Shown here piece by piece: positions 1-64,000 of a stretch of DNA of 64,000 bases. Position 1 is the stretch's first letter. Each line of letters opens with the position of its first letter. The notes under the pieces were generated by a model. It was not told the origin of the DNA. It saw only the letters and a program-made list of their open reading frames with translations, and did not search any database. A program made the position numbers and the translations under genes. The stretch is from a virus (Duplodnaviria > Caudoviricetes), in the IMG/VR virus record IMGVR_UViG_3300035180_001344, positions 1,095 to 65,094 of that record; one strand, written 5' to 3'.

Positions 1-323
1 TCAAGGATCTTGCCGTTTGTTGTCAATTGGCGAACGAGTTGGTTGAAGTAAATCAAAGCGTTAACACCGTTACCCAGTGTCTTGTTTGCCATCAGGTCCC
101 ATAGCTCAAAATTCTTTGAGTTACGGTCCATCAAAATACCAGCAAGGCGGCGCTTGTCGATTTCGTCAAGGTCGTTTGTCTTGAAGAACAAAACGTTTCC
201 TTGGCCGTCGCGCTTCATAATTGCACATTCGTGCATAATGCCGTCGCCATTCAGCTCGATCCACTCAACGTGGGGGTATTCGCGGGACTTGCTAACTTTG
301 TAAGAAACTTGTAGTTCTGTCAT
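1..323 (-). CDS. hypothetical phage protein, truncated by window edge
   Basis: Not in ORF track. Read manually: MTELQVSYKVSKSREYPHVEWIELNGDG..., open to the edge, with AGGAG SD and an upstream TAAATA. Confidence 0.8.
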   Translation of the reverse strand, partial: MTELQVSYKVSKSREYPHVEWIELNGDGIMHECAIMKRDGQGNVLFFKTNDLDEIDKRRLAGILMDRNSKNFELWDLMANKTLGNGVNALIYFNQLVRQLTTNGKIL

Positions 324-407
324 GGTAATCTCCTATGGATGGTTGTACCGTGAAGATATTTACCTACCGCTTTTGGGGGGTTACCAATCAACCGTCCGCA
401 GGGCCCC

Positions 408-698
408 TTAACCTATGAATACGTCAGGAGACCCGACCGTTACGGTTGCAGCTACGTGCGGACCACCTCCGTGGGCATTGTCTATGCTACCAATGATGCA
501 TATGGACTTATTATTTGCATACACGCTACTGCCATTTCCAGTTTTCATTGTAGAGGGTGAACCACCGGGGTGTCCGGGAGTAGGATCACCGATTCGTCCA
601 ACAGCAATGTTGTTAAAAAACACGTTCGGACTACCGCTTGAAATTACGTTGGCTGGATGGCACGATAACCGATCTCCAACTCTTGCCGCTGCTGCCAT
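408..698 (-). CDS. PAAR-repeat spike tip protein (T4 gp5.4-like)
   Basis: AARVGD, GSPNVFFN, GRIGD and GSPDVFIG PAAR repeats. Confidence 0.9.
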   Translation of the reverse strand: MAAAARVGDRLSCHPANVISSGSPNVFFNNIAVGRIGDPTPGHPGGSPSTMKTGNGSSVYANNKSICIIGSIDNAHGGGPHVAATVTVGSPDVFIG

Positions 699-761
699 AA
701 TTTACTCCATTGGTAGATTTAAGACGGGGTAGTAAATACCCAATCATTATAGGAGATATTT

Positions 762-1217
762 ATGTTTGACACTATTCTTGCAGGGTTTACTGCCATCCTC
801 AATGCCATTCCGTTCACCGCTGCAACGTGGTCAGTCATTGGCGTACTTGGTATTTTTGTGTGGCTGTTTAGTAAAGCCAGCCGGGATCCAAAGAATCCTA
901 TTCGGTGGGAACACTTGATCATTGATTCAACAAATGACCGCGCCTCACCTTACAAAATGGGGTTCCTAATTGGTGGGCTGATTGGTACGTGGATTGTGGT
1001 CAAGTTGACCGACGCAAACAAGCTAACATTCGACATCTTTGGATTGTACCTGTCGTACCTGCTTGGTGGAGCAAGCGTTAACACGTTCTTCAAAGCAAAG
1101 GGGGGAGAGACTACTCCGGGTGCCTCACAAGAATTGCCTACGCCTGACGCAGCGCCTGCTGACATGTCCCCAGGGATGATTACACCACCGGGTGCTGAAC
1201 AAGAGTTGCCGAAGTAA
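762..1217 (+). CDS. membrane protein, possibly holin-like
   Basis: About three hydrophobic segments; AGGAG SD; TAAATA at 733-738. Confidence 0.6.
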   Translation: MFDTILAGFTAILNAIPFTAATWSVIGVLGIFVWLFSKASRDPKNPIRWEHLIIDSTNDRASPYKMGFLIGGLIGTWIVVKLTDANKLTFDIFGLYLSYLLGGASVNTFFKAKGGETTPGASQELPTPDAAPADMSPGMITPPGAEQELPK

Positions 1218-1620
1218 CTACTCCGTACGCTTCAACGAGCGCGCCCCAAAAGTGAACTGATGTTGCAAAGAAGACTGGTTGTCCCGTTTTCTTTGCAATG
1301 AACGTATTAGTTTTGTACGGGTTATATGTTACTTCCGTGCTATCTTCGCGCCAGTAGTTTAGATCGCGAACAATGCCAGCTGGAATCCGTTCTTCAAGAT
1401 CGTATACACTAACCAGCTCACCAACAATACCTGCGTGCACATTCTTTTTGCGCTCACGTATACAGCGTCGGCGACCAGCTTCGCTAACCTTAAACTCAAC
1501 GTCTTTGACAACAATTCTACCGCCGTATCCAACTACCAATCCTTTGTGCGGACCGTCTAATGCTTTGATAGAATACGTATAACCTTTTTTGTGCAGGTTA
1601 CGGTAGATAAAGCACTTCAT
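1180..1620 (-). CDS. conserved hypothetical phage protein
   Basis: YRNLHK...VSEAGRRRC...KKNVHA pattern typical of a widespread phage family; coupled to rnh. Confidence 0.7.
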   Translation of the reverse strand: MKCFIYRNLHKKGYTYSIKALDGPHKGLVVGYGGRIVVKDVEFKVSEAGRRRCIRERKKNVHAGIVGELVSVYDLEERIPAGIVRDLNYWREDSTEVTYNPYKTNTFIAKKTGQPVFFATSVHFWGALVEAYGVVTSATLVQHPVV

Positions 1621-2561
1621 TACCGGCTCAACATTGGAACATATTGGTCAATGCTCTCTTTGATCTTGACGAGCTTGTACTTTCCAATGAACTTCAAAAT
1701 GAAGAACATTGAGAACTGACGCTTCTTCGCCTTTGCTGCGGCGACAGACGCAGCTAATAGTTCTCTAATATCAGCAGGCTGCTTTTCCAAATCGATCAGT
1801 AGTTCATTTTCTGCAAACAACTTCTCGACTCGAAATTCAACCTTCTTAACAACGGATTCACCATCTACAATTGTTGTTACAGGGCCGGACCATGTTTCCT
1901 TCATCAACTGAACACGCTCGAACGGATCAGTATATGCTTTCTTGATTCGCGTTTGTTGCACGCGTGGATACGCAGATTGCACATTATCGGTAGAGTCTCC
2001 CCGCAAGCACTTTGTAAACAGGTAGTACAGTGGGTCGTTATCGAAATCCGCCAACGACTGGTCTTTATCAGTGGCCGGTGAGATGATTCGAACATTTGGA
2101 TAACGTTTGAATTGCAACAGATCGGAGTCTGAACTGATGATGACAATTTCATCATCAGGATCCTTTTGTTGGCAAAACCCACCAATCAAATCGTCTGCTT
2201 CAAGGCATTCTTCAACGAGTGCAATGATCGTTGTATGTTCAGCAATCATTGCTTCAAATTCACGCATGTGGTCGATGAACTTTTGGTATTTGATTTGCTG
2301 TGAAGGTGACATATCCTTACGGCGGTTGCCCTTGTATGGCTTCTTCGACAAGCACTCTGCACTAGCAGTGTACTCTTTTCGCCAGCTCGATCGGTCAAAC
2401 GCCATTACAACCTTGTCAGGCTTGTGTTGTTTGAAGTACTTGTTCAACATCACAAGTGCTGTGTGTGTAGCCAACCCAGCAATCGTTTCATCACTTTCAT
2501 CACGTTGAACAAAAAACGTGCGATACAATAGATTAGAAATGTCAAATACAAGGTATTTCAT
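1620..2561 (-). CDS. rnh: RNase H / 5'-3' flap exonuclease (T4 rnh-like)
   Basis: FDISN, AFD, YKGNR, EADD, SSDSD and GDSTDNV motifs. Confidence 0.9.
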   Translation of the reverse strand: MKYLVFDISNLLYRTFFVQRDESDETIAGLATHTALVMLNKYFKQHKPDKVVMAFDRSSWRKEYTASAECLSKKPYKGNRRKDMSPSQQIKYQKFIDHMREFEAMIAEHTTIIALVEECLEADDLIGGFCQQKDPDDEIVIISSDSDLLQFKRYPNVRIISPATDKDQSLADFDNDPLYYLFTKCLRGDSTDNVQSAYPRVQQTRIKKAYTDPFERVQLMKETWSGPVTTIVDGESVVKKVEFRVEKLFAENELLIDLEKQPADIRELLAASVAAAKAKKRQFSMFFILKFIGKYKLVKIKESIDQYVPMLSR

Positions 2562-2749
2562 GCGACAGTCTCAACAGCTACAAGCTCTCGTCCTTCGAGA
2601 TATGTTTTTTTGGTTTTCGCTAACAGCAAGTTGGGGAACGTCTCTACGTGCATCCAGACAAATCTTGTCCCAGCATCGTGGCATTTTTCCACTGAAAAAT
2701 CCTCTTCACCAGATGCATACGTGGTTTTGTTGATTCGGTATTGAGTCAT
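2558..2749 (-). CDS. hypothetical protein
   Basis: Fills the gap with overlapping start/stop codons on both sides. Confidence 0.6.
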   Translation of the reverse strand: MTQYRINKTTYASGEEDFSVEKCHDAGTRFVWMHVETFPNLLLAKTKKTYLEGRELVAVETVA

Positions 2750-3195
2750 TATTCAAAGTCATTGATTCGGGGTTTGTCAGAATTGTCGACTACTTTTTGT
2801 TCAAGTTTGTCAATCAAATCTTGATAGAGGTAAGCAAGCCATTTTTGGACAATCGCTTCGTCGTCCTTTGCTTTCAACCCACTATCTTTCAGGTATTGAA
2901 TGAATGCTTCATTCCAATCAAGTTCGATGTGGATGCCTTTGATTTCACTATAATCAGCACTCTTGATCTCAACCCACGGTTCGGTACCTTCGCGCTTGGC
3001 CTTGTCGGCAGCATCCTTTGCTCGAAATACACCAACCTCGTCTTTCGTTTCTGCCAACTCGTTTTCAACTACCAGCTTTGCGGCCCGTTCTTCTGCCAGA
3101 GCATTGCTGTACCGTTCCAGCTCGTCCATCATCTTTTTGTCGTGATCACGTTGAATTTGATCACGATTCCACCAGGTTTTTAGTTGTGTGAACAT
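2749..3195 (-). CDS. hypothetical coiled-coil protein
   Basis: Start moved to MFTQLK after GAGGA SD. Confidence 0.7.
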   Translation of the reverse strand: MFTQLKTWWNRDQIQRDHDKKMMDELERYSNALAEERAAKLVVENELAETKDEVGVFRAKDAADKAKREGTEPWVEIKSADYSEIKGIHIELDWNEAFIQYLKDSGLKAKDDEAIVQKWLAYLYQDLIDKLEQKVVDNSDKPRINDFE

Positions 3196-3196
3196 G

Positions 3197-3913
3197 TTAA
3201 GTCCTCGGAAGCACGTAGACGTCAAGATTGTTGATCGTAACTTTTAGCATGCCGCGCGACGTTACATAGAAGTAACCATCGGGGTTTGCTTTGAACAGCG
3301 TTTGTAGTAGCTTGATTGGATATCGGTGAGAGAACTTGGCCTCTGATGTATCACCTGCTAACACATTGTCAACGGCATCACCAAACTTGAATGTTAACTT
3401 GTCACCATTCACATCAGCCATCTCAAACGAAACAGAGTCAGTAGCACCAATCATCGTCAGTTCGTCAGACTCCATTGCACTGGCGCCCTTGTGCATGTGC
3501 AACACAGCTTCGGGATGCATGCGAGCTCGAAACTTTACTGCATCGTTCAATCCCTTTGGAGCACGAATTGTTGCAGGATTAGCGCAGCGATAATCAATCT
3601 TAATTCCCTTCGCCTTCATCGTCAATGCGCGAGCATATTGTGCATCTTCTGGTCCATCAACAACAGCAACCATCTCAAAGTTGTCAACAGATTTGGCGAT
3701 TGCATACCGTGAAGAGAAAATGTCAATGCGGTTCAATCCAATCGAACCAAACGGAAGAACGGGAACACCCGTGATTTGCAATAAAATTGCTGTGCTGTCT
3801 TCATCAACTGCTCGCACGCGATCAGGTTCGATGATGATGTTATCAATCCCAATTAAATGTGCTGTGGCGACGACGTTTTCAATGTAGGCAAGGGATAGTT
3901 GATCGACCTTCAT
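3197..3913 (-). CDS. DNA sliding clamp (gp45-like)
   Basis: Size ~238 aa, YRCANPATI motif, C-terminal YVLP, location near polymerase; start MKVDQL after GGAG. Confidence 0.65.
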   Translation of the reverse strand: MKVDQLSLAYIENVVATAHLIGIDNIIIEPDRVRAVDEDSTAILLQITGVPVLPFGSIGLNRIDIFSSRYAIAKSVDNFEMVAVVDGPEDAQYARALTMKAKGIKIDYRCANPATIRAPKGLNDAVKFRARMHPEAVLHMHKGASAMESDELTMIGATDSVSFEMADVNGDKLTFKFGDAVDNVLAGDTSEAKFSHRYPIKLLQTLFKANPDGYFYVTSRGMLKVTINNLDVYVLPRT

Positions 3914-3962
3914 GTAGGTTCTCCTTATTATGTTCGTATGGTACAGTAGAACGGTTAAACCT

Positions 3963-4850
3963 TCAACTGCGTTTCTTCCGTGAACGTTTGATTGGTGCAT
4001 CGATTGATGCAAGTTGTAATTGGGTCATTGTTCGGTTTGTCTCAATCCAATACTTCAAACTAATGGCATCTTGAATGCGTGCATTGTTGGATGGTGTGTT
4101 CAGTATCACCATAATCACCCGCCGTGCTGCTATTGTCGTCATTACTACCATGCATCGTCCCGCATCACCAATATATCCAGTCTTTTGAACTATCACATTC
4201 CAATCAGACTTACTGACAAGTCTGTTAGTTGAACGGAATCCCGTAACCCGTTGGCGTTGCTTGACATACTGGGTCGTTTGGAACGACGTAGACGTGCTGA
4301 AATCCCGGATAACAGCGTATTCTGATGCTGTTCCAACAAGCTTTGCAAGGTCTTCTGCGGTAGAGACATTCGTGTTCTGTAACCCTGTTGGATCTGTGAA
4401 TGTAGTGTTTGACATTCCAAGCTCGACTGCCTTGGTGTTCATTGCCGCAATGAACACCAACATTCCACCAGGATAGGTTCGACCCAATGCAGCTGCTGCC
4501 CGATTTTGTGAGTTCATCAATGCAAGATGCAGAAGTTCAGCTCGGGTTAGCGTTGATCCAACGGGCAGCGTTACACCTGTCTGGCCGCCTCGTAGATTAG
4601 TTGCAGCTACATCATCCGTAGTAATTGTGATTGATTCGTCAAGAGGTTGTTGTGAGTCAAGAACCACGACCGCATTCATCAATTTTGTGATTGATGCAAT
4701 TGGGCGAATGTCTTGATAGTTCTTCTGAAACAACACATCATGGGTTTCAGCGTCAATCACAAGCACAGATTTAGCTGACGGCGTCGGCTGTGCAGCTACC
4801 GCTGTACATGCAAATACCAATATGGCAAATAAGTATCGTGTCATAACCAT
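3963..4850 (-). CDS. pbpG: D-alanyl-D-alanine endo/carboxypeptidase (peptidase S11, PBP7-like)
   Basis: Signal peptide; SxxK (ASITK), SxN (SQN) and KTG motifs. Confidence 0.9.
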   Translation of the reverse strand: MVMTRYLFAILVFACTAVAAQPTPSAKSVLVIDAETHDVLFQKNYQDIRPIASITKLMNAVVVLDSQQPLDESITITTDDVAATNLRGGQTGVTLPVGSTLTRAELLHLALMNSQNRAAAALGRTYPGGMLVFIAAMNTKAVELGMSNTTFTDPTGLQNTNVSTAEDLAKLVGTASEYAVIRDFSTSTSFQTTQYVKQRQRVTGFRSTNRLVSKSDWNVIVQKTGYIGDAGRCMVVMTTIAARRVIMVILNTPSNNARIQDAISLKYWIETNRTMTQLQLASIDAPIKRSRKKRS

Positions 4851-4853
4851 TCC

Positions 4854-7685
4854 TCAAAACACAAGCAAACTATCAACTAACAAACTCTGTCTGGACGGCG
4901 GTTGTTTTCCAATTGCCTTCAAGATATTAGAGAGCGGATTATCAACAAGACGCTCGATGTGAGCATCACGGTCAATTCTGAAATTATCCGTAAACCACGC
5001 TGGAATCAATTCAAGGTCGGTCGGCAATGCAATGCTCTTGAACTTCCCGTGGTTTCCAATCAAGTAGAACACTTTGATCTTCATACCTGACGAAATAGGT
5101 AGGCTCAGCTTATCCTTATACTGTTGCAATTGTTCATTGTAGTAAATCGCGGCAGCGACGTGTCCTGGCAATCGCGCGTCGTTACCTTCGCGCTCATAGA
5201 GAGAAGTGTATTTCTCTATTCCCTTAACACCCTTTGGTAAGCCAATAGCCATTATATCCGTAGACGACATTAGATCATCCTTGTACTGCACAATTGATTC
5301 TGACACAGAATCCCATTGTTCACCTTTCAAGAATCTTTCAATGAAGCCATTCAAGCGCTTCGATACTTCTGCTGGCAACGTTGTCTTCTTGGTATCTAAC
5401 CCCATTACCTTCATTTTGTCAACAGTCTTACCATCCAAATCAATCAGGTGAAGGATGTATCGTTTCTTTTCCACAAAGATTCCACGATCAGACACAATTT
5501 CTCGACCAGCCTTGATGATATTGTCGTATCCAGTTGTGCACAAGAAGGTATTGCGCATGAACGTAGGATATGATTCGTTAACCTTAGCTGCAACAGCATC
5601 AGCAATCATAATTGCTTCGGCTGAACTATCAGAGTATGTCTTAAAATACGTTGAGTCCGTATCCCCGTAAATTACAGCATCAGATTGGAACTTACCATTG
5701 AACACGGGCCCATCAAGAACAATAGGCCTTGCTTCGTCTTCGGTATACCCTGCATCAACTGCACTCTTCATTGTGTCGTAGAGGGGGAAGTTTACGTCGT
5801 ACGTTCCTTCCAAAGTTTTTGACACCATACGACACTGATGACGAAGAATTACTCGACCAGTGCCCGTTGTTGATTCACCCATTCGCAAATCATAGAAGCG
5901 AAAATACAAGTTTGTCAATGCACCATACAAGCTGTTAAGCTTGATCTTGTACACATATTGCAGTCGATCATAGTAGCCAGCCGTCTGGTAATCACCAGCG
6001 TCAGCAGCCTGACCTTTCATTGCTTGATATTTCTTTCGCAGTGCGTACCATTCGCCAAGCAATGCTGGGATGAACCCTTGTTTGGTTTGATCAAACACAG
6101 TGCCATATCCAGATATAGCCCACTTTCGCTCAATGAAGTACTCTCTCCATTCATCAGCGGTTTTTGTGACTTCCTGCTTTGTACCTTCCATAACCATCGT
6201 AAGTCGAGCAACGCTATTCGCAGCAATTTCAGCTGCGTCTTTCACATCTCTTGTGAATTGACCTCGAATAGTTTCAGGAGAGATATTCAATGATCGAATG
6301 GCAGACGGATACAGTGAATTGATGTCAATAGACCCAAAGTTCTCATGCATCCCAATTTGTGGAAGCAACACCAATGCGCCATCAATTGCGCGATCGATTT
6401 CAGGAGCTGTCACGTTTTTAACTACGCGGTGTAACTCATGATGACAAAAGTTTACAAGGGCTAATTCAGCAAGCTTCAACGTGCCGAGAACGTGTGTGAA
6501 TAGGCCAGTAGACAAGTGGTAATTCTGATTCGCAACCTCAACATATCCAAGCTTTTTCTCAAACCCCCACAATATCTCCGTATCCCGAATATTGTATCGG
6601 ACGAAGAATGGGAAATTCTGTCTATATTGGTCGGCAAGGCTGCCTTCATATTCCAACTTTGGAAGAAGTGGTTTCTTTGTCTTATCGTCTACAAGAATAT
6701 CCGCTGATATAGCAGACAGCTTGTACGAGGGTTTTTCACCTGGCTCATACTTCTTGATCAAGTTCATGTAGTCAGCACGAATGCGGCCGACAAGGTCAAT
6801 GGTATTCCCCATCAACTTACCTGTTGTTGCATTAGCAACTGGTCGAAACGTAGGCATTCCATACTGTGGGAAGTCAAGGCGTTTGAGCCAGCGGAACCGG
6901 CCAGCTTTTTGTATTGCTGGATTGGGATTCTCCACGTACACAACATTCAACTTTCCATTGTACTCGTTGATTGTCTCCATCGTTTCCAGAGTGACTACTT
7001 CTTCATCCAATACTCGAATGACTCGTTGAGCTACATATGGCCAGTCAAAGAAGTCGCTGTTCCATCCTCCAACCACATCACTGTCTTCAATTTCAAGGAT
7101 CAAATTCAACAACAGTTCACGCTCGGTTTCGCACACAATGTATCGAATTGTTAGGTCAGTAACGAGTGGAGCATCAGGAGCAGAAGCTATAACAGCTTCT
7201 GACAGCCGCACTTCATCCCAGCCGGGTTCAGGTGGAACCACAATGACAACGATTTCCTTTTTCCAGCAGTGAATAAGTGAAACGGAATTGATTGGAGCAT
7301 ATGGATTGATCGCAACCATATCTTGGACTGTAATGCCCATCTCTGGATCATAATCCACCTCAATGTCGAACAATGTGATGTTTAACTTTGGTGCAGGCTT
7401 GCCGTAATATTTGTTGGACAACAGGCGAATTTCTGCTGGAATATCGCTTTCCCACGTCCGGATTTTACGAGCCTCGAAGTCTTTCTTTGCAGCACTCAGC
7501 TTAAACCCAGATGTGAACTCAACTTTGGATACTTTTGTGTCAAAGATTGTGGTATACTCACCACCTTCGTCGTCATAGTAAAAGTAGTATGGAGCCTTGT
7601 AGTCCTTGACAATACGATCCCCCGTCTCCGTACGTTCCCATACGATGACCTTGTCATCTTTCTTTACAGCTGAGATATAGCTCAT
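4854..7685 (-). CDS. family B DNA polymerase (gp43-like)
   Basis: DIE exonuclease I, YNIRD, DINSLYPS, KIKLNSLYG, YGDTDS. Confidence 0.97.
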   Translation of the reverse strand: MSYISAVKKDDKVIVWERTETGDRIVKDYKAPYYFYYDDEGGEYTTIFDTKVSKVEFTSGFKLSAAKKDFEARKIRTWESDIPAEIRLLSNKYYGKPAPKLNITLFDIEVDYDPEMGITVQDMVAINPYAPINSVSLIHCWKKEIVVIVVPPEPGWDEVRLSEAVIASAPDAPLVTDLTIRYIVCETERELLLNLILEIEDSDVVGGWNSDFFDWPYVAQRVIRVLDEEVVTLETMETINEYNGKLNVVYVENPNPAIQKAGRFRWLKRLDFPQYGMPTFRPVANATTGKLMGNTIDLVGRIRADYMNLIKKYEPGEKPSYKLSAISADILVDDKTKKPLLPKLEYEGSLADQYRQNFPFFVRYNIRDTEILWGFEKKLGYVEVANQNYHLSTGLFTHVLGTLKLAELALVNFCHHELHRVVKNVTAPEIDRAIDGALVLLPQIGMHENFGSIDINSLYPSAIRSLNISPETIRGQFTRDVKDAAEIAANSVARLTMVMEGTKQEVTKTADEWREYFIERKWAISGYGTVFDQTKQGFIPALLGEWYALRKKYQAMKGQAADAGDYQTAGYYDRLQYVYKIKLNSLYGALTNLYFRFYDLRMGESTTGTGRVILRHQCRMVSKTLEGTYDVNFPLYDTMKSAVDAGYTEDEARPIVLDGPVFNGKFQSDAVIYGDTDSTYFKTYSDSSAEAIMIADAVAAKVNESYPTFMRNTFLCTTGYDNIIKAGREIVSDRGIFVEKKRYILHLIDLDGKTVDKMKVMGLDTKKTTLPAEVSKRLNGFIERFLKGEQWDSVSESIVQYKDDLMSSTDIMAIGLPKGVKGIEKYTSLYEREGNDARLPGHVAAAIYYNEQLQQYKDKLSLPISSGMKIKVFYLIGNHGKFKSIALPTDLELIPAWFTDNFRIDRDAHIERLVDNPLSNILKAIGKQPPSRQSLLVDSLLVF

Positions 7686-7708
7686 CTACTACTTACCTTC
7701 AAAGGGTA

Positions 7709-7732
7709 AAAGACCGGCATCTGCCGGTCTTT
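7709..7732. terminator. intrinsic terminator hairpin
   Basis: AAAGACCGGCA-TC-TGCCGGTCTTT inverted repeat. Confidence 0.75.
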
Positions 7733-7735
7733 GCG

Positions 7736-8092
7736 TTACTCTGCGTCATCAGCATCCAATGGATCGGATGATCCACTATCGGGGTCACGAAGCTTTCCTT
7801 CAATGACTGTTTCATACAACGTCTCAAAGTGACGATTTTCTTCTTGGAGAGAACCGTAATTGTGCTTGTACATAACAACAGCGAGCTTACGAACCAGCTT
7901 CTTGTCCACACCATATTCAGCTGCGAGGTCAGCAACTGTTTCTGAGGCCCCCTCTTTCGCATCGTCAGCTTGTTGGAAGTAATGCGTAACTGTTGCAAGT
8001 GCTGATTTGAACTTCTTGCGAATTTCTGGATCAGCCATGATGTTGCCCTTGCTTTCCTTCGGGGTTTTTTCTTTCTTTGCGAACTTCGCCAT
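7736..8092 (-). CDS. dsDNA-binding protein (T4 DsbA/GapR-like)
   Basis: Helical, EYGVDKKLVRKLAVVMYKHNY...FETLYE pattern. Confidence 0.6.
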   Translation of the reverse strand: MAKFAKKEKTPKESKGNIMADPEIRKKFKSALATVTHYFQQADDAKEGASETVADLAAEYGVDKKLVRKLAVVMYKHNYGSLQEENRHFETLYETVIEGKLRDPDSGSSDPLDADDAE

Positions 8093-8133
8093 ATTGTTCT
8101 CCTTATGTGGCTGTGATGTGTAATATTACGTTG

Positions 8134-8847
8134 TTAGAAACGTTGTGTCAACTGTAAGTTGTTTTTACGGTTGAACGGCCGAACGGCACTGTCAAGCTTT
8201 GCCTTAACGCCAACGACATATCCGAATTCAGATGGCTGAGGGATACCATTGACACCACCAATTCCTGCATTATAGGCCGCGACAGCGCGGTCCCAATCAC
8301 CTCCACAAAGTTGGAGGTACAGTTTGAAGTGGTAAGCCGCAATTCGAATATTGGCTTCGTCGTTGGTTAACAGCAAAGCAATGATTTCTTCGTCTGCAAC
8401 GGAATCATATGTTCGATCGGGGAAGTACTTCTTAAACACCGTGGGGGTTCGTTGAAGAATTGACCGAGCAGCAACGACTTGAATTTGCATTAGTCCATAA
8501 GAACGCTTGCCAACAGGCGATGCCTTATTTCCAATTGCATGGCCAACACCTCCGTTTGTCTCTTGCAGTAGAATAGCCTGCATCGTTTCAGGATTGCCGA
8601 CCTCTCTTCCTACCAAGAACACTTTCTTCATATTTTCCGCAGAACTACTGGAAAAGATACCAACATCCGTAGAAGTGAGTATCTGTGTCTCGTGTTCCCG
8701 TGTTTCAAATGGCTGATCTTTGATTCGCCACGATGGATCAGTAAATTGGACATGTCCCGTGCCAGCGGCTGTGCCGCCAACAAGAACCACCACAAACAAT
8801 GTAAGCATTGCAGTGACGTTGGTGAATAGATGATTTTGCTTCATCAT
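8134..8847 (-). CDS. lytic transglycosylase (SLT domain), membrane-anchored
   Basis: QET catalytic Glu, GLMQ, AAYNAG; N-terminal hydrophobic segment. Confidence 0.88.
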   Translation of the reverse strand: MMKQNHLFTNVTAMLTLFVVVLVGGTAAGTGHVQFTDPSWRIKDQPFETREHETQILTSTDVGIFSSSSAENMKKVFLVGREVGNPETMQAILLQETNGGVGHAIGNKASPVGKRSYGLMQIQVVAARSILQRTPTVFKKYFPDRTYDSVADEEIIALLLTNDEANIRIAAYHFKLYLQLCGGDWDRAVAAYNAGIGGVNGIPQPSEFGYVVGVKAKLDSAVRPFNRKNNLQLTQRF

Positions 8848-8925
8848 GTTTCCTTTTCGTCAGTTAATAGGCCTCCATGTGAACTCAATCACACAGAAGC
8901 ACTATACGTTAAAATTCTGGTTAAA

Positions 8926-9558
8926 TCAACCGTTAGCTTGAAGCAACGGCGTAAACCATGTAGTATAGTTGCCCAGGAAATCCTGGGGATTATACAGATA
9001 TGGTGTCTGTGCCGCAAGTTGGATGCGGACCTGATACAGATCACCAGCCATCACCGTTGTAGTGATGTTTATGAAGTGAGGGTCACTGGGAAATATCACC
9101 AAAGTGCCTCGTTGCGGATTGAACCCAAACTTGTGTTGAACGAATTCGAGCTTACCACCATATACTTCAAACTCTTGTTCAAACGGAGTTTGTTCCTGAT
9201 AATCACTCAGGAACAAAATTGCCGTTAAATCTCGGTTACGAGTACGTAACCACTTGCTGCGTAAGTATTCACTATTTTCACACATGAATTGTCCTACGCT
9301 ATTTTCAGGAAACCACTCAAACGACATTCGCTCAGTTCCTTTGTATTTCAACTGATAGTGCGTTTGCAATTCCGGTATAAGCATCTGCAACCGTTCAAAC
9401 AACATTTGTTCTCCGGATTCACATGTCTTTACTGTTTTGACCGCTTTGCCTTCTATATCACGGTTGGGATCGTTAAATTCACACGAATCAACAAGATCCT
9501 CACACATCATTGGTGATATGAATTCCTCTACGACATAGAAAGGTGATTTTATAGACAC
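8926..9558 (-). CDS. 2OG-Fe(II) oxygenase-fold protein
   Basis: TAILFLSDY...YGGKLEF...PQRGTLVIFPS prolyl-hydroxylase-like pattern; metal ligands look altered. Confidence 0.7.
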   Translation of the reverse strand: MSIKSPFYVVEEFISPMMCEDLVDSCEFNDPNRDIEGKAVKTVKTCESGEQMLFERLQMLIPELQTHYQLKYKGTERMSFEWFPENSVGQFMCENSEYLRSKWLRTRNRDLTAILFLSDYQEQTPFEQEFEVYGGKLEFVQHKFGFNPQRGTLVIFPSDPHFINITTTVMAGDLYQVRIQLAAQTPYLYNPQDFLGNYTTWFTPLLQANG

Positions 9559-9562
9559 AATA

Positions 9563-10159
9563 TTACTCTTTGATACGGTTGATAGCAGCAGTTTGTAGGT
9601 ATTTCAATAGATCGCTAAATGATATGTCGGCTTCTGCCAGTAGTTCCATTGCTTCCAAAATTGCTGCTTCGTTTCTGATGCGAGGTTCGGCTGTTGCTTG
9701 GTGAGCTGCATCATTTGGATTGTGGTCAGCTGCTTCCCCGTCTTTGTTTGGATCGATCACAAATCCACCAGCTTTCAAGATATTTTGACCAATCAAGATC
9801 TGCGTATCCATCTTGCTACGATCGTTCAGATTGAACGTCGCCCCATTGATAGGCTTGCCGTCAATTGCGACATCGAGTGATACCATAGGACGAGGTTCGC
9901 CGCCATTATCAGCTGAATGCACCTCTTGAACACCAGCTAAATCAAGTGTAACAATATTGTCTGACAGTGAAGGGCTATGAAACGATACTGTTCGTTGTTG
10001 TTGGTTCACTTTGATGTCTGTTGCGTGGAGCGATGAAGTGGTAGCACCTGTGTCAACCTTCCCATCAACTGATCGATTGCCAAATGTAACAAACTCAACC
10101 TTCACAGTATTACCTACCATGGCACTGGTATCACCTGTTTCAATTTTTGGATCATTCAT
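9563..10159 (-). CDS. retropepsin-like (RimK-associated) protease
   Basis: KVDTGATTSSLHA, DRSKM..ILIG. Confidence 0.85.
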   Translation of the reverse strand: MNDPKIETGDTSAMVGNTVKVEFVTFGNRSVDGKVDTGATTSSLHATDIKVNQQQRTVSFHSPSLSDNIVTLDLAGVQEVHSADNGGEPRPMVSLDVAIDGKPINGATFNLNDRSKMDTQILIGQNILKAGGFVIDPNKDGEAADHNPNDAAHQATAEPRIRNEAAILEAMELLAEADISFSDLLKYLQTAAINRIKE

Positions 10160-10827
10160 GACTTAACTCCGTACGTAGTGTGATACGTATTTATACGCAA
10201 AAGGAGCGGCTCAATATATGGCTCAATTGGTTGTTGAAATACCAGCGGAACAGCTCCACGTTCAACGCTCATAAGAATGACCAAATGATCAATCTGAATG
10301 CCGTATCGTTCCTGGAACATCAGTGCATACGCAGTTGTCTGCAAGTAGTAATCTTGCACCATTGCTTCTGTCTTATTGTTTGTTGACGTCTTGAAATCAA
10401 TGATTGCCAACTTACCCTTGTATTCTCCCACGCAATCCACTCTACCTGCACACCGTAGCGTGTCGCTCCAAAGCGCGCTCTCTTGTGTTAGGATATTGTC
10501 CACCTTCCGCAACGGAAGGCGCAATTGATTGAACCCAGGAATGTGTTCGTGATTGTGGCCGGCTGTCGGTGTGGGATCGTTGTCAAGATGCTTCTCAACC
10601 ATTGAATGAACTGCGGTACCTCTATCGGCGGCACGCTTCATTTCTTTGTCAGCTTTTTCAAACCCCATGCTCATTCTCCATTCTTGGAGCCATAGTTTAT
10701 CACCGGCTCCAAGAATGGTTGTGATTGATGGGTATTTGTTACCCTCGGGTGTAATATAGAATCGACCTTTGGGTCCTTCGACGGTCTTTAATTCTATGGG
10801 GCTGATTGTGGTTAAATGTGTGAACAC
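10156..10827 (-). CDS. PD-(D/E)XK exonuclease (Cas4/RecB-like)
   Basis: YPSITTIL, RGTAVH, GRVD, IIDFKTS, Q..AY. Confidence 0.88.
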   Translation of the reverse strand: MFTHLTTISPIELKTVEGPKGRFYITPEGNKYPSITTILGAGDKLWLQEWRMSMGFEKADKEMKRAADRGTAVHSMVEKHLDNDPTPTAGHNHEHIPGFNQLRLPLRKVDNILTQESALWSDTLRCAGRVDCVGEYKGKLAIIDFKTSTNNKTEAMVQDYYLQTTAYALMFQERYGIQIDHLVILMSVERGAVPLVFQQPIEPYIEPLLLRINTYHTTYGVKS

Positions 10828-10830
10828 GCG

Positions 10831-11145
10831 TTATCTTGTTAGCGCAGGTGCTCCGCCAGGGGTTGCCGAACCTGTACCACCCGGTGTGGTTGTCTGGTTT
10901 GAAGGCTGGCCCTGTTGCTGACCGTTCGGTGCTTGCATTCCACCATTCTTTTTCTCTTCTGCTTGTGCCATTTTTTGCTTGATTGCAAGCAGCTTTTGCA
11001 GTTGAGCTTTGCGAAGAAGAAGCGGTTGCGTGCGTTGATTAACTTGTGTGTCAATCAATGAAATGTCAGACATTAGCTTGTTAACATCCTGCTGAGTATC
11101 TTCTGTCATAATAGACAGATACTGCTTAAAAGACAACGTTGACAT
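10831..11145 (-). CDS. hypothetical protein, possibly virion internal
   Basis: LSFKQYL N-terminus, coiled coil, low-complexity tail. Confidence 0.65.
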   Translation of the reverse strand: MSTLSFKQYLSIMTEDTQQDVNKLMSDISLIDTQVNQRTQPLLLRKAQLQKLLAIKQKMAQAEEKKNGGMQAPNGQQQGQPSNQTTTPGGTGSATPGGAPALTR

Positions 11146-11146
11146 A

Positions 11147-12331
11147 TTATTTCACCCTACCAATGATGAACTGCGCAATATCATGTGGGGCGACACGGCC
11201 TCGAACTGTACGGGCGCGCTGGGGCGGCTGGGCGCGCTGGGGCGGCTGGGCGCGAACAGGGGCAGGACGACGATATGATCGTTCTTCTTGTTCCATTCCC
11301 ATTTCATCTGGGTTCGGAACCAATGGTGCGTCAGCTGGTTCAGTATCCATCTCACGGCCGTCATTACCTTGATCACGACCCATGTCATGCTTCCACTTTG
11401 CTAATTGGGCAAGACGCTTTGCTTCTTTGTCTTCATCCTTCTTTGCCTTGTTGTAGCTATCCATGTCCAGATATTGTTCTTCTTGCTTAACACGTGACAT
11501 TGATTGAGCAACCAACGCGTCAGCTTCTTTGGTCTTTGCCTCTGCTTCACGCGCACGTGCTTCTGCTTTGCGAGCCTCGGCGTCAGCCTTCATCATATCA
11601 ATCACTTGTGTAAGCAAGTCAGTAACTTGACCAGTATCACCACCTGCTGGTGGCGCATCCATTCCACCCATTTCATCAGGTTGATCCAGTTCATCACCAG
11701 CAGCGTTTGGATCCATTCCATCAGCACCCTCCGGTCCACCGCCTTGAAGGTCATTAACCTCCTCTTCGTCCTCAACAACCTCAGGCCATTGAACGTCAAC
11801 AATATCGAACTGATCTTTCAGCTTGAACAACACTTCTGCAATTTCAGGGATTTCATCGTTCTCGTCTTCACGAGCTGACATCAACGATTGCAGTGCTTTT
11901 TCAAAATCTTCTGCTTGTTCCGAACGAACGGTGACGCGTACGAGATTGCTGTCATCGTCCTCTAATCCAAACGTGACAGTATCACGTTGGTCAATTTTTT
12001 CCTTTTGTTCAAGTCCTTTGAGCTTAGAAATCACTTCTGATGAGTCAAAGTTATCTTGTTGTTTTTGCTCACCAGCAGCTGGTTCGTCGCCTTCAAACTC
12101 TGAAAGAGTTTTGAACGCTTCTGCTAACCCAAGGCCTGGCTTCTTAGCAACAAACACAGGAGATTTTACAATTGCGGTCTTTTTCGTAGGCTTGCCACGT
12201 TGTACCAGACGTGAGAAAAGAGGCATAGCCATACCTGCCCCTGCTATGTCACCGCCACCAACTGCACCACCAGCATCTTCTGCTACGATAGTACGCTTTG
12301 CGTTGTCATTTAGTTGTTTGATTAGTTTCAT
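11147..12331 (-). CDS. acidic hypothetical protein, likely late/virion
   Basis: Start MKLIKQL downstream of TAAATA (12369-12374); acidic, coiled coil. Confidence 0.7.
   Translation of the reverse strand: MKLIKQLNDNAKRTIVAEDAGGAVGGGDIAGAGMAMPLFSRLVQRGKPTKKTAIVKSPVFVAKKPGLGLAEAFKTLSEFEGDEPAAGEQKQQDNFDSSEVISKLKGLEQKEKIDQRDTVTFGLEDDDSNLVRVTVRSEQAEDFEKALQSLMSAREDENDEIPEIAEVLFKLKDQFDIVDVQWPEVVEDEEEVNDLQGGGPEGADGMDPNAAGDELDQPDEMGGMDAPPAGGDTGQVTDLLTQVIDMMKADAEARKAEARAREAEAKTKEADALVAQSMSRVKQEEQYLDMDSYNKAKKDEDKEAKRLAQLAKWKHDMGRDQGNDGREMDTEPADAPLVPNPDEMGMEQEERSYRRPAPVRAQPPQRAQPPQRARTVRGRVAPHDIAQFIIGRVK
11212..11254 (+). repeat. 18-bp GC-rich tandem repeat (~2.4 copies)
   Basis: GGGCGCGCTGGGGCGGCT x2 plus GGGCGCG; encodes RAQPPQ repeats. 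Confidence 0.9.
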
Positions 12332-12418
12332 GAAGTCTGTTCCCTTGCGGTGACATAGTTTGTCACGGTATTTATGGAACAGCAAAGGAAAAGGGCCTGG
12401 TTAGGGCCCTTGATTCGG

Positions 12419-12712
12419 TTATCGCAATCCAGCGACCTTAAATGCTCGCCACTTAGGTTTCACTGTTCGATTGTGGGTATGATCGACCCATGTTTCAAAG
12501 TTGAACATGTTTTCCAGGAAAGCTGCCGTGTACTGCTTGTACTCTGTGTACAGATTTAGCAAGTCTTGACGCTCTGCTGGTTCAAGCTCTGAAACATCAA
12601 GAGCACGAATTAGGTCTTTGGGAACAGAGGTAGGGATGATTACCCGCGCCGACTGTTCACCACTGTCTTTTTCGTACACAATTGAAGTAATTTCAGATTC
12701 ATTCAGTTTCAT
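12419..12712 (-). CDS. hypothetical protein
   Basis: In-operon ORF followed by a hairpin at ~12391-12411. Confidence 0.7.
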   Translation of the reverse strand: MKLNESEITSIVYEKDSGEQSARVIIPTSVPKDLIRALDVSELEPAERQDLLNLYTEYKQYTAAFLENMFNFETWVDHTHNRTVKPKWRAFKVAGLR

Positions 12713-12716
12713 ATCG

Positions 12717-13001
12717 TTATTCCTCAGGGGTAACTGCGGGTGTTTCCGTAGATGCAGGAATTATACCGAGTGCTTCGGCTTTTTTCAACGCATCAGCACG
12801 GTCCTTCTGAATTGTTTCCAGGAGGGTTGCTTGAATGTCCTTCAAAGCACCGCGAATCATCAGCAGCTCGGACGTTGCATCAGCCTCCTTTTGACGCCAA
12901 TCATCGAAGTAAGCAATCATTTGCTGAACTTCTGGGCTCATTCTGTCCACTTGAAACGTGGATTCATCGACATTTACGGTAAGAGTAGGTTGAATTTTCA
13001 T
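12717..13001 (-). CDS. hypothetical protein
   Basis: In-operon ORF with AAGGA SD. Confidence 0.7.
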   Translation of the reverse strand: MKIQPTLTVNVDESTFQVDRMSPEVQQMIAYFDDWRQKEADATSELLMIRGALKDIQATLLETIQKDRADALKKAEALGIIPASTETPAVTPEE

Positions 13002-13035
13002 TTGGGGTTCCTTCTGAGGATGGTTATTGAGTTAT

Positions 13036-14391
13036 TTATTGTGGTGAACCGATGTCAAAACTATCAAGTAGCGACTTACGTTTGGGGGGACTACCTTCTT
13101 TGAACTTTGCCATTTTGTTGGTAATGACACCGTCATCGTCAATGTCTTCATCTTTTGGATAGCTTCGAATCCGTAGAGCTCCGTTGTCCCATTTCATGTA
13201 TACGATCTTACCAACACCATCACTACTGCGAGTCTTCAAAAATGCAAAGCCAATTTCACCAGCAGCTTTCATCGTTGGGGTCATGATGATAGAGATGTAC
13301 CAGTCTACTGTGTTGATTTTTGTCAATCCACCAGCAATGTGGCTATGGTTCAGCTCTTGTGCTTCAATGGCTGAACGATTTTGCTGGGAAGCAGTCGCAC
13401 CATACATGTCGTACTCAAACAAAATATCACGGAATTGCTCTGCCGCTCGTTTGTCCTTTTCGGAGATATTATCAGCAGATACATGCTCGTTAGGACCTCC
13501 GAGATCCAGATAATCAAGAATCAAACAATCCGGGATATACCCGTTTACGAGTTCAAACTCTTTCAAGTACGCACGAATAGTATTAGCGTTTGTCCCCGAG
13601 GGCATGTGCTTAATGGTCATTCGACCTACATGTGGTGCAATATCTTCGAGTGTTCCTGCTATTTCACGGTAATTGTCACGCCAACGTACAGTTGAAATTC
13701 CCGTGTACATCGTGTCAAATCGTTGACCAATCATCTCTTCTGATAGTTCCAGAGAAATGTACAATACGTCGAGTTTACGACTGTCAGTGGGTGATTTCGG
13801 CGTTGATAGCCAGTTAAGTGCTAAATTTGCAAGGCAAATTGACTTACCACCACCAGAATTCGCCGACAACATAAGGATTTCTTTGCGAGCCAGCCCGCCG
13901 CCCATCAATTCGTCAAACTCATGACCAAGTGTTGGAATACGTGGTGAAGTTTTTGTCATCTCTTCAAGACGACCAAGTGGATCGTTAAAGTACGACAACC
14001 CCATATCTCTGTTCAGAGATATAGAGACAGCGTCCTTGATCATTCGTTCTACCCCACCATAATCACCCTCTGCAATCATTTTAGGTGCAGTGAGTACAGC
14101 TTGTTGAACAGCTCGCCTACGGCAGAATACTTCAATTTCATCTGTGCAGTACTTGATGTCAGCACGTGAAATTGGTTGGTGTTTAAGTTGGACGCCCGTT
14201 TCAGCATCAATCTGTGCAGGTGACGGAACAGCACTATATTTGTCGTAGTACGTGTGTAAGAAATCCACCGACTTACGATATTCTGGATCAAAGTATTCTG
14301 ATTTGACAATCGATTTGCATCTTGCAAACGTGTCAGGTGAAGATATCATATACTCCACCAGCAAGCGTTGTTTATTGTTGTTATTTTGCAT
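13036..14391 (-). CDS. replicative DnaB-like helicase (gp41-like)
   Basis: Walker A ANSGGGKS, ISLELSE, ILDYLD, TASQQNR. Confidence 0.93.
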   Translation of the reverse strand: MQNNNNKQRLLVEYMISSPDTFARCKSIVKSEYFDPEYRKSVDFLHTYYDKYSAVPSPAQIDAETGVQLKHQPISRADIKYCTDEIEVFCRRRAVQQAVLTAPKMIAEGDYGGVERMIKDAVSISLNRDMGLSYFNDPLGRLEEMTKTSPRIPTLGHEFDELMGGGLARKEILMLSANSGGGKSICLANLALNWLSTPKSPTDSRKLDVLYISLELSEEMIGQRFDTMYTGISTVRWRDNYREIAGTLEDIAPHVGRMTIKHMPSGTNANTIRAYLKEFELVNGYIPDCLILDYLDLGGPNEHVSADNISEKDKRAAEQFRDILFEYDMYGATASQQNRSAIEAQELNHSHIAGGLTKINTVDWYISIIMTPTMKAAGEIGFAFLKTRSSDGVGKIVYMKWDNGALRIRSYPKDEDIDDDGVITNKMAKFKEGSPPKRKSLLDSFDIGSPQ

Positions 14392-14432
14392 GTTTTCTCC
14401 CATAGGAGATCAATATACCGTAGAAGCCAATG

Positions 14433-15434
14433 TTACACAACTAAAATAAGCGGGTATGTCTGCTTAATCAGCGTAGGAACTGTGTACCCCTTGCCAGATG
14501 TGTAAAATGTTTCAGGGGTGGCGGTGTTGATTTGGGATACGTCAATGTACCGGTCCAGCACTCTATCAACGGTTGCATACGGATCACGACCCAACAACAT
14601 CAAACATTCACCTGTAACAGGAACATGGCCATTGAAGTTGCTTACATAGAAAGTCGAACCCGTCGGAATAGACCCTGCTGCAAAATACGCTGGGGCAAGC
14701 GGGGTGGTTGTGATGTTGAAACTTCGCACAGTGTACTTTTTACCGTTGAGCACAACGTTAGACGTTCCAGCCCACGGCGAACCAATGGCAGGAACATTGT
14801 CAATACCTGCATAATCGATCACAACATCCAACTGCGTACCAGATGTCTTATATGTCAACGCCAAGCTGATAAGAGGTGATGCAGAAAGCGTGGCAAGCGT
14901 AATCTCGCCAACATTGCTTGACACTTGAAACACTGTTGTTGTGTCAACGATAAGCTGTGTTGACTCGGGGTTAGTTGAATTTTGGGATGCAAGTGCGATG
15001 CACTGTGCTAACCCAGATTCTGCTGTTGCAAACGTGACCTGTACTGTGTTCAAGTCAATTGTTGTTTCCGTTAGTGGTGTGCTGTCTACCAACACATTTA
15101 CACCATCAACAATTCGGTATACGAAAATGTGAAGTTTTGGACGATTTGCTAAGTTGTGTTTGACTGTCCAGGTTGTTGACTGCACGGGTTGATCGTGTGT
15201 GTACAACACCTTGCGTTGAAACCAATCTTCAACGTTCTGCACCTCGGGTGGAAATGCAGGGGTTTGATTTATTTCCTTTGCCTGCGTAACGCGCCGCAGT
15301 TTCCCTTGACAGTTGTAGGTAATGTTGCAGCGCAATAAAACATCAAGGCCCTGCTTGTTTGTTGGCACACGAATGTTGCGTGCGCACACGCTACACTTAT
15401 ATACTGACTCACCTTTGACTACAACTTTTGGCAT
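14433..15434 (-). CDS. putative virion structural protein
   Basis: Thr/Val-rich beta composition, WTVKHNL repeat-type motif, N-terminal CxxC. Confidence 0.55.
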   Translation of the reverse strand: MPKVVVKGESVYKCSVCARNIRVPTNKQGLDVLLRCNITYNCQGKLRRVTQAKEINQTPAFPPEVQNVEDWFQRKVLYTHDQPVQSTTWTVKHNLANRPKLHIFVYRIVDGVNVLVDSTPLTETTIDLNTVQVTFATAESGLAQCIALASQNSTNPESTQLIVDTTTVFQVSSNVGEITLATLSASPLISLALTYKTSGTQLDVVIDYAGIDNVPAIGSPWAGTSNVVLNGKKYTVRSFNITTTPLAPAYFAAGSIPTGSTFYVSNFNGHVPVTGECLMLLGRDPYATVDRVLDRYIDVSQINTATPETFYTSGKGYTVPTLIKQTYPLILVV

Positions 15435-15435
15435 A

Positions 15436-15750
15436 TTACTTCATTCGTTCCATTTGATCCAACGCGGAGGAAAGGATGATGCTTGATGTGCGCTCTGTAT
15501 ACGCTTTAACAAGCATTTCTGGAACCTTAACAGACCGGCTAACAAGCGCATTGGTGTAGAACTTGTGTTCACCTTCGGGATCTGACAGGCTATGAGGGAA
15601 AAGATCGAGAGCCCATTGACCCTTTGACTTTTCAATTGGACGTACAACCAATGGATGTTCCAGAACGATGATCGTACCATCGTACAATTCTCCAACAATC
15701 TTCCCGATAACTTCGTGACCACCAATAGTTGTAAACAGTGCGAGTTCCAT
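15436..15750 (-). CDS. hypothetical small beta-barrel protein
   Basis: GHEVIGKI...LEHPLVV pattern; SD and TAAATA upstream. Confidence 0.65.
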   Translation of the reverse strand: MELALFTTIGGHEVIGKIVGELYDGTIIVLEHPLVVRPIEKSKGQWALDLFPHSLSDPEGEHKFYTNALVSRSVKVPEMLVKAYTERTSSIILSSALDQMERMK

Positions 15751-15774
15751 AGTATTCCTTTTGTTGTATTTATG

Positions 15775-16353
15775 TTATTTTGCCATTGCTAACAGAGAGT
15801 TGTAGTCTTGGCATGCAGAAGTTCGTACTGCATAGTAGAATGGTATACCATACAGGATGATTTCTGAATCAGAAACTATACCCTCATGCAATAATGTTGA
15901 GGAATAGGTGTATTTTAGTAGATCAGTAACAATATCCGACGCTGTTGATGGGTCTTCAAACTGTTCAAACAGCGTGTCAATCACTCGTTTGTAATCGTTG
16001 CTTGAATTTGTTACCTCTTTGCTGTACAGAAATTTGTATCCATTTACAGGGAATACGTAAAACAAATCTGTCCCCTCTGTAACGGGAGGTAGATTTGGGT
16101 AAGCAAATACTGCGCGCTGTCGAAGGTTTGAAAATTGTTCTCCAAACGCACGTTCAAACACATCTGATACCTCATCCTTGCGCTTTTGCAATCGAATTTT
16201 GACTTTGTGGAAATTGTAGTACGTAGTAGGAAGTGTTTTAACCAACGGCAATCTCGCAGATTCCGTTAAGAACTGCGAGCAATGTGTTTTTATGGCTTGA
16301 ACTTCTTGGACGCCAACGCCCACGCTTCGTCCAATTAGGTCCTCAATTAGCAT
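15775..16353 (-). CDS. hypothetical late protein
   Basis: TAAATA at 16377-16382; MLIEDL N-terminus. Confidence 0.7.
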   Translation of the reverse strand: MLIEDLIGRSVGVGVQEVQAIKTHCSQFLTESARLPLVKTLPTTYYNFHKVKIRLQKRKDEVSDVFERAFGEQFSNLRQRAVFAYPNLPPVTEGTDLFYVFPVNGYKFLYSKEVTNSSNDYKRVIDTLFEQFEDPSTASDIVTDLLKYTYSSTLLHEGIVSDSEIILYGIPFYYAVRTSACQDYNSLLAMAK

Positions 16354-16402
16354 AAGTTTCCCAACAATGTGTTGGGTATTTATACCATTGAGGACCTTGT
16401 GC

Positions 16403-16693
16403 TTACGCTGACTGCCGGTTTGCTGCTTGTTGATTCAGATCTTGAACGACCTGATCAATGAACTCGTTGCAGGCGGTGATGTTCTTTTGCAACACACACC
16501 GAGGACCTTGCGTAACCTCATTCAGCAGATATGCAAACTCTGTTTGCAGGCGGTAGGCAAGATTTGGGCCTTGCCCCTTGCCGCGAAAAGCACGTTCAAG
16601 CTGACCAGTTGCCTGGTTAAACGTACCGGATAGGTATCGAACGATTTGTCCAACGTCCTTTTCCTTGGGGACTTCTTTTTCGGGAACTGCCAT
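16403..16693 (-). CDS. hypothetical protein
   Basis: AAAGGA SD; sigma70-like promoter at ~16765-16790. Confidence 0.7.
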   Translation of the reverse strand: MAVPEKEVPKEKDVGQIVRYLSGTFNQATGQLERAFRGKGQGPNLAYRLQTEFAYLLNEVTQGPRCVLQKNITACNEFIDQVVQDLNQQAANRQSA

Positions 16694-16904
16694 GGTAGTT
16701 ATCCTTTGTATGACAGGGTTTTGAAAAGATGACAGGCGTCATCTGCGTACGAACTTGATCAAGTATATACTACACAAAAAGTAAGTCAACGTGCATCACC
16801 TGTTGAGGTTAACGGCGAGTGCTTGGATAATCAAATCACCACAGAATATCGTCGTTTTATGGTGATGGGTTGGTTTGAAAACAACAATACTAAATAAGCT
16901 GCCT

Positions 16905-17315
16905 ATGAAAGAACGTCACTCAAAAGCTCACATGCGAGCTGCTCAAATTTATGCTGATTTATCCTACTGCAACAAGCGTAAAGTTGGGTGTGTAGTGGTT
17001 AAAAATGACCGGATTATTTCCATTGGTTATAATGGCACTCCGTCAGGAGCTGACAATCAGTGTGAGGATGCCAGTGGCCACACGTTTGATACCGTAATTC
17101 ATGCGGAAGATAATGCTATACGAAAATTAGAACAATCGCCAGAAACTGGCGATGGTGCAGTCCTTTTTGTCACAACAGCGCCTTGCATTGAGTGTGCTTT
17201 CTTAATTTTCAATTTTGGAATACGTGAAGTGTATTACAACGATGCGTTCAAAAACGAAAAAGGGATTCAATACTTGCAAGATAAGGGTGTCGTTGTGACA
17301 CAGCTCCCTCAATAA
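16905..17315 (+). CDS. dCMP deaminase
   Basis: GYNG, HAE, PCxxC. Confidence 0.93.
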   Translation: MKERHSKAHMRAAQIYADLSYCNKRKVGCVVVKNDRIISIGYNGTPSGADNQCEDASGHTFDTVIHAEDNAIRKLEQSPETGDGAVLFVTTAPCIECAFLIFNFGIREVYYNDAFKNEKGIQYLQDKGVVVTQLPQ

Positions 17316-17345
17316 TAACAACAACAACAACAGGAATCAATATCT

Positions 17346-19994
17346 ATGTCTCTCACCACGTCCACGTCCACAGAGGATATCAAAGCTCGCTACACTACCC
17401 CGTTTGAAGACGGCTTCTCCGAAGAAGTGTGGGCTTCCACATACAAAGATCATACTGATAACAACGTAAATGACACAATGTTTCGCGTAGCAGCGGCCGC
17501 TGCTTCAATGGAAACAACACCTGAACTACAACAAGAATGGACTGAAAAGTTCTATGATCTGTTGAGTGAGTTCAAGGCAACATCTGGTGGCCGTATCTAC
17601 GCAAATGCTGGCACCAGCTGGGGTGGTACAACTCTAATGAATTGCTACGTTGGACCCCGTGGGAAGTACGACATTGACTCACTGGATGGTATTTTGGAAA
17701 CGCTTCGCCAGCAAGCACAAACGTTGAAATCAGAAGGTGGCTGGGGTGAGAACTTCTCATACATTCGTCCACGTGGGTCGTTCATTCACGGGATTGGTGT
17801 AGAGACGCCCGGTGCAGTTAAGTACATGGAGATGTTTGACAAATCATCGGAAATCATTACAGCTGGATCCGGAAAGAAGTCGCTAAACAAGAAGGCCAAG
17901 GGCAAGATTCGCAAGGGCGCAATGATGGGAGTAATGGATGTGTGGCATCCAGACATCATTGAGTTCATTACAGCAAAGCAGCAACCCGGTCGATTGACGA
18001 AGTTCAACATCTCTGTCAACTGCACGGATGACTTTATGAGCAAGGTGATTAGCGTTAAGAAACAAAAGGCTTTGCTTGACGATTGTGTTGTTCCAGGTGG
18101 GACTATTACACCAGAACGGCTTGAAGAATTGACGCGCCAAGTTGATGAACTGGATAAGTGGGAACTACGTTTCCCTGACACACAATTTGCTGGATACAAG
18201 TCTCTGTGGGACGGTGATATGAAGAAGTGGGAGGCGAACGGCCATCCTGTCAAGGTGTTCAACACTGTGTCTGCATCATGGTTGTGGAATTTGATCATGG
18301 AATCAACGTACAACCGTGCAGAGCCGGGTGTGTTGTTCTTGGACCGCGCCAACAAGTTTGGTCCACTGAATTACGCTGAAACAATTTTCGCTACGAATCC
18401 TTGTGGAGAACAAACATTGTCCCCAGGTAACGTTTGCAACTTAGGTTCGTTGAACCTCGTTCACTTCATCAACAAAGACCGTACAGGATTTGATCTACGT
18501 AAGGTTAAGAAATACACTCAATATCTTGTTCGTTTCCTCGATAACGTCAGCGACCTGTCATCAGCACCTCTGCCTGAATATGAATGGTCAATGAAGAACA
18601 AGCGCCGGATCGGGGTTGGCATTCTTGGTTGGGGATCTGCGCTGTATATGTTGAAGACGAAGTTTGGGTCTAACGATGCAGCTGGATTGCGTGAAAAGCT
18701 AATGCAAACGATCGCTCAAACAGCGTACGCATATTCAGTTGACCTGGCAGAAGAAAAGGGTATGTTCTCTGTCTGCGAACCAGAAAAGCACGCTGATGGA
18801 TTGTTCGTTCAAAACCTCGGCCTCTCATCACAAGTAATCGACAAGATGCGGAAGGTTGGTATTCGCAACAGCTCGCTGCTATCGATCCAGCCTACTGGCA
18901 ACACATCCATCTTTGCCAACGTCGTATCGGGCGGCCTTGAACCTGTGTTTATGCATGAATACGTTCGTACAGTAATTGTCAACGTAATGCCTGATCACAT
19001 CGCCAGTGTGACTCCAAAGTGGTACGAGGGAGAGTGGTACGAGACAGAAATGTTTAAGTTCTCAAAGGAAGGTGATGAGGAGATTCTTCGCGGTACTGAT
19101 GCCAATGGAACAGTATACAAGATTGACACCAACCGTGGTCTGACAAAAGAAGTATTGTGTGAGGACTTCGGTGTTCGGTTCATGAAGCGAATTGGTGAAT
19201 GGGATGCCTCGGCTGACTGGGCGGCAACGACTACTAGTATGTCTGTGCAAGATCACGTCAGTGACTTGACAGGCTTTGCGCGTTGGGTTGATAGCGCGAT
19301 GAGCAAGACGGTCAACGTACCAAACGACTATCCGTTCGCAGATTTTAGCGACATCTACCTCGATTCCTATAACTCGGGGTTTGTCAAGGGTGTGACGACT
19401 TACCGTTCAGGTACCATGACAACAGTGCTTGCAGCCAAGGACGAAAAGAATGCAACGGCGATGGATGAGGAAATCATTCTTGACGACGTTAAGCTCCCTG
19501 ATAGTTCGGCAGCAACATTGAAAACCCTGCGGGCCGAGGGCAAGAAGTGGTACTTGACAACAACGTGGAACGAACAACAAACACGTCCGTTTGCGTTATT
19601 TGTTCACACAAATAGCCATGAAAAAGGTGTGACAACCAGCGACGCCGTAGAAAAACTGATGGAGTTGGCAGTTAACAAGGGTATTCCTCAACGTCACATT
19701 GATGCAACGATGGAGAAAATCAGTGGTGACACTAATGCATCAAAAATTGCTCGAATGATTAGTTTGAGCTTGCGTCACGGTGTGTTGATCAAGAACATTG
19801 TTCTTGCGCTTGACCGTGTGCAGGATGTATTTGCTGGAACGTTCTTGTTCCAGATTCGCAAGTATCTGTCGACGTTCATTAAGGACGGAGATCCAGTTGA
19901 AGGATCAACGTGTGAGTCATGTGGATCTTCTCGCGTGATATACAGCGAAGGATGTCAGAAATGTGTAGATTGTGGTTCAAGTAAATGCGGATAA
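17346..19994 (+). CDS. nrdJ: ribonucleotide reductase, class II (B12-dependent)
   Basis: NCY, TNPCGEQ, CNLGS, QPTG, KGVTTYR; C-terminal domain with CxxC Zn ribbon; no beta subunit adjacent. Confidence 0.88.
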   Translation: MSLTTSTSTEDIKARYTTPFEDGFSEEVWASTYKDHTDNNVNDTMFRVAAAAASMETTPELQQEWTEKFYDLLSEFKATSGGRIYANAGTSWGGTTLMNCYVGPRGKYDIDSLDGILETLRQQAQTLKSEGGWGENFSYIRPRGSFIHGIGVETPGAVKYMEMFDKSSEIITAGSGKKSLNKKAKGKIRKGAMMGVMDVWHPDIIEFITAKQQPGRLTKFNISVNCTDDFMSKVISVKKQKALLDDCVVPGGTITPERLEELTRQVDELDKWELRFPDTQFAGYKSLWDGDMKKWEANGHPVKVFNTVSASWLWNLIMESTYNRAEPGVLFLDRANKFGPLNYAETIFATNPCGEQTLSPGNVCNLGSLNLVHFINKDRTGFDLRKVKKYTQYLVRFLDNVSDLSSAPLPEYEWSMKNKRRIGVGILGWGSALYMLKTKFGSNDAAGLREKLMQTIAQTAYAYSVDLAEEKGMFSVCEPEKHADGLFVQNLGLSSQVIDKMRKVGIRNSSLLSIQPTGNTSIFANVVSGGLEPVFMHEYVRTVIVNVMPDHIASVTPKWYEGEWYETEMFKFSKEGDEEILRGTDANGTVYKIDTNRGLTKEVLCEDFGVRFMKRIGEWDASADWAATTTSMSVQDHVSDLTGFARWVDSAMSKTVNVPNDYPFADFSDIYLDSYNSGFVKGVTTYRSGTMTTVLAAKDEKNATAMDEEIILDDVKLPDSSAATLKTLRAEGKKWYLTTTWNEQQTRPFALFVHTNSHEKGVTTSDAVEKLMELAVNKGIPQRHIDATMEKISGDTNASKIARMISLSLRHGVLIKNIVLALDRVQDVFAGTFLFQIRKYLSTFIKDGDPVEGSTCESCGSSRVIYSEGCQKCVDCGSSKCG

Positions 19995-20003
19995 CCCCTG
20001 CGT

Positions 20004-20046
20004 AAACAAGGCCCTGCTTGACAGGGCCTTGTTTTTGGGGTATACT
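20004..20046 (+). promoter_or_regulatory. terminator hairpin superimposed on sigma70 promoter
   Basis: 13-bp inverted repeat 20004-20034 plus T tract; TTGACA (20018)-N17-TATACT (20041). Confidence 0.8.
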
Positions 20047-20073
20047 TTACTGATTGAATATGGAGCTTTTAGC

Positions 20074-20595
20074 ATGACAAAAATCACAATTACAGAAATC
20101 AACGTCGACCTCGACGGGGTAATGGTTAACTTCCTGGCACGAGCCATTGAGGTCAGTGGTATCAATCCCGAAGCGTCTCTTGGTGATCCTGCCCATAAAT
20201 TACTCAAACGTACTTTTTGGAAGGAAATCGAGAAGCACGTCAAGGCTGGCAACAAATTCTTTGAGACAATGGATCCGATGCACGACGCATTTGTTCTGTG
20301 GGATCATTTGAAAACTATTGACGCGCCGAAGGTGATCTGCACGGCGACTGGCCATATTATCGGTGCGAAAGAGGAAAAGCGGGCGTGGATCCGTCATCAC
20401 CTTGGACACGATCACGCAAACAGTGCTCGGATCGTTCGTGACGGAAAAGATAAGGCGAAGTACGCTACACCTACGACGATTTTGATCGACGACCGGATGA
20501 AAGTAATCACCCCTTGGGTGGACGCAGGTGGCATTGGTGTATACCACACAAGTGCCGCATCAACGATTGAAAAGTTGAAGGAGCTTGGACTATGA
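20074..20595 (+). CDS. HAD-family 5'(3')-deoxyribonucleotidase
   Basis: DLDGV, ILIDD; GGAG SD. Confidence 0.88.
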   Translation: MTKITITEINVDLDGVMVNFLARAIEVSGINPEASLGDPAHKLLKRTFWKEIEKHVKAGNKFFETMDPMHDAFVLWDHLKTIDAPKVICTATGHIIGAKEEKRAWIRHHLGHDHANSARIVRDGKDKAKYATPTTILIDDRMKVITPWVDAGGIGVYHTSAASTIEKLKELGL

Positions 20596-20978
20596 ACGGA
20601 TACGAAGCATTTGTATTGGACAACGGGAGTCGAGAGCTGTTAAACGTTCTCGCCCCTCCAAAATTCCCCACGTGGATTGGACATCATATCACTCATCGAT
20701 TCCCCGCAGTTCGTATGTTCAACGTGCCTTACGGCGAACAAACGACGGGGGACTTTGAGGTGGTTGGATACGCCGTTGAGCGTGGGTTGGAGGCTTGGGT
20801 TATTGCCGTTCGCGGCAATATCATTCGGCCTGATGGTGGCACTTACCACTTGACGTGGTCGCTTGACCGTGAGCTGGGAAAGAGGCCGTACCACAGCAAT
20901 GCGTTGATTAGGAACGAAGGCTTCACAGCTGTCGAACCTATTCGTCTCTACGCAGCGTTTGACTTTGTCAGTCAATAA
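20592..20978 (+). CDS. 2H phosphoesterase-like protein
   Basis: Two HxT motifs (HIT, HLT). Confidence 0.65.
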   Translation: MNGYEAFVLDNGSRELLNVLAPPKFPTWIGHHITHRFPAVRMFNVPYGEQTTGDFEVVGYAVERGLEAWVIAVRGNIIRPDGGTYHLTWSLDRELGKRPYHSNALIRNEGFTAVEPIRLYAAFDFVSQ

Positions 20979-21223
20979 TCATCATCAGACCGGCGCTTGC
21001 CGGTTCTGATGATCGGTTCATATTCATCGACGTCTTCTGCTTCCAGCTTCTCAACAAACAATCCCCACGCTTGAAGGTCAAGAAACTCTTTACCTTCGCA
21101 GTGATCCCAAACCGTTCCATCAGTATCGACTTCAATGTCGTACTGTTGTTCGAGCTCTTCTATTGACATGCACTCGATGTCATGCATCACATTGTGTTGG
21201 TGATGCGTATAGTGCTTGGTCAT
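20972..21223 (-). CDS. hypothetical acidic protein
   Basis: GGAGG SD before MTKHY. Confidence 0.7.
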   Translation of the reverse strand: MTKHYTHHQHNVMHDIECMSIEELEQQYDIEVDTDGTVWDHCEGKEFLDLQAWGLFVEKLEAEDVDEYEPIIRTGKRRSDDDY

Positions 21224-21264
21224 TCTACCTCCTGTGACATAGCTGTTATTTATTACGCCTGGGA

Positions 21265-22614
21265 TCACGCCGCGTAAATCCCCTTCATGTATTTTCCTAA
21301 TACATCTTGCAATTCATTGATGTATACCTTCTTGCGCTTGTCTTCGGAGGCCAGCATATCGAGGTACTCTTGGAGTTGTGCCTCACCATCAACGATCCGT
21401 TGTTCATTCTTGACTCGTTCTTCTTCCGTGAACCGATAGATTGGCAAATCAGCAATGTAGTCAACGTGTACAATTTTCAGCTCCGCCAAGCATTCTTTCA
21501 GCTCACTGCGCGATTCAATCTTCCGAGCCAAGGCACTGACGTTGTTCTTAATTGCACACCGAATGTCATAGTACCGTTGTAGATCGAGTTTCAAGATATC
21601 ACGCAGCCGTTCATATCTTTGCACGTACCATCCCAACCGCCACGTTGTGAATGCTCGAATCATTTCCACTGGTGTGGTGTTCCATACAGCCTTACCAGTG
21701 AAATCCAGGATGTTCAAGTTCTCAATATGGCGAACTGTTAACCCAAGTGTACGAAGCAAGTCTTCTTCGCTCACTGACTTGATGTAGCCGCGCCGAAACT
21801 TCAACTCAATGTTGATTATGTTCTTTGAGCGATCGGTGTAATCAACAAGAACGTCTCTCTCAATCAGATCATCGAGCTTTGCAATCACTTTGGTGTGTGT
21901 TTGACCGTACGGTAGCTTGACAATGAACGCTGTTGACGTGTCCTTGATCGTTAACTCACCATTGAAGTAGTACGCAATCCCTCTTTCCGTTTCTTCCGTA
22001 GCAAATGCGACAGTGTTTAGCGGCATGAACTTTGGCATCGGGTTAGAGATCGTTTTCGCACCTTTCAAATGTGCAATCTGTCCAAGGATGAGATCATCAA
22101 GAGCCCGAGGCAAAATGTTTGTAGCAAATCCAACTGCAATCCCTTCTGCTGGGTTTAGCAATGCAACTGGAATCAGTGGAAGAAAGTGAACAGGTTCCTG
22201 CAAAGTACCGTCATAGTTTTCTGTCATCGGCACAATCTCAATGTCACGAAACACAACGTCATCAGTGAACGTAGACGTAGTTACGGAGGTATACCGGCTT
22301 GCACCATATGCAGTAGGATTCAATAGCGTGCCGAAAGCGCCATCTCCCTTGAACAATGGGATGTTATTTCCGTACGGAGCTGCAAGTGTATCAATTGCAC
22401 CTTCTGGTGATGCATGTGGGTGGATCGGCATTGTTGCACCAGCAAGAGTCGCACTCTTGTACTTCTTTCCATCACGGGCTGTCCATAGAGCTCGGCGCCC
22501 GCCAGCCTTCAATCCATCTGTTGCTGCGGGTAATGCCCGCATCTGCATTACATACAAAGAGTAGGCGTGTCGTTGTTCGTTGATGTAGGGAGATGATTCA
22601 GATTTTCTGGCCAT
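21265..22614 (-). CDS. type II topoisomerase, GyrA/ParC-like subunit (gp52)
   Basis: DGLK, HPH, ASRYT catalytic Tyr, GIAVGFAT. Confidence 0.93.
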   Translation of the reverse strand: MARKSESSPYINEQRHAYSLYVMQMRALPAATDGLKAGGRRALWTARDGKKYKSATLAGATMPIHPHASPEGAIDTLAAPYGNNIPLFKGDGAFGTLLNPTAYGASRYTSVTTSTFTDDVVFRDIEIVPMTENYDGTLQEPVHFLPLIPVALLNPAEGIAVGFATNILPRALDDLILGQIAHLKGAKTISNPMPKFMPLNTVAFATEETERGIAYYFNGELTIKDTSTAFIVKLPYGQTHTKVIAKLDDLIERDVLVDYTDRSKNIINIELKFRRGYIKSVSEEDLLRTLGLTVRHIENLNILDFTGKAVWNTTPVEMIRAFTTWRLGWYVQRYERLRDILKLDLQRYYDIRCAIKNNVSALARKIESRSELKECLAELKIVHVDYIADLPIYRFTEEERVKNEQRIVDGEAQLQEYLDMLASEDKRKKVYINELQDVLGKYMKGIYAA

Positions 22615-23303
22615 TATTTGGTCTCTAAATAGTTACGAGCACGATCACACACTTCAAGCAAGTTAATAGGCGCACATTCCGTGTGCTCAACGCAAATGTT
22701 GATATTCCAGGGGTTAGCAACATTTTGGTGGATGTGTCCATGCACGTTAACACATCCTGACGGAACACTATCCATTGGATAGTGCGTGAAATGCAACTGA
22801 TATTCGTACCCGTCGGGCTCACGAATATCAACAACCATACACAAGTATCGTTCATCAAAATCAAGGTTGTACAACGTTCCGTCGCGATGCATATCGTGGT
22901 TACCAACAATTTGAATCTTATGGCCTGGAAGGCTTCGTAGAATTCCGTTGATCTCATGCTCGCCCATAAATCCAATGTCACCACCCCAAATGCAGATATC
23001 ATTTGGGTGCACGATTCTGTGATAGTTTCCAATCATTGCAGAGTTCATCTCGTGCTTGTCAGCAAACGGCCGATGCGGTGCAGTATACTTGATGATGTTG
23101 TTGTGTCCGAAGTGAATATCACTCCACACCCATACCATTTGAGTGTATGGATTGATTGGTTTTGCCACTGTCTTGACGTACGGAGTAATTGCTTTCCAGT
23201 TGTCAATCTTGCGAACCTTTGGTGTGTCACGTCCGTGGAACGTGTCAGGATTGCCCAAATCTTTCAAGTAGTTCAGGCGTAGTGTTTCGTTTGTAATTTT
23301 CAT
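22614..23303 (-). CDS. calcineurin-like metallophosphoesterase
   Basis: SDIHFGH, GD, GNHD, HGHIH. Confidence 0.9.
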   Translation of the reverse strand: MKITNETLRLNYLKDLGNPDTFHGRDTPKVRKIDNWKAITPYVKTVAKPINPYTQMVWVWSDIHFGHNNIIKYTAPHRPFADKHEMNSAMIGNYHRIVHPNDICIWGGDIGFMGEHEINGILRSLPGHKIQIVGNHDMHRDGTLYNLDFDERYLCMVVDIREPDGYEYQLHFTHYPMDSVPSGCVNVHGHIHQNVANPWNINICVEHTECAPINLLEVCDRARNYLETK

Positions 23304-23397
23304 AGATCAGGATCTTCCCCGTTAACCCAATAATGAGTCCACAGGGCAGCTTCGCCCATAAGTTCCCATGATTCAGCTAACCAGGCCAGGAGTTTAG

Positions 23398-25290
23398 TTA
23401 TGTAGTTAGCCATGCTTTTCGCGCATCAGCATTGTTTCCAAACAACAGTTCAAGCACTTCGTGCATGTGACCGTCGTCAATGATTGGAATTAGTGTATCG
23501 CTCTTTCCTGACAGGATCATTTCCCAATCTTCCGGAGCCATGGAACCTAATCCCTTATAGTACCGAACCTCGTAGCCCTTGTACTTGTCTTTGACTTTCT
23601 CGTAGTCAGCACGTCGTGTAAAGTGGATTCGTTGTTTTCCTTTCACTACGCACACGTTCGGCGCAACAAGACGAAGAATGATCGGTGGATACTTCTTGTC
23701 AAATAGTTCAGGCCAAAAATGGAAGAACAAGTTGGTCAACAACGTAAAGATATCGTCTCCGTCATAGTCAGCATCCGTTGCAACGACGATCTGTCCGTAA
23801 TTGAGATCGCTTCGTATTGCTCGTTTGCCTGGCGTAAGACCGATTGCCAAAAGCAAGTCGGTAATCTTCCCCATCTTCAATGCTTGGGCAGGTGTAGTTC
23901 CGTATACGTTGTTGATTTTCCCTGTTAGGGCGTACGCAGCAGTTGTTTCTGGATCACGGACTTCGCAAATTTGACTTTGAGCAGACTCACCTTCGGTGAT
24001 CAGAACCCGACACGAGCTACGATCTTTGTTTGTAGCGTCAAGCAAACCAGCAACACGCTTCGTTAGTTTCTTTGCGTGATCGTCAATCGCCTTCTTGTTT
24101 GCCTGTTTGTGATGCCGATCATTGGCACGTTCCAATACATCAGCTAACCATTGTTCTGTCCGCTTGGAAAACATTTTCCACTGTGCATCAATCATGCCAG
24201 TGATTTCTTTGCGGAGGTCTGGGCCGGTGAGCCGAGTCTTTGCCTGACTGTCATACTCGGGGTTCTTGATTTTCAAGTTTGCAAGGACCAGCAACCCTTG
24301 ACGAGCATCGTTTCTGGTGACTTCCGTCTTTGTTTTCTTTGCTTCTTTTTCAAGATGCGTGTAAACACGGTCAAATAGAGCGTTGAAAAACTGCGTATTG
24401 CATTTACCACCGTCAAACAGCAGCGAGCTATTTACCCACGTATACATTTGCTCATCAATGCCTTCATGTGCATTGACAACGACAAACACTTCACCAGTGA
24501 TATTTGGTTCATTGATTTCGAAACAATAGAACACCTTGTCACCAGCAATTTGCGCTACAAGATCAATCAATCCCTTCTTAAACCGATAACGTGTACCGTT
24601 ATATTCTACGGTAACATCAGGGTTTGTCATTGCAATTTCGATTGCTCGATTGCGGATCAATTCCTCAGGGAGAGCGATATTCTTAAACACCAGTGGATCA
24701 AGCTGGAACGTAATTTGTGTTCCTGTGTTTGTCGTTGTGGTTTGATTGACCTTGGGATTGGATACTTTATCTGCACCATCAACAAACCGCTGGAAGTACT
24801 TCTTACCGTCACGGTGAATGGTAACATCAAATTCACTTGAACAGTAATTCGTACACGCTGCTCCAACCCCGTTTTGGCCGATTACGCCTACTTCCTTATC
24901 GTCAGTGAAGTTGCGCCCAGCTTTCAAACTACCAAGTGCAACTTCCGGCGTACGCTTGCCAGTAGCATGCATATCAATTGGGATGCCTCGGCCGTTGTCA
25001 CTAACGGAATACCAACCAGTATCCGGCCGGGCATCAAATTTCAATAGCTTGATCTTTGAGGTCAGATGTGAGAATTCATCAAGAGCGTTATCAACAACTT
25101 CACCAATAGCTTTGTACACAGCTGGGATGAATTCTACTTGCTTGATCTGAAACTTATCTTCTGTCAGCAGGGGAATCCCGTATACAACAGGATGCATATT
25201 GCCGAGGTAGATTTGCGTACGCAACCGTACGTGTTCACGATCTGATAGCGCCTGGATGTCTGCGCCAGTGTACTTCTTATCCTTTGCCAT
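23398..25290 (-). CDS. type II topoisomerase, GyrB/ParE-like subunit (gp39+60)
   Basis: EVVDNALDE, DNGRGIP, GQNGVG, TEGESA, DADYDG, YYKGLG. Confidence 0.95.
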   Translation of the reverse strand: MAKDKKYTGADIQALSDREHVRLRTQIYLGNMHPVVYGIPLLTEDKFQIKQVEFIPAVYKAIGEVVDNALDEFSHLTSKIKLLKFDARPDTGWYSVSDNGRGIPIDMHATGKRTPEVALGSLKAGRNFTDDKEVGVIGQNGVGAACTNYCSSEFDVTIHRDGKKYFQRFVDGADKVSNPKVNQTTTTNTGTQITFQLDPLVFKNIALPEELIRNRAIEIAMTNPDVTVEYNGTRYRFKKGLIDLVAQIAGDKVFYCFEINEPNITGEVFVVVNAHEGIDEQMYTWVNSSLLFDGGKCNTQFFNALFDRVYTHLEKEAKKTKTEVTRNDARQGLLVLANLKIKNPEYDSQAKTRLTGPDLRKEITGMIDAQWKMFSKRTEQWLADVLERANDRHHKQANKKAIDDHAKKLTKRVAGLLDATNKDRSSCRVLITEGESAQSQICEVRDPETTAAYALTGKINNVYGTTPAQALKMGKITDLLLAIGLTPGKRAIRSDLNYGQIVVATDADYDGDDIFTLLTNLFFHFWPELFDKKYPPIILRLVAPNVCVVKGKQRIHFTRRADYEKVKDKYKGYEVRYYKGLGSMAPEDWEMILSGKSDTLIPIIDDGHMHEVLELLFGNNADARKAWLTT

Positions 25291-25301
25291 GAAATTCCTT
25301 G

Positions 25302-25550
25302 TTACTTTTGATTTGACTTATTATCGATCAAAGAGTTAAGATCCTGCAACGCTGTATGCAATGCTCCGTAAATGTTCAGCATTGATTTGGTGGCATTTGG
25401 ACCAATAAATCCATGCAATCTCGACAGCTTGTCAAGCACAAGTTCTTGTTGAACTGCAAGTTCGCTGATGGTCATTGATGGCCATAAATCTGACCGCAAG
25501 TTCTTTGTAGGATCAGTATCAGGATTAACGGAGGTGTTCATCGTCAGCAA
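25302..25550 (-). CDS. hypothetical protein
   Basis: In-operon ORF. Confidence 0.6.
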   Translation of the reverse strand: MLTMNTSVNPDTDPTKNLRSDLWPSMTISELAVQQELVLDKLSRLHGFIGPNATKSMLNIYGALHTALQDLNSLIDNKSNQK

Positions 25551-25983
25551 TTGAAATTGATAAGTTTAACCCTGTTGTTCGCTTGATTCTTGGCATCCAT
25601 TTGAAGAAGTTTTTGCCATGCGTCATACGGTGGTCATTGTGATGTTCCCAAGTGTGCACCATTTCATGAACTAAGATGGAAAGCAACAATCTACGCGAAG
25701 TAAGGGTTGGTTGAATGGTAATTTTTACATTTCCATATTTTCTGGGATGTGCCCATGCATATGTAGTGTGGTGTTTTACCAATGTTATTGTCTTTGGTTT
25801 AGGTAGTTTACCATAAAACACCGCAACATTCAACATTCTCCACCAATATTTGATTATTCGTTCTGAAACTACAACTGGTTGCTTACCTCTTGCCCGAAGG
25901 TGATGTTTTATGCGCAACCTTGCCGCGTGATGGTCCAGAATCACAATAAATTCCAAGTTGAGTTTCAGCAGTGAACCGATCAC
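25525..25983 (-). CDS. SprT-like zinc metalloprotease (start uncertain)
   Basis: HEMVH...HGKNF. Confidence 0.8.
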   Translation of the reverse strand: MIGSLLKLNLEFIVILDHHAARLRIKHHLRARGKQPVVVSERIIKYWWRMLNVAVFYGKLPKPKTITLVKHHTTYAWAHPRKYGNVKITIQPTLTSRRLLLSILVHEMVHTWEHHNDHRMTHGKNFFKWMPRIKRTTGLNLSISIADDEHLR

Positions 25984-26956
25984 TACTGGTATGTTGGATG
26001 ATTGTCATTCTCGTGTACAACTCGCCGTATTTCAGTATTGCATCGTTAACATCCTTGCACGAGCCAATATCAGGAGTGCTGATAGCCCATCCAAGATCCA
26101 ACGCCTGCTTTGCTAACAAATGACCATCACCGAACTTATCCGGAATTACCACTTTTGGTCTTGTGGACATGTTAATCCACCGAACCTGATTAGGGGTCAT
26201 TTTATTACCGTATACTGCCACACCTTCAAGATGAAACGCATCAAACCATCCCTCTACAATATATAGTGGATCTTCAACATAACGTTCGATTTGTTCGTAT
26301 CCGTTTAGAATGCTCTCACGCGCCACATTTGGACTCAAATACTTCTTCACGTGCATGTCGGTTAAATCTCGACCTTGCCAGAACACCAATTTGTTACCCT
26401 TATATGTTGGAATGATTAGACGTCCGTACCACCGACTGTTGTCAGGATGGTCGGCTTTGGCGACCAAGTAGAATGGATATTTCTTCCAATCTACCTTACG
26501 GCTTGCCAGGTATTCAATTGCATATTGTGCAAAGTCATCAGTTGGATCATCCGTTAACTTGTAGAAGAAAGACGGAAAATGAATCTCTGCTGGCTCAATG
26601 CTGACGTAAGATGCTGCTTTTGACGGGATCCCACCAGCTTCCCGCAGTTCCAAACCATGATACAAAGCAGCTTGCCAATCCGTCTCTGGAATCCCAAATG
26701 CTTCCAATACTGAGACCATATCATGTGGCATTGTTTCATGCTTCGTGGGGTCGTATCCAGCGCCAAGCCCACAGTTGAAGCAATTGTATCCAACAGTCTC
26801 ACCGGTAAATTTGAAGCCAGCTCTTTTACCCTTTTTACCGTGATCCCCACAGACCTTACACAACACAGCATAGAATCCCTGGCCATTTGACCGAGAAGGT
26901 AGATTGATGTGTTGTCTAATGATTTGTTGTAGGGTGGGAGATTCCATAGCTTCCAC
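25883..26956 (-). CDS. DNA primase (gp61-like)
   Basis: CKVCGD...CFNC Zn finger, WQGR, VEGWFD TOPRIM, KDVND. Confidence 0.9.
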   Translation of the reverse strand: MEAMESPTLQQIIRQHINLPSRSNGQGFYAVLCKVCGDHGKKGKRAGFKFTGETVGYNCFNCGLGAGYDPTKHETMPHDMVSVLEAFGIPETDWQAALYHGLELREAGGIPSKAASYVSIEPAEIHFPSFFYKLTDDPTDDFAQYAIEYLASRKVDWKKYPFYLVAKADHPDNSRWYGRLIIPTYKGNKLVFWQGRDLTDMHVKKYLSPNVARESILNGYEQIERYVEDPLYIVEGWFDAFHLEGVAVYGNKMTPNQVRWINMSTRPKVVIPDKFGDGHLLAKQALDLGWAISTPDIGSCKDVNDAILKYGELYTRMTIIQHTSSDRFTAETQLGIYCDSGPSRGKVAHKTSPSGKR

Positions 26957-26979
26957 CTTACATCATTTCCTAATAACGG

Positions 26980-27792
26980 TCAATCAGTTGCTGCTTTCTT
27001 CAACTTGTCTGTTGCACGAGCTGGACCCTTACGATAGCCCTTTGGGTTTGGTGCTTTTGGTGCTTTTGGTGCTTTTGGTGGAGGGTCTAATTTTGCCAAG
27101 AGCTTTGTTGCATCTTCCAACACCTTTTTGGTTGAGACAATCAATTCCTGCTTGTCTTCTGCTGCCTCTTTTTTAGACATGATTGCGACCATATTTTCAA
27201 GGCGAACCTTAATCTCAGGTGTTTGCATCCACATATCTTCACCCTTGACAATTCGGTTGAATTCATCTTGTGACAAGAATGGGATATAGATGTCCTCTGC
27301 AAGCGCCTGAAACCATTTCACTGTTGCTTCAAGTTCAGACACCATTTCATTGCCTTTACCAATCAGTCCACCGTTGAAGTTGTGGAACATCATGACACAG
27401 TGCTCATTCACTACCATCTCGTCTCCCGACAGGAAGATTAGCGTTCCCAGTGAGTGTGCCATACTTTCCAACACAGTAACAATCTTTGCAGCTGAATTGG
27501 TCATAGCGTTGATTAGTTGCACACCGGTATCCAACTGTCCACCAGGGGTGTTAAGGTGGATAAAGATCACATCTGCTGAACTTGCTGTTGTGATCTTGTG
27601 AATCATGTCGGTGTAACCTTCTGGTTCACCAATCGCTTTGCTCAGATAAAAATGTGTATGTTGTGCAGAAAATACTTGATCAAACTGCTTGTACGGTTTC
27701 TTTTCCAGCTCTCCAAAAGGAAATTTGAGGTCATCTTGGTCTTCTTCTTCATCATGCTGACGAGGCTTTGCATAGACGGTTTTGTATCTCAT
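26980..27792 (-). CDS. clpP: ClpP-like serine protease
   Basis: LNTPGG, AHSLG, MFH; basic PKA-repeat tail. Confidence 0.8.
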   Translation of the reverse strand: MRYKTVYAKPRQHDEEEDQDDLKFPFGELEKKPYKQFDQVFSAQHTHFYLSKAIGEPEGYTDMIHKITTASSADVIFIHLNTPGGQLDTGVQLINAMTNSAAKIVTVLESMAHSLGTLIFLSGDEMVVNEHCVMMFHNFNGGLIGKGNEMVSELEATVKWFQALAEDIYIPFLSQDEFNRIVKGEDMWMQTPEIKVRLENMVAIMSKKEAAEDKQELIVSTKKVLEDATKLLAKLDPPPKAPKAPKAPNPKGYRKGPARATDKLKKAATD

Positions 27793-27850
27793 ATGTCTCC
27801 CTATGTTATGACAATTCACCCGTATTTACTGCAACACTGCCAGGGGGAAC

Positions 27851-28741
27851 TTAGGTAAACTGGTGAGGGGCAAATCCAATAATATCCTTAGGTCGAATTC
27901 CACTAAGAATCAATTGTTTGATAGCATCCGCAATTGAATGGCCTGTCACAATGTTATCATCAACAATCATTACGTACGCATCTCGTAGCGCCGATGAGTT
28001 AGGATTATCACTCATTTGGATTGTGTTATAGTATGCCCTTCCATATAAGGATTGAGGAGCATCCATTTGTTTCTTGCGTGAATATGTTTTCAATGCTTTT
28101 TCAGCAGCAATGCGTTGAGTTTCAAGCTTTTCCCATGCATCAACGTCGTCTCGTTCGGCTGCTGCATCAACTTGGGCAACTAACGCATTATATTTTGCCT
28201 TCTCCGCAGCAAAATCATATGCGACACCTCTTTGATTCCTTACCAAGTGGTGTGAAAGTGACGGATATGGATTCTTCTTAAATGCGTCAACAATTTGAGC
28301 TCCTGACAGTTTTGAAATCGCCGCTGCAACCAGTTGAGGAGTTGGTGATGAAGACGGCATCGGAACAACGATGAATTTACCAGTTCGCATCCAATTTTGG
28401 AACTGTGAAACAGCGACTCGCGATTGCTCCCACTTGTGATTCATTGTTTTGGTAGAAGTTCGCTGTGCGACTGATATTGCGTCGTTGATCATATCCTCAA
28501 CGTCTTGTATCCGCTCTTCATTGCCAGCTCGTAATTTTAGCCGATCTTGTACAGGGAGATTGTCCTTTGTTGGTTCCTGAAATGCGTATACCACATATAC
28601 GTCACGAACCTCTGGTGGGATTCCTGCTTGCTTAAATATCACCTCTTCTTCGGGTGTAGGAAGTACACGAACGCGGTGAGCTGCCACATTGGGTTTGAAT
28701 TTAAGAGCATCACTGGGTGAAAGTAGTTCAAGCAATAACAT
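27851..28741 (-). CDS. protein with type I phosphoribosyltransferase-like domain
   Basis: VMIVDDNIVTGHSI PRPP-binding loop; VPMPSS; TAAATA upstream. Confidence 0.6.
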   Translation of the reverse strand: MLLLELLSPSDALKFKPNVAAHRVRVLPTPEEEVIFKQAGIPPEVRDVYVVYAFQEPTKDNLPVQDRLKLRAGNEERIQDVEDMINDAISVAQRTSTKTMNHKWEQSRVAVSQFQNWMRTGKFIVVPMPSSSPTPQLVAAAISKLSGAQIVDAFKKNPYPSLSHHLVRNQRGVAYDFAAEKAKYNALVAQVDAAAERDDVDAWEKLETQRIAAEKALKTYSRKKQMDAPQSLYGRAYYNTIQMSDNPNSSALRDAYVMIVDDNIVTGHSIADAIKQLILSGIRPKDIIGFAPHQFT

Positions 28742-28784
28742 ACGTAAGTCCTGTTGATTCACGTATTTATAAGATCAATAACGG

Positions 28785-28807
28785 AAAGGGGCGCCCGAAA
28801 GCGCCCC
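28785..28807 (-). terminator. terminator after tmRNA
   Basis: GGGGCGC-TTTCGG-GCGCCCC-TTT on minus strand. Confidence 0.75.
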
Positions 28808-29175
28808 GATCTTGGATGATTTGATGAGAAGGTTATCCTGACCTCCCGCCGTACAGGTTTTTAAGCTGCGAGGGCGTAAACGTTTTCGTTTGCGTTTATG
28901 TGTTTTGCTTGATTAACGGTCATCGCCTACCGTGTTGTCCACTTCAATACTCACCGCCCAATCGATAGCCTGGTCGCCCCCATCAAAAAGACTCTTATCC
29001 TGATCACGCCACCTTGGTGACAAACTGTAATTAAACAAGTTTAGCGGCGGTATGTAATCGTCCCACTGTTCCAATCAAAATCCTTTTGGTGGAGGCGGCG
29101 GGAATCGAACCCGCGTCTTGAACTCTTTCTATCTGCTTCTTTCTTCAAGATTGCTCTTAAAGCTTTCACAACAGT
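28808..29175 (-). ncRNA. ssrA: circularly permuted (two-piece) tmRNA
   Basis: T-arm/acceptor 3' end GCGGGTTCGATTCCCGCCGCCTCCACCA (ends 29087) lies upstream of the 5' acceptor strand GGGGGCG (28981); G3:U70 pair; tag ANENVYALAA* at 28893-28861. Outer ends approximate. Confidence 0.93.
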
Positions 29176-29183
29176 AATGGTAT

Positions 29184-29396
29184 TTACTCTGATTCGTCAG
29201 AAAAAGTCAACATCTCACGAACTTGCTGCTTGCCAGCATCTCGTTGATGTTTGTGAAGTTGTCGTTTGATTCGACGCCTTGCGGTGCGTATGTGTTTTCT
29301 AACATCAGCAGCGTGTGTATCACCAAGTTGATCAAACTGTTCTTGCAGCAATTGTTCTTTCTTGTCCAATGGAACCTTCATTGAAAGTCTCCTCAA
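29184..29396 (-). CDS. hypothetical basic protein
   Basis: In-operon ORF; start uncertain. Confidence 0.55.
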   Translation of the reverse strand: MRRLSMKVPLDKKEQLLQEQFDQLGDTHAADVRKHIRTARRRIKRQLHKHQRDAGKQQVREMLTFSDESE

Positions 29397-30354
29397 CTGT
29401 AAAAAACGTGATCATCTTCTCATCATTAGGATCGTGTTGACTTTGAACAATTGGACAATCATCACATGTCCATTTATAATCGCAGTCGTACTCGCCCCAG
29501 TAATCCCTTGTGCCAATACATCCAGCTTTAAGGATTCGCTCGTATGCTGGTGTATCGGGATCCGGAACAATCTCGTCGTCATTGAACGCGCATTCCAAAG
29601 CGTCAACGAGCTTTTGGATGTCAGCAGCATAGAAGCCACATGAGTTTAGCGTGTTGATTTCAACAATTTTGATTCCATCAGGTGTATCACAAACGTCAAT
29701 AACAAACGCTTCATGCGGTTCCCATTCGGCTACACGAAGCTTCACATATTCATCGAACCGGACATCAACCTCGTCGCTGTACATCACCTTATCACCGCGT
29801 TTGTACAGCGACTTCGTCACAATCTTGCCCTTGACAATCCAAAACCGGTATTCAGCAAAGATCACTTTCGGATTACAAACCTGCACCAGTGTGTCTTTTG
29901 TCAATGAGTTGCCGTAATCATGCTCCAACACAACAACTTTGCGCTTCCACTCGTAGAATTCGTCCTTAGTAAACACATTACCAGCGAATACCTTGCTGTC
30001 TTCAATGGGACGAATGAACATCAACTCTTGATCAAAGTTGACATCCTTGAACGCACATACTTGTGCGTCTGCATTGAGCATATGTTCGCCCCAGTGCTGC
30101 ATTTGAACGGTAAAGTTCTCTTGTTCGAGGTCAAACACACCTGGCTCCCACTGATACTTATTCGCCGCGTGACGCAGGGAATACGACCCCATACAAATAG
30201 CGTTATAGTGGGATAATTCAGGTTCAGGAATGAGCTCACCAACAAACGGTACAACCTTGTGGATTGAGTACGGGAGCTCCATTCGTTCGAGGGTGTCAAG
30301 GAGTACTTGGTACGCCTCCTCGTTGAACAGGTTGTTTTGTAGAATCCAATGCAT
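29332..30354 (-). CDS. ATP-grasp domain protein (DUF4343/R2K-like)
   Basis: FIRP...KVFAG, EYRFWIV, FVIDV, IVEIN..GFY. Confidence 0.8.
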   Translation of the reverse strand: MHWILQNNLFNEEAYQVLLDTLERMELPYSIHKVVPFVGELIPEPELSHYNAICMGSYSLRHAANKYQWEPGVFDLEQENFTVQMQHWGEHMLNADAQVCAFKDVNFDQELMFIRPIEDSKVFAGNVFTKDEFYEWKRKVVVLEHDYGNSLTKDTLVQVCNPKVIFAEYRFWIVKGKIVTKSLYKRGDKVMYSDEVDVRFDEYVKLRVAEWEPHEAFVIDVCDTPDGIKIVEINTLNSCGFYAADIQKLVDALECAFNDDEIVPDPDTPAYERILKAGCIGTRDYWGEYDCDYKWTCDDCPIVQSQHDPNDEKMITFFTVEETFNEGSIGQERTIAARTV

Positions 30355-30556
30355 CTTTGCTCCGTTGTATTAGTTGTACCAATGTCTGACGCTTTTGATC
30401 ATCAGACATTGTACGCCAGTTTGTAATTTCTTCTAACGTACGATAGCACCCACTACAAATTCGATCAACTGGATCAATTTTACACTTCTTGATGCATGGA
30501 CTCTGGACAAGTGTGGGGGTCAAGTTTAGATGTCCAACCGTATTGTAATGGTTCAT
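30296..30556 (-). CDS. DUF1289-like Cys-rich protein
   Basis: SPCIKKC...CSGCYRTLEEITNW. Confidence 0.8.
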   Translation of the reverse strand: MNHYNTVGHLNLTPTLVQSPCIKKCKIDPVDRICSGCYRTLEEITNWRTMSDDQKRQTLVQLIQRSKDALDSTKQPVQRGGVPSTP

Positions 30557-30696
30557 GTTCTACAAACGTAAGAATTGAATTAACTAACTCAAAGCAAGTA
30601 GGACAAAAACCCGCCGGCCTCGTGTCTCTCCAAGAGTATTTGTTTGTGGGATTTTAATTTCACCACCAGCTACTTTATGGGATTCAAGCCAGGTAA

Positions 30697-31056
30697 TCAT
30701 GCTTGTCGGTAAACAAAGTGTTCTTTCATAGACGTCGGCGCAAAATAATCTCGTACGCATTGCTTCGCAATTTCGATATCAAATTCCTTGCACGAGAAAA
30801 TATCAAAGTATGCTGTACCGTCAAGTTCCATAAAGTGACCACAAATATTACTAGTAGTGATCAACTGAACAAGACTATATCCTTGCTTTGGATCACCAGG
30901 AAGTAGGTATTCTATAATTGGTTCTCCGTGTGCAATCATGTCAATACGCTTAACCAAGTCTTTTGCAAACGTCTTGATTTCCAATTTGCTCTTGATACCG
31001 TCATTACAACCAGCACAATCTAGCATGAGGTGATAACCCCAAGACTTTGTGTTCAT
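30697..31056 (-). CDS. speD: S-adenosylmethionine decarboxylase proenzyme-like
   Basis: GYHLMLD, ITTSNICGH, DIFSCKEFD. Confidence 0.8.
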   Translation of the reverse strand: MNTKSWGYHLMLDCAGCNDGIKSKLEIKTFAKDLVKRIDMIAHGEPIIEYLLPGDPKQGYSLVQLITTSNICGHFMELDGTAYFDIFSCKEFDIEIAKQCVRDYFAPTSMKEHFVYRQA

Positions 31057-31580
31057 TTCTTTCCCTTTGTTTTGTCAGCCCAGTCGAGATCTAAATCTTC
31101 GCTGTACTCTTCAACAATCTTGATTTCTTTGACAGCATCTTTGATATCAGGTAGCTTTGTTTCATCCATATCACCAATATCGTACGACAATGTGATATGA
31201 GTTTTATAGTCAGGGAAATCGTACGTAGCGTCGTGCTCTTTCATCAGTTTTTCATGACGAGCGTTCAACTTATCACAGGTGAACTTCATCACCAAACACC
31301 GCGTTGTATCTTCATCGCGGAGTTTGCCTCGTGATTCCCACACTTCCAACTTTGTTGGTGTGCCAATCCAAGCTGGATCAATCTTACCAAGCGGTTCATA
31401 ATCAGGACAATGCTTGCGACTGTACAAAACAGTGCAGTGCATTTTATCCGTCTTCAAACCGTTTGGAATATCATTGTCTACTATGTATTTGGCAACTGCG
31501 TCAGTCGTGCTTTTGTCAAAGTTTACTGCTGCGTACGTTCCTTTTGTTTGTTCTTGTTCTAATAGGTCTTGTACTTTCAT
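31053..31580 (-). CDS. acb1: Acb1/T4 gp57B-like 2H phosphodiesterase
   Basis: GTYAAV, HCTVLYSR, YDFPDYKTHITLSY, EYSEDLDLDW. Confidence 0.85.
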   Translation of the reverse strand: MKVQDLLEQEQTKGTYAAVNFDKSTTDAVAKYIVDNDIPNGLKTDKMHCTVLYSRKHCPDYEPLGKIDPAWIGTPTKLEVWESRGKLRDEDTTRCLVMKFTCDKLNARHEKLMKEHDATYDFPDYKTHITLSYDIGDMDETKLPDIKDAVKEIKIVEEYSEDLDLDWADKTKGKK

Positions 31581-31591
31581 CGATTTCCTTG

Positions 31592-32659
31592 TTATGTCAC
31601 GGGTTCAAACCCTGTGAGGCCCTCTTTTAATGTGTTGGGCACCACAGCTTGTCCATACATCCAGTGGGAAACTGTGGTCACGTGACCTTTGCGTACGTAT
31701 TTACCAACATTCTGTTTGAAGTGAATGAAGTGAAATGGCTCGTCGATTCGAACAACGTACCCTTCAATTTCACCACCTTCGGCAACACGCACCTTCTTGT
31801 ACGCTTCGTATGCATCTTCAATTGCCTTCTTGTCATACACACCCCAGTAAATTACTGGGCACGGTGTAACTCCAAGGAGCTCGAACCATTGAAGCGTGTC
31901 TTTCCACGTCAAAATGCAGTTCTTATCGTCCCAAATCGCAAACCCGTAAGCGTATGTGATAAGATCCTTGTATTGGATTGAATGCTTGGCAAACACGTTT
32001 TCCACGTTAACTCGCCATCCGTCGGGAATGTCTGATTGGATTCGACCATGGAACGCTCGGATCCAGTTCCGCGATGGGTGACCACCAGACGTAACAGAGC
32101 GAGCATGGATGTGGTCGTTATACATCGACGTGTTTTCACCATCGAGCTTTTCCATCACAACAACCATCCTACCGTCAAATACATTGACGTCAGGCATCAT
32201 CCGGTCATCATCGTGCATACCAGGAGACCACGGCAGGTGGAATGTTCGTGGGTATTTGACGTGTTGGTCAAACAAATCAAGAACACCGCCTTGTCCCAGT
32301 ACCTTCTGGACACTTTCGTCATTGAACAGTTCACCTCGCAGCCGACGCCCAGTTTCAAGGATCACGTTGCCCCACTTATCGTACACCGTGTCGTCGTACA
32401 TGTGCTCGGGAATAACTGGCTTGGTGATCCCAGCGTGCTGCCGAATGTCCTCAACAGAGATTGAAGTCATTTCACAAGCCATGTGATGTTCGGCACACAC
32501 AGAAGCGCCGTTGTTGAGGTAGTAACCTCCATCAGAAAAAAGACGGCGTTCGAGTATGTGATGGGCATCAACTGCCGGCTCACCGCACACTACACATTTG
32601 TGATTGTCACGAGCGAAAACGCCTTCTCGGAAAGCGTCTCGCGTCATTAAGGTATTCAT
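31592..32659 (-). CDS. HNH-like domain fused to RNA ligase
   Basis: N-terminal CVVC..DAHHI..C..HH; KYPRTFHLPWS, EKLDGEN, EGYVVR, KYVR. Confidence 0.85.
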   Translation of the reverse strand: MNTLMTRDAFREGVFARDNHKCVVCGEPAVDAHHILERRLFSDGGYYLNNGASVCAEHHMACEMTSISVEDIRQHAGITKPVIPEHMYDDTVYDKWGNVILETGRRLRGELFNDESVQKVLGQGGVLDLFDQHVKYPRTFHLPWSPGMHDDDRMMPDVNVFDGRMVVVMEKLDGENTSMYNDHIHARSVTSGGHPSRNWIRAFHGRIQSDIPDGWRVNVENVFAKHSIQYKDLITYAYGFAIWDDKNCILTWKDTLQWFELLGVTPCPVIYWGVYDKKAIEDAYEAYKKVRVAEGGEIEGYVVRIDEPFHFIHFKQNVGKYVRKGHVTTVSHWMYGQAVVPNTLKEGLTGFEPVT

Positions 32660-32712
32660 GATGACTCCAAGTTATTACTGTTACGATACAGCAATCAGGG
32701 GCAAGAGTCAAC

Positions 32713-32850
32713 TCAATAATAACTGCTGGTGTCTGTTAGTTGCCCACACCGTTTACAACGGCGCTCGGCCCATATACTATCAGGGTCGTTGAGAGGACCC
32801 CAGGCATGGATATTGAATGTGCAGAGCAACCTTCCAAAGAACCACTTCAT
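32713..32850 (-). CDS. small Cys/His protein (45 aa)
   Basis: Below track cutoff. MKWFFGRLLCTFNIHAW...CKRCG, ATGA overlap with DHFR stop. Confidence 0.6.
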   Translation of the reverse strand: MKWFFGRLLCTFNIHAWGPLNDPDSIWAERRCKRCGQLTDTSSYY

Positions 32851-33581
32851 GGATTTCTCCTCCATACAGTGAATCGAAGATCAGGTGCTGTTTCGTTTTG
32901 AAATGTCTTGTCAATTGCGAAATGCTTCATGATGTATCCTACGGGGAAGAATCGATCAGCATCAACATCCTTATTGACAATGGTAATGTACGCCGTAGTT
33001 GCTTTTGCAATCCCTTCACGGTAGATACGCTCACCACCAATGAAAAACACAGTGATGTTATTATCCGCATCAGCAAAGGTCAAGTGCTTGTCAACGTCAC
33101 TAATTGACGCAACGGCAATCGCATTCGCACGTGGAAGCGGCGTAGATGTTACAACAAAGCATCGACGGCTTGGGAGCACACTTTCAGCTGCTTTGTCACC
33201 AAGGCGGGCATTGATATCATCATATGTAGTGCGGCCCATAACACAAATATGACCTTTGGTCATCTGCTGGAACCACTTAAAGTCTTCTGGATAGTACCAC
33301 GGAATCTTTCCATCCTTTGAGAACCCACCGCGTTCATCAACAGCGACAATCACAGCATATTGCTGCCGTGGTGTTTCGTTAATTGCTTGTTGTGTTCGTT
33401 GCGCCCACATTTGTGCTTCCATCAACTGACGTTGAAGTGCTTGCTGTTGAGCTTGCTGTTGAGCTTGCTGGCGAAGCATCTCTTGGTGATGCTGCTGGGC
33501 TTCTTGTTGGCGCCGAAGTATTTCTGCTTGCGCTGCTTCGTTCCATCTCGCCCTCGCTTCTTGTTCTTCTTTTTCAGTCAT
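32847..33581 (-). CDS. folA: dihydrofolate reductase with Gln-rich N-terminal extension
   Basis: IVAVD, IPW..EDFKWF, MGRTTY, IGGERIY, DRFFP. Confidence 0.9.
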   Translation of the reverse strand: MTEKEEQEARARWNEAAQAEILRRQQEAQQHHQEMLRQQAQQQAQQQALQRQLMEAQMWAQRTQQAINETPRQQYAVIVAVDERGGFSKDGKIPWYYPEDFKWFQQMTKGHICVMGRTTYDDINARLGDKAAESVLPSRRCFVVTSTPLPRANAIAVASISDVDKHLTFADADNNITVFFIGGERIYREGIAKATTAYITIVNKDVDADRFFPVGYIMKHFAIDKTFQNETAPDLRFTVWRRNP

Positions 33582-33772
33582 TTCATATCCTTGTACAAGT
33601 CATACCACACTTCAAATTCATCACGATTGCATTGACGAACTTCATCCAAGAACTCTAATAGTTGATCAGATTTAGTCGCCCGTTCGCAATATGGAATACC
33701 AGCATACAGTTCAGCTTGTCGTCCTGCAACAATCACACTGTACTTACCCATTACCCCGTCGCCGTGAATCAT
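33578..33772 (-). CDS. hypothetical protein
   Basis: Overlap-coupled in operon. Confidence 0.6.
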   Translation of the reverse strand: MIHGDGVMGKYSVIVAGRQAELYAGIPYCERATKSDQLLEFLDEVRQCNRDEFEVWYDLYKDMK

Positions 33773-34242
33773 ATTACATCTCCACGTCGATACGCCAATT
33801 GAGGAAGCAATTGTTGAAACAATGCTGATAGTTTACCACCTGAATCCAACTTATCTTGGGTTGAATCATCAACATCGAAGAAAATCCGATCAATCGAAAG
33901 CGTTCGTAACACAGTCGGATTTTCTATCAGCTGGTGAATAGAGTAGAAGAAGTATTGCTGCTCGTTGACAAATACGAGGTTTTGTGTATGTCTCGTAATC
34001 GCACCTGGCCGTGTCATTCGAACTGCCATCCGATGAAACGTTGACCGTACTTGGTCAGTAAAATTTGTCGTCTCCCCAATGTACAAGTACGTATTTTGAG
34101 GTCCACCAAGCTCAACTTCTCCTGCCAAGAGGGACATGTAGGCAACCGTTTTGCCCTCGCGGCGATGGCGATACCGACCTGACGTCAGCAATTCAACCGA
34201 CTGATGGAGCCAGTCTATATCTGTGGTTCGAGGAATAATCAC
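33769..34242 (-). CDS. hypothetical protein
   Basis: GGAGATG-like SD; possible degenerate P-loop (REGKT). Confidence 0.65.
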   Translation of the reverse strand: MIIPRTTDIDWLHQSVELLTSGRYRHRREGKTVAYMSLLAGEVELGGPQNTYLYIGETTNFTDQVRSTFHRMAVRMTRPGAITRHTQNLVFVNEQQYFFYSIHQLIENPTVLRTLSIDRIFFDVDDSTQDKLDSGGKLSALFQQLLPQLAYRRGDVI

Positions 34243-34308
34243 ACCATCTCCAAAGCGGAACTCGCATAAATAAAGAAGAGTTTACACGTATTTAGAAAGA
34301 TTGTCAAC

Positions 34309-34986
34309 ATGACAAAAGACGAAGCAGAGCAAACAGGGTCAAAAACTTATGATAGTTTGACCTCTTGTAGAGCAGCAAACCATATTGGATTACGGTATAC
34401 ATCTAATGGTGGTTGTGTTGAGTGTTGCAAGAGTGAAAAGCGAATACAAGATCGCAACCAATGGCGAGATGCTAACCAGGAGCGGAGGCAGGCAACAGAC
34501 GCTCTGTATACTAAACGACACAAACAGCGCATTAGCGCCTACCATAAACAACGGTATATTACAGTGTTGCGTAGTGAACGACTAGCACATTATCACACAC
34601 TGAAAGCGCAGCAATCAGAACTCATTAAAGACCTGTACTTGGGGCGCGAAATGCCTGTCCCTATGTCAACTGGTGTTGAGGATTTATTTCGACAGCATAT
34701 TGTATGGCGCATTGTCAATGAAGTTACGCCCGAGGTTCGGGTTGAGTATTCATCAAAGGGAAATAGGTCCAATGGTCAAATTGATATCTTCCTTCCATTA
34801 TTAGATATTGGCATAGAAGTGAAATTAGACACCCATTATTGGTCTCCTGCTTTAATTAAGAAGCAACTAACCAAGTATGAGCAATGGCTGGGTGTGGGTA
34901 ACGTATATGTTACGTCACCCACAGGACGGTGGGGGCTGATGCCGGACCAACTTATAGAGAAGCTAAAAACTCATCCTTCGTCATAA
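34309..34986 (+). CDS. putative free-standing PD-(D/E)XK homing-type endonuclease
   Basis: N-terminal C..H...RY...CVEC Zn module; IDIF..IGIEVK; opposite strand to neighbours. Confidence 0.6.
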   Translation: MTKDEAEQTGSKTYDSLTSCRAANHIGLRYTSNGGCVECCKSEKRIQDRNQWRDANQERRQATDALYTKRHKQRISAYHKQRYITVLRSERLAHYHTLKAQQSELIKDLYLGREMPVPMSTGVEDLFRQHIVWRIVNEVTPEVRVEYSSKGNRSNGQIDIFLPLLDIGIEVKLDTHYWSPALIKKQLTKYEQWLGVGNVYVTSPTGRWGLMPDQLIEKLKTHPSS

Positions 34987-36886
34987 TAGGAATACCAAGT
35001 TCACGAGCTTTTTTGAGCTTGGTAGAACTATCTGCTGGGTCAGCCGCCACAACCAGGTGCGTTTTACTGGACACACCAGAAGCAACCCTTCCACCAAGTT
35101 CTTCGATTTTTGTATCAAGTGTCTTGTCACGAAACCCTGTGATAACAACATCCTTGCCAGTTAGGTTACCAACTTTCTTGGCCTCGAATGTCTTAATCGT
35201 GACAAAGTCTTTGATCCAGCCATAAAACTCCATGAAAACTGGGTAACCAGCTGCGACTTTGGCAGCAGACTTCTGCTCGAACCCTTCAACTTGCATCACC
35301 GCTACAACACTGGCACATTTGGTCATATCGCCATGGAACGCTTCGTACAGTTTCTTCATCTTCCTAACACCAATGCCTCGGCCAAACGATGCGTGTGCAC
35401 CCATCAGTTCGTACAAAGGAATGTTGGTAAACCGAGTGCGCATTGCAGTGAAAATCTTCTTGCCGATCACTCGTGAACCAACGAGGTTACTGATATCTTC
35501 TTGCGACAAAGGAATGATCTTTTCAGGGACATCAAATCCCATATCAAACATCTCACGCAGATTGCCTTCACCGAGTCCGGGAACGTCAATCGATGCAAAG
35601 AAATCGTTCAGTCGTTCGAACTTGACAGTATCATTGCTTGATGCGTCAGCAACAATCAGATCAACGCCTGTGTCAGTCCACGTAGCAGTTGTGTCATCTG
35701 GCATTTGCGGTGCAACAGGCTTGACAGTTTCGAGAATGAACGGAATCACATCACCGCTGCGTGTGATTTTGATCAATGCACCAGGACCAATTCCAGATTC
35801 CTTAATGAACTTTGCATTGAAGCCAGTTAGGTTCGTAATCGTCACGCCAACGAGATCAACTGGCAGAATCTGGACTCGGGGCTTATAGTAGCCGTCCTTG
35901 GACAGATTCCACTCAACATTGCGCACAGTGGCGATTGCAAGGTTAGAAGCATCAGCAACCTTGAACTTCACAGCGTATTCTGGATTGAGATCATCCGTCG
36001 CCATCCGCGCACGAACTTTGGCACTGTCGACTTCAATTACTTGGCCGTCGAGCTCATATTTTGAGTTGGCGCGGCGATCGTTGAGCAGCTTGGTCAATTT
36101 CGTGTCGTCCCACTTTTCAGCTTGACCGTACACATAGTCAACAACCGTAAATCCCCATGCTTCAAGTTGGTCCAGTTGGTAACCTTTCCCCATCGTTGAG
36201 CCAACAATCTCATACACAACTGTGTCGATTGCTTTGTATACTTCTGGATGGTTTTCTGACGAGTTCATCAGTCCAGAAACCATGTTGCGAGGGTTCTTGT
36301 AGATTCGGCCTGCGCGTGCGAACTTACCAGTGTTAACCTTGGCAAACGAAGCAGGCGAAATGATGTTTTCTGCACGAATTACAACGACCTTGTCGGTATT
36401 GATCGACTTGGGGATGTTGTGGATCTTTGAAGCGTGCCGCGTGATATCAGCACCCTCTTCACCATCACCACGTGAATATGCAATTTGCAGCTTGCCGTCG
36501 GCGCCGTACACCAGCATCACACTTGCACCGTCGAGCTTATCAGAGATTACAAGCAATTCGCCTGTAAGGTTGTTTTTGGCCACCCATTTGGCGTAGTCAC
36601 CTTGGTACACTTGATTGAGTGAACCCATTTTGTATGGCAGTTTGATTTTGCCGCCACGGACTTGTGAGCCAACGCCGGTAAAATACTTGTCAGCAGGCGA
36701 CAAACGTTGTGCGTATTGACGCAAAGCGTCGTACTGGGCATCAGCAATGAACGACTCTTCATCGTTGTAGTACAGCTCATCCGCTGCAACCAGTAACTCC
36801 AAAATTGTGGAGATGGAAAAGTCCTCGTACGAGCCGAGTACGAACATTTCTTTGGTCAGTTGCTTGCCTTTGGCGATGGTCAGCAT
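34952..36886 (-). CDS. ligA: NAD-dependent DNA ligase
   Basis: KLDG, SRGDG, RSGDVIP, C-terminal BRCT. Confidence 0.95.
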   Translation of the reverse strand: MLTIAKGKQLTKEMFVLGSYEDFSISTILELLVAADELYYNDEESFIADAQYDALRQYAQRLSPADKYFTGVGSQVRGGKIKLPYKMGSLNQVYQGDYAKWVAKNNLTGELLVISDKLDGASVMLVYGADGKLQIAYSRGDGEEGADITRHASKIHNIPKSINTDKVVVIRAENIISPASFAKVNTGKFARAGRIYKNPRNMVSGLMNSSENHPEVYKAIDTVVYEIVGSTMGKGYQLDQLEAWGFTVVDYVYGQAEKWDDTKLTKLLNDRRANSKYELDGQVIEVDSAKVRARMATDDLNPEYAVKFKVADASNLAIATVRNVEWNLSKDGYYKPRVQILPVDLVGVTITNLTGFNAKFIKESGIGPGALIKITRSGDVIPFILETVKPVAPQMPDDTTATWTDTGVDLIVADASSNDTVKFERLNDFFASIDVPGLGEGNLREMFDMGFDVPEKIIPLSQEDISNLVGSRVIGKKIFTAMRTRFTNIPLYELMGAHASFGRGIGVRKMKKLYEAFHGDMTKCASVVAVMQVEGFEQKSAAKVAAGYPVFMEFYGWIKDFVTIKTFEAKKVGNLTGKDVVITGFRDKTLDTKIEELGGRVASGVSSKTHLVVAADPADSSTKLKKARELGIPIMTKDEFLASL

Positions 36887-36950
36887 GAGTAGCTCCGTAA
36901 CAATGAGTTGATACGGCAACTATACAGGAACCCTGTTTAAGGGTCAACAG

Positions 36951-37439
36951 TTAGATTTTTGTTAGACTGAACACCACGTTTGTGATATTGATACAGTTGA
37001 ACTGTTGAAACCTAACATCAATACTGATTGCTCCGTTTCTCATCTGTTCCATTGTGTTATTACGAAAATCACCAATGACATCAAACTTGTTAACAACCTT
37101 ATCTTCTTGCATTTCTTCAAAATAAGCTTCAAGGTATGAAACCAATTGTGAAAAATCATACGTCTTTGAGAGAGTAGACGTGCGCTGGAAAATGAATTCC
37201 TGTGACGTTTCTTCTACGGTTGACACCAAGCGTTGGAGGAGTCGCTTGGAGTTAACGTTGTGGGCTTTGTATGCTACTTGAAAGTCAGCCATTTCATCCT
37301 CCTCAATGTTGGCTAACGGGATCCAAAGGTTCCCGTTAAAAATCATGATTTGCCCTCCGATCGCAGTCAATGATCCAGGTGCTGGTGTACCTGAACGTGA
37401 TGCACCAGTAGGTGTGGGGATGTGTATGGTATGTGGCAT
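36951..37439 (-). CDS. hypothetical protein resembling a tail-sheath C-terminal domain
   Basis: FDVIGDFRNNT...GAISIDVRF pattern. Confidence 0.5.
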   Translation of the reverse strand: MPHTIHIPTPTGASRSGTPAPGSLTAIGGQIMIFNGNLWIPLANIEEDEMADFQVAYKAHNVNSKRLLQRLVSTVEETSQEFIFQRTSTLSKTYDFSQLVSYLEAYFEEMQEDKVVNKFDVIGDFRNNTMEQMRNGAISIDVRFQQFNCINITNVVFSLTKI

Positions 37440-37440
37440 A

Positions 37441-38433
37441 TTATTTGGCTACGTCCATTGGAAGCGTTGGATGTGACGTATAGCCCTCGATGACAAAGTC
37501 TTCAAACTTAAAGTCATCAATGCTGGTAACGGTTCGAGCAAACTTGAACGTTGGTGATTCATACGGCTCACGTGTTAGTTGTTCTGTAAGTTGAGTGATA
37601 TGGTTGTCATAAATGTGCACATCGCCGCCGTTCCAAATGAAATCACCTGGCACCATGTTAGCTACCTCACAAAACATCCGCAACAGAATACTGTATTGGA
37701 CAATATTGAACGGCACGCCAAGTCCGATATCACATGATCTTTGATTGAGCATCAATGACAGTTCATACTTAGGGGTATTTACTTGATCAAGCCAGGTTTC
37801 CAACGTTTCTTCTGTTGTGTTTTCCAGAATCTCATTTGGATGATATATTTTGCCTGCCAACCTCATCCGTTCCATCAAAATCAATGGTCTGGCAAAGCAT
37901 TGGAATGCGTAGTGACACGGTGGTAGGGCCATATCAGGAAGGTCAGCAACGTTCCATGCTGACACAATCATCCGTCGGTCATTTGGATTGTTCTTCAACT
38001 TGTCAACAAGCGAAGCGATTTGATCAATGTGCTCCCAGTGACCCATATGTAGATACTTTTCATATGCTCCTGGACCATCATTGATCATCATCTTGCTCGT
38101 TTCAACAAACTTCGGCCACTTTCTCCATTGATATCCGTAAATTGGACCGAGATCATCGTTTTCGCGAGCCCATTCGTCCCAAATATGAACATTGTGTTCA
38201 AGCAAGTACTTGTTGTCGCTTCCACCCTTCAAGTACCAAAGAATTTCACGAATGATTCCACGTGTGAACATCTTCTTTGTTGTCAGCATTGGAATTGATC
38301 CGTCACGAAGGTTGAACTTCATCTGATAGCCGAACACTGAAATTGTGTCGATTCCAGTGCGGTTTGGTTTACGAACGCCCTCTGCGAGAGCAGTGCGAAT
38401 TAAGTCAAGGTATTTGTTATCATGGTATGTCAT
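37441..38433 (-). CDS. thyA: thymidylate synthase
   Basis: RTG, LTTKK, YGYQWR, LPPCH, QRSCD..LGVPFN, HIYDNH. Confidence 0.97.
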   Translation of the reverse strand: MTYHDNKYLDLIRTALAEGVRKPNRTGIDTISVFGYQMKFNLRDGSIPMLTTKKMFTRGIIREILWYLKGGSDNKYLLEHNVHIWDEWARENDDLGPIYGYQWRKWPKFVETSKMMINDGPGAYEKYLHMGHWEHIDQIASLVDKLKNNPNDRRMIVSAWNVADLPDMALPPCHYAFQCFARPLILMERMRLAGKIYHPNEILENTTEETLETWLDQVNTPKYELSLMLNQRSCDIGLGVPFNIVQYSILLRMFCEVANMVPGDFIWNGGDVHIYDNHITQLTEQLTREPYESPTFKFARTVTSIDDFKFEDFVIEGYTSHPTLPMDVAK

Positions 38434-38436
38434 ATA

Positions 38437-38670
38437 TTATTTCACCTCAAATAGAATTTCTTCACGAACCCACTTACGCCAGCTGCCGGTTGTTCCATCG
38501 ATTGGAGTTACTTCAACGAGTTCGTCAACTTTGCCACTACGGAGCTTGTTCTCTGCCTTTCGACCAGTTTTACGAACTTCTACATTTTCAAACACATAGG
38601 TTTGTTCTGCACTGCGCATAGCAGCCGCAGTTACTGCGTTTACAGAGTCCATTGCTGGGTCAGTTGCCAT
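38437..38670 (-). CDS. hypothetical protein
   Basis: In-operon ORF. Confidence 0.65.
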   Translation of the reverse strand: MATDPAMDSVNAVTAAAMRSAEQTYVFENVEVRKTGRKAENKLRSGKVDELVEVTPIDGTTGSWRKWVREEILFEVK

Positions 38671-39451
38671 TGATGTGCTCCCGTTGAGATGGGGTTAGCA
38701 TTCTGCTTTCAATATAATCTCGATCTTGCGTGAAGATTGGAATCATATCGTCAATCACAGACCCGCCCCATACAACACGATCTTCCTCGGTAATTGACTT
38801 TGTCACACATGAGCCTCGTTTCATCCACGTTGGGATGTCGTTCCAGTTGATTCCATGTTCTGCCATCAACATATCTTGTACTTGATTGTTGTTCTTCCCA
38901 TGCATTTGCTTTTGTGAAAAGTGAAATCTACCAAGCATTTGAACACTGTTGCGAGATGCATCCTGTTGCCGCCAAATGAGATAGTTTACTACCTCCGCTG
39001 ACGGTATGTTGTGTACACGCGAATCGAAGTTTGCAAGATCCGCAAAACTTGTGGGGATGCGATAGCTACTAAAAGCATGGTTGAAAGCAGCTGTTGCAAT
39101 ACTTGCAGAACTTGATACAATCTTTTGCACATTACCACCAAACCACTGTTGGGTTTCAAGCTCATCCCAATCCTTCAAGATGAGACTAATCTCATCTGAT
39201 TGAGTGTATCCAATCACACAGTTTTGGATTCCTTCAACAAGGTGCCGTGTTGTTTGCACCATAACATAGTGCATTATGACACTGAATGGGGTGGTTGCAA
39301 GTGAAGGATCAAGGCCCTTCAAGCATTGGGTAAACGTGTGAAATGCGCGTCCATCGATGCGAATAACGACGGGAGTACGTCGCATTAGGTCATTTTGTGT
39401 GATGACCTCGTATGCCTTCATACGATCACCTAATGAATCTTTTGTAGTCAT
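38660..39451 (-). CDS. thg1: tRNA(His) guanylyltransferase / Thg1-like 3'-5' polymerase
   Basis: RMKAYE, RIDGRAFHTFT, QSDEISL, FDSR, WRQQDASRNS. Confidence 0.93.
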   Translation of the reverse strand: MTTKDSLGDRMKAYEVITQNDLMRRTPVVIRIDGRAFHTFTQCLKGLDPSLATTPFSVIMHYVMVQTTRHLVEGIQNCVIGYTQSDEISLILKDWDELETQQWFGGNVQKIVSSSASIATAAFNHAFSSYRIPTSFADLANFDSRVHNIPSAEVVNYLIWRQQDASRNSVQMLGRFHFSQKQMHGKNNNQVQDMLMAEHGINWNDIPTWMKRGSCVTKSITEEDRVVWGGSVIDDMIPIFTQDRDYIESRMLTPSQREHINGN

Positions 39452-39507
39452 GGGTATTTCCTCTTAGTGGGATTACCAACTGACTATACACTAACAGATA
39501 TGTAGTG

Positions 39508-39855
39508 TCAAGGAGAAGGAGGGGTATTATTTGCTTTCCACCAATGCAATACGGTGATGGAAGCAGACACAAGATATACGTTGAAGAATACGTTTATGAC
39601 TACTAATGCGTCGGAAAAATTAACCAGCTGTGAACCAAACAACAATGATGTGATCAATACTGCGATTCCACACATAATAAACCACGAGTTGTAAACGTCA
39701 ATTTTACGTCTACCGCCATGATTAACATCTGCATCTTTCATCATTGAATAATACGACGCAAGAATGTAAACGCCCCACGATAGTGAGAGCGCTGTCCACG
39801 CTGTGAACGCAAAGGGGAGGTTACTTAGAACCTGTTCCGCTGTTGGTAGTATCAT
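39508..39855 (-). CDS. membrane protein
   Basis: Three hydrophobic segments. Confidence 0.6.
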   Translation of the reverse strand: MILPTAEQVLSNLPFAFTAWTALSLSWGVYILASYYSMMKDADVNHGGRRKIDVYNSWFIMCGIAVLITSLLFGSQLVNFSDALVVINVFFNVYLVSASITVLHWWKANNTPPSP

Positions 39856-40042
39856 TTGATTCTTGCTTGCGGATTTCAAGTGATTGCAGGTCAGCTGCCC
39901 GGTGGCTTGCAATCATTGCGTAGTAGGGGGTACTGGTTGGTGTTACAGCATATTTTGCTACGTAAATTAACATAGCACTGACTATTACGATAGCAAGGGC
40001 TCGTAGCGCGTGCGAGATAAGAGATCGATCGGCAGGACTCAT
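39821..40042 (-). CDS. small membrane protein
   Basis: GGAG SD, one TM segment. Confidence 0.6.
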   Translation of the reverse strand: MSPADRSLISHALRALAIVIVSAMLIYVAKYAVTPTSTPYYAMIASHRAADLQSLEIRKQESNDTTNSGTGSK

Positions 40043-40139
40043 GTATAACTCCGTGTAGTTTATGTATTTATAAACACATGGTCAAACAACTCTTTTTTTG
40101 GTTCAGGCTATAAATAATCGGTACAAATAGGAGCAGTTC

Positions 40140-40457
40140 ATGGCAACGTCACCGGTAAAACCAAAAGGAATAAGTGTTGGCCTTCCTGCTACGCTAAGTC
40201 TTAGGGATTTGATTACAATAGTATCAGCAGCAATTACACTAACATTGGCATGGGGAGTATTCAGTTCAAGATTGGCAGTTCTTGAACGTGAAATTGTGTC
40301 GTTACAAAAATCAGATACAGTTCAAGAACTTGCTGTTGAAAAATTGCAAGTGCAAGTGCATCGAAATACTGCACACCAACAAGACGATGAGCTATTGATC
40401 GATCAGGTATTCCAACTACTGCGCAGGCCGGCTCCCACGAGACACGCATCTGAATAA
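40140..40457 (+). CDS. membrane-anchored coiled-coil protein
   Basis: TATAAATA at 40109-40116, AGGAG SD, one TM then coiled coil. Confidence 0.7.
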   Translation: MATSPVKPKGISVGLPATLSLRDLITIVSAAITLTLAWGVFSSRLAVLEREIVSLQKSDTVQELAVEKLQVQVHRNTAHQQDDELLIDQVFQLLRRPAPTRHASE

Positions 40458-40480
40458 AAAGCCACCCAAGGGTGGCTTTT
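40457..40480. terminator. bidirectional terminator
   Basis: AAAAGCCACCC-AA-GGGTGGCTTTT between convergent genes. Confidence 0.85.
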
Positions 40481-40493
40481 TATGCGATCAAGA

Positions 40494-41270
40494 TCAGTCG
40501 TCGCCTTCTTCTTCGGCGGCAATAATCCACGATTTGACAAACTCACTACGCACAATATCGTGACGAGTGAATACCACATTGGTGAATCCACCCATTCTGG
40601 CGGTGATTCTCATCATCTTATCCATCCCGGTAACTTCGTGTCTCTTGCGTAGATCTGTTTGTGGCATATCACCGCACATGATGATACGTGAATTCTTACC
40701 AAGACGTGTCATAATCGTATTGATTTCGTGAAATGTCATGCTTTGACATTCGTCCACCACGATCACAGCATTATCCCAAGTGACACCACGAATGAAGGAT
40801 GTCGTTTGGAACTCAACCACGCGCGCATCCTTCATGTCTTGATATGTGCTCATACGTCCCATCAGATCACAGAACATACTTTGGTACGGAGCCTCGTAGA
40901 TTGCAGCTTTTTCTTCAAGCGTGCCAGGTACAAACCCTTGATCACGTGTAGGAACTGCCGAACGAACGATGATCAGACGGTCAACTTCTGAGTCTGCGGA
41001 AAGAATGTCATTGAGAGCAAGATACAATGCTACAAATGTTTTTCCAGTTCCTGCGGAGCCAGATGCGGTAAGGTTGCGGCCTTCCATGTAGTCACGCAAC
41101 ATTTCACGTTGTGGGGGTGTTAGAGCTTGAATGTGTTTGAGATCATGCTTTGTCCAGGATTTGCGTTTTGTTGGCCCTTCTTGCCAAGCTCTGGTGTTAT
41201 TAACGAGGGCTTGTTCAATGTTATATACGTTATGACGTGCGGTGGCTTTTACAGCGCGCTTTCTGGACAT
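40494..41270 (-). CDS. phoH: PhoH-like ATPase
   Basis: GSAGTGKT, GFVPG, RGVTW, DECQ, TRLG, GD..QTD. Confidence 0.93.
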   Translation of the reverse strand: MSRKRAVKATARHNVYNIEQALVNNTRAWQEGPTKRKSWTKHDLKHIQALTPPQREMLRDYMEGRNLTASGSAGTGKTFVALYLALNDILSADSEVDRLIIVRSAVPTRDQGFVPGTLEEKAAIYEAPYQSMFCDLMGRMSTYQDMKDARVVEFQTTSFIRGVTWDNAVIVVDECQSMTFHEINTIMTRLGKNSRIIMCGDMPQTDLRKRHEVTGMDKMMRITARMGGFTNVVFTRHDIVRSEFVKSWIIAAEEEGDD

Positions 41271-41460
41271 AGGTAGCTCCTTAGGGGTGTGGTTGGGGTA
41301 CAGGAGGGGAAGGTGCGGAAGAATATCCGCGAGGAAGGAAAGCGGGAGTTGGAATAGCGGAATGCGAGCAAAAAGTCGTCATTAACTGTCCAAAAGGATG
41401 TTCATATGACTATTTATTGCTCGCATTCACAAATGCAAAAAACCGACTATCTACGCGATG

Positions 41461-42960
41461 TTAATCGTCCTTGTTCGGATCATACTTGAATTGTTCGATG
41501 ATTTCGCCCTTATCATCTACTGTTTTCATCAACACCGTGTACCCCCACAGAGCGCCCACGTGCCGCAGTGTTTTGATCGTCTCATCCTCGTCTAACATAT
41601 GTCGCTTCATAGATTGATGCTCCATTGTCATGGCACGTGTACCCCACACATCAACCTCCGTTACGTTGATGTACGGTAGTCGATTGTTCACATTTTGTTG
41701 TTCAGCCAGCTTTTCGCGGATCTGATGATATCCGTCGTCATTTTGAATTGCTTCAACCAGCATAGTTGGATTGTTGTCGTCGTCCAAAATATGGAAGAAT
41801 TGGAAATCTCTCATTACCTTTGGTGATAGGTACTGCAAAATGAAAGCCTCATCCTTGAAGTTAAAGGCGGCATACTTGCACTCAGCAAGCCAATCCGACT
41901 TGCCACACAGATTTGGGAACCACTTGCGGTCTTCATCTGTGGGATCCAAGCACATACGCTTAATGTCATTGAACATTGCAAATCCAAGTGCATATGGATT
42001 TATTGGTTGCATTGGATATTGCCTTACTACTCCCGTGTGGCTGTGCATAAACTCCAACATAAATCCATCAGTGACATGACCTCGTTCGTACATCTCCATC
42101 ATGATGTTATAGTGTGTGAAGGTGGCCCAGCCTTCATTCATAATCTGTGTCAACATTTGTGGATAGAAATATTGTGCGACTTTACGAACGATACGAAGAA
42201 TTTCCTTCTTCCACGCCTCCAAGTTCGGAGCGTGTTTTTCAATAAAGTACAACAAGTTTTCTTCCGGCTCCGCAGGAAACTTTGGATATTTTCCTGGTTC
42301 TGCTGGCACCTTGGTTAGAGGTATTGTACGCCACATGTCATTAAACGTTTCTTCTTCGTGTTGAATTCGATCCTTAACACGTTGTTTTGCTTTGTCTTTT
42401 GACAACTGAACTGGACGCTTGTATCGATCAATACCTTGATTTCGCAATGCGTGTGCATGATCAAGAACCTCTTCAACAGCTCGTTCACCGTACTTTTCTT
42501 CACATTCGTGTACGTAGTGTTTTGCGTATGCCAGGTAATCAATGATTGCCTCGGCGTCAGTCCATTGCTTAAAGTGCGTGTTATTCTTGAAAAACGAATT
42601 GTGTCCAAAGCACGCATGTGCTATTACCAGGCACTGCATGGCTATGGAGTTCTCTTCCATCAAATAGCTGATGCATGGATTGCTGTTGATCACAATTTCG
42701 TACGCCAACCCCATGTGGCCACGCTTGTATTGTTCAGATTCTGCAACAAATTGCCTACCAAAGGACCAATGTGAATAATACAGTGGCATTCCAACAGCAG
42801 CGTACGCATCAAGCATCTGTTCACTGGTGATGATTTCAATTTGATTTGGATAGTACTCTATCCCGTATACCTCTTCGGCAATCTGTCGAATCTTATCGTA
42901 TGCATCGTCAATATCTGCAAACGTCCAATCTTTACCAGAATCAAATTTAGCGCTTGTCAT
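41461..42960 (-). CDS. spoVR: SpoVR/YcgB family protein
   Basis: YPNQIEII, GLAYEIVINSNPCI, HACFGHNSFFKNN, MNEGWATF. Confidence 0.93.
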   Translation of the reverse strand: MTSAKFDSGKDWTFADIDDAYDKIRQIAEEVYGIEYYPNQIEIITSEQMLDAYAAVGMPLYYSHWSFGRQFVAESEQYKRGHMGLAYEIVINSNPCISYLMEENSIAMQCLVIAHACFGHNSFFKNNTHFKQWTDAEAIIDYLAYAKHYVHECEEKYGERAVEEVLDHAHALRNQGIDRYKRPVQLSKDKAKQRVKDRIQHEEETFNDMWRTIPLTKVPAEPGKYPKFPAEPEENLLYFIEKHAPNLEAWKKEILRIVRKVAQYFYPQMLTQIMNEGWATFTHYNIMMEMYERGHVTDGFMLEFMHSHTGVVRQYPMQPINPYALGFAMFNDIKRMCLDPTDEDRKWFPNLCGKSDWLAECKYAAFNFKDEAFILQYLSPKVMRDFQFFHILDDDNNPTMLVEAIQNDDGYHQIREKLAEQQNVNNRLPYINVTEVDVWGTRAMTMEHQSMKRHMLDEDETIKTLRHVGALWGYTVLMKTVDDKGEIIEQFKYDPNKDD

Positions 42961-44285
42961 GATTTTCTTTCAAATAACTTAATGAAAACAGGGTACACGC
43001 TTTCTTCACTTGTAATAACAGCGGCACTTAGATGTTGTTGGACTTCACTCATAGGTTTGAAAATAGACCAAAGAGAGTCATCATCGTCACTAAATGATAG
43101 CCTTTGTTCGTCATCGGGATTGATTTGAACATACGCATAGTATTGCAATATTGGCAACATCTTGGTAAGGACAAAATCCTTAACAATTTCATTGTCGTGT
43201 GGGAAGTTATCACCATCTGACGAATGAGCAAGGTAAATGTTCCACAACTCCGGCGAATAGTGCAGCATGATTTCATCATACGCTGCTTCCAGACCTCTTG
43301 ACGTTACAGTTCCGCCAGTCTCATGGCCGTAGTAAAAGTCTTGTTCAGTAACTACTTGGGCACGGGTATGGTATGTCACATAGACAATTTCAATATGCTC
43401 ATATTCTTGCATTAGAAACAGATACAACAGCAGATAAAACGTCTTTGCGAGTTCCTTTTTCCGCTCATCCATTGAACCAGACACATCCATCAGGCAAACC
43501 ATCACAGCTTGCACTTTTGGTACTTGTACCCTCGTCCAGTTGTTGAATTTCAAATCAATTGGGTCAATGAATGGAACTGCTTTGATTCGACGCTTCATTA
43601 CCTCAATTTGATGTTGAAGTTTTTCCAGTGCATCTACCTCAATTGAGACATCTTGGTTATTTGCCTTACGGTGAGCAATATCAACAAGAAGTTCTGCTTC
43701 TTTACGTTCCAGTTCTTTTAGTTTCTTACCCTTCAACGCACGAAGTCCAGAGCGCCTACCTACGGCTCCTCGCATTGACCGCATCACATTCAACATCGAC
43801 GGTGATCCATCAGACGTAAATCCATGACGTTGCATGACTTCTTCTGTCAGTACAGCGAGGTTTTCTTTAACAAGATCAGGCAGTGCACAATTGTCAAAGA
43901 AAATTTCAAGGAATTCTTCCTTGGTCAAGTGGAAGGTAAACTCATCTTCACCTTCTCCGTCTTCTGATCCCTTGGCGCCTCCTGGACCACTGCCACTGTT
44001 TGGTGGTCGTTTTAGCTTGTCACCAGGAACGAACTTATCATTACCAGGACGAACAATGTCGTTGATTCCTGTTTTATCGTGGTGGAAGTTGGGTTCATCA
44101 AGGTCGCGAACCGGAACTCTAACCTTTTTTCCCTTGGAACTTGCGAGGTCTTTCAAACCACCATCACGGACAATGTCTTTAACGCTGTCTTTGAGAATTC
44201 CCTTAACTCGCCCAATGAACTTACGACGATTTACAGAACTCTTGCCTTTGTCGTTTTTACGACGATCAATAATTACATGTGACAT
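42957..44285 (-). CDS. yeaH: YeaH/YhbH (DUF444, vWA-like) protein
   Basis: IDRR..KSSVNR, MDVSGSM, ETGGT, SDGDN. Confidence 0.93.
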   Translation of the reverse strand: MSHVIIDRRKNDKGKSSVNRRKFIGRVKGILKDSVKDIVRDGGLKDLASSKGKKVRVPVRDLDEPNFHHDKTGINDIVRPGNDKFVPGDKLKRPPNSGSGPGGAKGSEDGEGEDEFTFHLTKEEFLEIFFDNCALPDLVKENLAVLTEEVMQRHGFTSDGSPSMLNVMRSMRGAVGRRSGLRALKGKKLKELERKEAELLVDIAHRKANNQDVSIEVDALEKLQHQIEVMKRRIKAVPFIDPIDLKFNNWTRVQVPKVQAVMVCLMDVSGSMDERKKELAKTFYLLLYLFLMQEYEHIEIVYVTYHTRAQVVTEQDFYYGHETGGTVTSRGLEAAYDEIMLHYSPELWNIYLAHSSDGDNFPHDNEIVKDFVLTKMLPILQYYAYVQINPDDEQRLSFSDDDDSLWSIFKPMSEVQQHLSAAVITSEESVYPVFIKLFERKS

Positions 44286-44330
44286 TTAGTCGTCCTTCGA
44301 ACTGCGAGATTGGTCCAACACAATTGTTGA

Positions 44331-44606
44331 TTAGTGAAGATGCGTTCTTATGCCACTATCAAGTGCATCATTGCCCATTGCTTCATTGATTTCATCTTGT
44401 GTTGCAGGACGTACACCACCATCCTCACCTACTACTACCACAGAACTATGTTGGGCAGCCGCCTCCATTTGCAAATCAAATTGCGCATGAGCAAGTGCTT
44501 CACGTTCTGGCGTAGAGATTGTGCAATCAAAGCAGATGTAAGATCCACCAGGCCCGTACGGTCTGATGTCCTCTTTGTCCTGCTCACAATAGAAGCATTT
44601 TTTCAT
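44331..44606 (-). CDS. small Zn-finger protein
   Basis: CxxC...RPYGPGG..ICFDC. Confidence 0.7.
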   Translation of the reverse strand: MKKCFYCEQDKEDIRPYGPGGSYICFDCTISTPEREALAHAQFDLQMEAAAQHSSVVVVGEDGGVRPATQDEINEAMGNDALDSGIRTHLH

Positions 44607-44607
44607 A

Positions 44608-46557
44608 TCAATTGTGCTTTCTGTACCTCATATACCATTCCACCAACAGACGAACCTGCTTGTCGGTATATCCCTTTGACTTCATCCGCTGAACGAAATC
44701 ACTGTGCTTCGTTTCTTCATCAGCCGTCGCCTTCTTATTGAAGCTGATAACTGGCAGAAGTTCTTCCGTGTTGGCAAACATCTTCTTCTCAATTACCGCC
44801 CGCAGCTTTTCATAACTGGTCCACGAAGGATTCTTGCCAGCATTGTTGCGTGCAGCACGGAGAACAAAGTTGACGACTTCATTTCGAAAGTCTTTTGGAT
44901 TGCTGATCTTCGCTGGCTTTTCAACCTTTTCCAACTCTGCATTCAACGATTCGCGATCAAACATCTCGTTCGTGTCAGCATCCTTGTAGTCAATGTTCTG
45001 AATCCAAGCATCAGCGTACATGATGTATCGATCAAATACGTTTTGACCGTATTCACTGTACGATTCAAGGTATGCCTTTTGAATCTCGTCTGACAGGAAC
45101 TGTGCGTAGTTTGGAGCAATCGTTCCCTTAATGTACGAAATGTATTCCTCTTCAACGGCTTGTGGGAGACGCTCATTCATAACCTGATGTTCGAGAACGT
45201 ACATCAGGTGAACAGGATTGGCCGCAATTTCCGTACTGTCGTGGTTGAATGTCTTTGACAAGCACTTAAACGCAAATCGCGTTGATGTTCCGTCCATTCC
45301 TTCATCAACACCCGCCAAGTCGCGATACTCTTGGTACGACTTTGCTTGTGGATCCTTGTCTTTGAGATTCTTACCGTCATAGATTTCCAGTTTGGAAAAC
45401 AACGTTGAATTTTCTGGCTTGCCAAGGCGTGTGAGGACAGAGAATTGAGCCATCATTTCCAGTGTGCCTGGTGCCCGAACAGCACTTGACAAAGACGAAT
45501 GCTTCAACAGCTTTTCGTAAATTTTGACCTCTTCTGTCACTCGCAAGCAGTAAGGAACCTTGACAATGTACACACGGTCCAAGAATGCTTCATTGCGCTT
45601 GTTGTTGCGGAATTGTTCCCACTCTGATTCGTTTGAGTGAGCCATCACAATACCCTGGAACGGGAATGATGCGAGACCTTCCGTACCGTTGTAGTGTCCG
45701 TCTTGCGTACACATCAGCAGAGGGTTCAGCGTCTTGATGTTTGACTTGAACATTTCAGCATAGTCAACGATACCCTGCGTTGCAACGTTCAGCGCACCAC
45801 TGTAACTGTACGCATCAGGATCATCCTGGCTGAAATCTTCCAACTTACGAATGTCAACCTTACCAACCAACGAGCTGATGTCTTGGTTGTTTTCATCGCC
45901 TGGTTCCGCTTTGGCGATACCAGCGCGCGACAGTTGTGAAGGAAGCAACTTGACAACAGTAAACTGACGCAGATCACCGCCAAATTCTTGTAGTCGTTTT
46001 GTAGCCCACGGTGACATGATCGTTTTCAACGCAGAGGCTGGAATTCCAAACCGCTTTTCCAGCTTCGGACCGTCAGTGATTGGATCAAATAGGCCAAATG
46101 GGTGTTCGTATAGTGGGGAAACTTTGTCACCCGCCTTCAACACGTACATTGGAATGGATTCGAACAGTTGCTTGACGCGTTCTGCAAGTGAGGACTTGCC
46201 GCCGCCGACTGGGCCAAGCAGATACAGGATTTGCTTCTTTTCTTCAAGACCCTGTGCAGCGTGCTTAAAGTATGACACTGTATCGTCAATAGCCTTTTCC
46301 ATCCCGTAGAATTCAGCAAAGGTTGGGTAGTAACGAATCTTGCTGTTTTGAAAGATTCGGCTCAGTCGCGGATCTTTCGAGGTATCCAATTCCACTGGAT
46401 CACCAATTGCATCCAACATACGCTGTGGAGCAGTAGCATACATTTTTGGATTCGCCTTGCACTGTTCAAGATACTCAAACAGTGTCATTTCTACGCCCTG
46501 ACGAGCTGAAAATCTTGCCGTATAGTCACCAAAAATGTCGTCGTGTTCAAAACTCAT
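44608..46557 (-). CDS. prkA: PrkA/YeaG AAA+ ATPase / serine kinase
   Basis: LLGPVGGGKSS, EPGDENNQDIS, HSNESEW, EAFLDR. Confidence 0.95.
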   Translation of the reverse strand: MSFEHDDIFGDYTARFSARQGVEMTLFEYLEQCKANPKMYATAPQRMLDAIGDPVELDTSKDPRLSRIFQNSKIRYYPTFAEFYGMEKAIDDTVSYFKHAAQGLEEKKQILYLLGPVGGGKSSLAERVKQLFESIPMYVLKAGDKVSPLYEHPFGLFDPITDGPKLEKRFGIPASALKTIMSPWATKRLQEFGGDLRQFTVVKLLPSQLSRAGIAKAEPGDENNQDISSLVGKVDIRKLEDFSQDDPDAYSYSGALNVATQGIVDYAEMFKSNIKTLNPLLMCTQDGHYNGTEGLASFPFQGIVMAHSNESEWEQFRNNKRNEAFLDRVYIVKVPYCLRVTEEVKIYEKLLKHSSLSSAVRAPGTLEMMAQFSVLTRLGKPENSTLFSKLEIYDGKNLKDKDPQAKSYQEYRDLAGVDEGMDGTSTRFAFKCLSKTFNHDSTEIAANPVHLMYVLEHQVMNERLPQAVEEEYISYIKGTIAPNYAQFLSDEIQKAYLESYSEYGQNVFDRYIMYADAWIQNIDYKDADTNEMFDRESLNAELEKVEKPAKISNPKDFRNEVVNFVLRAARNNAGKNPSWTSYEKLRAVIEKKMFANTEELLPVISFNKKATADEETKHSDFVQRMKSKGYTDKQVRLLVEWYMRYRKHN

Positions 46558-46622
46558 TGTGTAATCTCCTGTGGGTAGTGCGTATGATCATATAGTACTG
46601 GACGTTTGTGGTCCTGGCAACA

Positions 46623-46916
46623 TTACTTATGCCACTCTTCAAGGGTCCTGAACGAATATACTTTGTTAAATCCATACACTGAAATATAGTTCAATGCAGC
46701 GGATAGTGTTGTAGGATCTGATGATTCACCATATACCACAATTGTAGTATCTTTTGGATATTTCTGAATCTGTGAAATTTGACGAAGGGACAGGTTAATA
46801 GCGCCTGGCAATGCACCATCACGAAATGCGACTGGTCCTCGTACATCAACAAGCACAGCACCTTTCCCAACTAGTTGTTGTGCTCTTTTTCCAGAAATGT
46901 ATTGTCCCATTGCCAT
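46623..46916 (-). CDS. rhodanese-like domain protein
   Basis: LVDVR, LPGAINL; AAGGAG SD; no active-site Cys. Confidence 0.75.
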   Translation of the reverse strand: MAMGQYISGKRAQQLVGKGAVLVDVRGPVAFRDGALPGAINLSLRQISQIQKYPKDTTIVVYGESSDPTTLSAALNYISVYGFNKVYSFRTLEEWHK

Positions 46917-46926
46917 ATCTTTCTCC

Positions 46927-47547
46927 TTAACAGTCAGTAGGCCCCAACAAAGTCGGCGCTGCAAGATGTTGTTCAAGCAGCGTACGCTCAGCAACAACAT
47001 CTCGATTGATAGTTGCGGCCGCGTCAAACTTCTTTCCTTTGTTTCGTTTAGCAAGTTTTGCCAAGTTAGCATATTGAATCTGTTCCCAATCACCGTTAAG
47101 TGCGTCAACTGCGATTGCATGGTACCAGTTCAGATCACCAAGTTCTTCGAGGATATTGATCCCATCAATTGGCTCACCCGTATCAATCGCTGTGTACAAT
47201 GCTTCCAACAGCTCAACCGACTCTGTTGCAAGTCCAATGATTGCATGGACTACTCGTGGATCAAGTTTCAGCAGTGTTTGAACGTCAGTTGCTTTGTTCT
47301 TTGCGGCTGCGGCAGTTGCTGCGCGGCGCAAAATTAGCGAATTATCTTCAAGCCGCAACTCACGTGCCTCTAACTTTGCTGCATCTTGTGGAAGACCGTA
47401 AAACGTGTCTTTCTTAATCACATCCAAGAGGTTTCCAGCGGCGATGACGGAAGATAAGATGTGTTTGAGTTGAATGACGTCAACAGTTACTGCTGAAATA
47501 CGACTTTCAGTCTCAATAGCGCCGACGATGTATTCTTTGAGGTTCAT
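46927..47547 (-). CDS. MazG-like nucleotide pyrophosphohydrolase
   Basis: HAIIGLATESVE, EELGDLNWY, NLAKL.KR. Confidence 0.8.
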   Translation of the reverse strand: MNLKEYIVGAIETESRISAVTVDVIQLKHILSSVIAAGNLLDVIKKDTFYGLPQDAAKLEARELRLEDNSLILRRAATAAAAKNKATDVQTLLKLDPRVVHAIIGLATESVELLEALYTAIDTGEPIDGINILEELGDLNWYHAIAVDALNGDWEQIQYANLAKLAKRNKGKKFDAAATINRDVVAERTLLEQHLAAPTLLGPTDC

Positions 47548-47609
47548 ATTGAATCCTTTTGTTATTGTTATGTGGTATACGATACACGAATAATCTGTAC
47601 CCAGCAACG

Positions 47610-47635
47610 AAAAAGGTCGCCGTGGCGACCTTTTT
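47610..47635. terminator. terminator after tRNA-Gly
   Basis: AAAAAGGTCGCC-GT-GGCGACCTTTTT. Confidence 0.85.
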
Positions 47636-47638
47636 GTT

Positions 47639-47713
47639 TGGAGCGGGTGAAGAGATTCGAACTCTCGACATTTTCGTTGGCAACGAAAAACTCTACCACT
47701 GAGCTACACCCGC
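47639..47713 (-). tRNA. tRNA-Gly(GCC)
   Basis: Full cloverleaf GCGGGTG...CACCCGC-T-CCA, anticodon loop TTGCCAA. Confidence 0.95.
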
Positions 47714-47724
47714 AATGCGGTTAT

Positions 47725-48303
47725 TTATGGTGACTTTGTATGAAGAGAAATAAACCCCTTGATTGTTTCAGCAACACCCTGATCCATTAGTACTTCAAAG
47801 TGGTTAAAGGGAAACTCAATATGATATCCAGCAAATTCCTTTTGGCTCTCAATTGTCACTACTCCGTCATTTGGCTTTGATACCAATACATGCTGACCCT
47901 CGGTCGTGATAATATTCAAAGTTGGTACAATTGGGCCAACCTTATTAAGTGAGCGAAGAATTGGACTTGTGGTTCGTATATTGCGAAAGAATACATTGAA
48001 TGGCATCAACATTGACATGTGATCAGCAGCTTCACTCCCTCCAAATGGGGTACTAATTGTTGTAACTGTTTGGATCTTTTTTGGATGTAGGTGAGACAGT
48101 GCTACACCAATTATTCCACCAAGACTGTGAGAAACAATATGAGACGGTTGATCTACATGTTTTACAGCAGCATTGATGATATCTTGCAAGTGATCTGATG
48201 CATCGTATGTCAATTCTGTTACAGTATGGTCATCAAGTCGAGACTTAATGAACGAAAAACTCTTTGGCGTCGCATTCGCGCCGTGTATGTAGATGATGTG
48301 CAT
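47725..48303 (-). CDS. alpha/beta hydrolase
   Basis: IHG, HSLGG, TPFGGS, NDGVV, NH. Confidence 0.88.
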   Translation of the reverse strand: MHIIYIHGANATPKSFSFIKSRLDDHTVTELTYDASDHLQDIINAAVKHVDQPSHIVSHSLGGIIGVALSHLHPKKIQTVTTISTPFGGSEAADHMSMLMPFNVFFRNIRTTSPILRSLNKVGPIVPTLNIITTEGQHVLVSKPNDGVVTIESQKEFAGYHIEFPFNHFEVLMDQGVAETIKGFISLHTKSP

Positions 48304-48310
48304 TTGACAA

Positions 48311-48739
48311 TTACATCATGTATTTGATCATAAACTTGAAACGGCCGTCTGGTAGTTCCTGAATATCATTTCCATACTTGTGGTATGCAACGTACTCTAC
48401 ACGAGCAATTTCACGTTGAGCGGCAGCCCTATCAGAAGCAATTCCTGTCTGTGTAATGACGGGAGCATATTGCTTACCATGTACGTGATCTTGTTCATAC
48501 TTAACGTCGGTGATCTTTGCTTCGTGCTTTAACCGATCGCGTTTTTCACGAGCATCTGCACTTGCTTGGTCATCAATAAAGTTTTGACGACGTTCCTCAT
48601 CACTCATACGGCCGCCGCGACCAAGTCGCTGGCGGGGATCGTAGTCAGGACTTCCGGGAATATCTTCATCGCCTGGGTGGTAATCCCCAGGGCCGGGAAT
48701 GTCTCGTGGGTTCATTTCAACAAGGTGACGAAATTTCAT
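48311..48739 (-). CDS. hypothetical late protein
   Basis: TAAATA at 48778-48783; MKFRHLVE N-terminus. Confidence 0.7.
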   Translation of the reverse strand: MKFRHLVEMNPRDIPGPGDYHPGDEDIPGSPDYDPRQRLGRGGRMSDEERRQNFIDDQASADAREKRDRLKHEAKITDVKYEQDHVHGKQYAPVITQTGIASDRAAAQREIARVEYVAYHKYGNDIQELPDGRFKFMIKYMM

Positions 48740-48785
48740 AGGAATCTCCAAAGCAAATAAAGGGGTGTGAGCCCCCTTATTTACT

Positions 48786-49373
48786 CTAATTGAGCTTGAT
48801 CGGGTTGAGAAGTCGACTGTCTTTGGTTACCCGAGAGATCAGGAACTCCATTTGATCAGCAAGAATCGTACGATTCATCAGAATCAAGTATTCAGCCCTG
48901 TTTGGTGCATACGGCACGTACAGCAGCTTCATATCTGCTTCTTCTGGCGTCCGGTTGTCCTTGTACTTGTTACATCCACCACACGAAGATACAACGTTTG
49001 CCCAGGTGTCCTTACCACCACGAGAGCTTGGTTGGACGTGGTCACGCGTCAAATTATCAAGGCTGAACTCACCACCACAGTAAGCACAAATGTGCTGGTC
49101 ACGCCGAAACAGCGCTCTGTTGGTTAGTGTTGGAATTCGGAACAATCCTTTGTCACCAATTTCTCCCCTGACAGCAATGATCGTGTTTAGATCCATGGAC
49201 GATTGTTCACCCGTTACGCGGTTGTTACCACCGTAAATAGTGAAGTCCGAGCCACCCGCTGTCCACGCAATGAGATCCTTTGCCTTGTAATAGGCAGCAT
49301 CTTCATACGTCATCCAGCGGCATGGGTTGCCAGCGATGTCAAGTTGCAAAATTAGCGGGTGTTCTCTCGCCAT
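48786..49373 (-). CDS. HNH endonuclease
   Basis: RDQHICAYCG, TRDHVQP..GG..W.NVVSSCGGCN. Confidence 0.9.
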   Translation of the reverse strand: MAREHPLILQLDIAGNPCRWMTYEDAAYYKAKDLIAWTAGGSDFTIYGGNNRVTGEQSSMDLNTIIAVRGEIGDKGLFRIPTLTNRALFRRDQHICAYCGGEFSLDNLTRDHVQPSSRGGKDTWANVVSSCGGCNKYKDNRTPEEADMKLLYVPYAPNRAEYLILMNRTILADQMEFLISRVTKDSRLLNPIKLN

Positions 49374-49449
49374 AGTAAATTCTCCGTTTTGGTTATGTTA
49401 ACCATGTATTTATCGGGAAGACGGGCTGACTATCCAGCCCTTTTCCCTT

Positions 49450-49782
49450 TTAGACAACAGAAACAGCAGCGGGCGCGTCCTCTTTCATCAATTTGTAGCG
49501 CCTCAATGGCCGGCGCTTATCACCAATTAACGGTTGAGTACAAATTGCTGTATGACCAGTATCATTGTCAGGTTCGTGAAACATCTGATACTCAATATCG
49601 TTCTGTTCCAGATGATCTGCCGCTTTGTACAGATCATCTTCATTGGTGATGTCAATCAAAACAAGATGTGAATGAGGTCCGAAGCGGTGTCCTGCTTCAA
49701 GCGCCGCATGCGATGCTTGCACTATCTGTTGAGGCCCTGTAAGGTCTCGCCGGATGAACAAGTAGGTGTACGGCGTATTCAT
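49450..49782 (-). CDS. peptidyl-tRNA hydrolase II (Pth2)-like protein
   Basis: YLFIRRDL..Q.IVQASHA, FHEPD...TAIC..P, LRRYKLM pattern of the PTH2 fold. Confidence 0.78.
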   Translation of the reverse strand: MNTPYTYLFIRRDLTGPQQIVQASHAALEAGHRFGPHSHLVLIDITNEDDLYKAADHLEQNDIEYQMFHEPDNDTGHTAICTQPLIGDKRRPLRRYKLMKEDAPAAVSVV

Positions 49783-50114
49783 TGCAGCAGTGCAGTAAGT
49801 GTTGCCACTTGCTCATCCGTGATGATATCACCAAATGTCTTTTTGAAATCAGCTGGGTACCGCTTAATTGACCAACGCAGTGTTGCTTTGGCTTGTTCAA
49901 AAGACATCCATGGTTGGGCACCGTTTGCAATTTTGATTGGACTTGTGACTGGACTAAATCCACGATCAAGAGGCAAGCCTCGGATCATGTTGTACGTCAG
50001 AATGTCAGTAGGTGACAAACGGCGGTCTTTGGCACGTGTCCTGAAATAGGTACGGAAAGCTTGGAATTGTTCTCGTGTGAGAAGGTAGGAAGGGAAAGTG
50101 ATAGTTGTATTCAT
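49779..50114 (-). CDS. hypothetical protein, first gene of Pth2-like operon
   Basis: GGAG SD before MNTTITF; stop overlaps Pth2 start (ATGA). Confidence 0.75.
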   Translation of the reverse strand: MNTTITFPSYLLTREQFQAFRTYFRTRAKDRRLSPTDILTYNMIRGLPLDRGFSPVTSPIKIANGAQPWMSFEQAKATLRWSIKRYPADFKKTFGDIITDEQVATLTALLQ

Positions 50115-50236
50115 GTTTATCTCCAAAAGTCAAAAAGTTTACGTTGCATAAACGCGCAGAAAGCGTGACTTGGGATAAACGGTGGGCCGTTAGCGAAGGG
50201 CACCTACATCGAAGATTGGAACATGATTATTTCCTT
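50115..50236 (-). promoter_or_regulatory. amber-containing leader peptide and SD-sequestering stem
   Basis: AAGGAA SD; ATG 50224; MFQSSM-TAG-VPFANGPP...FWR-TAA (50117); arms 50166-50180 and 50115-50132 are complementary. Confidence 0.75.
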
Positions 50237-50270
50237 GGTTTTACTGATCCACTATTGAACCAGTGATGAG

Positions 50271-50299
50271 AGTATATATGATCGAGTCAATGATGTCAA
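50271..50299 (-). promoter_or_regulatory. sigma70-type promoter
   Basis: TTGACA-N17-TATACT. Confidence 0.85.
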
Positions 50300-50553
50300 C
50301 AGTTCGGTTCAACAAGCATGACAGTTGGGGGTTCTTGACTTCCCAACATCCCAATCACTTGATACGTAATTCCGTCAATGATGTAGTCATCATTCCAACA
50401 ATGAAATGAGTGCCCACTATCAACAGGTTCCAACTTTTCTCGCTTGATTCGATCCATCAAAGCTTGGCCTTCTGCTGCTGGCAGGTCAGTATATTTGAAT
50501 GGGCATATTTTCTTGATATACGCCACAGCTTGCGCAGGTGTAAGATTGATCAT
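50296..50553 (-). CDS. hypothetical protein
   Basis: Start MINLTP right after prs stop. Confidence 0.65.
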   Translation of the reverse strand: MINLTPAQAVAYIKKICPFKYTDLPAAEGQALMDRIKREKLEPVDSGHSFHCWNDDYIIDGITYQVIGMLGSQEPPTVMLVEPNC

Positions 50554-50554
50554 A

Positions 50555-51502
50555 TTAGTCCAACATTTCTCGAATTGATGCACCAGTTGCAACACGGCTA
50601 ATTGTTTCTGCAAGCAAGTTCGCCATAGACACCTGGCGAACCTTTTCACTCATCTCTTCTGGCAGAGGAATTGTATCTGTAACTACCAGCTGTTGCAGGT
50701 TTGAGTTATCAAGATTTACAGATGCGCTGCCTGATAATACGGCGTGGGATGCATATGATACAACGCGACGAGCTCCACCAACGTTAATCAATGCGTCAGC
50801 TGCTTTTCCCAACGTCCCAGCGGTATCAACCATATCATCAATCATCACACACGTACGATCGGTTACATCGCCAATAATATGCATTACCTCTGACACACCA
50901 GCTTTCGGTCGACGCTTGTCAACAATCGCCAGGTCCATGTCTTTTAGATTCTTTGCAACTGCACGTGCACGTGCCACACCACCAACGTCTGGTGAAACAA
51001 TGATTGGATTTTCATCCATCCATTTGTGATAAATGTCAGATACAAACAAGTTGGTTGCAGAGATGTTGTCAACGGGGATATGAAAGAATCCTTGGATCTG
51101 TGTAGCATGGAGATCAACAGTAATGACGTGATCAATCCCCACTGCTTCGATCATTGTTGCTGCTACCCGAGCAGAAATAGGTACACGAGAATAGCCGGGT
51201 CGGCGATCTTGTCGAGCGTATCCGAAATAAGGAATTACAGCAATGATGTCTTGTGCTGATGACCGACGAAGAGCATCAGCGATCAAAATCAACTCCATTA
51301 GATTGTCGTTTGCGGGTGCACATGTTGGTTGAATGATGAATGCCTTACATCCACGAACATTGTCTTTGATTTCAACACGAATTTCTCCGTCGCTAAATCG
51401 TTCAACGTCCATTCGTTCCAAGGGAAGATTCAACTTTGAAGCAATTTGTTGGGCGAGCTTGCGGTTTGCTGTTCCAGCAAACAATTTGATATCACCGATC
51501 AT
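50555..51502 (-). CDS. prs: ribose-phosphate pyrophosphokinase
   Basis: FSDGE, YFGYARQDRR, DLHATQIQGFF, SPDVGG, DDMVDTAGT. Confidence 0.95.
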   Translation of the reverse strand: MIGDIKLFAGTANRKLAQQIASKLNLPLERMDVERFSDGEIRVEIKDNVRGCKAFIIQPTCAPANDNLMELILIADALRRSSAQDIIAVIPYFGYARQDRRPGYSRVPISARVAATMIEAVGIDHVITVDLHATQIQGFFHIPVDNISATNLFVSDIYHKWMDENPIIVSPDVGGVARARAVAKNLKDMDLAIVDKRRPKAGVSEVMHIIGDVTDRTCVMIDDMVDTAGTLGKAADALINVGGARRVVSYASHAVLSGSASVNLDNSNLQQLVVTDTIPLPEEMSEKVRQVSMANLLAETISRVATGASIREMLD

Positions 51503-51707
51503 GCACATCTCCTGAGTGTAGGTATTTCCGTGAATTTACATATATGTATGTTCCACTCACCATACTAACTAACGCTGCGTAGGGGTGAAACAGAACAATA
51601 TCGAACGTGATCAACGACAGAATTGGAATGATACCCAGCCCTATCAAAATAATCAACCCCATCATTCGTTGAAATTTTACGTACTCTCGAATAACCCGTG
51701 TACTCAT
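51492..51707 (-). CDS. small membrane protein
   Basis: Two TM segments, AAGGA SD. Confidence 0.6.
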   Translation of the reverse strand: MSTRVIREYVKFQRMMGLIILIGLGIIPILSLITFDIVLFHPYAALVSMVSGTYIYVNSRKYLHSGDVHDR

Positions 51708-51847
51708 GCTAATGATCCTTACCCAAACACTCGCTGCCGTTATAAATTATTGTAAGTCAAACGCGCCGTAGTATCAACCAAATAAAGAAAAAGGGTAAAA
51801 GTAGATGGGGACTAAATACGTGACCTTATACCCAACAGGAGACCAAT

Positions 51848-52414
51848 ATGGCACTCACCAAACAAGATTTCGAAGCAGCCGCAGCAATTATCAACTGTGA
51901 ACCAGCAGCAGTACAAGCTGTTGCATCAGTGGAGACGCGTGGAGGTGGTTTTGATCCAGAAGGATTTCCAAAAACATTGTTTGAAGGTCATTGGTTTTAC
52001 CGTCTAACTAACGGAAAGTTTGCTACATCAAATCCAACCCTGTGTTATCCAAAGTGGGATCGTCAGTTTTATGGTAAGACGTGGCAAGAAGAAAAGGCTC
52101 GGTTGAATGCTGCAATTGAGTTGGATCGTAATGCAGCTATGCAATCTGCTTCGTGGGGAATGTTCCAGATTATGGGATTCAACCACGCAAAGTGTGGGTT
52201 TAAGACTGTACAACAATTTGTGACAGCAATGTGCAAGAGCGAAGGCTCACAACTTGCTGTGTTCTCACAATACATTGTCAATTCTGGGTTGGATGATGAG
52301 CTTCGTGACAAGCGTTGGGCGGACTTTGCACGCCTGTATAATGGACCTGAATATGCGCAAAATAAGTACGATGTCAAATTGGCTCAATCGTACGCAGCCG
52401 CAAAATCTGCATAA
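51848..52414 (+). CDS. N-acetylmuramidase (DUF3380-type) endolysin
   Basis: VETRGGGF, LFEGHWF, SWGMFQIMGFN, FARLYNGP; TAAATA upstream. Confidence 0.9.
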   Translation: MALTKQDFEAAAAIINCEPAAVQAVASVETRGGGFDPEGFPKTLFEGHWFYRLTNGKFATSNPTLCYPKWDRQFYGKTWQEEKARLNAAIELDRNAAMQSASWGMFQIMGFNHAKCGFKTVQQFVTAMCKSEGSQLAVFSQYIVNSGLDDELRDKRWADFARLYNGPEYAQNKYDVKLAQSYAAAKSA

Positions 52415-52471
52415 GTTGACATTGTTGTTGAGGTATAGTACGATTTCCTCTCATCCATACGGGGAAATCTA

Positions 52472-53293
52472 ATGCTTTTACGAATCATGTCTGATATTCA
52501 CTTGGAGTTCTCGGACTTCAAGATTCCTGACCTTGACACAGACCGTGAGACGGTACTGATCTTGGCGGGGGACATTGGTGTTGTTCATAAGGTTAGCAAC
52601 CTCAAAGAGCGGTATATTCCCTTCCTGTCAAGGGCAAACATTCAATTCCGCAAAGTAATTTTGATCATGGGCAACCATGAGCACTACGGTGGTTCATTCC
52701 GCCGGACCCGTGCCTTGCTGCAAGATGCAATAGGTCTTGCGATGTTGGAAAATGTCATGCTCCTTGAAAAAGAAACATATTTGGTTGACGATGTCGCTTT
52801 CATTGCAGCAACTCTGTGGACTGATTGTGATAAACATAGTCCGTTTGCGCATCAGTTGTTTTCAGGAATGAATGACAGCCGCGTGATCCGTACTGGTCCA
52901 AATGAAACACTGCCGTATGAACGCAAGTTCAGTGCAGAGGCTTCGTGGGTTGACCACATGCATGCAAGCAAGTTCATCTTCAAAGACATTGTGGCGCAGA
53001 AGGATCTTGGTCGTAAGACTGTGGTTGTGACGCATCACGGTCCAACAATGCAGTCGATCCACGAAGCATACCGTGGCAGCAATATGAACATGTTTTATGC
53101 GTCCGAGCTGACAAATCAGATCATGGATACGAATCCTGATCTGTGGATCCACGGTCATACTCACAAGCAGTTCAGCTACTTGGTTGACGATACGTTGGAG
53201 CATTGTCAAACTCGGGTAATTGCTAATCCTCGTGGCTATCACGGACATGAGGATACATCTGGCTTTGATCAAACGTTAGTTGTGGAGGTGTGA
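52472..53293 (+). CDS. metallophosphoesterase
   Basis: SDIHLE, AGD, GNHE, THH, HGHTH, NPRGY. Confidence 0.9.
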   Translation: MLLRIMSDIHLEFSDFKIPDLDTDRETVLILAGDIGVVHKVSNLKERYIPFLSRANIQFRKVILIMGNHEHYGGSFRRTRALLQDAIGLAMLENVMLLEKETYLVDDVAFIAATLWTDCDKHSPFAHQLFSGMNDSRVIRTGPNETLPYERKFSAEASWVDHMHASKFIFKDIVAQKDLGRKTVVVTHHGPTMQSIHEAYRGSNMNMFYASELTNQIMDTNPDLWIHGHTHKQFSYLVDDTLEHCQTRVIANPRGYHGHEDTSGFDQTLVVEV

Positions 53294-53718
53294 TGGGACA
53301 CTATGACGAAAACCGTAAGTTTGACGACGAACGGCGTGCGGCTGGAAAGAGCCACGCTGGGAGTGGGACTCCGTTTCAATACACACTAACATCGAAGATT
53401 CCAATGGACCCAAAAGAATCGAAAATCAAAAAGGTGAAATTTGAGGTACAAGTTCCAACAGAAGTGTACTCATACACCACACTACGTGGTTGGTCTGATG
53501 GACCAAAGTGGGTGTGTGATACAAAGGGTGCTTTTGACATGTCTCAACGAGAACCAAACATTGGTGTGGTTAACGTTGACATTGAAGGTGTTGCAGAGTT
53601 TATCAAAACGTACCCTCATCCTGTTGGAGCATTCTACGTGATTGCTGATCACAAGGAAGTTGTCAAGTTGATTATCGATAACCCGGAGCGAGATATTAGA
53701 CACCTGTTGATCGGATAA
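53290..53718 (+). CDS. hypothetical protein
   Basis: Overlap-coupled ORF. Confidence 0.65.
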   Translation: MMGHYDENRKFDDERRAAGKSHAGSGTPFQYTLTSKIPMDPKESKIKKVKFEVQVPTEVYSYTTLRGWSDGPKWVCDTKGAFDMSQREPNIGVVNVDIEGVAEFIKTYPHPVGAFYVIADHKEVVKLIIDNPERDIRHLLIG

Positions 53719-53721
53719 ATA

Positions 53722-54075
53722 CAAAATAGTCACCACAAGTAGTGGCTCGCTGAAACAATCAGCGTAATAACTAGAAACGTCAGGCGTGCAAGCCCTAACT
53801 GCCGCCGGAGTGGGAACAGAGACTGTGAATCCAGTCTAACGAGCCCGTGGTATGAAGCCCACAGAAGTAGACCAGCTTGGGAGCTATGCCAACTTTTCAC
53901 AAAACAAACATGTGTCGTTCATGTCGCGAGGTATATTCCAATCAACTGCGAAAAAGTGGGGAGGGGATTATTATTAAATCCCGATTTTCTGTAAGTGCTC
54001 CTGAACTAGGAGCTTGAAGTGAAACGAACGCTCCTAGTTCACCAACGGTATCGTTATGATGCCGCCATGGAACTG
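53722..54075 (+). ncRNA. unassigned structured non-coding element (ends and strand approximate)
   Basis: ORF-free, many hairpins including a 12-bp perfect stem (54002-54013/54030-54041); TAAATA at 53716-53721. Confidence 0.5.
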
Positions 54076-54162
54076 GGATGTTGGTTTCCTTTATGGGTTT
54101 GAGTACTATATACCTATATGATGGATAGACCGTCACATTTCACCCTTTGAAAGGATCTTTCA

Positions 54163-55194
54163 ATGTCTCACAAATACAAACTCCTCGTCTTTATTGGTCG
54201 GTTTCAACCTGTCCACATCGGTCACGTCCAAGTAATCCAAGCTGCATTGTCAAAAGCCGATAATGTTCTGGTTCTTGTTGGTAGTTCCAATCAACCACGA
54301 ACTGCAAAGAACCCATGGACATTTGCTGAGAGATCTGGAATGATCTCTATGTCTTTGGAACAACAAGAAGCAAAACGGGTTGACATGATTCCCCTTCGAG
54401 ACCAGGCATACAACGATCAAAAGTGGGCTGTCTCTGTTCAGCAACATGTAGAAAATCATCTCGCTGCACTTGGACTTGATCCAAAGAGCAATGTGGGGAT
54501 CATCGGTCACAGCAAAGATGAGAGCTCGTACTACCTCAAAATGTTCCCTCAATGGGATCTGGTAGAGCACGAAATGAACGAAGCAGTCAGTGCTACCGAC
54601 CTACGCCGTGTGATGTTTGAAGAGATGAGCCTGAAATTTTTGACAGGCGTCGTCCCTGCACCTGTCGTCCAGGGCATTACAGCATTCAAGCAAACGCCAG
54701 AATATGCTGGGTTAAAGCGTGAATACGACATGATCAAGAAATACAAAAAGTCATGGGAAGTTGCTCCATATCCAGTGACATTTGTTGCTTCTGACGCAAT
54801 CGTAATTCAATCCGGTCATATTTTGCTGATTGAGCGAGGAGCAGCTCCCGGTGAAGGCCTGTGGGCTCTCCCTGGTGGGTTCTTGAATCAAAATGAGTAC
54901 ATTGAGGACGGAATGCTGCGTGAGTTGCGCGAGGAGACGAAGATCAAAGTCCCCATGCCAGTACTTCGTGGTTCAATTAAAGCATCTCGTGTATTTGACC
55001 GGCCAGACCGGGATCCACGTGGTCGCATGCTTTCCCACGCATATTTGATTGAACTTCCGCCAGGTGAACTTCCTCTAATCAAGGGATCTGATGATGCTCG
55101 CAAGGCGAGATGGGTTCCGATTGCTGACATTGACGAATCGCAAATGTACGCAGATCACTTCCATATCATTAACTACTTTCTTGGTAGTCGTTGA
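54163..55194 (+). CDS. nadM: bifunctional NMN adenylyltransferase / ADP-ribose pyrophosphatase (NadM-Nudix)
   Basis: GRFQPVHIGH, KNPW, SAT; Nudix box PGGF..E....RELREET, GSDDA. Confidence 0.93.
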   Translation: MSHKYKLLVFIGRFQPVHIGHVQVIQAALSKADNVLVLVGSSNQPRTAKNPWTFAERSGMISMSLEQQEAKRVDMIPLRDQAYNDQKWAVSVQQHVENHLAALGLDPKSNVGIIGHSKDESSYYLKMFPQWDLVEHEMNEAVSATDLRRVMFEEMSLKFLTGVVPAPVVQGITAFKQTPEYAGLKREYDMIKKYKKSWEVAPYPVTFVASDAIVIQSGHILLIERGAAPGEGLWALPGGFLNQNEYIEDGMLRELREETKIKVPMPVLRGSIKASRVFDRPDRDPRGRMLSHAYLIELPPGELPLIKGSDDARKARWVPIADIDESQMYADHFHIINYFLGSR

Positions 55195-55195
55195 T

Positions 55196-55217
55196 AAAGG
55201 CCCTTCGGGGCCTTTTT
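55196..55217 (+). terminator. intrinsic terminator
   Basis: AAAGGCCC-TTCG-GGGCCTTTTT. Confidence 0.9.
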
Positions 55218-55278
55218 GTTGTCTTGTAAACTATAATTGGGTATACTTTACGTATTACCGTAACTATTAGGAGACGTA

Positions 55279-55719
55279 ATGGATATTCTCATTTGCTTTG
55301 CCATTGGAATGATGGCGTTAATCGCTGCTGCTCAATTGTCATATTGGGCTACTCATGGCAGAGAGATTCTTGCCCCTCAACTACGATCAGCAACGATGCT
55401 GCTTATGTGCCTGACGATGTTGGTGTTTCTCCTGTTTGGCACACGGTTGTTTTTGCGTCCTGACGTTGCAATTACGTATACAGATCGCACGTTTGATCTA
55501 TACAGTAACCAAACGATCAACGCATCGTCGCAAGTGATCATTGAAAGCAAACATCTCATTGGGTGCGAAGTCAACTTGGTTAAATCGTACCCGTTGATGT
55601 TTGTACTTGGTAGAGAAACCAAAACGTTGAAGTTCAAACTCCCCTGCGATACGCTGTCTCCCGAGATGAAGACTGATATTGCAAACACTACCAGTTATTT
55701 GCGAGAGGACAAGTCATGA
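55279..55719 (+). CDS. membrane protein
   Basis: AGGAG SD, two TM segments. Confidence 0.7.
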   Translation: MDILICFAIGMMALIAAAQLSYWATHGREILAPQLRSATMLLMCLTMLVFLLFGTRLFLRPDVAITYTDRTFDLYSNQTINASSQVIIESKHLIGCEVNLVKSYPLMFVLGRETKTLKFKLPCDTLSPEMKTDIANTTSYLREDKS

Positions 55720-56354
55720 GTCTAAACCCAGAAGCACCTCATATTCGGCCCTGGGCCGACAACAAATCGTTAACAGTAATCAACTTCTTTGGTGGACCTG
55801 GAACGGGAAAATCAACAACAGCAGCAGAACTATATGCGCTGATGAAGAAGCAACACTTCAAGGTTGAATTGATTCATGAGGTTGCAAAAGACTATGTGTG
55901 GGAACGATGGAGTCACATTTTTCGTGAGCAGGATTGGATTTTTGCTCACCAACACAGACTGCAACGTCGTCTTGTTGGCCACGACATTGACTACGTGATT
56001 CTCGATAGTTCATTGCTGCTTGGGATCTTCTATACGGCTGATGATTTTCCACCATCATTTAAGACGCTTGTGCGTGAAGTATTTGACTCATACACAAACA
56101 TCAATTTCTACCTGGCACGAAGTGGTGAGTTTGACTATGTGCAAGCTGGGCGCAATCAAACGCTTGAACAAGCGCAAGTAGTTGACACACAAGTGTTGAA
56201 CTATCTTCGTGACACAAACGTTCCTTTCTACGCCGTTAACGCTGGTGATACAGCAGCTATACAAACCCTTGGAATCATTCGACACCTGCGTGTGAAAGCT
56301 GGGATTGAACAACCTCACAAGGAATACAACATCAATAGTTGTGATAACACGTAG
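55716..56354 (+). CDS. P-loop kinase/ATPase (NadR/AAA_28-like)
   Basis: GGPGTGKST, DS.LL, GRNQT. Confidence 0.8.
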   Translation: MSLNPEAPHIRPWADNKSLTVINFFGGPGTGKSTTAAELYALMKKQHFKVELIHEVAKDYVWERWSHIFREQDWIFAHQHRLQRRLVGHDIDYVILDSSLLLGIFYTADDFPPSFKTLVREVFDSYTNINFYLARSGEFDYVQAGRNQTLEQAQVVDTQVLNYLRDTNVPFYAVNAGDTAAIQTLGIIRHLRVKAGIEQPHKEYNINSCDNT

Positions 56355-56365
56355 AAACGGAAATG

Positions 56366-56491
56366 TTGACTTCTAATAGGGTTTGCATATATACTCCCTC
56401 ATCGCTGAACAAAATCACTCTGCCGAGAGGTTCTGCAAAGCAAATCAGGTAAAAAGACCCTGTTGACTTCAAACCAGAAATCAATTAAAGT
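56366..56491 (+). promoter_or_regulatory. tandem sigma70-type promoters upstream of large ncRNA
   Basis: TTGACT-N18-TATACT (56366-56395) and TTGACT-N17-TAAAGT (56463-56491). Confidence 0.65.
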
Positions 56492-56544
56492 CTTCGAACT
56501 GAAACAAATTCTCTGAACGGAAGTTCAGCGTTAATGCAAGTTAA

Positions 56545-57433
56545 CGAGACATATTGGTCAGCTGTGGTACTTGATACGACGTCAGTCGTAACCACACAAG
56601 ACAAAAGAATACGAGGTATAGCTCGGATAAGCGTGGTAACACGTAAAAGGTATGGTCCTACACCGTATCGCCATCTTAAAAATGGTCAACCTATACAAGC
56701 CTAAGCATCTCCTGAAAGGGAGTCGTCGGTGTAGACCGGCGCTAAGTGCGAAGCAGGTGTTGTGGAAAGAACGTTGGCCTAAGTGCCAGGATGCCGAAAG
56801 GCTACTGGGAACGCCGGTCGATGAAGAGTAACGGGTGGTGCCGACCTCACAACTAAACCAACTTGCCAACATGTATTGCTAAAGGTAGTACGACTGTCTG
56901 AGTCTCGCAAACTAAGGCTGGCGTGCAGAATGAGAGGGCTGGGGTTAGGGAAACCTGATCACGGATCTCAAAATTCGATTGAGTAGCCGGCAGGCGAAAG
57001 GTATGAGGTGTGTTGTATTGTGTGCGCCAAAAGTGTATACAGCAACGGGACGCACACATCTCGGTAGGTTATGTCCAGGGATGGACAATCAACTCTAATT
57101 TGATTACATCTAAAAACGCAAAGTTGCGTCCGACGTAGTGTGAAAATGGCTTAATCCTTTGGCTGAAAAGCAACAAAGGTAACCAAAGCTCGCAAGGCAG
57201 AGGTTATTGATAAGGAGTCGCACATAGGGTGTAGCAGCCCGAACAGCTCGCAAGGTTGGTGGTAGACAAGATATCGAATAGCATTACGTGACAAGTGAAA
57301 CGCCACACTTCAAAAAAGGCAGTCATGGTGGCTTACAACCTCGCGGTTGTGGAAACGAGTAGAACCTAGGGTGTCGCAGCCTATTAGGATAATGACTCAA
57401 AAGAGCTGCTCATAATGGTGTATTCTCAACCAT
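56545..57433 (+). ncRNA. large structured ncRNA, GOLLD-like (ends approximate)
   Basis: ~0.9 kb without a credible ORF; many GNRA-capped hairpins and GAGTA/GAA loop-E-like motifs; 3' end resembles GOLLD from memory; tRNA immediately downstream. Confidence 0.65.
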
Positions 57434-57511
57434 ATAAAACTGCACTGTTCTCGAAAGAGAACTTTGCCGTTTGCGGTTCTGGTAACTGTAAACGGCAAAG
57501 ACATATACAAT

Positions 57512-57581
57512 TGCGGGCGAGTATAGTGGCCGTACGCTAGGCTCATAACCTAGAGGGCCTGTTCGATTCAGGTGCCCGCAA
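57512..57581 (+). tRNA. tRNA-Met(CAT), initiator-like, atypical
   Basis: TGCGGGC/GCCCGCA acceptor, CTAGG-CTCATAA-CCTAG, TTCGATT loop; reduced D arm; no encoded CCA. Confidence 0.75.
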
Positions 57582-57676
57582 CATATCAGACTTCGAGTGA
57601 TTGGCATAGGCGAACCACTCAACTAACCGACTTTAACAATGCGTCCTTAGTCGGTGGACGGTTGAAAGAGGAAGAC

Positions 57677-58597
57677 ATGATGTACAATAATAAGCTAGCC
57701 ATAGCTGTCAAATCAAATGGTAAGGTCCTTCGCGAGTTCAAGGACACAGCGTTCATTCCATTCGGAAGTGAATATTCCCTCCTAATCAAAAACCTCAATA
57801 TAGTACGCGTACAAGTGCGTGTTGAACTCGATGGTACTGATGCAACGGAAGGAACATGGTTGATCATCGCTCCAAACAGCGAAATGGAACTGACACGTTT
57901 CATTAAGAATGGCAACCTGGACAAAGGCAATCGATTTAAGTTCATCGAACGCACAGCAGGTGTCGAACAACACCGTGGTGTTAAGATGGAAGATGGGTTG
58001 ATCCGGGTTGAATATCAATTTGAACAACCACCGCCACCCCCTGTGTTTTACGCTCCACGAGAAAAGTGGGTGAAGAAGGAAGTATGGACAAAAGAATTTG
58101 ATGTATGTGATAGCGGCTATCGCACATACGCAGGTACTCCAACTTTTGGTTCAAGTGGGATTATGCGTGGGTTGACAAGTGGATCACTGAGTAGTTCTGC
58201 TGGTGCCATTGGCTCCGCTGGAATTGCACAAAATGCATTTGTCAATCAAGTATCTGCGTCGAGTGCAACTTTCTCTGCCAACATGGCAAGTACTACCGTA
58301 ACTTCAACATCTGGATTGTTGTCAGCAAAATCCGTTGCAGCCAACCCTGTCAATGATGCTGGTATTACAGTTCCTGGTAGTGTATCTGATCAACAGTTTA
58401 AGATTGCTGTATGGTTCCCTGTGGAAACAACAAAGCATGTGATGGTGATCAGGTTGCTTGGTGAAACAGAAACTGGCCAACCAGTAATCAAGCCAGTGAC
58501 TGTGAAAGCAAAGCCTAAGTGCACAACTTGCGGCCACGTTAACAAAGCAAAGTCAAAGTTTTGTGCTGAATGTGGCACATCGCTTGAACTTGTGTAA
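57677..58597 (+). CDS. hypothetical protein with C-terminal double Zn ribbon
   Basis: GAGGA SD; CTTCG...FCAECG. Confidence 0.8.
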   Translation: MMYNNKLAIAVKSNGKVLREFKDTAFIPFGSEYSLLIKNLNIVRVQVRVELDGTDATEGTWLIIAPNSEMELTRFIKNGNLDKGNRFKFIERTAGVEQHRGVKMEDGLIRVEYQFEQPPPPPVFYAPREKWVKKEVWTKEFDVCDSGYRTYAGTPTFGSSGIMRGLTSGSLSSSAGAIGSAGIAQNAFVNQVSASSATFSANMASTTVTSTSGLLSAKSVAANPVNDAGITVPGSVSDQQFKIAVWFPVETTKHVMVIRLLGETETGQPVIKPVTVKAKPKCTTCGHVNKAKSKFCAECGTSLELV

Positions 58598-58604
58598 CTA
58601 ACAT

Positions 58605-58626
58605 TGAGGCCCTTCGGGGCCTCAAT
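58605..58626. terminator. hairpin between convergent genes
   Basis: TTGAGGCCC-TTCG-GGGCCTCAA. Confidence 0.8.
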
Positions 58627-59305
58627 CTACTTTTACTTGCGTGCCTCGTAAAAATGTGCGAATGTTGGACATTGGTATGCTAAATGATACCCAATTATGT
58701 TCTTGCTCCAAATTCATTACACGCGGCCCAATCGGTGATGTTGCTATTGCAACGGTTATGCCAATCAGCTTATATTGTGTTTCCAACTTAGTAAACAATC
58801 CACCACCTGATCCACCAGGAGCAGTTACAGACGTTGACACAATGTTATTTTGGAAGTTCCCTTGAATGTTCCCCTGTGATACTATTTGAACTCCATACGT
58901 CATGTACATAGGAAACCCAACTGTGAAGATTGGGCTGTCAACTTCTATCCGTTCTGGTCCTGCTAATGGAGCACATGGACAAGGAATAGCAACAGACAAT
59001 AGAGCTAAATCTAATCCTCTGTCAATTTTAATCGGTACAGCTCGGACCAATTGATCTCCTCGCATAACATACATTTTGTTTGCAGCATTGGTAGGAACTA
59101 CGTGGGCAGCTGTGATCATGTATCCTGATTGAACTGAAACAGCTGATCCACTACCAACAACAACTTCTGATTTTCCCGATAGTGCGCCTGCTTCAACGGA
59201 ACTAATCAAAACGGGGTACACATACTGCCGAATAACGGAATAATCTGCTGCATTAGCGAATGTTGGCAACAACGCCAGCCATATCAATAGCTTAAATATG
59301 TTCAT
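58622..59305 (-). CDS. secreted trypsin-like serine protease
   Basis: Signal peptide; TAAHV, DLALL, PGGSGG triad. Confidence 0.88.
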   Translation of the reverse strand: MNIFKLLIWLALLPTFANAADYSVIRQYVYPVLISSVEAGALSGKSEVVVGSGSAVSVQSGYMITAAHVVPTNAANKMYVMRGDQLVRAVPIKIDRGLDLALLSVAIPCPCAPLAGPERIEVDSPIFTVGFPMYMTYGVQIVSQGNIQGNFQNNIVSTSVTAPGGSGGGLFTKLETQYKLIGITVAIATSPIGPRVMNLEQEHNWVSFSIPMSNIRTFLRGTQVKVD

Positions 59306-59381
59306 TATAATCCTGTGCTAAACCCTTATTTATCGGGGTTGGGTTGACGTACAAACCGCAATAATGTACCGTACCCCCTAT

Positions 59382-59457
59382 GCGCTCGTAGCTTAGCGGT
59401 CCAAAGCTGGGAACTCTAAATTCTTGATCGTGGGTTCGAATCCCACCGGGCGCACCA
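59382..59457 (+). tRNA. amber suppressor tRNA (anticodon CUA)
   Basis: 76-nt cloverleaf with CCA; GGGAA-CTCTAAA-TTCTT puts CTA at 59416-59418 after U33. Confidence 0.85.
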
Positions 59458-59473
59458 TCCACAAGGAAACCAC

Positions 59474-59683
59474 ATGTCATCAACGTCGGAGGCAACTGTC
59501 ATTGTAAATGGTGTGTCATTGACACAAGGACAAGCAATGACAATGCGTGTAGCGCTGTCGGCATTCTTGCATGAAATGTCGGAACCAACCGCTCTTGGCA
59601 CTGATGAACACGGTCGAGCAATGACAGACCTATACAGACTTGCATCTGATCGAATTATTCAGCTGATGATTGGACAGCAATGA
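59474..59683 (+). CDS. hypothetical protein
   Basis: AAGGA SD. Confidence 0.7.
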   Translation: MSSTSEATVIVNGVSLTQGQAMTMRVALSAFLHEMSEPTALGTDEHGRAMTDLYRLASDRIIQLMIGQQ

Positions 59684-59773
59684 CGTAACAATCATAAATA
59701 CTCTCACATCAATCAAAGGGATTGGTGTCCTAGAACTTTAAGACTTGAACAGACTTCCTAGAAGGGAAACATC

Positions 59774-61084
59774 ATGAAAAACTACATTGGCATTAGCCGC
59801 GACCATTCCATCTCCATGCGCAGTATTGCAAAAGCAGCTGCGAAGGATTACAACGAAACAATCGGCGTAATTCGTGACCAAGCAGCAACTGCTGGTCAAG
59901 ACACAATCGTAAGTGTCGTCCGTTGCGGATCCGGCCCACGCGCCGCAGTAATCCGCGAATCGATCAACAGCAGCATTTCAGTTCTCAAACCGATTGGTGA
60001 AGGACAGTACGTTACTGACGGAGGTTCAACTCCGCTGTTTGACAGCGTTGGTGACCTGATTGAGCAACTGGAAGCAACTCCCGATGCAAAAGACCCCAAC
60101 ACTTCTTTCCTTGTGATGGCAATCACCGACGGTGAAGAAAACTCTTCACAACGTTGGAGCGCCCGCTCACTGATGCAGAAAATTGGTGATTTGCAGAGAA
60201 CCGATCGTTGGACATTTGTGTTCCGTGTCCCCCGTGGTAATGCACGTGCAATGAGCCGCTCATTCGGTGTGCCAGAAGGCAACATCCTTGAATGGGATCA
60301 AACAGACCGTGGATTTGCTGTGTCCACCCAAGCTACGAAAGAAGCGTTTACGCAGTACTACACAGACTTGAAGGCAGGCGTCAAGTCTACCAACAAGTTC
60401 TACACAAACATGAGCAACGTCTCTGTTGCTGACGTCAAAGCAAACTTGGTTGACATTTCCAGTGTGATCAATCTGTGGCTTACGGCACAAAAGGAATCAA
60501 TCCGCCCGTTCTGTGAGCGTATGTCTGGTAAGTCGTTCATCAAGGGTGCTGCGTTCTATCAGTTGACCAAGACTGAACCCGAAGTGCAGGATTACAAGCA
60601 GATTGTGATCCGCGACAAGGTATCAGGCGCTGTGTATGGCGGTCATGCTGCTCGTGATATGCTTGGCCTGCCGCGTAGTGGTATGGCATATGTCAAGCCT
60701 GGCGATCATGGTCAATACGACATCTACATCCAGTCAACATCGATCAACCGTGTTCTGCCACCCGGCACACAAATGATTTACTGGCCGACGCACGATCAAC
60801 CAATCACAGCACCCGTTGCCACTGCAACCAAAGCAACAAAGACTGCTACGCCGATTGTTGCGCAAACTCCGTTTGTTCCAAAGCAAAAGGTCGCTCCTGT
60901 TGCCAAGTCCAATCTGCATTCTGCTGGTTATATTTCTGGATACAAAGCAGGGTTCATCTTGGGTAAAGCAAAGTCGCCCGTGGCATCTGCCCCAACAACG
61001 TCTCAATACTCAACGGAGTTCCGTAATGGTTACGTTGTTGGATACAAAGACGGTCGTGGTAAGAAAAAGCAGCTGTACAAGTAA
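59774..61084 (+). CDS. vWA-domain protein
   Basis: MIDAS DHSISM, TPLFDSVG, ITDGEENSS. Confidence 0.85.
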   Translation: MKNYIGISRDHSISMRSIAKAAAKDYNETIGVIRDQAATAGQDTIVSVVRCGSGPRAAVIRESINSSISVLKPIGEGQYVTDGGSTPLFDSVGDLIEQLEATPDAKDPNTSFLVMAITDGEENSSQRWSARSLMQKIGDLQRTDRWTFVFRVPRGNARAMSRSFGVPEGNILEWDQTDRGFAVSTQATKEAFTQYYTDLKAGVKSTNKFYTNMSNVSVADVKANLVDISSVINLWLTAQKESIRPFCERMSGKSFIKGAAFYQLTKTEPEVQDYKQIVIRDKVSGAVYGGHAARDMLGLPRSGMAYVKPGDHGQYDIYIQSTSINRVLPPGTQMIYWPTHDQPITAPVATATKATKTATPIVAQTPFVPKQKVAPVAKSNLHSAGYISGYKAGFILGKAKSPVASAPTTSQYSTEFRNGYVVGYKDGRGKKKQLYK

Positions 61085-61095
61085 CCCTCAATAGG

Positions 61096-61143
61096 TTGAC
61101 GGAAACGAGGTGATCCAGTAAAATGGATCACCTTTCCCTTTTT
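61096..61143 (+). promoter_or_regulatory. promoter with -10 inside terminator hairpin
   Basis: TTGACG-N17-TAAAAT; AGGTGATCCA/TGGATCACCT stem plus T-rich tail. Confidence 0.65.
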
Positions 61144-61153
61144 GGAGCCTGTA

Positions 61154-61441
61154 ATGGCAAACCGCAGAAAAACTTATCCGCTTCCTGATTACAAGACTGT
61201 CACAGAGGATATTGACGTGTATATCAAAGCGTGGCGAAGTCTAGCAGCTCCAATTGAACGCGAGCTTGGGTTGACGTTGAATGGATTTGATCCTGTGTTC
61301 AACTTCCTAAAAGGTAATCCACAAACTAACAACGTCACGTCTGTGGATTTACCTGTTTGGTTTGTTCGTGACCTGTCAGAAGCACTCGTTAAAAAGAACA
61401 ACGAAGTATATGCAAATGTTGATTGGAACAATCTGCGATGA
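61154..61441 (+). CDS. hypothetical protein
   Basis: GGAG SD. Confidence 0.7.
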   Translation: MANRRKTYPLPDYKTVTEDIDVYIKAWRSLAAPIERELGLTLNGFDPVFNFLKGNPQTNNVTSVDLPVWFVRDLSEALVKKNNEVYANVDWNNLR

Positions 61442-61875
61442 GAGTTGGTCAACTCATTGGTGCTGGATCCAATCGCTTGGTTGATTTGGAATGTTTGATC
61501 ACGTCGATCAAAGATGGCGTGATCAAAGCATGGGTTGTCAATGGTAATTGGGATATTACATTCACACCTACACAAACGATCTGCCACACGCCGTGGGGTG
61601 ATCGTCCAATTGACGCAAAAATCATCTACACTGGTGATCTCCCTCAATATCTGCGCTTGGAATACCGGTACGAGGCTTCATACAATGAGGCTATTGCGAT
61701 AATGAACAAACGGCTACGCTCCCATACACCAATGTGGGTGTATGCGTTGGCACAAAACGTTCGCGTTCGCACTTCACGATTGACAAATGCATTACACGCT
61801 GCAAAGACAGCTTTTGTTGATGCTTGGGGTGGTCCAACAGCCGCGGCTACATACCATGACGAAATTCCGTTCTGA
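61438..61875 (+). CDS. hypothetical protein
   Basis: ATGA overlap. Confidence 0.65.
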   Translation: MRVGQLIGAGSNRLVDLECLITSIKDGVIKAWVVNGNWDITFTPTQTICHTPWGDRPIDAKIIYTGDLPQYLRLEYRYEASYNEAIAIMNKRLRSHTPMWVYALAQNVRVRTSRLTNALHAAKTAFVDAWGGPTAAATYHDEIPF

Positions 61876-62359
61876 TTGTTGCTTCCCAATCAAAGGTATC
61901 TCTCATGATCTCCCCATAGGAGATCATCCTGGTGCGTTTGGATTTAGGAGAAAACATCATATTCATGAAGGGATTGATCTGTATGCTCCTAAAACGGCAC
62001 CAATTTACGCAATCAGTACGGGAACAATCGTAGCGATCTATCAATTCACAGGTGAGCGTATTGGAATGCCGTGGTGGAATGATACGTTCGCAATTGCAGT
62101 TGCAGATGAAACAGGAACGTGGGTGTACGGAGAAGTTAGCCAACCGCTCGTCCATAAAGTAGGGGATACCGTTGAAGCTGAAAAGTATTTGGCACAGCTT
62201 ACACCGGTGTTAAAGGTCGACAAAGGCCGTCCAATGACGATGCTTCATCTTGAACGATGGAAACCAAACTACGGGCCTCATACATTTCTGTGGCAACTTG
62301 ATCAACCACAGCCAGAGTTCCTACTTGATCCTACACCGCTACTTTTGGAGATCAAATGA
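61856..62359 (+). CDS. M23-family peptidase-like protein
   Basis: HEGIDL, LHLE. Confidence 0.75.
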   Translation: MTKFRSDCCFPIKGISHDLPIGDHPGAFGFRRKHHIHEGIDLYAPKTAPIYAISTGTIVAIYQFTGERIGMPWWNDTFAIAVADETGTWVYGEVSQPLVHKVGDTVEAEKYLAQLTPVLKVDKGRPMTMLHLERWKPNYGPHTFLWQLDQPQPEFLLDPTPLLLEIK

Positions 62360-62514
62360 GAATCAAAGGCACTATTCTGTACTCTCATAGAGGGTACGAT
62401 GTTGTGCAACTTGGCCCGACAGATTTTGAAATCTGGAATGGCAATTGTTACCAAACATCATCAGGCGCGGCTTGGGGCTGCATCTGTTGGATTGATGAGA
62501 GACTATCACCATGA
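62356..62514 (+). CDS. small hypothetical protein (52 aa)
   Basis: Below track cutoff. MRIKGTILYSHRGY..., ATGA overlaps at both ends, GGAG SD. Confidence 0.6.
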   Translation: MRIKGTILYSHRGYDVVQLGPTDFEIWNGNCYQTSSGAAWGCICWIDERLSP

Positions 62515-63260
62515 GCAAACCATACATCGGTATTACGGACTTTATGACGCCAGAGCAGGTATTGCAAGCAGTTGAATGCATTCCTGCTAATATCAATCGT
62601 CGTCTCCACGTGGGACACATGATGAGTTGGAAAACACTCAATCATGTTCCTACGTCCACTGGATGGGAACACATCTGGTTGCAGCAATGGAATATTCAAA
62701 AAGTATTCATCAAGCACCCTAACGTGTTCAATGTATTGCACTATGCAGATTACGACGACAAGACAACGATGGTTGACTTGATGAATGCACAAAAGTACGG
62801 TGGACAATATCTTCACGCCATTCAACTGGACATGAAGTGGCCAGATCCACAACTACTACGCTCCTTCAAAGCCGTGTTCCCAACAATCAAGATCATCCAG
62901 CAAGTTGGACATACGGCAATCAAAGAGTCGTATGATTGGGAACGAGATCTCGCCGCATACGAAGGAATTGCTGATTACGTTCTACTTGATTGTGGGATGG
63001 GTAAGGGAATTCCTTTCACCCCAGAACATATGTTGGAATTAGTAGAAACTGCTCTGATGTACTTTGATGAAGATCAAATTGCTGTTGCAGGCGGCCTTGG
63101 TCCTTATACGTATCTCAATCTGAAACCGGTTGTTGATGTGTACCAAGATATCAGCTGTGATGCACAAGGACAGATGCGAACTACTAACAATGCAACACAT
63201 CCAATTGAAATGGATAGAGTGTGTGCCTACATCCAGGGAGTGTGCAGCTTGATCCGTTGA
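62511..63260 (+). CDS. TIM-barrel protein, TrpF (PRAI)-like
   Basis: AIQLD, VLLDCGMGKG, VAGGLGP. Confidence 0.55.
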   Translation: MSKPYIGITDFMTPEQVLQAVECIPANINRRLHVGHMMSWKTLNHVPTSTGWEHIWLQQWNIQKVFIKHPNVFNVLHYADYDDKTTMVDLMNAQKYGGQYLHAIQLDMKWPDPQLLRSFKAVFPTIKIIQQVGHTAIKESYDWERDLAAYEGIADYVLLDCGMGKGIPFTPEHMLELVETALMYFDEDQIAVAGGLGPYTYLNLKPVVDVYQDISCDAQGQMRTTNNATHPIEMDRVCAYIQGVCSLIR

Positions 63261-63311
63261 CCCTATGTAGGTTTGATTGTATAGTGCGTTCACTTATTAC
63301 GAAAGATCATC

Positions 63312-64000
63312 ATGCAAACAGCACAACAACTATTCGATGCACTTGTCCAGCTGACGCTGGAAGGTGAGACGTTCTATGCACAAGACTTCCAACTGGACAG
63401 CTCTGTGTACCGGATCTTCAACTACCGCCTGTCTTCGTACAGTGATTTCTTGCGTCCATCAGCACTGGAATGCCGTGGCATCATGTTTGAGCTGGACGTA
63501 GAGAACCTGTGTGTCAAACGTTTGGCTGCTCGTCCGATGCAAAAGTTCTTCAACTTGAACGAAAACCCAATGACGATGGATCTTGATCTGTCGCAGGTTG
63601 ATACTGTTGAGTCGAAGGCTGATGGTTCGTTGATGTCAACGTTCACACACAACGGCAGCCTGCGGTTGAAGTCGAAAGGATCGTTGTTTTCGGAACAGGC
63701 GCTCGACGGAATGCTGTGGCTGAACGCCAACCCGCTGATGCACCGAGCGTTGTTGGCTCTTGATGATCTCGGCTGGACTGTCAATCTGGAATGGTGTGCT
63801 CCGCACAACCGTATCGTGATCGGCTACATGTCGGCTCATTTGAAGGTGTTGAATGCGCGCTACCGCGGCACCGGTGCCTACATGGACCGTCGCACGTTGG
63901 AAGACGTTTGCGGGAAGCAAAACGTGATTGACCGTGTTGACACGAACGGTCTTGATACGGCTGCGTTTGTACAAAGCATTCCAGCAATGCAAGACGACAT
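63312..64000 (+). CDS. rnlA: RNA ligase 1 (T4 RnlA-like), truncated by window edge
   Basis: Not in ORF track. Read manually: IFNYRLSSYSDF, LECRGIMF, RPMQKFFNLNEN, KADGSL; promoter TTGACC-N17-TATAGT upstream. Confidence 0.92.
   Translation, partial: MQTAQQLFDALVQLTLEGETFYAQDFQLDSSVYRIFNYRLSSYSDFLRPSALECRGIMFELDVENLCVKRLAARPMQKFFNLNENPMTMDLDLSQVDTVESKADGSLMSTFTHNGSLRLKSKGSLFSEQALDGMLWLNANPLMHRALLALDDLGWTVNLEWCAPHNRIVIGYMSAHLKVLNARYRGTGAYMDRRTLEDVCGKQNVIDRVDTNGLDTAAFVQSIPAMQDD

Follow-up and report, generated by a model that had tools for sequence, protein, structure and literature searches.

The locus and its leader

The window, i.e., the whole stretch of 64,000 nucleotides analysed here, covers positions 1,095 to 65,094 of the 65,094-base virus record IMGVR_UViG_3300035180_001344 and is a fragment of a phage genome. 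The leader lies on its minus strand and opens with a sigma70-type promoter, TTGACA-N17-TATACT (50271 to 50299, 11 of 12 matches), in which the -35 box TTGACA (50299-50294) and the -10 box TATACT (50276-50271) are separated by a spacer of 17 nt. This promoter is the best of five sites between 48500 and 51000, a region whose shuffles give a mean of 4.0 sites, and a similar site stands upstream of 10 of the 17 leaders compared below, this one included. It is followed by a Shine-Dalgarno (SD) sequence at 50230 to 50237 and by an upstream open reading frame (uORF, 50204 to 50224) that begins with an ATG at 50224, encodes MFQSSM and stops at an amber codon (TAG, 50206-50204), to which we refer as the gate. 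Past the TAG the frame stays open for 28 codons (50117 to 50203) until a TAA (50119-50117), and this readthrough extension carries a Gly-Pro-Pro motif (50180 to 50188), with its first proline seven codons beyond the UAG, which is a predicted pause site. At the final base of the second proline codon starts an anti-SD arm (50166 to 50180), 23 nt from the UAG, which folding pairs with a 3' arm (50115 to 50132) holding the GGAG SD of the next gene, orf1. This layout had been put forward in the original prediction, and every one of its minus-strand coordinates was borne out.

The stem formed by the two arms (50180-50166 / 50132-50115) comprises 15 base pairs interrupted by two bulges, one of 2 nt and one of 1 nt, has an energy of -14.1 kcal/mol and is present in the MFE fold. 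Taken alone it is marginal (z -1.97, 7 of 200 shuffles equally good), and the occlusion of the SD is equalled by 7 of 100 shuffles; what lifts the layout above chance is the conservation of the UAG and of an in-frame Pro-Pro among homologous leaders. Between 49000 and 51000, Rfam returned no cis-regulatory match, just four snoRNA matches far under their gathering scores.

orf1 (49779 to 50114, minus strand, ATG at 50114) encodes 111 aa and shares an ATGA overlap (49782-49779), present as foreseen, with the gene of a 110-aa Pth2-fold protein (49450 to 49782, minus strand). A GC-rich hairpin past the latter gene (49423 to 49440) looks like a terminator in the scan on the plus strand only. The HNH-domain gene directly downstream (48786-49373) ends in TAG and may therefore be extended when a suppressor is active; six of the 77 long ORFs of this genome end in that codon. 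The window also encodes three tRNAs, one of them with a CUA anticodon, and a tmRNA (28770-29179, permuted type according to ARAGORN, tag ANENVYALAA) that may belong to a shared translation-rescue programme. The segments 42957-46557 and 50555-55194 carry genes for a paired PrkA kinase and DUF444 protein (YeaG/YeaH-like), a PRPP synthetase, a metallophosphoesterase and a cytidylyltransferase-Nudix fusion, which we read as host-like stress and NAD-salvage genes.

orf1 and the Pth2-fold protein

The product of orf1, the direct target of the leader, is modelled as an all-helical phage protein (pLDDT 83.7) with 37 homologs. It falls into no Pfam family, gave no usable match in the ESM Atlas and reached at best a Z of 3.8 in the PDB, a result that would indicate neither a new fold nor the absence of one; in BFVD it matches a protein of phage fHe-Yen9-04 with a TM of 0.70. 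Single-protein searches at default thresholds returned no viral loci and no GenBank phages, two deep alignments were too divergent to find loci, and homologs of the type found in phage CBB were recovered by relaxed tblastn and a profile search.

The label "Pth2-like" given to the downstream gene stands firmly by fold and weakly by sequence. The model (pLDDT 90.4) aligns with archaeal and human Pth2 at a Foldseek probability of 1.00 and a TM of about 0.7, with 13-18% identity, whereas the sequence scores 16.4 bits against Pfam PTH2 (PF01981), under the gathering cut-off of 23; the corresponding domain of a fusion protein in phage XacN1 clears that cut-off at 25.3 bits. Catalysis by archaeal Pth2 relies on Lys, Asp and Thr residues, the lysine being that of the "GK" motif. 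The R-x-D-L and Q-x-x-H-A motifs of Pth2 align with the phage protein, but in the phage family the GK lysine is replaced by Gln and D-A-G by E-P-D, and the Thr region falls outside the aligned stretch. The gene product is hence best described as a putative hydrolase. The family numbers 2381 representatives at E <= 0.001 and is mostly viral among its placed members, bacterial members occurring in 2 of 301 genomes of one phylum.

In the genomes of CBB, XbC2 and fHe-Yen9-03, some 22 kb separate orf1 from the hydrolase gene; orf1 still has its leader there, while the hydrolase gene carries an in-frame UAG of its own. The leader had been proposed to control the hydrolase operon; judged by this arrangement, it travels with orf1 and belongs to it.

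Conservation of the leader

All orf1 homologs with available upstream DNA were compared, which gave 17 leaders, exact or near duplicates being left out, as were the copies in BF and GAP32, which read like that of CBB. The original prediction had staked its refutation on the conservation of the TAG, the GPP and the stem in homologs; the TAG and a Pro-Pro pair are found in 17 of 17, spacing included: each leader has a uORF of 2-13 codons terminated by TAG and, in frame, a Pro-Pro whose first residue lies 5-8 codons past the last TAG. An SD-like word precedes 16 of the 17 uORFs. In all the sequence examined, leaders included, 63 of 9407 TAG triplets (0.67%) show the same Pro-Pro arrangement, a background against which the 17 leaders, because they are related to one another, do not count as independent trials. 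Seven of them (L053, L030, L141 and L143-L146) were inspected after the rule had been fixed, and all fit. The proline codons vary at their third position, and the residues between TAG and Pro-Pro are unconserved. In arrest peptides of the RAPP/RAGP type such as ApdA, ApdP and SecM, an arginine stands two residues before the prolines. Here this arginine is not conserved, with RAPP occurring in L003 only, and neither is the (R/N)GPP motif that had been expected; what is retained is X-Pro-Pro, where X is Gly in ten leaders, Asp in four, Ala in two and Ile in one. A strict DNA pattern written for the leader matched only the L016 contig.

Covariation in the anti-SD stem had been named as a further check, and it holds for most homologs, in which compensatory changes are present, but in five of the 17 (L036 and L143-L146) the stem over the SD is weak or missing. 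When the arm behind Pro-Pro was paired with the 24 nt that precede orf1, cognate duplexes averaged -12.7 kcal/mol vs -7.1 for non-cognate ones, with 0 of 20000 permutations equally good; the cognate partner was unbeaten in ten leaders, beaten once in two and poor in the same five. Among the first 11 leaders, 0-11 of 100 shuffles were as occluded as the natural sequence for eight and 36-60 for three. In most folds the arm begins at the end of the second proline codon, a position at which a ribosome pausing on Pro-Pro would cover it. A comparison of SD accessibility between the ON and OFF states is in part predetermined, since the arm is removed to represent ON, and in L143 the orf1 SD gains no accessibility in that state (0.53 vs 0.59).

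The readthrough frame ends in several ways. In eight leaders it stops at or beside the orf1 start, through a TGA overlapping the orf1 ATG in seven and a TAA 2 nt before it in the window; in two it stops 16 and 39 nt upstream, in four it stops right behind Pro-Pro, 62-69 nt upstream, and in three it continues in frame into orf1. The end of the frame being so variable, the invariant is Pro-Pro and not coupling, so that translation to a coupled final stop, suggested earlier as a route to the ON state, is not general. In L007, an amber leader stands directly ahead of the hydrolase gene without Pro-Pro and without an SD stem. Altogether, the comparison of these sequences shows selection on the UAG specifically, on a Pro-Pro at fixed distance and, in most leaders, on a cognate anti-SD stem, and the leader is real, conserved and apparently undescribed.

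A wider amber gate

Seventy-seven loci with a Pth2-like domain were grouped into 59 clusters. In 37 of them the domain is preceded, in frame, by an ATG, one to four codons and a TAG, with TAA found at that place in one cluster and TGA in none; among 417 other long ORFs of the same loci, taken as a control, the corresponding counts were 12 TAG, 16 TAA and 4 TGA, and several of these 12 look like further gated genes. A purine after TAG favours suppression, and the base after the TAG is a purine in 36 of the 37 directly gated clusters. The remaining 22 clusters include ten in which the gene stands behind an amber leader, one with a TAG at codon 17 (L141), three mycobacteriophages in which GTG-TAG-GTG closely follows a promoter-like site, one TAG lacking a clear start (L046), three contigs too short to judge, one TAA with a frameshifted match (L066), one weak match in a Lak phage, and the two ungated clusters of phages RaK2 and Hallingskeid. 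Judged from sequence comparison, the leader is one form of a wider amber gate, a single UAG by which many large phages of otherwise standard code appear to hold a few tRNA-related genes off.

A tree of the Pth2-like domain was built from 56 rows of 108 columns, without L027, L044, L046, L066 and L135, with L048 and L052 in addition and with L051 in truncated form. Many of its forks are unresolved; it spreads the direct and the leader type of gate over several lineages and joins the ungated RaK2 and Hallingskeid as long-branch sisters (100/100). The gate also reaches a third gene. An HD-like domain, so named from our reading of an H-D motif and matching only phrog_14850, which has no assigned function, forms a single fusion protein with the Pth2-like domain in XacN1, Xoo-sp13 and CM1, and the XacN1 fusion gene opens with ATG-AAG-TAG, in frame and upstream of the annotated start. 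In RsoM2USA the HD-like gene (phrog_14850; L009:2397-2975) stands alone and begins, behind an SD, with Met-Lys-Ser-amber. Since orf1, the hydrolase gene and the HD-like gene are gated separately, the gate follows each gene of the module. The fusion genes of Xoo-sp13 and XacN1 have a further ATG, in frame and four codons past the TAG, that could bypass the gate.

In mycobacteriophage Bxz1, which stands for about 200 mycobacteriophage records, ATG-TAG-GTG lies six bases past a -10-like hexamer, an arrangement that suggests a leaderless start-stop; mycobacterial gates are ambiguous, the GTG that follows the TAG being a possible start codon in its own right. The Bxz1 annotation begins the gene, gp154, after the TAG. 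Elsewhere, the Pth2-like gene is uncalled in the annotations of RsoM2USA and fHe-Yen9-03 and annotated as truncated in ME3, CBB and Arash.

Several further candidates were noticed. Bxz1 has a strong SD and Met-Phe-amber (ATG-TTT-TAG) ahead of gp153, in another frame (L169:521-560), possibly another amber leader. Candidate amber-gated genes at L020:2616-2990, L061:4012-4450, L060:1668-2050 and L047:2263 onward include an unassigned ORF immediately ahead of the Pth2-like gene, a cupin-like gene (phrog_4786) in which Pro-Pro follows the TAG at a distance of four codons, and a second Pth2-like start running into an unrelated ORF. A bacterial genome assembly (G076; L141:830-1560) brings together a CUA tRNA, a double-amber leader, Pro-Pro, a stem, orf1 and a TAG-bearing Pth2-like gene. 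In the genome of the window, a possible second gated gene at 19963 was rejected: what looked like a gate falls within the last part of the preceding gene, and the ORF starts from an SD and an ATG of its own. In the 65-kb record, itself a fragment, the long ORFs read in code 11 and the search for another gated gene found none.

The CUA tRNA

The window encodes a tRNA with a CUA anticodon on its plus strand (59382 to 59457), labelled "Pyl" by ARAGORN, which we propose as the trans-acting activator on the strength of its co-occurrence with gated genes. Only ARAGORN-confirmed tRNAs were counted, because a loose CUA pattern proved non-specific, a control pattern matching equally often. On this count a CUA tRNA is present in 13 of 16 directly gated GenBank genomes (ME3, RsoM2USA, CBB, Xoo-sp13, Arash, XacN1, fHe-Yen9-03, CM1, XbC2, pT24, LR756511, LR756501 and LR745206); LR756504 is ambiguous, and LR756500 and LR756502 are unconfirmed by a pattern search of whose matches a part was read. 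It is also present in four of four mycobacteriophages and in four of four IMG/VR records at least 90% complete, with none in six fragmentary records. The ungated RaK2 has nine tRNA matches, none of them CUA; Hallingskeid has nine as well, of which the eight read include no CUA, and gave no pattern match. Because these two phages are sisters, the joint absence of tRNA and gate counts as a single event. The tRNA often lies 0.1-3 kb from a gated gene, and the gated genes often sit amid tRNA clusters. RF1 failure and the phage CUA tRNA had both been suggested as the input to the switch, and this co-occurrence favours the tRNA over RF1 failure.

True tRNA-Pyl has a non-canonical structure and PylRS as its partner, and the phage CUA tRNAs appear to differ from it in the D- and T-loops. 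Those seen here have an ordinary GG in the D-loop and GTTCRA in the T-loop, and "Pyl" is simply the ARAGORN label for the anticodon. In the Salmonella phage Arash, an annotated tRNA-Phe about 1 kb from the gated gene (L012:2810-2884) has a CUA anticodon according to ARAGORN, and in Myrna and Phabba the CUA tRNAs adjoining the gene overlap features annotated as Ser and Arg. In ME3 (L008:998-1071), L058 and L059, a C replaces the usual U before the anticodon, which could lower suppression efficiency.

A model of the gate and its alternatives

We propose that UAG serves as a private regulatory codon of the phage. The sigma70-type promoter would produce an mRNA in which the orf1 SD is locked in the stem. 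A ribosome starting on the uORF would normally be released by RF1 at the UAG, before its footprint reaches the stem, and the operon would be OFF; a ribosome covers roughly 12-15 nt downstream, and because the 23 nt between UAG and arm exceed this coverage, termination would leave the stem closed. Once present and charged, the phage CUA tRNA would compete with RF1 at the UAG, and a ribosome that reads through would slow down at X-Pro-Pro 5-8 codons further on, cover the anti-SD arm and free the orf1 SD, the coupled Pth2-fold gene being translated after orf1. Relatives would show the same dependence in a simpler form, through a UAG placed directly in the gene, at codon 2-5, and orf1, the Pth2-like protein and the HD-like protein would make up a small regulon of the phage's own amber suppressor tRNA. 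Pro-Pro pauses are normally relieved by EF-P. Formation of the Pro-Pro peptide bond is slow, and stalling at XPPZ is documented with Asp or Ala before the prolines (PMC4176338); Gly-Pro-Pro, the commonest form in the leaders, is not listed among the strong stallers in the accessible text of that work. Readthrough, pausing, stem opening, timing and enzyme activity are all steps that we infer. That expression of orf1 and of the Pth2-like gene depends on amber readthrough seems to us very probable; the full model, suppressor and pause together, we consider probable.

The purpose of the gate is the least certain part of the model. Most likely, the gated set is a module for tRNA recycling or tRNA clean-up, switched on once the phage tRNA pool works: since the gated genes often lie amid tRNA clusters, the CUA tRNA is favoured as the reporter of a working pool. 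Such tRNA-recycling proteins could clear peptidyl-tRNA or reverse tRNA acetylation, an activity described for bacterial Pth on the product of TacT in the accessible part of PMC9241777. In its broadest form, toward which we lean only slightly, the proposal is that UAG and a CUA tRNA of the phage's own form a dedicated signalling channel in large phages with the standard code, of lineages that infect Proteobacteria, Bacteroidetes and Mycobacterium, in which the tRNA reports a mature and charged pool against RF1 and the regulon processes tRNA, the leader of the window acting as a two-input relay gate that combines readthrough with a slow Pro-Pro.

One may wonder whether the signal is not rather RF1 itself. 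As in prfB, a constitutive CUA tRNA would set the sensitivity, a fall in RF1 through host defence or trapped release factors would be the signal, and the output would be a substitute peptide-release enzyme. UAG is the stop read by RF1 alone. A gate specific to UAG, an output with the Pth2 fold and a tmRNA encoded in the genome all fit this reading; yet such a sensor does not by itself explain why a dedicated CUA tRNA is so often found beside the gated gene, and Pth2 enzymes are known to act on released peptidyl-tRNA and not as codon-reading release factors. We regard this reading as possible but rather unlikely; it makes use of the same codon and is compatible with the main model. We are somewhat more doubtful of a gate that is real but in which Pro-Pro opens no stem, passing ribosomes simply unwinding it and re-initiating, or producing an in-frame fusion, while the CC-rich codons are retained for RNA pairing or for peptidyl-tRNA drop-off. 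The eight leaders that end at or beside the orf1 start, the three in-frame fusions and the folds in which the proline codons themselves pair near the SD (L017, L036 and L144-L146) speak for it. Against it, Pro-Pro is always in frame with the TAG while its third positions vary, and in the four leaders that stop straight after Pro-Pro coupling is impossible.

The leakiness of the UAG might also merely set a constant low level of potentially harmful proteins. Two TAGs occur in four of the 17 leaders, and leader and hydrolase gene are both gated in L001, L002, L004 and L141, so that output would be very low there; but a weak SD or promoter would be a cheaper route to the same end, strong promoters and SDs are conserved, and the stop is nearly always TAG, which makes a fixed damper improbable. 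As for pseudogenes, sequencing errors or genome-wide recoding of TAG, the cluster L066 has a TAA at the gate and an out-of-frame match, and Lak phages bearing CUA tRNAs are reported as TAG-recoded in the accessible text of 10.1101/2021.08.26.457843. Nevertheless, a single stop recurs at the same N-terminal place in divergent lineages and cultured phages with an intact domain behind it, and the genome of the window gives 77 long ORFs in the standard code; we hold this reading to be largely refuted already and give it very little credence.

Relation to known systems and significance

In attenuators such as those of ermC and secM, a leader ORF carries a pause site before an anti-SD arm, and the paused ribosome frees the SD. 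The present leader shares their layout, i.e., a leader ORF with its own SD, an SD-sequestering stem and a predicted pause motif in a fitting position, but the proposed pause site lies past an in-frame amber stop and the input would be readthrough instead of an antibiotic, a metabolite or secretion; it also differs from the RAPP/RAGP peptides in that the arginine is not conserved. In the recoded crAss-like, Lak and Agate phages, a phage suppressor tRNA has likewise been proposed to time stop-bearing genes (10.1101/2021.08.26.457843); as far as the accessible text of that study goes, those phages recode whole late-gene regions, whereas the phages considered here keep the standard code and have a single UAG at the outset of a few genes or in a dedicated leader, and that text mentions no hydrolase. 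In prfB, which encodes RF2, an early in-frame stop also makes a termination-related gene depend on competition at that stop (PMC12421855, accessible part), yet it does so by a UGA and a +1 frameshift, where we propose a UAG, in-frame readthrough, a dedicated tRNA and a product that is no class I release factor. The accessible part of PMC10732093 describes a comparable use of the rare UUA codon in Streptomyces, where this codon and its tRNA control a group of genes, in part by way of a uORF ahead of adpA, but there a sense codon is read by a host tRNA, and here a stop codon would be read by a phage tRNA and relayed through Pro-Pro and the anti-SD arm. We view the leader as a probable combination of a translational attenuator with suppressor-timed expression, working on a single amber input in a genome of standard code.

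The original prediction knew of no regulator with such logic, and in the literature searched we too found none and no description of the amber gate, for which supplementary tables of phage or uORF surveys might hold a prior mention; gating of Pth2 or Pth is absent from the accessible text of Burroughs and Aravind 2019 (PMC6514570) and of PMC7918605. In the accessible part of PMC5852040, the authors of the XacN1 genome counted 18 amber stops among 592 proteins and stated that the targets of its amber suppressor were not identifiable. The gate offers a testable answer to a question thus already in print, namely the role of amber suppressor tRNAs in standard-code jumbo phages, and, if true, it would account for the amber suppressor and "tRNA-Pyl" genes that stand as orphans in jumbo phages and in cluster C mycobacteriophages. 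It is of a kind that escapes annotation. Finally, it points to a small step lying between the standard code and full recoding, and it would supply a compact natural switch for sensing readthrough.
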